A stretch of 25,568 nt of DNA from a virus (lineage: Duplodnaviria > Caudoviricetes). Position 1 is the first letter of the stretch. Each line of letters begins with the position of its first letter. Location: positions 1 to 25,568 of the IMG/VR virus record IMGVR_UViG_3300005442_000002. The stretch is one strand, 5' to 3'. Position numbers and translations under genes: made by a program. The notes under the pieces are model-generated. The model was not told the origin of the DNA. It worked only from the letters and a program-made list of their open reading frames with translations, and made no database searches. This document shows positions 1 to 25,568 of this stretch, piece after piece.

Positions 1-21
1 ACTCCTAAAATTTAATAAAAC

Positions 22-247
22 TTACTTTCCCCTATTCAACAACTCCTCGTTTTTCTTCAACTCGTTCTGCAAATAATCTATAAACGAACCATACTCCGTA
101 TTGAAGTGCTCCCACCCTTTATTCTCAATATACTGCACCTTCTCCCTAACTTCCCGATAATAACTGAAGTACAAGAGAAACAGAAACACAAAACAAAGTA
201 AAACTAACACAAACTAAAACTAACACCTTCCACCAGTTAATCTTCAT
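22..247 (-). pseudogene. Small single-TM membrane protein gene, frameshifted by a 16-bp tandem duplication
   Basis: RBS AAGGAGGGG and ATG at 247 give MKINWWKVLVL. The near-tandem 16-mers at 195-210 and 211-226 shift the frame. Removing one unit joins this start to the 22..210 ORF (69 aa). Confidence 0.6.
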
Positions 248-374
248 CCCGATACCCCTCCTTATGGAGTGTCTTCAAGTGCAACTGAATTAACTCTTCC
301 AACTCTTTATTGAAACTCGGACTAGAGAATAATTTTTCAACAGTGAGTAAAACACGGTTTGCTACACCTTCCAA
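237..374 (-). CDS. Small hypothetical protein (45 aa, MEGVANRVLLTVEKLF...), not in the ORF track
   Basis: AAGGGGG RBS before a TTG at 374. Fills the gap between its neighbours, and its 3' end overlaps the next RBS/ATG. Confidence 0.6.
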   Translation of the reverse strand: MEGVANRVLLTVEKLFSSPSFNKELEELIQLHLKTLHKEGYRDED

Positions 375-388
375 ATGAATTATCCCCC

Positions 389-706
389 TTACCTCTTCAA
401 TACCCCCGACAACTTATCAGCTAACCGTTGAGTCCAACTCAAATCTAACGGAGTCTCGCAAACATACTCTTTACCTCTTATCGTGGCTTTAGACCTCACT
501 AAACGAAGGCGACCTTTCTTATCAAAGTGAAATTCGGATCTCACCATTGAGTTGTCTAAATCCTTATTCCGGTGAGTGACCGTTAATAAGGTGTCACCAC
601 CATAGATATTACCTTCAAAATTTTTCACACGCTCAACAGAAAGATACTTAGAACTGTTATAAAGGAATTTTTCAACTCGGTCGATGGGTGCAGTCAAGGT
701 TAGCAC
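389..706 (-). CDS. Hypothetical protein (105 aa)
   Basis: GGAGGGGG RBS at 713-720 and a GTG start. The only change in the repeat copy is synonymous. Confidence 0.8.
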   Translation of the reverse strand: MLTLTAPIDRVEKFLYNSSKYLSVERVKNFEGNIYGGDTLLTVTHRNKDLDNSMVRSEFHFDKKGRLRLVRSKATIRGKEYVCETPLDLSWTQRLADKLSGVLKR

Positions 707-712
707 GATATA

Positions 713-900
713 CCCCCTCCTAGCGATTACCTAGATAATACCTAGTGAATAACAAAAGGACTCCAGTTGCTCACTAGGTATTAACTCTTTATACCCCTTG
801 ACGAGATAGGAAGAAAATTTTACTTGGACTGGCAAGTTTACCCCGATACCGCATAAGCTGTGTAGCGAAGCACACAGCAATAGGGGCGATTTGACCGTTA
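713..900. other. Highly structured non-coding region (candidate leader RNA/ncRNA or single-strand origin)
   Basis: 13-bp perfect inverted repeat at 736-748/771-783, an acttg/caagt hairpin at ~822-838, and a gctgtgt-AGCGAAGC-acacagc hairpin at 857-878. Confidence 0.5.
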
Positions 901-906
901 AAAGCC

Positions 907-941
907 GTTCACATGCTTACCACTGCCTCAACCTTCAACTC
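907..941 (-). promoter_or_regulatory. Repeated intergenic motif A (GAGTTGAA-N4-GAGGYAGTGGTAAG-N4-TGAAC), candidate promoter
   Basis: 27/35 identical to 11247-11281. Both copies lie just downstream of an intrinsic terminator. Confidence 0.55.
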
Positions 942-974
942 GTAAAATATAAAATACTCGCGATACCCCCATAA

Positions 975-1005
975 ACACAAAAGCTACTGCTCACTCGCAG
1001 TAGCT
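975..1005 (-). terminator. Intrinsic terminator ending the lysis cassette
   Basis: 9-bp stem agctactgc/gcagtagct (982-990/997-1005) followed by a U-rich tract on the minus strand. Confidence 0.8.
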
Positions 1006-1026
1006 CTTCCTCTCGGTATAAACAAC

Positions 1027-1323
1027 TTACCCATTACGATAGGAAAGATGCTGAATCAATTTCTCTCTTACAGGATGGTCGTTAGGAACTAAGGCTAGAA
1101 GGGCTTCCATGATAAGCCCATTCTCCTTTCTAGCACTTTCTTGATTTTGCTTAATCTCCGAAATCTCCCTTTTCAACTCCGCAACTTCCTTTTCCACCGC
1201 TTCGACCCTCTTTCCCGTTTTCCCTAGCCCGAGCTTCTCCTTGATATTGAGGAAAGCGAGTATTACCCCCGCCACGGCCATTGTCGCTACTATAACATCG
1301 TTGACAGTTACCTGATCTAACAT
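1027..1323 (-). CDS. Small lysis-cassette membrane protein (single TM plus coiled coil; holin/XhlA-like role possible)
   Basis: N-terminal hydrophobic helix, heptad-like C-terminal region, GAGGTG RBS, directly after the endolysin. Confidence 0.6.
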   Translation of the reverse strand: MLDQVTVNDVIVATMAVAGVILAFLNIKEKLGLGKTGKRVEAVEKEVAELKREISEIKQNQESARKENGLIMEALLALVPNDHPVREKLIQHLSYRNG

Positions 1324-1345
1324 AGGTGCTCACCTCTATATCTCT

Positions 1346-2215
1346 TTAATCTAACTTACAATAACAACAGTTACCCCCATCTAACCTTTTAACCAACTCT
1401 TTATAGATTCTCATCCCTACAGCTACCCCTCGATGAAAATCGAGGGTTCCGGTTGGGTCAGAAACGATACCTAACTCTTGCGCCAACTTCATATCCTCCT
1501 TCAACCAAGAAGGACAATCTTGAATTTTAGTGTGTTCCAACAACTTAGACTCCAACTCTTTTACCTTAGCTTCCAAATTTTCGATTCGCTTCATATCGGC
1601 ATCACTTACTCCTTCATTCTCATTTTTAGCAGGTCCGAGCCAGAACCCCTCATTCCCATACGACTCGTTATGGTCGACCACGATACCTACAAAGGGAACG
1701 TCATTCTTATACTGGTACACATTCGCATGGGTGGAGCGTTTACCCCCAGACCACGCATAGGTCTGCCAATAACAATCTGCGGCTTTACGCTTTGCCATCT
1801 CCTCAATCACACTGTACTCCCCATAGACACCAACGAGATACTTTCCCTTGAGGACAGCTTTAACACCTTTAAGAAACTGCTCAATCGTGTCATACTGAAA
1901 ATCTTGCGTTACATCGAAGTCCACCGCAAAATAGATAGCTGAACCATACGGTTGACCTAGAGACTGCGCCTTCATAAAAGCTTCCGTGGCTTGCTTAACG
2001 CCAACCACGTAACCCCCAAGGACGGAGGACTTACCATCTTGATAGATTGACATCAGGTACAAACCCTTCTCCTTAGCAACCGCAACCTCAGAAGGGGTGA
2101 GGGACTTCCACTCTTGCTTGCCTAAATAGCGACCCACAAACTGAACACCGTTGGCGAGAAGTTTGTCGGCTAATTGAGAAGTTAACTTGGAGCCTGCAAA
2201 ATCGACGCCCTTCAT
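1346..2215 (-). CDS. Endolysin: DUF1906/GH25-like glycoside hydrolase with C-terminal putative cell-wall-binding region
   Basis: Motifs FVGRYL, IYFAVDFD, VGVYG and WQTYAWSGG are typical of DUF1906 (Rv2525c-like) hydrolases. Adjacent to the holin. Confidence 0.88.
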   Translation of the reverse strand: MKGVDFAGSKLTSQLADKLLANGVQFVGRYLGKQEWKSLTPSEVAVAKEKGLYLMSIYQDGKSSVLGGYVVGVKQATEAFMKAQSLGQPYGSAIYFAVDFDVTQDFQYDTIEQFLKGVKAVLKGKYLVGVYGEYSVIEEMAKRKAADCYWQTYAWSGGKRSTHANVYQYKNDVPFVGIVVDHNESYGNEGFWLGPAKNENEGVSDADMKRIENLEAKVKELESKLLEHTKIQDCPSWLKEDMKLAQELGIVSDPTGTLDFHRGVAVGMRIYKELVKRLDGGNCCYCKLD

Positions 2216-2227
2216 TCTATCACACCT

Positions 2228-2464
2228 TTACCGATTGTCTTTTTTGTCAATAGGCGTTTTTTGCCCATTTGTATAACCAAAATAATAACCTACGCAGAGG
2301 TTCAAAATGGTCGATACAGGCGCAACTATCCACATGATTAACTCCCGATCCGCTTCTTTAGTCGCCCAAACCAAAACCACCATGATTACAACTGCAAACA
2401 AAAGACTAAAAAATAGAGACATAAACTTACGGATGTTCAAACCATCCCAAAACCTCTTCCACAT
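2228..2464 (-). CDS. Holin (two TM helices)
   Basis: Two hydrophobic segments, a GYYFG motif and a charged tail. AAGGAGG RBS supports the ATG at 2464 rather than 2515. Confidence 0.75.
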   Translation of the reverse strand: MWKRFWDGLNIRKFMSLFFSLLFAVVIMVVLVWATKEADRELIMWIVAPVSTILNLCVGYYFGYTNGQKTPIDKKDNR

Positions 2465-2580
2465 AAGAATGCCTCCTTCCGTTTTTGATCGGTATACAAA
2501 TTGTCTCGTAATCAATATAAATTCAACTCGAGGTAGAAGTTACCAGTAGACAAATTTACTCTGAAGTGGGATAATTGAGC

Positions 2581-2665
2581 GAGGGGAAGAAGGTAGAGAA
2601 AAGGACGCAGGTAGGATAGACTTAGTCCATCTATCCATACTCTACGTCCTTTAACCTTTCTCCTT
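2581..2665 (-). promoter_or_regulatory. Long hairpin (terminator/attenuator-like) upstream of the lysis genes
   Basis: Minus-strand stems aaaggacgtag/ctgcgtccttt and ggataga/tctatcc, followed by a pyrimidine tract. Confidence 0.6.
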
Positions 2666-2806
2666 AGAGGAATCATTGTTGACAATTGATTAACATTAAC
2701 CTTCGTTCAAGATTTCCCTGTATTTTTACCACCAAATTCATTTTACTATCCTAAAATTGAAAAATTCTCCCTAAACAATAACCAAATTTTTCGATACCCC
2801 CTCATA

Positions 2807-4264
2807 TTACAAATAACGATAACCGTAGCTGATATACAACACATCTTGATCGGTTTTAGTAATAGGATTAGCCAAGTTAACAAAAGAAACTAAATTACCC
2901 ATCCAATCCTTAGAGAACTTCAAACCTGCCGCTCTATTACCCGCAACCTCAGAGAACCCCGATATTTGAGTATAACCCATAACAGACCAAATATCTGCCC
3001 AAATATTGTACTTTACCCCGTTTACGAGATACTCTGATGCAGAACGTGCTCCAGGTCTATACCGTAACACTGTCGCCTCAATATTTCTTATATCCGAACA
3101 AACAAACGAGCGCCTCGGTCCGTATAAACCTCCACCAGGGACAATCATATAATTACCATCACTATCTCGACCAACTATCGCATTACGCATGACGTAAGAA
3201 GGGGAAGTGTCATAAAAAAAGTTTGTAGTGAAAGTTTGACTACCTAAATAAATTCTGGAAGCCGATTCATTAGATAAGGTTGTCATATTGTAACAATCAA
3301 TATATTGACCAGACCTGTAATAAAACAGTTTATCTCCTTCCGCAAACAATACACCATAAAGGTCGCTAGCCAAAGCAGACGATACAGACTTATTAGTAAC
3401 ATCAAACCGATAAAGAGAACCAGAACGAATAAAGTACAAATGGTTACCATAGAACACCTGTGGTATATTCGCATCCCCAAGCGGTGCTCCGTATCTCGGG
3501 TCGGTAGTATCCAATAAAGTAAATTCACCTGTCTCCAAATTAAATACTGCATTTGCAGTAGGTGTGGTTGACTTCGCTGCTGTAGAAACGAGAATCTCAT
3601 TATCGGCTGTAAAACCAGTAACTCCCGGTCGCATATAAGCATTCTCTAAACTATCAATACCCCCAAACGGAGATATATCGGTCGGGAATATACCTTTGGA
3701 TAACGAAAAACCATTTCCAGGGTTCGTGATTACCCCTAAACCGAAGCAAACCTTATTGAAGGTTCCATTAGCCTGAGTCGTATCAAACTTATACCTCTGA
3801 ATCTGTACAAAGTCATCAACCAGATGACTACCCTTAACCCTATCAATAACGCCTTCTTTAGCAGTTGTAGGTGTACGTCTAAAAGACGCATATCCTACTA
3901 ATTTATTAGGATCAATTTGGAGATTAGGAGTATACAAAGGTAAAAACTTAGAATCAACAGTTAACTCTTCATCGGAATTGATAAGATACAAAGTCCATGC
4001 TGAATCAATATTACCAATACGCATAGTATACCTTGAATCGGGGTACGCCAAAGGTGCACTTAAATGAAGCAGACCCCGATCAATTTGAGTGGGATGCAAC
4101 AAATGCAAAGAAGGTCCAGTTGCCATGAACAGCAACTTACCAATGTTCGTAACAGTATTAAACCTATGAACCTGACGATTTCCAGTCTTTTTATTCTCCA
4201 ACTCAATTACCACAAAACCTTCAATCTTTGTTCCCCTGTCCGCAAGGTTAAGATCCTTTGACAT
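2807..4264 (-). CDS. Tail fibre/receptor-binding-like tail protein
   Basis: Last gene of the tail module. Termini (IEGFVVIEL..NTVT, FDTTQANGT, PITKTDQDVLYISY) resemble Bacillota phage tail proteins, with a beta-rich middle. Confidence 0.6.
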   Translation of the reverse strand: MSKDLNLADRGTKIEGFVVIELENKKTGNRQVHRFNTVTNIGKLLFMATGPSLHLLHPTQIDRGLLHLSAPLAYPDSRYTMRIGNIDSAWTLYLINSDEELTVDSKFLPLYTPNLQIDPNKLVGYASFRRTPTTAKEGVIDRVKGSHLVDDFVQIQRYKFDTTQANGTFNKVCFGLGVITNPGNGFSLSKGIFPTDISPFGGIDSLENAYMRPGVTGFTADNEILVSTAAKSTTPTANAVFNLETGEFTLLDTTDPRYGAPLGDANIPQVFYGNHLYFIRSGSLYRFDVTNKSVSSALASDLYGVLFAEGDKLFYYRSGQYIDCYNMTTLSNESASRIYLGSQTFTTNFFYDTSPSYVMRNAIVGRDSDGNYMIVPGGGLYGPRRSFVCSDIRNIEATVLRYRPGARSASEYLVNGVKYNIWADIWSVMGYTQISGFSEVAGNRAAGLKFSKDWMGNLVSFVNLANPITKTDQDVLYISYGYRYL

Positions 4265-4275
4265 ACTTACCCCTC

Positions 4276-6105
4276 CTAATCTAAGTCATAATCAAACTCA
4301 TCATTCACAGTGAGAGAATCTAACTCTTCGTGATCCTTGATACCAACAGTATCTAGTATATAAAAATCTTCGATTTGATTTGTAGAATCAAAAGAATTTG
4401 ATTCCCTATCTCTTAAATCAATCGCATAGACATCACGCAAACCCAACTCCTCTAACAGAGTATCAAGATTTTGACCTCCTCCTTCAATCAGAAGTACATC
4501 TTCTAACCGAATAGAAGATTCAAAAGAATCATACCTTAAAACATTAACTTTAGTGAAAGTAACATAATCGACAACACTTAAGTCATCCACAATGTCCGAT
4601 GTGAATACCCCCACCGATTCCGAGTAGTAAACCTCTTCAACCGTGACGATATCCACAATATTATCAACATCATCCACTGGCTCATCTTTGTGTTCTAACA
4701 AAATATCCAAAACATCTAAAATGTTCAAATTTTCGATCTTAAAAAACTCCCTAGTAAGTTGAAGGACAGGTTTATCCTCGGGAATAACATCGTTAGGTCT
4801 GGTTTTTGTAGAAACCTGAATACGTAACCCACTAGGTGGTATAATCAAAGGAATATTAGTTTCAACCTCTGCATAAATCTTTGCCCAATAAGGTGGTGTA
4901 TTTGGAGGTAACCAATCCGAAAAGTCAAAAGCAAATTCATCCAATCCACCCCCTGGGCGAGGATTCTTTTGATACGTTCCAACTAAAACATCATCCACAT
5001 AGAGCTTTACTGTTATATAATCAGAAGGACTTAAATCTAAAGAACACTTATAGTCCATGCTAACCGTACAAATAGTCAAATCACTAATAACAAATAACGT
5101 TGGCTGAGTCTTTATTTCCTTTTCATAAGGCTCCCCGTTTGGAGAGATATTCGGCGGTAACGGGTGATTTAGATTACTAGGTCCTAAAAACCCAACACCA
5201 CCTCCACCACCAGCCACTATGAATCTATCGTAGAGGTTATTCATCCAAACGAGCGAACCCTCTTCTCCAGACCAACGAACATCTGTAGCACCTCCACCGC
5301 TGAACGCACCACCGAGACCAGCTCCTCCTCCGTTCCAAGCATAAAGACCATTAGTTTGTCTTCCTTCTTCACCGACATAAATATAAAGCACAGTTCCTGC
5401 TTTAAAATAGAATTCTCCCTTTGCATAACCCCCTTTACCCCCACTATACTTATCACCAAGACGATTAAGTCCTCCGCCCTGCGCCCCATAACATTCAATA
5501 GTGTAAATACCATCAACAGGTACGGTGTAAGTCTGTACTTTTCCAGTATAATCGAACCTAATAATCCCGTTAATTAAACAATATCCGTGACCTTCATTTA
5601 CCCCCATTCGGTACTCAACACTTCCGGGTAAGGCGAAAAATTGTATATCAGGAGGATTATAACCAACAGGCTTATAAGAATCGATAGTATTTACATACCC
5701 CGATCCGCCACCTCCACCAGCACCGATATAACCTGAACCCCCGCCAAACCAACCTGAACCCCCACCACAGGAAATAGTAGAGATTGGAGTACTATATCCA
5801 CCACCAATACCGAACTTACCATCTTGGAATCCCTTACCTGGGGCTTCCTGACTAGCTCCATACCCCGATAGGGAGGGATAACTTTCACTAAAAGGAGTTC
5901 CATCAGAAGGTATAGGCTTACCATTATCCCCCCTAATACCCCCACCTGCACCAGTGGAAGGCAACCCTCCAAAAACAAAACCCCAAGGAAACCCGATAGT
6001 GAAATTATAATCTCCTTTTGAAAAAGGCGGGTGAAAGAACCTACTTAATATAATCCCCAATACAAGAGCGTCATCTCTTCTAAAGAGTGTACTCAAGACC
6101 ATCAC
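4276..6105 (-). CDS. Tail protein with glycine-rich (ALK/LTK-like Gly_rich) domain and acidic C-terminal repeats
   Basis: Motifs FDYTGxVQT, ECYGAQGG, LYIYVG, GGGATDVR, IVAGGGGG, GWFGGG and GGGGGSGYV. Confidence 0.75.
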   Translation of the reverse strand: MMVLSTLFRRDDALVLGIILSRFFHPPFSKGDYNFTIGFPWGFVFGGLPSTGAGGGIRGDNGKPIPSDGTPFSESYPSLSGYGASQEAPGKGFQDGKFGIGGGYSTPISTISCGGGSGWFGGGSGYIGAGGGGGSGYVNTIDSYKPVGYNPPDIQFFALPGSVEYRMGVNEGHGYCLINGIIRFDYTGKVQTYTVPVDGIYTIECYGAQGGGLNRLGDKYSGGKGGYAKGEFYFKAGTVLYIYVGEEGRQTNGLYAWNGGGAGLGGAFSGGGATDVRWSGEEGSLVWMNNLYDRFIVAGGGGGVGFLGPSNLNHPLPPNISPNGEPYEKEIKTQPTLFVISDLTICTVSMDYKCSLDLSPSDYITVKLYVDDVLVGTYQKNPRPGGGLDEFAFDFSDWLPPNTPPYWAKIYAEVETNIPLIIPPSGLRIQVSTKTRPNDVIPEDKPVLQLTREFFKIENLNILDVLDILLEHKDEPVDDVDNIVDIVTVEEVYYSESVGVFTSDIVDDLSVVDYVTFTKVNVLRYDSFESSIRLEDVLLIEGGGQNLDTLLEELGLRDVYAIDLRDRESNSFDSTNQIEDFYILDTVGIKDHEELDSLTVNDEFDYDLD

Positions 6106-6109
6106 CCAC

Positions 6110-6244
6110 TCATTCTTCCGACGTTCTTACTTCATACTGCCCCTGCGCTATATGCCCAAGAATTACCCCCAAGAAGAAATCTGCCCACCACTCAGGATCG
6201 TTAAAAGTATTTAACTCCTCAGTATTAGGAATATTTTCCGTCAT
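6110..6244 (-). CDS. Small tail-module protein (44 aa, MTENIPNTEELNTFNDPEWWADFFLGVILGH...), not in the ORF track
   Basis: GAGGTG RBS before an ATG at 6244, TGA at 6110-6112. Fills the gap within the operon. Confidence 0.6.
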   Translation of the reverse strand: MTENIPNTEELNTFNDPEWWADFFLGVILGHIAQGQYEVRTSEE

Positions 6245-6297
6245 TAGACTCACCTCAACAAATAGAATAATGGTCGTTAAAATTCTAACTCCAAATT

Positions 6298-7014
6298 TTA
6301 TAAGGTACTCGAAGTTCCCAAGTCTATTTGCCCAATTATATTACTTATACCCACCGTTTGACCAAAGTTAGTATCAATAGCTATAATTCGACCTTCGAAA
6401 TAAGCAGGTCGGAACTTGATTTCTAGAGTTGAACCTGGGATGAATACCCCTAGCCCGTTTATCGAACCATCTTCATTACGATATATTTTCATATGTTCAG
6501 CCTCACCCTCTTTTTGAAGGGTGTTAACAATCTTCATAACTTGAGAATCAGAAATATCCTGCGATTGAAACATCTCAAAACTATAAATGGTTAGCGGATC
6601 ACTCAACTCATTTTTAATAACAATCTTCAACTGAAACATCTTACGGTCGAGAGTCGTAAGAACTGTATCATCCGTATACCTATTATTAGAATCCTTAAAA
6701 GTTGTGTTGAACCCCAAAGATCGAACTCTGGTCTTATACGGTACATTATTAGAATCTTTATAAACCTCCTGAATAAAAATTGTAGGCTTGTTTCGGTAGT
6801 TATTGACCAAAGATAAACCCTCAGACTCAAATACCGTATGAAGTCTATAATACTTAAACTCCACATTAACTTCTTCCACTAAAGTCAAAGTAGCACTCCC
6901 ACCACCGTTCAAAGTAAGAACACCATTAGTTATACTACCATTCACCACAACCCATCTATTATCAAATTTACCGATAAAATTTTCGGTATTCCAACGAATT
7001 GTATCCGTCGCCAT
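6298..7014 (-). CDS. Tail-associated protein (beta-rich, possibly carbohydrate-binding-like)
   Basis: Position after the tail-tip hub gene, RBS, beta-strand composition. Confidence 0.5.
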   Translation of the reverse strand: MATDTIRWNTENFIGKFDNRWVVVNGSITNGVLTLNGGGSATLTLVEEVNVEFKYYRLHTVFESEGLSLVNNYRNKPTIFIQEVYKDSNNVPYKTRVRSLGFNTTFKDSNNRYTDDTVLTTLDRKMFQLKIVIKNELSDPLTIYSFEMFQSQDISDSQVMKIVNTLQKEGEAEHMKIYRNEDGSINGLGVFIPGSTLEIKFRPAYFEGRIIAIDTNFGQTVGISNIIGQIDLGTSSTL

Positions 7015-7016
7015 GA

Positions 7017-8399
7017 TTAAGCACCCCTCATCTTAACCATAGTGAGCGTAACATTAACCCTAGAAAAAGCAACACTCATACTGAACTTAGTTACAAGATA
7101 TCGACCATCGAAACTCGATTCTCCTGTATTTATAGTAATATATACCCCAGTCGTGATAAGAGGGCTTAACGCTCCAGATACAACAACCTCTTGCTGCATA
7201 TTACCTAAATACTTCGCTACCTCATTGACATAGGTTTGAGCAACATTTCTATCTTGAATAACAAAAGATTCAATCGCCAAAGTATTCGAAACCTTGACAT
7301 CCGTGTCTTTAACTTCACTTTCCACAAAAGAGTTTGTCAAACCTGCAATTCGACCTTCAACCGTTACACTCACATAAACTGGCTCCGTAAGATTACTTAC
7401 CACCGTGATATTGATACCATTTTGACTAGCTGAATAATCAAGAACCTCGATCTGGTCGATATACGACTCAGCAGTAGCATCTAAATCAATATACACTCCA
7501 TCAATAGACAGAATGTTTTGCTGAATACTTATATTATCTAGTCTATTCTCGCCTGGATTAAGCCTAACATTATTTTGTTGATAGATAATAGAAGAAGGTT
7601 GGTTATTATCGACTTCATTGTAAGACAAGGTTACCCTGTTATAAACAGAGAGTTGGTTATGCTCAATTTGCATATTCTGAAGCCTTAAAGAATTAAGTTC
7701 CCCATAATCATCAATATTAGGGAATGCAGGTTTTACCTGAATTACCCCCGATCGATCGATAGTGATACGAGCCAACAAAGCCTGTGCTATTGTATTTAAC
7801 ACATCACGAAGCAAATCACCCTTAGTGATAGAAACTAACATACTGACCTTATCTTCTAACGAAGGGTCAATATTATATTCATCCGTCGATACCCCAATAG
7901 CGGAGAAGATCTCCTTTAAGAGATCGACTACATCAACCCCTGAATAGGCCGATAATTTAGGAATCTCTCGGTTACCGATAAAAGCCAACTTATCCGTACA
8001 AGTGATACTCGCCGCTTTTGCCCCGCCATTTTCAATAACTACAGACCAATTCTCAGTATAATACTTCCCATAATCCAGCCAAGTGTTTCCACCATCAATA
8101 GAGATATATAACTCCACAAATACCCCGTTACGCATATAACCATAGTAAGGGCTGTTTGTATTGGTAGGAATCAACCTATTCTGGAGATCCCAAATTGTCA
8201 AATTACAGTAGTTAGGTGACATAATACCAACAGGGTTTCCAGAGGTAGCCGCTTCCGACTCATCAACCTGCAACTGCAACAAGATACCATCACAGTCTTT
8301 ATAATCGGATCGGGATGTATAAACCAACCCATTATCAAAGGTCAATACAGCCTTAAATATCTCAGACCCCAACCATTCAACTTGACCCACTACCTCCAC
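7017..8399 (-). CDS. Tail tip/baseplate hub (Tal/gp27-like) protein
   Basis: Two genes after the tape measure. YGKYY..W, ITCTDKL and IDRSGVIQVK patterns and the length fit hub proteins. Confidence 0.65.
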   Translation of the reverse strand: MEVVGQVEWLGSEIFKAVLTFDNGLVYTSRSDYKDCDGILLQLQVDESEAATSGNPVGIMSPNYCNLTIWDLQNRLIPTNTNSPYYGYMRNGVFVELYISIDGGNTWLDYGKYYTENWSVVIENGGAKAASITCTDKLAFIGNREIPKLSAYSGVDVVDLLKEIFSAIGVSTDEYNIDPSLEDKVSMLVSITKGDLLRDVLNTIAQALLARITIDRSGVIQVKPAFPNIDDYGELNSLRLQNMQIEHNQLSVYNRVTLSYNEVDNNQPSSIIYQQNNVRLNPGENRLDNISIQQNILSIDGVYIDLDATAESYIDQIEVLDYSASQNGINITVVSNLTEPVYVSVTVEGRIAGLTNSFVESEVKDTDVKVSNTLAIESFVIQDRNVAQTYVNEVAKYLGNMQQEVVVSGALSPLITTGVYITINTGESSFDGRYLVTKFSMSVAFSRVNVTLTMVKMRGA

Positions 8400-8799
8400 C
8401 CCCTAATATTGGAGCTAACGCCCCTGGAATTTGAATCCAATGGTACTCAACTTTCAAGACTTTAGGAACTCCGTTATCTGACGCCAGTACTTCATAATCA
8501 ATCGGTGTTCCCAAGTAACATGGAACCGTCACGAACCCCCTATCAGGTGTCCATGACGTTACATCGAATCGGTTACCAAATCCGACACCATTGATCTTTG
8601 GTTTTATAATTTGTTCAATTACCTGTAAATCTTCCGCCGTAATATAAGGATAAGACCAAATAAACTTATCCTTCTGGGCAATATTCAAATCCCAAAAATT
8701 TGCAAAGATATCGTTAAAGGAGATACTAACTCTATTCCACTGATACAATTTCCCTAAACTTGGAGCAGGGACTACAACCCCATCAATCATGAAAGGCAT
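8377..8799 (-). CDS. Distal tail (Dit-like) protein
   Basis: Immediately after the tape measure, 140 aa, N-terminal IDGVxVPxPS, AAAGGAGGGG RBS. Confidence 0.6.
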   Translation of the reverse strand: MPFMIDGVVVPAPSLGKLYQWNRVSISFNDIFANFWDLNIAQKDKFIWSYPYITAEDLQVIEQIIKPKINGVGFGNRFDVTSWTPDRGFVTVPCYLGTPIDYEVLASDNGVPKVLKVEYHWIQIPGALAPILGGGGSGSS

Positions 8800-8815
8800 A
8801 AGAGTTACCCCTCCT

Positions 8816-10344
8816 TTATTTTCTATTGAAGGTCAACCCACCTGTATTACGAAGGTTGTATTGCACCTGATCCGTAATCAATTGGGCGAATCTCTTAATA
8901 CTGTACTGATCTGCAATAATATTTGCACCCTCTCCAACATGGATATGAAATACACTAGAAGCAAAACTACCATTACCCATTGCATTAAGAATATTATCCG
9001 CAATACCTGCATATGCAGGTTTGGATGCAGGGCTGTTCAAGGGTATTGTTACCTCTTTAACGTCACCAACCACCCCCAAGTGGGGCTTTACGTGAAAACC
9101 CCCTGAAGCATACGATGGGACAACTTTAGACCCACCCAACAAACGACCAACATCATCAATTAAACCTTTACCCCAATTTATAACCTTAGAACCTAAACCT
9201 GTTAACTTTGAACCAATACTTAACGTCCTAAACCCAGTCAACCCAACTCTAGAGGCCATTAATAATCTTGCCGCTGGGCCTACATAAGGTATTAAGGTAG
9301 CTAACGTTCCAACCGCATCAAGAACTGTTATCGCCGCAGCAGGGCTAGGAATCGGAACACGTCTAGGAATCGGAACACGTCTAGGAGCCGGAGCAGGCTT
9401 AGGAGCCGGAGCAGGCTTAGGAGCCGGAGCTGGGCTAGGAACCGGAGTAGGTCTAGGAACCGGAGTAGGTCTAGGAACCGGAGTAGGTTTAGGAACCGGA
9501 GTAGGCCTAGGAGTTGGAACAGGAGTAGGAGTCGGAACAGGCCTAGGAACCGGAACTGGACTAGGAACCGGAACTGGACTAGGAACCGGAACTGGACTAG
9601 GAACCGGAACAGGGATAGGAGTCGGGACAGGCCTAGGAACCGGAACAGGGATAGGATTCGGAACAGAAATAGGAACCTGAATAGGCCTAAGAACCGGAAC
9701 AGGGATAGGATTCGGAACAGAGATAGGAACCTGAACAGGCTTAGAAACCGGAACAGGTGTAACAACAGGTGTTGGTAATGTAAAAGGATTTCTTGTCGAT
9801 GGACCCCTCCCACCAAAGTTAGGAAAATTCGGTAACGGAGGGAGAGATATCGGGATAGTTTCGACTTCATCGAAACTAAACAATAGATTATTCATCCTAT
9901 TAAACAAACGCATCCCCAGGTTACCTAACATACCGAATACATTGACGACAGCCGATAAAGACCTGTTTCCCGATATGAGGTCTTTCAACTTGCTTGTAAT
10001 ATCAAATAAGTTAGAATCAAGTTTTCCACTTGAAGAACTACCTCCACCGAAAGTGGGTAAACCTCCACCGCTTTTACCACCTGACCCAATGGTTTCGTTA
10101 AGACCACCACTATTAATCGAACGAATATTTGATAGAGGTCGAATACCCCGAAGGGCATCGGCATAACTTTGGGCACTCCTAGCTAACTCTTCATAAACAG
10201 GATTCAAACTTTCTAAATCTCTTTAGACTTCTTCAACTCAGCGGAAAGCTCTTTATTCTTTTCTATAATCTTACCCAATACTCGGTCATAAGCGTCAGAC
10301 TTACCACTGACGGTAACTCTAGCCTCATCTTGATTACTCGCCAT
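8816..10344 (-). CDS. Tape measure protein with central proline-rich repeat; apparent -1 frameshift near 10215-10225
   Basis: Lies between the tail chaperones and Dit. Carries the TMP C-terminal motif YASGG..P..GVVGD..EV.IPL. GGAGG+ATG at 10344 opens 43 codons that stop at 10213, just as the 463-aa frame opens. Confidence 0.75.
9342..9778 (-). repeat. In-frame tandem repeat array (18-bp units, one 54-bp duplication) encoding (X-Pro)n
   Basis: Units such as ctaggaaccggaactgga x3, ggagccggagcaggctta x2 and ctaggaatcggaacacgt x2. Confidence 0.95.
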
Positions 10345-10915
10345 TTTTCACACCTCCTACAATCTTAGTCATCTCATTATGAACTTCCTTCTTGAAACGG
10401 AGGATGTCAGCGAGAACCTCTTCCTTCGTCCTAGGAACATATTGATCCCGTAATTTAACAGAAGGAGCCACTTGAGGAAACTCCTTACTCCCCCAAACAG
10501 CCTGAGAGATAAGACCCGATTGAATCCAAGCGACCAACAGGTTATCATTGATAGACTGTTCCCTAGCCTTAATCTTAGCTTCAAGAATACTATTTACCTC
10601 ATTTAACGTCATACATAGAAAATCAGCATACGATATGCCGTTTGACATACATATGCCGAGTAAATGATGGTAAGAGTCCTTGATTTGTTTTAGGAGTTCT
10701 CGCCTTGGGTTTGATCTTGCTCTTGAGGGACTTGATACCCCTGCAGGATCGTAGGGAGAAATACTTGCAACATCGGGAGAACTGCTTGAATTTCCCTCGA
10801 CATTATCGGTAGAATCAGTGACAAGGTGTCCTCCTTGTCCTTCATCAACTCCCCCACCATGTTCAGGTCGCTCTCCTTCATAAAAAAACCTGCTGCTTTC
10901 GCTGCCTCCAAACAA
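10334..10915 (-). CDS. Tail assembly chaperone frameshift extension (gpT-like)
   Basis: -1 frame overlapping the chaperone, with no good RBS. GISYADFLCMTLNEV resembles gpT-part motifs. Directly precedes the TMP. Confidence 0.7.
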   Translation of the reverse strand: MFGGSESSRFFYEGERPEHGGGVDEGQGGHLVTDSTDNVEGNSSSSPDVASISPYDPAGVSSPSRARSNPRRELLKQIKDSYHHLLGICMSNGISYADFLCMTLNEVNSILEAKIKAREQSINDNLLVAWIQSGLISQAVWGSKEFPQVAPSVKLRDQYVPRTKEEVLADILRFKKEVHNEMTKIVGGVKNGE

Positions 10916-11214
10916 AGCGCATGAAGTGCGGGCATACCTAAATCCGTCTCAGCGAGGAACTTCTCGATTGCGGCCTCAGCCTCTTCAGGGTCGATATTCG
11001 GCGTTCCGAGCATAACGAGATCGAGATGGTTCTTAGGCGTGAAACCTCTCAAGTCGTCCAAGACGATTCCATTCTCCGCACAGAAGCGGAAAGTCTTCAT
11101 AGTGTAGCGGAGATTCAAGGTGCGAAAGACTTCACGTGCGCGATCAAGGGTAGAATTAGAAGATTTCTCCGATCTTACCTTAGTTGACCTCGTTTGTTTA
11201 GTCGTTTTGCTCAT
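10690..11214 (-). CDS. Tail assembly chaperone (gpG-like)
   Basis: Between tail tube and TMP. Contains the slippery run GGT TTT TTT (10882-10888). Confidence 0.75.
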   Translation of the reverse strand: MSKTTKQTRSTKVRSEKSSNSTLDRAREVFRTLNLRYTMKTFRFCAENGIVLDDLRGFTPKNHLDLVMLGTPNIDPEEAEAAIEKFLAETDLGMPALHALCLEAAKAAGFFMKESDLNMVGELMKDKEDTLSLILPIMSREIQAVLPMLQVFLPTILQGYQVPQEQDQTQGENS

Positions 11215-11246
11215 GGTTTATACCCCCAATATTCATCCGTACTTAG

Positions 11247-11281
11247 GTTCATGTACTTACCACTACCTCTTATTTCAACTC
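11247..11281 (-). promoter_or_regulatory. Repeated intergenic motif A, second copy
   Basis: 27/35 identity to 907-941. The adjacent 11281-11307 resembles 2751-2775. Confidence 0.55.
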
Positions 11282-11304
11282 TAAAAATAGAAAAAATTAT
11301 CCCT

Positions 11305-11332
11305 AAAAAAGTAGGGTGACTCCCGTCACCCT
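11305..11332 (-). terminator. Intrinsic terminator after the tail tube gene
   Basis: 8-bp stem agggtgac/gtcaccct, then U6 on the minus strand. Confidence 0.75.
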
Positions 11333-11371
11333 TTCTAGGAGTAGCATCCAATATAAAACTAGATGCTAAAA

Positions 11372-11860
11372 TTATCCTGCTGGATCAGAAATTGGTGTAG
11401 CTACTCTAGGTTTAGCAATCGGCGTGAATACAAAGCTGAACGTCTGCACTTGCTCAGCTTCACCATCACTAAAAGACAACTCGCTAATAAAACCATCATA
11501 AGTGTAGTCTGGAACAGACTCCGTTGCGCCTACCTCTTTTGGATAAAAAATAGTCAGACTACAATAAAACTGACTATCAGTTACGGACTTTCCTAAAATC
11601 TTGTCCGCAATCCTCTGATAGGAACTGTTCTTCTTAAACAGTGTTATTGTCATCGGTGCAACAGTTTTAGTGGTTGGAGCAGGACGAGTTACCCCGTCTT
11701 GGGAGTCAATTGGGGTAGCATCCACAGTGTTTACCGTAACCCTAACCCCCGTAATAGAACGAATATCCCCGATGATATCATTTGCAGTAGGATTTACCCC
11801 AAACTCGGAAATAGCAACCTTAAATCCGATATTTGGGATTGGAACGAAAATATCCGCCAT
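11372..11860 (-). CDS. Major tail (tube) protein
   Basis: Synteny, 162 aa, VDATPID and YDGFISE patterns, followed by a terminator. Confidence 0.8.
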   Translation of the reverse strand: MADIFVPIPNIGFKVAISEFGVNPTANDIIGDIRSITGVRVTVNTVDATPIDSQDGVTRPAPTTKTVAPMTITLFKKNSSYQRIADKILGKSVTDSQFYCSLTIFYPKEVGATESVPDYTYDGFISELSFSDGEAEQVQTFSFVFTPIAKPRVATPISDPAG

Positions 11861-11865
11861 AACAA

Positions 11866-12306
11866 TTACCTCCCTGCGTAGTTAATAATAAAGTTAAGAG
11901 AGAAAGACGGTATATCAAAGCTGTTTACACCAAGTGCGTTTATATCACCCAAAACGACGACATTGATAATTACGACCCTATCACCAGTATCGGGATCAAT
12001 ATATTCATAGTTTGCAGTGGTTTCCAAAGCACGAACCACATCTTCACAAAATTTATACCCCTCCAGTACGCCATCTGGAGACTTTGAAGCATTGACGTTA
12101 AAGATTACATTCACACTTCGTACTTTATACGAACCATCATCTAGAACCCTACCAGTAGGTGCACCTCCCTTAAAATAAATACCATAGACATTCTCATGGT
12201 TCTTTTTCAAGGTTGAGAACGAAGCCCTATAACTTGAAGGACACAAACTCTTTATCGCTTTATATAAAGTGTAGTAAACACTCATAACCCTAAAAACCTC
12301 CTCCAA
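11866..12306 (-). CDS. Tail terminator/completion protein
   Basis: Directly upstream of the tail tube. Size and C-terminal FSLNF strand fit. The true start may be 12285. Confidence 0.65.
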   Translation of the reverse strand: MEEVFRVMSVYYTLYKAIKSLCPSSYRASFSTLKKNHENVYGIYFKGGAPTGRVLDDGSYKVRSVNVIFNVNASKSPDGVLEGYKFCEDVVRALETTANYEYIDPDTGDRVVIINVVVLGDINALGVNSFDIPSFSLNFIINYAGR

Positions 12307-12797
12307 GTTACCCCCGCTAACCCCGTCTCGGATCTATCACGCATGATGATCAGCTTTACCCCATTCTCAATGCTAATATCGAGACGAACATCAAAGTCAG
12401 GTATAATGGCTTCACCGTAGGTTGCAATTAACCCATTCATTACCTTAACAAACGCATCTTGCAGGAACTTAGCTTGGGTTGGAGGGGCGTGATAGTTATC
12501 AATTATTTCATGCACATATGCGGCATACTCGGTATTGTAACCAATAACAAAATTAAACCCCAAAGCCCTTCTATACCCCGAAGCCTTCAAACGACCTGTA
12601 TCGACAGGAACCAACTGTTGTGATAAAGCAAACACATCCTCGGTAAGTTGAGCCAGAAATTCAAATATATCATTATCAGGAATCGCCGTTACGGAGAGAC
12701 TCGTCAAACGTCTTCTCCGAGAAGCATCCCTTAAACTAACAGTGGATAAATCATCAAGAATAAAATTGAAGTCCACCTTAGTCTGCATCTGACTCAC
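12282..12797 (-). CDS. HK97 gp10-like neck/tail completion protein
   Basis: VPVDTGRLKAS, YNTEYAAYVHE and AKFL motifs. Confidence 0.85.
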   Translation of the reverse strand: MSQMQTKVDFNFILDDLSTVSLRDASRRRRLTSLSVTAIPDNDIFEFLAQLTEDVFALSQQLVPVDTGRLKASGYRRALGFNFVIGYNTEYAAYVHEIIDNYHAPPTQAKFLQDAFVKVMNGLIATYGEAIIPDFDVRLDISIENGVKLIIMRDRSETGLAGVTWRRFLGL

Positions 12798-13106
12798 CTA
12801 CAATTCGGTAGCTTCACCCACAACAGATTCATAGTGCGATATAGACCCGTTTAATTTATAGATAGGCTTTGAGATTATAACCACATTACCATCCAAGAGG
12901 TCTCTAGGTGAGATTTTTTCGAGCGTCATGTAGGTGTAAGCATTAAACACTTCAAGCTGATTCTCTCTCACCTTAAACTTTACCCCATCATCAATCCGAC
13001 ACATGATAGTTACCGGCTCCGCATATTCAGGTGCATTAAAATCATTGTCATCACCCAAGAACTTACGCCACGTTACAGGAGTATTGAGATAACGAGAAAT
13101 ATCCAT
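12798..13106 (-). CDS. Head closure/stopper protein
   Basis: Synteny between adaptor and gp10-like gene. 102 aa, beta-rich. Confidence 0.65.
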   Translation of the reverse strand: MDISRYLNTPVTWRKFLGDDNDFNAPEYAEPVTIMCRIDDGVKFKVRENQLEVFNAYTYMTLEKISPRDLLDGNVVIISKPIYKLNGSISHYESVVGEATEL

Positions 13107-13118
13107 CTTTACCCCCTC

Positions 13119-13688
13119 CTACAACGTGAATACAGAGTCGGTTAACCATGCATTCAAGATGTAGAACACCTTATCCTGGTTGTAAATCCCCTTCATCAAA
13201 TTACCACTTCTATCTAAAGAGGACTCATAGGACTCTGCCGCAGAACCTGCTTTACTATACAGAATACCTTGAACTGTCCTTTCAGTGACAGAAGTAACAA
13301 TATTCGGGCTTAAAGTCAGATGCGCAACAGAATTAACAATCTGCGCCTCTTTTGCCGCCTCTAAACCATCGCTTCCACCTACCCCCTCAAGGAGGGAGGA
13401 ATCCATATATTGTGATACGAAAGGGAGGTACAGATGACCCGGAAAGGTGTTAAACACCCTTGGGAACGCCAACTTTTGACCCGGAACTTTCTTTCTCCCT
13501 TTATACCTCAAATTGTTCAACGCCCTAGCACTGGCAATCAAGGAACGGATTTTATCCTCTCGGGAGAGAGAATCATTGAACCAAGCCTTATACTCTGGAG
13601 AGGTAGACAAATAGTGACTTTGCACATATTCATCTGCCTCCTCCAGAGTTACATAAGAATTGTAATTGACCACCAACTCTAAAGCCAT
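13119..13688 (-). CDS. Head-tail adaptor (family often annotated DnaT-like)
   Basis: NSYVTLEEADEY and YKG.K...Q.LAFPR motifs, and position. Confidence 0.8.
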   Translation of the reverse strand: MALELVVNYNSYVTLEEADEYVQSHYLSTSPEYKAWFNDSLSREDKIRSLIASARALNNLRYKGRKKVPGQKLAFPRVFNTFPGHLYLPFVSQYMDSSLLEGVGGSDGLEAAKEAQIVNSVAHLTLSPNIVTSVTERTVQGILYSKAGSAAESYESSLDRSGNLMKGIYNQDKVFYILNAWLTDSVFTL

Positions 13689-13702
13689 CTATTACCCCCT
13701 CC

Positions 13703-13996
13703 TTATTCGGAAGGCGTTCCACCTGCAGGAGTAGTGGGGATGGTAGGTGTAGTAGGTGTCGACCCACGACGACCTCTAGTGGATTGAGCCTTCGAAGCAA
13801 CACCAAAGATTTCCTCTGCAGAAACCTTAGAACCTTTCCGAGCATAGCTCACTTCATCTTCGGTGTAGTATCGAATATCGCCATCATCGGTTAATTCGAT
13901 TTCCCCACCCGAACGCTTTGCATGCTGCAAAGACTCGATATCCGTATCAGAAATGAACTTACTTACACCGCCGTGTCTTACTCTCACAAAACGCAT
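13703..13996 (-). CDS. Small head-module protein with Pro/Thr-rich tail
   Basis: GGGAGGG RBS, follows the major capsid gene. Confidence 0.65.
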   Translation of the reverse strand: MRFVRVRHGGVSKFISDTDIESLQHAKRSGGEIELTDDGDIRYYTEDEVSYARKGSKVSAEEIFGVASKAQSTRGRRGSTPTTPTIPTTPAGGTPSE

Positions 13997-14022
13997 AATA
14001 TTTTCCCTCCCTAGATTTACAC

Positions 14023-14065
14023 AAAGAGTTAATACTGCTAAGCCCGAGTATTAACTCGGGCTTTT
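14023..14065 (-). terminator. Overlapping alternative hairpins after the capsid gene
   Basis: 10-bp stem 14040-14049/14054-14063 and 11-bp stem 14026-14036/14047-14057. Confidence 0.65.
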
Positions 14066-14084
14066 ACGTCAGTATCGACCAAGA

Positions 14085-15146
14085 TTAAGCGGCAGGTTCA
14101 GTTACCGCAAAGATGGTCTTTTTCCAAGTGTCGAATACAACTGCACCATAGAGAACACGGTTCATGAAGGCGAACTGGTCACCCGATTGGTTGATACCGA
14201 TATTCTCAATTTGAACTGCATTTCCGTAAATCTTAGAAATATCGGCTAAAGCGGCGTTTACTTGACTGAAGTTGAAATTAGCAAACGCAAGCGGAACTGC
14301 AAGGTTAGCGACAACATGGCGAATGGAGAGAGCCGATGCTTCCAACGGAACAGCCAAAATATTGATTGCCTTAGCCTCAGGATCGGCAACCCAACCGCCA
14401 GCTTCCTGACCCGCAGTCGTTCCATCATAAAGGATAACATCCGAAACCATACGATTTTTCGGAACAGGAATCAACAGAAGGTTATCGAACTTATAGACAT
14501 CCAACTTAACTTCCAAACCTTCACGATCACCAACTACCACCGACAAAACAGCCGGGTTCGCCAAACCGTAGTTGGAGAAGATGGCAGTACGGATATTAGC
14601 GAAGGTATCGGAATCAACAAAGACAGCAACCGCATCTTCATACCCTGCATCGAAGATGTTTTTCTTGATGTTGTTCAGAGTTTGGAACACCTTATCAGCA
14701 GTGACCTCATACCCCGATGCATTGTTTTCAAATACGTTTTGAGGCGGAACAGCATTAAAGATCGTGGAGATCGTAGTGGCATCCAACTCAGCCGAAAAGT
14801 TACGCCAAGTAGCCTGATTCAACACAACCCCCGAAGGAGTCATACCTTGCAAGATCGAGTTGAACTCATCGATAGCATCGATACGGTCATGCAACATACG
14901 GTCATGCGGAGCGGTAAACTGACTCCAAGTCACCGAACCACCAGAATTAAACCCCGAAAAACCAGTAGACGGTCTATAGGCTCCTGCTACCCCACCCACA
15001 ACTTCACGAACCAACGTATTCTTGCCGTACAGCGAATATTGAAACTTTGCCGGGTCAGCAAGAATTGCCGTCTTAGCCAACAGATAAGGAGTGATAACCA
15101 CCTTATCCATGTACATATTTGCCGTAGCAATAACTGCATTTGCCAT
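14085..15146 (-). CDS. Major capsid protein
   Basis: 353 aa, after the protease/scaffold, followed by a hairpin. HDR....IDAIDE segment resembles Bacillota phage capsids. Confidence 0.85.
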   Translation of the reverse strand: MANAVIATANMYMDKVVITPYLLAKTAILADPAKFQYSLYGKNTLVREVVGGVAGAYRPSTGFSGFNSGGSVTWSQFTAPHDRMLHDRIDAIDEFNSILQGMTPSGVVLNQATWRNFSAELDATTISTIFNAVPPQNVFENNASGYEVTADKVFQTLNNIKKNIFDAGYEDAVAVFVDSDTFANIRTAIFSNYGLANPAVLSVVVGDREGLEVKLDVYKFDNLLLIPVPKNRMVSDVILYDGTTAGQEAGGWVADPEAKAINILAVPLEASALSIRHVVANLAVPLAFANFNFSQVNAALADISKIYGNAVQIENIGINQSGDQFAFMNRVLYGAVVFDTWKKTIFAVTEPAA

Positions 15147-15160
15147 GACCTATTACCCCC

Positions 15161-16333
15161 TTAATTAATGTACAAACCTCTCGGTTTGACTGCAGAATTG
15201 GTTTTAGCCGACTTAGTGTTTACGGAGGACGTCTTAGTGAAGTCAATACCCCTTTTAACGGCATTTCCACTGAGCGACTTAGTGGCGACGTATACATATT
15301 CACCATTACCGTTATCATCGCCCTCGCACCCACCTCCGTCATTATCCAAATTCTTAAACAAGAACGAATAATCGGATTTCAGCTTCGCCTTGGCTTCCTC
15401 AACCCCTACTACCGAACCATCTTCGGCAAGAGAGATTTCCTTTTCAGCCACCTGACGAGCGATTTCAGCCGCCGTTTCAGATACCAACTCGAAATCCGAG
15501 AGAACATCTTCAATGGCATGAGCCAGAGTATTCTCGACAATTTCCTGCTCCAACTGCTTAATACGAATATCCTTCTCTTCAACCTCCTTCTCAAGAGCCT
15601 TTACTCTCGACTCCAGAGACTTGAGATTGGCGGATTCCTTTTGGAAGTTTTCAATCGCAGTCGAAATACTTTCAACTACGGATTGATCCACTCCCGAAAA
15701 GGATTTGAGCTTGGCTACTGCTTCCTTCAAATCCATTTTCACAACCTCCCCATTAGGATTAAAACTTTTGACTACCCCAGCGAACCTCTGTGCAGGAACG
15801 GCGACAAACGACCATTCATACACATCTTGAATGTTATCAATACGACTCGCTTTACGACCATCGGGTAACTCGACTATCGTAGGCGGGTCGTGCTTGAAAC
15901 CGATACTAACCTCTTTCAGAATCCCTGCGCCCACATCTTCGATCAACTGCTTATTTTTCTCGGAGTTAATAGTGTAGGCATAACCGACAATATACCGATA
16001 AGGTTCTAAACTCTCATTTTTCTTAGAATCATCGGTAATTAACTCCGTCTTATAGATACGAGAGTGTTGATTGTTACTTTTCCACTCATGATTAAAAATA
16101 CCCGTGGTTCCCACAAACAACTCTTTCAACTGCTCTAATGCCCTTAACGAGAAGAACTCACCTTCCCGATCAAGAAGGTTATCGCAGAGTTTAATAGAAT
16201 ATACAAAAATATCCGACTTAGGAATTTCAATTGGCAAAAATTCCTTGATAAGTTCATAATCAGAATCGGAAGGTTCACCAAACTTATCAAGATGCTTAAC
16301 AACAGGCTGGAACATAGACTTAAGTTTTGCCAT
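15161..16333 (-). CDS. Prohead protease fused to a coiled-coil scaffold region
   Basis: IFNH, EVSIGF and EWSFVAVPAQ are HK97-type protease motifs. Acidic coiled-coil C-terminal half. RBS supports the ATG at 16333. Confidence 0.82.
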   Translation of the reverse strand: MAKLKSMFQPVVKHLDKFGEPSDSDYELIKEFLPIEIPKSDIFVYSIKLCDNLLDREGEFFSLRALEQLKELFVGTTGIFNHEWKSNNQHSRIYKTELITDDSKKNESLEPYRYIVGYAYTINSEKNKQLIEDVGAGILKEVSIGFKHDPPTIVELPDGRKASRIDNIQDVYEWSFVAVPAQRFAGVVKSFNPNGEVVKMDLKEAVAKLKSFSGVDQSVVESISTAIENFQKESANLKSLESRVKALEKEVEEKDIRIKQLEQEIVENTLAHAIEDVLSDFELVSETAAEIARQVAEKEISLAEDGSVVGVEEAKAKLKSDYSFLFKNLDNDGGGCEGDDNGNGEYVYVATKSLSGNAVKRGIDFTKTSSVNTKSAKTNSAVKPRGLYIN

Positions 16334-17984
16334 TGATGTTTGCACCCCCTAACGGATAGAATCGTACAGGTTCACCTTTACCCCCTGATGGAGGGTTTAT
16401 ATCTACCGTTGACGAATGTGTCAAATTCACATCCGATACTACCGACCCTTCTCCAGAATCCGTGTTACTTACAGAAGGCTGTTCAATAGGAGGTTCGCCC
16501 CTCAACTGCCTTGCCCTAGCCTGAGCTTCCGCCATCGTTACATCATCGAGAATAGCAATTGAATCCTCCAGAGATAAAGTCTTTGCTCCACCATTACGCT
16601 TTTGAACGATTTCGGTAACCGTTTCAATATCGTTGACGAAACCACTCTCAGCCGTCAAGGTGAAGTCGGACATATCAATCTCGATACCCCCTGCCAGCGC
16701 AAGTTTTACAACTAACATCTTGGCAGAGTTTTGGATTAACGTACTCAACGACTTCGCCTTCAACTCAGTACGATACATTGCGGTTTTAAGAGCTTTACCC
16801 GTCATCTGATGACCAAGTTCCTTCGTATCAAATAACGTATACGACAGGTCGGTATCCCTAGATACCCGAACCACTGTCTCCTTATAAGCTTGAATAGCCT
16901 CATCCATCAAAACTGAAGGCGTTACACTCTTAACCTCGGGAGCCTTTCCATCCTGGGTTACCCGATACATAATTGCCCCAGTCTGCTGCATGAAAGTAAC
17001 GCCCGTATTCTCATCCCGTTGAGTTGCCCCTTCAGGGAGAACACGATAAATCTCCTTAGTACGCTCCAAGAGGACTAGAATAGTTTCAAACGCCTTCATA
17101 GAGGAAACAATTGAAGCTTCCCACTTTTTGAACTGCTCTTCCCCATAAATGGTGTTCCCAATACGTTGACCCGTAAAGACCACGATAGGTGATACCCCCA
17201 AACCATTGAAGGCTTGGGATTCAACCCTATCGAGCAACTCACCCAATTTACAAGAATCTTTCAAATATCGGAAAGTATACTTCTCAATCTTACCATCCTC
17301 ATGATACAGGATGAACTCACAGAACCAATCCTTCCCAGTGGCGACAACACCTTCTACAACCTCATAACCCCGCTTCGGGCAAAAGATATTAAAGAAGCAG
17401 TTAACGTCAATCGTGGTAATATCATTCTCATTCACGAAAGGAATCCAGTTCTTGATAGGCATTTCAACAATCTTCGGGTTACCCCCACGCTGGCGATCTA
17501 TTCGGAATACGGCATTACCATACAAAACGAGTGCACCGCGAACTGCCGATTGAAAGGCAACTGCAAAGTTAGATGCACCCAACAAAGTCGATACTTGCGT
17601 TATTTTAGATGCATCTGGACCATCAATCTTTGGAGATTTGGCCGATAAAAGATCAACCCAAGTATCCGTAACCATTCTAAAGTCGGGAAGCGTAGGAATA
17701 ACTCGCAAAATTGGGTAATTTGTCACAGCGTCACGCATATAATCGTTAAAGTTTACAATCGTATCGAAAATCTGGTCGTATGCCTCACACTTATATAAGG
17801 CTTCATTTGTCTTAAACAAATTAGCCCGTTCCCGGATAAAGTCCGTAGGGAAGGTATCGCCCTCTTTGAACGGTAACTCACCATCCCAAATAAAGGTATT
17901 TTCAGGGACAATATCGAAATTGTCCTCAGTCAACAGGCTAATATTACGAAATGAATTCTTACGATTGGTAGGGTTGCGGTACAC
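16320..17984 (-). CDS. Portal protein
   Basis: 554 aa directly after TerL. GN.VFRI and TGKALK motifs are reminiscent of SPP1-like portals. Confidence 0.85.
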   Translation of the reverse strand: MYRNPTNRKNSFRNISLLTEDNFDIVPENTFIWDGELPFKEGDTFPTDFIRERANLFKTNEALYKCEAYDQIFDTIVNFNDYMRDAVTNYPILRVIPTLPDFRMVTDTWVDLLSAKSPKIDGPDASKITQVSTLLGASNFAVAFQSAVRGALVLYGNAVFRIDRQRGGNPKIVEMPIKNWIPFVNENDITTIDVNCFFNIFCPKRGYEVVEGVVATGKDWFCEFILYHEDGKIEKYTFRYLKDSCKLGELLDRVESQAFNGLGVSPIVVFTGQRIGNTIYGEEQFKKWEASIVSSMKAFETILVLLERTKEIYRVLPEGATQRDENTGVTFMQQTGAIMYRVTQDGKAPEVKSVTPSVLMDEAIQAYKETVVRVSRDTDLSYTLFDTKELGHQMTGKALKTAMYRTELKAKSLSTLIQNSAKMLVVKLALAGGIEIDMSDFTLTAESGFVNDIETVTEIVQKRNGGAKTLSLEDSIAILDDVTMAEAQARARQLRGEPPIEQPSVSNTDSGEGSVVSDVNLTHSSTVDINPPSGGKGEPVRFYPLGGANINGKT

Positions 17985-19217
17985 TCAAATCACCCCCTTA
18001 ACGCTATAAAGGGCATAACGTAAGGCGTCACAAGCGTGGTCATTCGTCTTAATTACGTTTACCCCTTCCTTATCCGAGAAAGCGTAGGTTAAGAGTTCAT
18101 CTAGGAGATTGGTACAAGTATCGGAGATGAACAACCTGTCTGAACTAAACAAGTCCTTAACGTAGTTGATTCCATTCATTACCGAGTTATCGGCTCCGTA
18201 TATATTTACCATTCCCTGATCTTTCAACTCCTGAATTAGAACCTTTGCTGCAGGGTCTATAAAAATTTTCCTCAAACGCCCACTAAACTCAATAACGAGA
18301 TTTCTTATCTCGTTACAAACTTTTGAGAGGGTCGCATTACGCATATAGACTTCACGACAAACAACATATTCTCCAGCTTCCGTTACCCCAATAAGGAGGA
18401 TCGCAGTAGGATTGGTCGTTCCAAAGTCTACCCCCATAAGGAAGTGAGTAAAGTGCGGCATCAACTTAGCAACATCAGCAAACGGAAGAAGGTGATGCTT
18501 ATCACTAAACTCGGTATAGACCAAACCTTCTGCCGCTGCCCATTCGCCCAACACATACCGCTTCAGATAAGCTGGATTATTACGATACCGATTACGGAGT
18601 CTTTCATAATGCTCTTTAGCACCCGAAGTGATATTGTCATGCTCAGTCCACTTAATATAGCGAATATCGTTAGACTCTTGAATTGTCTTCCAAAGCCAGT
18701 GTGTGGGCGAGTCGGGGTTAGTTGTTCCAACAAACCCCCGAACCCAACCTTCAGGGGCTTGACCCCTTAAGCGACCCATAACCTTATCGAAGTTATCTTT
18801 ACTCCAAGTGGATACCTCATCACCGATAATTTTATAGGCGTTAAGACCCCGAAGTCTTTCCTCCGCATTGTTATCATTCAACCCTACAATACGGATTAAA
18901 TGGCCAAAAAGGACAGCATCTTTAGCAAAACCGTCCTTCTTACCCGAGTCATACCTGAAATTACTTCCAAACTTAGAAGCAAGAGAGTTACCGATATTGG
19001 TCTTTACCGACTGTGCAGTCTTACCAACCAACATAATAACTGAACCATCAGTAGGAGGTTTGGACATCGCACACGCCAACCCAAGACCCACATCAACTGC
19101 ATAAGACTTACCACAACCATAAGGCCCACAGTGAATATCCAACCTAGCTGTCGGGATGCTTGCAATGGTCTTCAACTGACGTTTAGACAACAACTCAGTC
19201 ATCGCCATCGCCACCAA
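17985..19217 (-). CDS. terL: Terminase large subunit (PBSX-like family)
   Basis: Walker A GPYGCGKS, Walker B IIGDEV, TTNPD, nuclease GVDFG and NDHACDALRY. Confidence 0.96.
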   Translation of the reverse strand: MVAMAMTELLSKRQLKTIASIPTARLDIHCGPYGCGKSYAVDVGLGLACAMSKPPTDGSVIMLVGKTAQSVKTNIGNSLASKFGSNFRYDSGKKDGFAKDAVLFGHLIRIVGLNDNNAEERLRGLNAYKIIGDEVSTWSKDNFDKVMGRLRGQAPEGWVRGFVGTTNPDSPTHWLWKTIQESNDIRYIKWTEHDNITSGAKEHYERLRNRYRNNPAYLKRYVLGEWAAAEGLVYTEFSDKHHLLPFADVAKLMPHFTHFLMGVDFGTTNPTAILLIGVTEAGEYVVCREVYMRNATLSKVCNEIRNLVIEFSGRLRKIFIDPAAKVLIQELKDQGMVNIYGADNSVMNGINYVKDLFSSDRLFISDTCTNLLDELLTYAFSDKEGVNVIKTNDHACDALRYALYSVKGVI

Positions 19218-19662
19218 GCAACGCCTGAATGGAGGATAAAACTTGAGCTATGGTTTGACGAGTACTCTCATCAGAAGTTGAACCTTTACCCCCAGCATCA
19301 ATAATATCGAACGCACTCTCCGTACGCTCGATAATTTTATCGTTAACAGCTATACGTTCAGACTTAGAAAGCTCTTCATCCTCAGCCAACTCTTCCAAAC
19401 GCTTCAAAGCCGCCATATGCATCGCACGTCTCTGCGCTCCAATCGATTCATCTAACTCCCTCCAATAAGCCCTTACTTGAGGGAGGTTAGCCCATCTATG
19501 CCCTAATGTATGCGCAGATTTAGGGTTAGCCCCTGCTTTTATCGCTGCGGCTTTATAAGTACGTTCTCTCCCCGAAGCAAAATAGTACGCATCGGCAAAA
19601 AGGTAGAGTTGCTGAGTTAAAGGTTTCAACTCTTCCTTACTCTTATTCAACTCAGAACTCAT
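19195..19662 (-). CDS. terS: Terminase small subunit
   Basis: AAIKAG..PKSA...G....P.V..Y HTH pattern, overlaps the terL start. Confidence 0.85.
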   Translation of the reverse strand: MSSELNKSKEELKPLTQQLYLFADAYYFASGRERTYKAAAIKAGANPKSAHTLGHRWANLPQVRAYWRELDESIGAQRRAMHMAALKRLEELAEDEELSKSERIAVNDKIIERTESAFDIIDAGGKGSTSDESTRQTIAQVLSSIQALLGGDGDD

Positions 19663-19704
19663 AATAAAACCCCCTTTCCGATGGTCATACTAACCCTTAA
19701 TTAT

Positions 19705-19733
19705 ATTGTAAGGGAGGTTGTCAAGTTGTTCAA
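19705..19733 (-). promoter_or_regulatory. SigA-like promoter for the packaging/structural operon
   Basis: TTGAAC-17-TACAAT. The -10 lies within a ccctta/taaggg inverted repeat (19694-19714). Confidence 0.55.
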
Positions 19734-19746
19734 GTAACAGTATAGT
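19718..19746 (+). promoter_or_regulatory. Overlapping divergent SigA-like promoter
   Basis: TTGTCA-17-TATAGT on the + strand. Confidence 0.4.
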
Positions 19747-19812
19747 AAAATATAGGTATAAAAAACGTAACAAAACAATAACTATTAAGGTCAAAATACC
19801 CCTGAACAAATT

Positions 19813-19838
19813 AAAAGAGAGGGCTTCTAACCCTCTCT
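19813..19838 (-). terminator. Intrinsic terminator after the HTH gene
   Basis: 8-bp stem agagaggg/ccctctct with a U-tract on the minus strand. Confidence 0.7.
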
Positions 19839-19850
19839 CCATACTGTTTA

Positions 19851-20249
19851 TCATTGTTCGACCAATAACACATTCTCAATTATATAATCAGCCAACTCTG
19901 GACTAAAGATGGCTTTAATCATCTCTTCAGAGTGAATTGCCTGACGGAATCCATTTACCGAGAATAAAGTGAAGATGTCCGTTATAGACGACTTATCAAC
20001 CAACTTACCATCCTCATCCGTCTTATAATAGAACAAATCCAACTTAATACCCAATTTTTCGGCAACAGTCTTTAAGGTTTTTACCGTACAAGGACGGGCA
20101 GAGCGTTTACCCCCACGCTCGACAGAAATATAAGTGATATGCGACAAACCACACTCATAAGACAAACTGTGCAACGTGTAACCTTTAAGTCTACGAAATG
20201 ACGCAACCACTCTCGATTTTGCATCGGAACTGTAGTAGTACGCATACAA
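19851..20249 (-). CDS. XRE/Cro-C1-type helix-turn-helix regulator
   Basis: R..KGYTL..LS..CGLS..TY..VERG....TL..VA..LGI pattern, GGGAGG RBS. Confidence 0.8.
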   Translation of the reverse strand: MYAYYYSSDAKSRVVASFRRLKGYTLHSLSYECGLSHITYISVERGGKRSARPCTVKTLKTVAEKLGIKLDLFYYKTDEDGKLVDKSSITDIFTLFSVNGFRQAIHSEEMIKAIFSPELADYIIENVLLVEQ

Positions 20250-20261
20250 CCTTCCTCCCCA

Positions 20262-20861
20262 TTATACATAAAGACCATCTAGTTTTTTATTTATTCGACT
20301 TACCAACTCAACAAACTTACTTCGGTTAATATCCGAAATCTCAATACCCCGACGAACAAGAGCATCTAAGAACACCTTAACCCTATCAACAGGTTTGCGC
20401 CCCACTGGATTTACCGACGGTTCGGACTTATAGAAAAACAACTCAGGCCGCCTGAAGCAAGTACTAAGCGAGAAACCGTACTCTAAACATAACTCCTCCA
20501 TTACCCCACCCGATGCCAATAAAACATTCTCCAAATGCTCCATAAAAAACTCGTCCAACAAGTCCTCAAACTGATCATCAACTGGCTGAAGCGGGGTATA
20601 ACTGTCAATTTTATCGTTGTCTAAGAGGTCGGAACCCGTATCTACCAAATAACGTCTAGCCTTCATCTTATCGAAATACTCAGGTTCAAGGATAACCCTA
20701 GAACCTCTCTCATGACTGCCCATATACCCCTCGCGATACAGATTTGTCACCAAAATCTCATTTGCGACATCTGCGCCGTACTTAGATACGTGTTCTTGGT
20801 AAACGAAAGTAAACGAGTCGACCATCTCGTGCGCCCTATTATTTAAGCTGAAGGATAACAT
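20262..20861 (-). CDS. Hypothetical protein (199 aa)
   Basis: AAGGGAGG RBS supports the ATG at 20861. The track start at 20903 overlaps a promoter. Confidence 0.7.
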   Translation of the reverse strand: MLSFSLNNRAHEMVDSFTFVYQEHVSKYGADVANEILVTNLYREGYMGSHERGSRVILEPEYFDKMKARRYLVDTGSDLLDNDKIDSYTPLQPVDDQFEDLLDEFFMEHLENVLLASGGVMEELCLEYGFSLSTCFRRPELFFYKSEPSVNPVGRKPVDRVKVFLDALVRRGIEISDINRSKFVELVSRINKKLDGLYV

Positions 20862-20890
20862 AGGAATACCTCCCTTCCAACGGTCTAACC

Positions 20891-20947
20891 AATATAGTTT
20901 CATATCAATAAAAAGTTAAAAAATATCCAAACTTTTGTTACTTTTCA
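20891..20947 (-). promoter_or_regulatory. Repeated promoter motif B, copy 1 (upstream box + TTAACT-17-TATATT)
   Basis: 20915-20947 matches 24299-24331 at 28/33, with the same -10 at the same spacing. Confidence 0.65.
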
Positions 20948-21045
20948 GGACTAATTTTTTCCTACTCCGTAAGACTTTTATAAAAGGTTGAAAAAGTTTA
21001 TAAAAACATCCCAAAAGACTATAACCACATCAAGAACTTATATAA

Positions 21046-21097
21046 AATAAAGATGTAAGGGGCTACTGTTTTAACCCCCTCAGTAACCCCCTTTACA
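21046..21097 (-). terminator. Probable terminator after the putative replication gene
   Basis: Imperfect stem tgtaaggggctactg/cagtaaccccctttaca, then a U-rich tract on the minus strand. Confidence 0.6.
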
Positions 21098-21155
21098 CCG
21101 TACTTTAGAAGTACACTCAATAAAATCTTCAACCCCCTTAACAACCCATCCCAAC

Positions 21156-22418
21156 TCACATATTATACCTCCGTTTACCCCTTTTATCGGCATCAGGATT
21201 GCGAACAATACGACCATTCACAACTCTATACCTAAACTTGTAATAGTCACGAATGTTGTACTCCGTAACATCATTCGATTCAGTCTTACGAGAACGAGAA
21301 GCCATGAAAGCCAGCTTCAAGTTATACCCCTCAGAACCAACAACATCAATCTCGGACTTAAACTGTTTAATCGCCTTAGTCTCAGACATCATAGTCTTCA
21401 AATAATCAATACGCTCAAACATTAACAAGAGGAACCGTTCAGCATCGGTGATTTCACCATCACCACTGAACAAGTCAATCCTAGTATCGAACCTTCTATC
21501 CCTCACTTCAACTGCTTCAGTAACCTTAGTCACCAAACCCTTAACAGAATCTTTAACAGGAGTAGACAACCCATCCAACTTAGCGTTGATTTCCTTCAGC
21601 AAGGCTAACACTTCCGACATATCATTTTGGACTGGACAAACGTAAGGAACCGTGGTAGCAACCGAAGTAGTCGACTTCATTGCTACTTCAGGCTGAGTAG
21701 CAGTAGGCGAAGTAGTCGACTTATTTGCTACTTCACCATTTGAAGTAGTCGACTTCATTGCTACTTCATTTTTATAAGGAATAACGATACTCCCAATAGA
21801 AGGCTTCTTGAAAGGAAATAAAGTAGTCGACTTATTCACTACTTCATTATCAGTAATCGACTGACCTTCCCTCTGCTTTTTACCAAACTCAATCGGATCA
21901 AAACCCCTCTTACCCATGAAAACCTCTAAGATATAAATTGCGGCAGGGATGCTCTTCACCATAGTTGCATTAATCGATACCCCATCGAAGGTACAACGCT
22001 CCAAGTTGGAATAATAACGATACTGCCCATCTTTACCCCTAGCCCAACTCATACGGATATCCCTCTTAGGTACAGAAGGGATAAGGTATTTATCGACATT
22101 CTTACGAATATAGTCGATATAGTCAAGATGGATATCGAACAACCCTTCCGGCATATACAATCGATACCCCTTACGAGATACAACTTGACTCTTTTTACCG
22201 CTACTGTCATACTTCGTTACAATCTTCCCGTCAGCATCAACATCTGGACCACGTAAACCTCTAGCTATTTTTACACCTTTCCTACTTAATTGATAAAAAT
22301 CCCATTCTTCCAAAGCACTAGCGATATAAACTGCGTCATTCTTTCTTAATCTCTTAAATTTTAGCTCAACTTTGGGAGTGTACTCCCTTTGACCCCTTAA
22401 AGGTACTACATCCCCCAT
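21156..22418 (-). CDS. Putative replication initiator containing its own origin
   Basis: Largest early gene, with four 27-bp iteron-like repeats in a low-complexity linker (lambda O-type arrangement). No family recognised. Confidence 0.55.
   Translation of the reverse strand: MGDVVPLRGQREYTPKVELKFKRLRKNDAVYIASALEEWDFYQLSRKGVKIARGLRGPDVDADGKIVTKYDSSGKKSQVVSRKGYRLYMPEGLFDIHLDYIDYIRKNVDKYLIPSVPKRDIRMSWARGKDGQYRYYSNLERCTFDGVSINATMVKSIPAAIYILEVFMGKRGFDPIEFGKKQREGQSITDNEVVNKSTTLFPFKKPSIGSIVIPYKNEVAMKSTTSNGEVANKSTTSPTATQPEVAMKSTTSVATTVPYVCPVQNDMSEVLALLKEINAKLDGLSTPVKDSVKGLVTKVTEAVEVRDRRFDTRIDLFSGDGEITDAERFLLLMFERIDYLKTMMSETKAIKQFKSEIDVVGSEGYNLKLAFMASRSRKTESNDVTEYNIRDYYKFRYRVVNGRIVRNPDADKRGKRRYNM
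21664..21846. repeat. Four 27-bp iteron-like repeats (putative ori)
   Basis: RAAGTAGTCGACTT-N5-CTACTTCA at 21664, 21709, 21742 and 21820. Confidence 0.85.
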
Positions 22419-22448
22419 AGAAGGTTCCTCCTTTCGGTATCAGAAGAA

Positions 22449-23171
22449 TCAATACCCCCTGACGATACCATGCAACTCTTCATGATCTTCAGTACGCATG
22501 CAAACAAGGTTTGAGGGGGAACTGTCGAAAGAGATAGAGAATGGAACCTTGTGGTGAATATCGTACTTACGACCCGACACTTTACTACCAACACAATAAC
22601 AAGCAATCTCGATACCCCAATTCATCATATAGATAATCCAATGGACACGAAGGGAATCGGCATAACTATTGTTAAAACGCAAAGCAGGGTAACCAATAAA
22701 ATTTTCCTCTGGTCTAGACGACTGGTAAGTGTAGTTTGCAACCCCTTTATGCTTAATACCTTCGAAATTCAACAGTCCATTTACGATAAGGTACTTCTCT
22801 TTACCAGTGTCCAAATCCGTGACCAAAATATTTTCCTCATCCTCAGTGACTTCCATATCATAGAGATTAGTATCAACCAAGAAGCAGTTACCCCTGAACT
22901 CGATACCATGCTTTTCATGGCGATGCGGATTGAACATATCCACAACAACCCACTCATCACCCTTACGAGTTAAAAAGAAACGACCACCAAGAACCGCTTG
23001 CTTATCGAAATCCATCTTTGCCAACTCGATACGCTTTTTATTGTCCGTAAGACCTAAACTCCTGAAATAGTTATCCAGCATACCATCCACCAACAAACCC
23101 ATTCGATGTAACTGCTTAATCTTCTCCAAGCTTGCAGTTCCAGTTAAAAAAGTTTGCATTAAACCTAACAT
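22449..23171 (-). CDS. HNH endonuclease-domain protein
   Basis: C-terminal RVHW...DIHHK....D....NL......H...H. GAGGTG RBS before the ATG at 23171. Confidence 0.8.
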   Translation of the reverse strand: MLGLMQTFLTGTASLEKIKQLHRMGLLVDGMLDNYFRSLGLTDNKKRIELAKMDFDKQAVLGGRFFLTRKGDEWVVVDMFNPHRHEKHGIEFRGNCFLVDTNLYDMEVTEDEENILVTDLDTGKEKYLIVNGLLNFEGIKHKGVANYTYQSSRPEENFIGYPALRFNNSYADSLRVHWIIYMMNWGIEIACYCVGSKVSGRKYDIHHKVPFSISFDSSPSNLVCMRTEDHEELHGIVRGY

Positions 23172-23204
23172 TATAATCACCTCTTATAAGTTTATAAACT
23201 CTCA

Positions 23205-23615
23205 TTAACGTGACGAAATTAAACAAAGAGCATACAACATATCGCCTTCAATCTTGTCTCCTTCCCATCTAGCCACACTCTTACGAAATACATCGAACAC
23301 TCTACTAGATAAAATAAACTTTAACCTTTCAACAGGAAGTACACCAATTTCAACAAGTTGAGAGTCCATCGAAATGTACACAGTGTAATGAGAGTCATCC
23401 ATAAGTAAAGACCTTTTACCAAGAATACCCCTAAGGGCTTCAACTCTAAACAGTTCCAACTTATCGCACTCTAGAAGGAGATGAGGGTACTTGATAGAAG
23501 AACCCTCTTTATACAGTTTCACTGTATCCCCACGTTTGAAATCGCCTCTAGATGAGTACGTCTCAACCGTAGGGAAGTGTGTTTCGGGTTTAGATGGTTT
23601 ATTCGTTAAAGACAT
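23205..23615 (-). CDS. Hypothetical protein (136 aa)
   Basis: GGAGGGGG RBS, tight operon packing. Confidence 0.75.
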   Translation of the reverse strand: MSLTNKPSKPETHFPTVETYSSRGDFKRGDTVKLYKEGSSIKYPHLLLECDKLELFRVEALRGILGKRSLLMDDSHYTVYISMDSQLVEIGVLPVERLKFILSSRVFDVFRKSVARWEGDKIEGDMLYALCLISSR

Positions 23616-23617
23616 CT

Positions 23618-23878
23618 TTACCCCCTCCGGGACGGATTGTTGCTAGTGAAGAACGGATACGTCTTTATACGTTGCGAATACCCATCTGACCAGTACATTG
23701 TTGCAACGATAGAGTTACCATCATCGGAGACACTAAACTTAATAGAACCATAAACCTCTTCTGACCTAAGAAAAACATTGGGTTCGACTTGCTCGAACCC
23801 AAGGTGATAGAGAGTTTCGAGCAAGTCGTCTTTAATCAACATTAAAGCGGTCTTAGTAGGATTTTCTTGGTCTAACAT
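23618..23878 (-). CDS. Hypothetical protein (86 aa)
   Basis: AGGAG upstream of the ATG, tight operon packing. Confidence 0.7.
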   Translation of the reverse strand: MLDQENPTKTALMLIKDDLLETLYHLGFEQVEPNVFLRSEEVYGSIKFSVSDDGNSIVATMYWSDGYSQRIKTYPFFTSNNPSRRG

Positions 23879-24215
23879 AGATAATCATCTCCTGACCTTC
23901 AACTTCGATAACCATACCGTTCAACTTCTTTACATCCTCAACCGTGTTCAAGTGCAAGTTAGCGAACGTCTTCAAAGTCTCCTCAAATTGCCTATCTTCT
24001 GCAAGCCATTTAGTACGCTCAACAGCCAACCTATCCATCTCTTCCAATTCCTCTGCACGTCTAATAATCTCTTGTTGCTCTTCAACCAACATCTTCAACT
24101 CGGCTAACTTCGCTTTACTTTGATCCGCAAGGGCTTGAGCCTTCCTAATCTGATCTCTTAAAACACCGAAAGCCATTTTTACCCCTTGCGCTTGCAGTTC
24201 CACTGGATTTACCAT
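23853..24215 (-). CDS. Hypothetical coiled-coil protein (120 aa), first gene of the early operon
   Basis: GGGGAGG RBS, heptad-like E/K/L-rich sequence. Confidence 0.75.
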   Translation of the reverse strand: MVNPVELQAQGVKMAFGVLRDQIRKAQALADQSKAKLAELKMLVEEQQEIIRRAEELEEMDRLAVERTKWLAEDRQFEETLKTFANLHLNTVEDVKKLNGMVIEVEGQEMIIYVRPRKSY

Positions 24216-24274
24216 AACAATCTTCCTCCCCGAAGATTTTTATATGGGATAACATCCCTACCGAGCTTGCACCC

Positions 24275-24331
24275 AATATAATTCTAGGTCACAAAATTGT
24301 TAAAAAATATCTAAGATTTTGTTTCTTCTCA
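24275..24331 (-). promoter_or_regulatory. Repeated promoter motif B, copy 2 (upstream box + TTAACA-17-TATATT)
   Basis: Matches 20891-20947. Confidence 0.65.
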
Positions 24332-24418
24332 AAAACTTTTTTGAAAATATCCAAAAGAAATTTTTACCCCCTCCCTTGGTGGGCGACACTACGTCTAAAC
24401 CGACTTAGAAATTTACCA

Positions 24419-24451
24419 ATAAAAATACCTTGAACCATTAAAGATTCAAGG
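24419..24451 (-). terminator. Intrinsic terminator after the three small terminal genes
   Basis: ccttgaa/ttcaagg stem (24428-24434/24445-24451), then a U-run on the minus strand. Confidence 0.7.
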
Positions 24452-24462
24452 CTAATATTTTA

Positions 24463-25568
24463 ACTCCTAAAATTTAATAAAACTTACTTTCCCCTATTCA
24501 ACAACTCCTCGTTTTTCTTCTGCAAATAATCTATAAACGAACCATACTCCGTATTGAAGTGCTCCCACCCTTTATTCTCAATATACTGCACCTTCTCCCT
24601 AACTTCCCGATAATAACTGAAGTACAAGAGAAACAGAAACACAAAACAAAGTAAAACTAACACAAACTAAAACTAACACCTTCCACCAGTTAATCTTCAT
24701 CCCGATACCCCTCCTTATGGAGTGTCTTCAAGTGCAACTGAATTAACTCTTCCAACTCTTTATTGAAACTCGGACTAGAGAATAATTTTTCAACAGTGAG
24801 TAAAACACGGTTTGCTACACCTTCCAAATGAATTATCCCCCTTACCTCTTCAATACCCCCGACAACTTATCAGCTAACCGTTGAGTCCAACTCAAATCTA
24901 ACGGAGTCTCGCAAACATACTCTTTACCTCTTATCGTGGCTTTAGACCTCACTAAACGAAGGCGACCTTTCTTATCAAAGTGAAATTCGGATCTCACCAT
25001 TGAGTTGTCTAAATCCTTATTCCGGTGAGTTACCGTTAATAAGGTGTCACCACCATAGATATTACCTTCAAAATTTTTCACACGCTCAACAGAAAGATAC
25101 TTAGAACTGTTATAAAGGAATTTTTCAACTCGGTCGATGGGTGCAGTCAAGGTTAGCACGATATACCCCCTCCTAGCGATTACCTAGATAATACCTAGTG
25201 AATAACAAAAGGACTCCAGTTGCTCACTAGGTATTAACTCTTTATACCCCTTGACGAGATAGGAAGAAAATTTTACTTGGACTGGCAAGTTTACCCCGAT
25301 ACCGCATAAGCTGTGTAGCGAAGCACACAGCAATAGGGTCAATCTGACCGTTAAAAGCCGTTCACATGCTTACCACTGCCTCAACCTTCAACTCGTAAAA
25401 TATAAAATACTCGCGATACCCCCATAAACACAAAAGCTACTGCTCACTCGCAGTAGCTCTTCCTCTCGGTATAAACAACTTACCCATTACGATAGGAAAG
25501 ATGCTGAATCAATTTCTCTCTTACAGGATGGTCGTTAGGAACTAAGGCTAGAAGGGCTTCCATGATAA
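24463..25568 (+). repeat. Terminal direct repeat/overlap, copy 2
   Basis: 1106 bp matching 1..1115. Ends inside the 98-aa membrane protein gene (only its 3' part, 25480-25568, is present). Confidence 0.97.
24842..25159 (-). CDS. Duplicate of 389..706 in the terminal repeat
   Basis: Identical protein, one synonymous SNP (25031). Confidence 0.8.
   Translation of the reverse strand: MLTLTAPIDRVEKFLYNSSKYLSVERVKNFEGNIYGGDTLLTVTHRNKDLDNSMVRSEFHFDKKGRLRLVRSKATIRGKEYVCETPLDLSWTQRLADKLSGVLKR

Follow-up and report, generated by a model that had tools for sequence, protein, structure and literature searches.

An X-Pro repeat as one allele of a swappable middle in a predicted phage tape measure protein

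What does a tape measure protein (TMP) measure when a large part of its middle cannot be helical? The rule that a tail gains 0.15 nm per TMP residue rests on helical rulers, and the TMP middle is unresolved in the maps of lambda, Mu and P74-26, as far as the accessible accounts of them go. The question is raised by a tail gene of an uncultured phage whose middle is a long X-Pro repeat.

The DNA analysed (the window) is a stretch of 25,568 nucleotides from the IMG/VR virus record IMGVR_UViG_3300005442_000002, which is rated 92% complete (G000). It amounts to one nearly whole genome of ~24.46 kb; positions 1–1115 recur at 24463–25568 with 98.8% identity. The genome is small for a long-tailed phage. 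The runs carrying it are from compost and soil metagenomes and span 2011–2025. Families matched in the window include terminase, portal, scaffold, capsid, adaptors and endolysin, and its capsid and hub proteins had no cultured match among 50,697 phage records. In GTDB genomes, a TMP-pattern search returned no TMP relatives and a Dit search returned one relative. The host is probably, on weak evidence, a member of the Bacillota: the best endolysin match, at 35% identity, belongs to an Alicyclobacillus phage, and one relative is located in a Clostridia MAG. The tail module around the gene is as follows.

11372–11860, minus strand: tail tube protein (NF047353 phage tail tube, E 0.008, below the cut-off; an orthologue matches phrog_158, major tail, E 0.007)
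10690–11214, minus strand: putative tail assembly chaperone G (slippery G-T7 run at ~10882–10890, kept in 5/5 loci examined)
10334–10890, minus strand: putative frameshift extension GT, overlapping G in the -1 frame (phrog_2066, unknown function)
8816–10344, minus strand: tape measure protein gene, encoding 509 aa once an assembly break is bridged (frame analysis; orthologues match TMP PHROGs)
8377–8799, minus strand: Dit-like protein of 140 aa, DUF6711-like with a tail-tube fold (fold comparison)
7017–8399, minus strand: tail protein of 460 aa in the hub/Tal position (phrog_1887 tail protein, E 1e-5)

The order tube, G/GT, gene, Dit, hub is common to the window and the related loci L004, L014, L016 and L018; locus L017 terminates within its Dit-like gene. 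G has no family match, and G and GT are assigned by position and frameshift. The slippery run is common to L004, L014, L016, L017 and the window, and a GT-type overlapping frame is present in L004 and L017 too. The run is followed by the last 65 codons of G, and the C-termini of G and GT are long, different and encoded in overlapping frames. Searched against the PDB, the Dit-like protein gave nothing at E<=0.001, the best rows being tube and baseplate chains.

The initial annotation placed the gene at 8816–10344 and gave it ~507 residues. In the window, the frame from the ATG at 10344 stops after 43 codons, and the repeat is encoded in a different one. Runs X4, X8 and X9, all three that cover position 10214 (X3 does not), contain one base more at this site. 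The frame is also open in L008, a carrier of the same allele, and in L004 and L005. The frame break is therefore an assembly error, and the protein has 509 residues. A programmed frameshift at the 5' end of the gene is ruled out by the other assemblies being open through the site. A 180-aa frame (‘LFRFL’) and plus-strand frames across the repeat are by-products of the repeat. The gene is made up of the following parts.

10136–10344, minus strand: N-terminal segment, aa 1–70, conserved and predicted to be helical (BLASTP E 1e-15 to 4e-4 to L014, P0012, L016 and L017)
10214–10215: frame-breaking one-base deletion in the window assembly (extra base in 3/3 covering runs; L008 open)
9842–9901, minus strand: conserved ‘NLLFSFDEV’ block, which bounds the swappable middle on its left side and is an apparent crossover point (alignments and run contigs)
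9341–9778, minus strand: X-Pro repeat, aa 190–335 (146 residues, 64 Pro, 24 imperfect 18-nt units)
9230–9337, minus strand: hydrophobic segment immediately C-terminal to the repeat, a putative membrane hairpin (relatives have one at the equivalent position by alignment)
8816–9112, minus strand: conserved C-terminal domain from YASGG, aa 412–509 (nearest ESM Atlas clusters are phage minor tail proteins)

The gene is almost certainly a siphophage TMP, its ends, its place in the gene order and its orthologues all being TMP-like. As first noted, it lies between G/GT-type genes and a Dit-like gene, and a TMP-type C-terminal motif is present (YASGG...HLGVVGDVKEVTIPL). Both ends of the protein match orthologues of 507–1031 aa, and TMP PHROGs were matched by 2/7 orthologous sequences in one set and by 7/12 in another, with a best E of 2e-14; the orthologues concerned are P0002 (E 6e-9), P0013, P0014, P0019, P0020, P0022, P0027 and P0028. 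The window protein itself has no match in PHROGs, Pfam or NCBIfam. It also lacks the helical body that is a defining feature of TMPs, and its middle shows no W/F at every 11 or 18 residues, the pattern of the TP901-1/p2 type. The hydropathy maximum, 1.65, falls in a single segment at aa 337–355, and the pairwise score of the hydrophobic segment with P0015 is not significant (E 0.22). An AlphaFold2 model built on a 3-sequence alignment has a pLDDT of 36 and places, with low confidence, a helix at positions 4–25 of the 468-aa piece modelled; the X-Pro block is neither helix nor strand in it, at a pLDDT of 29–50.

The near-alternation of proline that had been described over ~145 residues is real. 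In the 146-residue block, 64/64 prolines share one phase (64 even, 0 odd), and the longest unbroken Pro-x run covers 93 residues (9383–9661), against a maximum of 13 in 5000 shuffles of the whole protein and 19 in 5000 shuffles of the block alone. TRF finds a period of 18 with 23.2 copies at 9340–9757. The middle segment has 7 aromatic residues in 254 aa, compared with 16–41 in six relatives, and four crude rules class 216–251 of the 382 core residues as helix-incompatible. The Pro columns of the repeat unit hold proline in 20, 22 and 21 of the 24 units, and the X columns hold 4–6 residue types. Selection would thus appear to act on the protein, with the prolines fixed and the intervening residues free to vary. 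When run X4 is compared with the window, 12/13 differences in the block, among the rows listed, are at non-Pro codons and 1/13 at a Pro third position, while in the C-terminal domain all four differences listed are at third positions; the 35 places compared come from the best 40 of 116 rows, and repeat contigs may be placed out of register. In the same run the repeat closes with ~47 additional nucleotides (9327), and there is a 132-nt in-frame skip (9419–9552); this suggests variation in unit number between strains, contigs through repeats being unreliable. The repeat would have started as a short proline-rich seed, of the kind seen at this site in other short relatives, would have expanded through slippage in steps of 18 nt and would have displaced ~110 residues of amphipathic sequence.

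It is very improbable that the block is a neutral or harmful expansion in a defective gene, or an artefact of assembly. The frameshift in the window's TMP gene would suit that explanation, and short-read contigs break within the repeat (L006 and L008 end there), which leaves the window assembly as the basis for the exact number of units. However, the frameshift is absent from all three covering runs and from L008, pieces of the repeat occur in all four runs examined, and the changes leave the prolines and the C-terminal domain intact. The X-Pro allele persists in the 2011–2025 runs, across several studies.

What sets this gene apart is found by comparison with L004. Apart from a gap of ~1 kb within the TMP gene, L004 and the window are 97–98% identical. 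Identical residues number 153/162 in the tube protein, 167/174 in G, 140/140 in Dit and 454/460 in the hub. Within the TMP gene, DNA identity is 93–100% at both ends but near 50% from ~10100 to ~9120. The L004 TMP has 529 aa, the same ends and an unrelated middle free of the X-Pro repeat, and L005 is likewise. This other middle consists, in order, of a short proline-rich stretch, ~110 residues with spaced W/F that are predicted to form amphipathic helices, a hydrophobic segment and G/S/T/R-rich 20-residue repeats. P0001 is the L004-type allele minus one repeat and has 509 aa, exactly as the window protein has; YAxGG stands at position 412 in both, although their sub-segments differ by +21, +32 and -53 residues. 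One of two hydrophobic segments has been lost from the X-Pro allele. In P0002 (507 aa, C-terminal domain 63% identical), window-like flanks enclose an amphipathic middle.

The middle from FDEV to YxxGG thus comes in two or more alleles that are unrelated to each other, in phages otherwise 97–98% identical. The X-Pro repeat is one allele of this swappable middle and not a fixed trait of the phage type. In X9 and X11, contig pieces switch at the FDEV block from a left part of window type to a middle of L004 type, a sign of recombination at that block; the contigs concerned are short and separate, with a depth of 2–4. In run X10, a loose end in the region of L004:8368-8438 looks like yet another allele of the middle, similar to P0002 and to the window in the sequence that follows FDEV. 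Parts of the sister allele without read cover were not taken as absent. The interval from FDEV to YxxGG is 232–275 aa in 6/7 proteins, so the repeat takes the place of about as many residues as it contains.

How such a replacement would affect the tail depends on the path of the chain. By peptide geometry an X-Pro block cannot be alpha-helical, and polyproline II (PPII) rises by ~0.31 nm per residue compared with 0.15 nm for an alpha-helix; for 146 residues this comes to 45 nm as PPII or 22 nm as helix. The block would run extended along the tail lumen and so give more length per residue. Confined with 2–5 other copies in a ~4-nm tube, it would give 0.2–0.3 nm per residue, and the tail is predicted to be ~5–23 nm (1–6 rings) longer than that of the 509-aa sister allele. 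The gain would be in reach and not in saved codons. The reading we favour, at about even odds, is a TMP with a slippage-expanded, extended X-Pro stretch and a tail longer than its equal-length sister's. A more specific version is less likely than not: the lineage would have lost ~280 helical residues and regained reach with non-helical segments, a PPII rod of ~45 nm replacing amphipathic helices, and two 509-residue rulers would give tails ~20 nm (5–6 rings) apart. Since the sister allele is itself one third non-helical, the gap may be only 5–15 nm.

Simple models illustrate the range. Counting residues gives 55 nm for the window protein, P0001 and P0002 alike, and a two-rate model (0.15 and 0.31) gives 92–97 nm for the window, 78–92 nm for P0001, 74–90 nm for P0002 and 103–123 nm for relatives of 767–813 aa; the inputs are four simple propensity rules and not a secondary-structure predictor. 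With the double rate given to X-Pro alone, the tails of the two alleles would differ by up to 23 nm. Published rulers, cited here and below for the accessible parts of each source, provide several yardsticks. In TP901-1 each measuring residue adds 0.145 nm, and 127 residues do not measure (PMC5099701); the length of the YscP needle is inverse to the ruler's helical content (review, PMC2835726); and the TMP of T4 is described as stretched and later compressed by DNA (PMC12929629). For the contractile AlgoCIS the figure is 0.229 nm per residue, and an insertion of 64 residues lengthens it by ~17 nm (10.64898/2026.05.27.728243), a ratio of 0.27 by our arithmetic. P88 tails measure 137 nm and those of pro147 131 nm (PMC5285337); the P88 TMP has only a short proline-rich stretch, and for it the two-rate model gives 126–145 nm and the count model 117 nm, a calibration of little weight as P88 is a myophage and the intercept is borrowed. 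By analogy with YscP and AlgoCIS, the initial proposal that a non-helical stretch yields more length per residue is plausible, though the equal residue counts also fit a ruler that counts residues. Its further suggestion of twice the length per codon fails: the proline allele has 509 aa and the repeat-free forms 509 or 529, and with residue counts equal no codons are saved. The correspondence drawn between two 6-aa units (37 Å) and one tail-tube ring is arithmetic only, the units being imperfect and giving no support for a register with the tube.

The same counts speak for a ruler read by residue number, in which the X-Pro block is tolerated filler, chaperones and tube take up a similar number of residues for each ring whatever the backbone, and the chain is wound in the lumen at ~0.15 nm per residue, giving both alleles a tail of ~55–75 nm. 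This is somewhat unlikely. Residue count is kept despite the swap (509, 509, 507, 522, 529 and 569), which speaks against an extended ruler; with a constant tail length and X-Pro residues that count twice, a block of roughly half the size would be expected. Both alleles reach 509 residues, with YAxGG at 412, from sub-segments that differ, P0002 is close at 507, the middle segment is 232–275 aa in 6/7 proteins, and G is nearly unchanged between the alleles. A wound, compact path is also sterically possible, as it fills only 20–40% of the lumen, the 40% being for six chains at a rise of 1.5 Å. Against it, we know of no force able to press a stiff chain into a compact form ahead of tube capping. 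The existence of 529-aa sister forms and of suggested recombinant forms means that 509 = 509 may be chance. TP901-1, which keeps to 0.145 nm per residue, tolerates alanines in place of a repeat (PMC5099701), and both points speak against the extended ruler. Alanine, however, keeps the helix and so is no test of proline, and YscP is sensitive to helix content (PMC2835726).

An altogether different use of the block, as a stiff spacer of <=45 nm that after ejection carries a membrane-inserting hydrophobic segment from the tail tip across a thick Gram-positive wall, is improbable. On this account the alleles would be host adaptations and any effect on tail length secondary. TonB-type proline-rich spacers do span wall or periplasm, the block is directly N-terminal of the only strong hydrophobic segment, and the host is likely to be of the Bacillota. 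A proline rod, however, offers no obvious wall for a DNA channel, the X-Pro allele is without one of the two hydrophobic segments, and the distal tail genes checked, Dit and hub, are near-identical in both alleles and so show no sign of a change of host.

The extended X-Pro ruler, to return to it, was also considered against the wider family. A profile search gave 33 matches, from which five were dropped (the fragments P0016, P0023, P0024 and P0033, and P0025, an unrelated-looking repeat) and to which three were added, leaving 31 proteins for comparison. A helical core of ~280 residues is present in 22/31 and absent from nine, which include the five shortest (507–569 aa). In each of the five, FDEV is followed directly by a proline-rich stretch, of ~50 residues in P0013 and P0014, ~20 in P0002, ~13 in P0001 and 146 in the window, the lengths being judged by eye. 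Their maximum of prolines per 40 residues is 7–20, compared with 2–8 in the 22 core-bearing proteins, and a crude rule assigns them 123–243 non-helical residues against a median of ~86 (by hand) in the core-bearing group. The trend for proline-rich stretches to compensate for a lost core is nevertheless weak: the short forms are related to one another, P0017 combines great length with a non-helical character, and 4/22 core-bearing proteins reach 147–171 non-helical residues by the same rule. The window protein, P0001, P0002 and P0012 form one starred clade in a tree in which 14/28 inner branches are open. P0012 (813 aa) has a C-terminal domain akin to that of the short forms and is without the usual core; in its place are ~350 E/K/A/R-rich residues predicted to form a coiled coil, an apparent re-lengthening by helix. 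P0017 (769 aa), also core-less, has long K/P/T-rich non-helical stretches and is 37% non-helical by the crude rule.

Several known systems share parts of this arrangement. The TMP of TP901-1 likewise follows G/GT and precedes Dit, and has conserved ends (essential in TP901-1), a hydrophobic segment and a variable, repeat-bearing middle (PMC5099701). It has 937 aa, is predicted to be largely helical and carries aromatic repeats of 11 or 18 residues (PMC5099701), whereas the window TMP has 509 aa, no helical core and 146 residues unable to form a helix; W/F-spaced segments of the TP901-1 type are found in the sister allele and not in that of the window. YscP of the Yersinia injectisome resembles what is proposed here, as a narrow-channel ruler whose output is set by helical content together with residue number (PMC2835726). 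It differs in being a transient, secreted type III ruler without homology to the window TMP, and in that its effect was engineered and measured, whereas the one proposed here would be natural. Alg14 of the eCIS cited above is a ruler of ~526 residues that also exceeds 0.15 nm per residue (0.229), but it belongs to a contractile system, its middle is predicted to be helical and no proline repeat is reported for it in the accessible text (10.64898/2026.05.27.728243). Slippage-generated repeats that alter TMP length are described in a survey which finds tandem repeats in about half of 45,500 TMPs, with polyA/G/S/T dominant (PMC13585406); the survey counts residues and, in the parts covered, does not treat proline alternation or length per residue. 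No report of X-Pro TMPs was found in the literature open without a subscription, and none occur in the accessible parts of PMC11915804, PMC3556154, PMC10721106, PMC13243795, PMC10034513 and PMC5285337. What is particular to this case is an equal-length replacement within a near-isogenic tail module. Long X-Pro alternation itself is shared with the PPII spacers of the TonB type, the PPII conformation being predicted here.

The swap suggests that other sequence can stand in for much of the amphipathic middle, the presumed lining of the DNA channel. Two natural alleles of equal residue count and opposite backbone type, in tail modules otherwise nearly identical, single out one question: does the tube respond to the number of residues or to the length of an extended chain? 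If X-Pro tails are longer, the 0.15-nm rule is broken and there is a compact way to tune the length of the tail or of an injection tube, and if a gap of ~20 nm is true, backbone conformation and not residue count sets tail length. If the tails are equal, the chaperones impose the pitch.

Three other features of the genome may be recorded. Four copies of a direct repeat of ~25–39 nt at 21652–21846, inside an unannotated 420-aa ORF (21156–22418), resemble iterons within a replication initiator gene. The ORF at 15161–16345 has a protease-like N-terminal region fused to a scaffold domain (PF06810). The tail-region protein at 4276–6105 combines an ALK/LTK-type glycine-rich domain (PF12810, E 5e-30) with an acidic, repetitive C-terminus.
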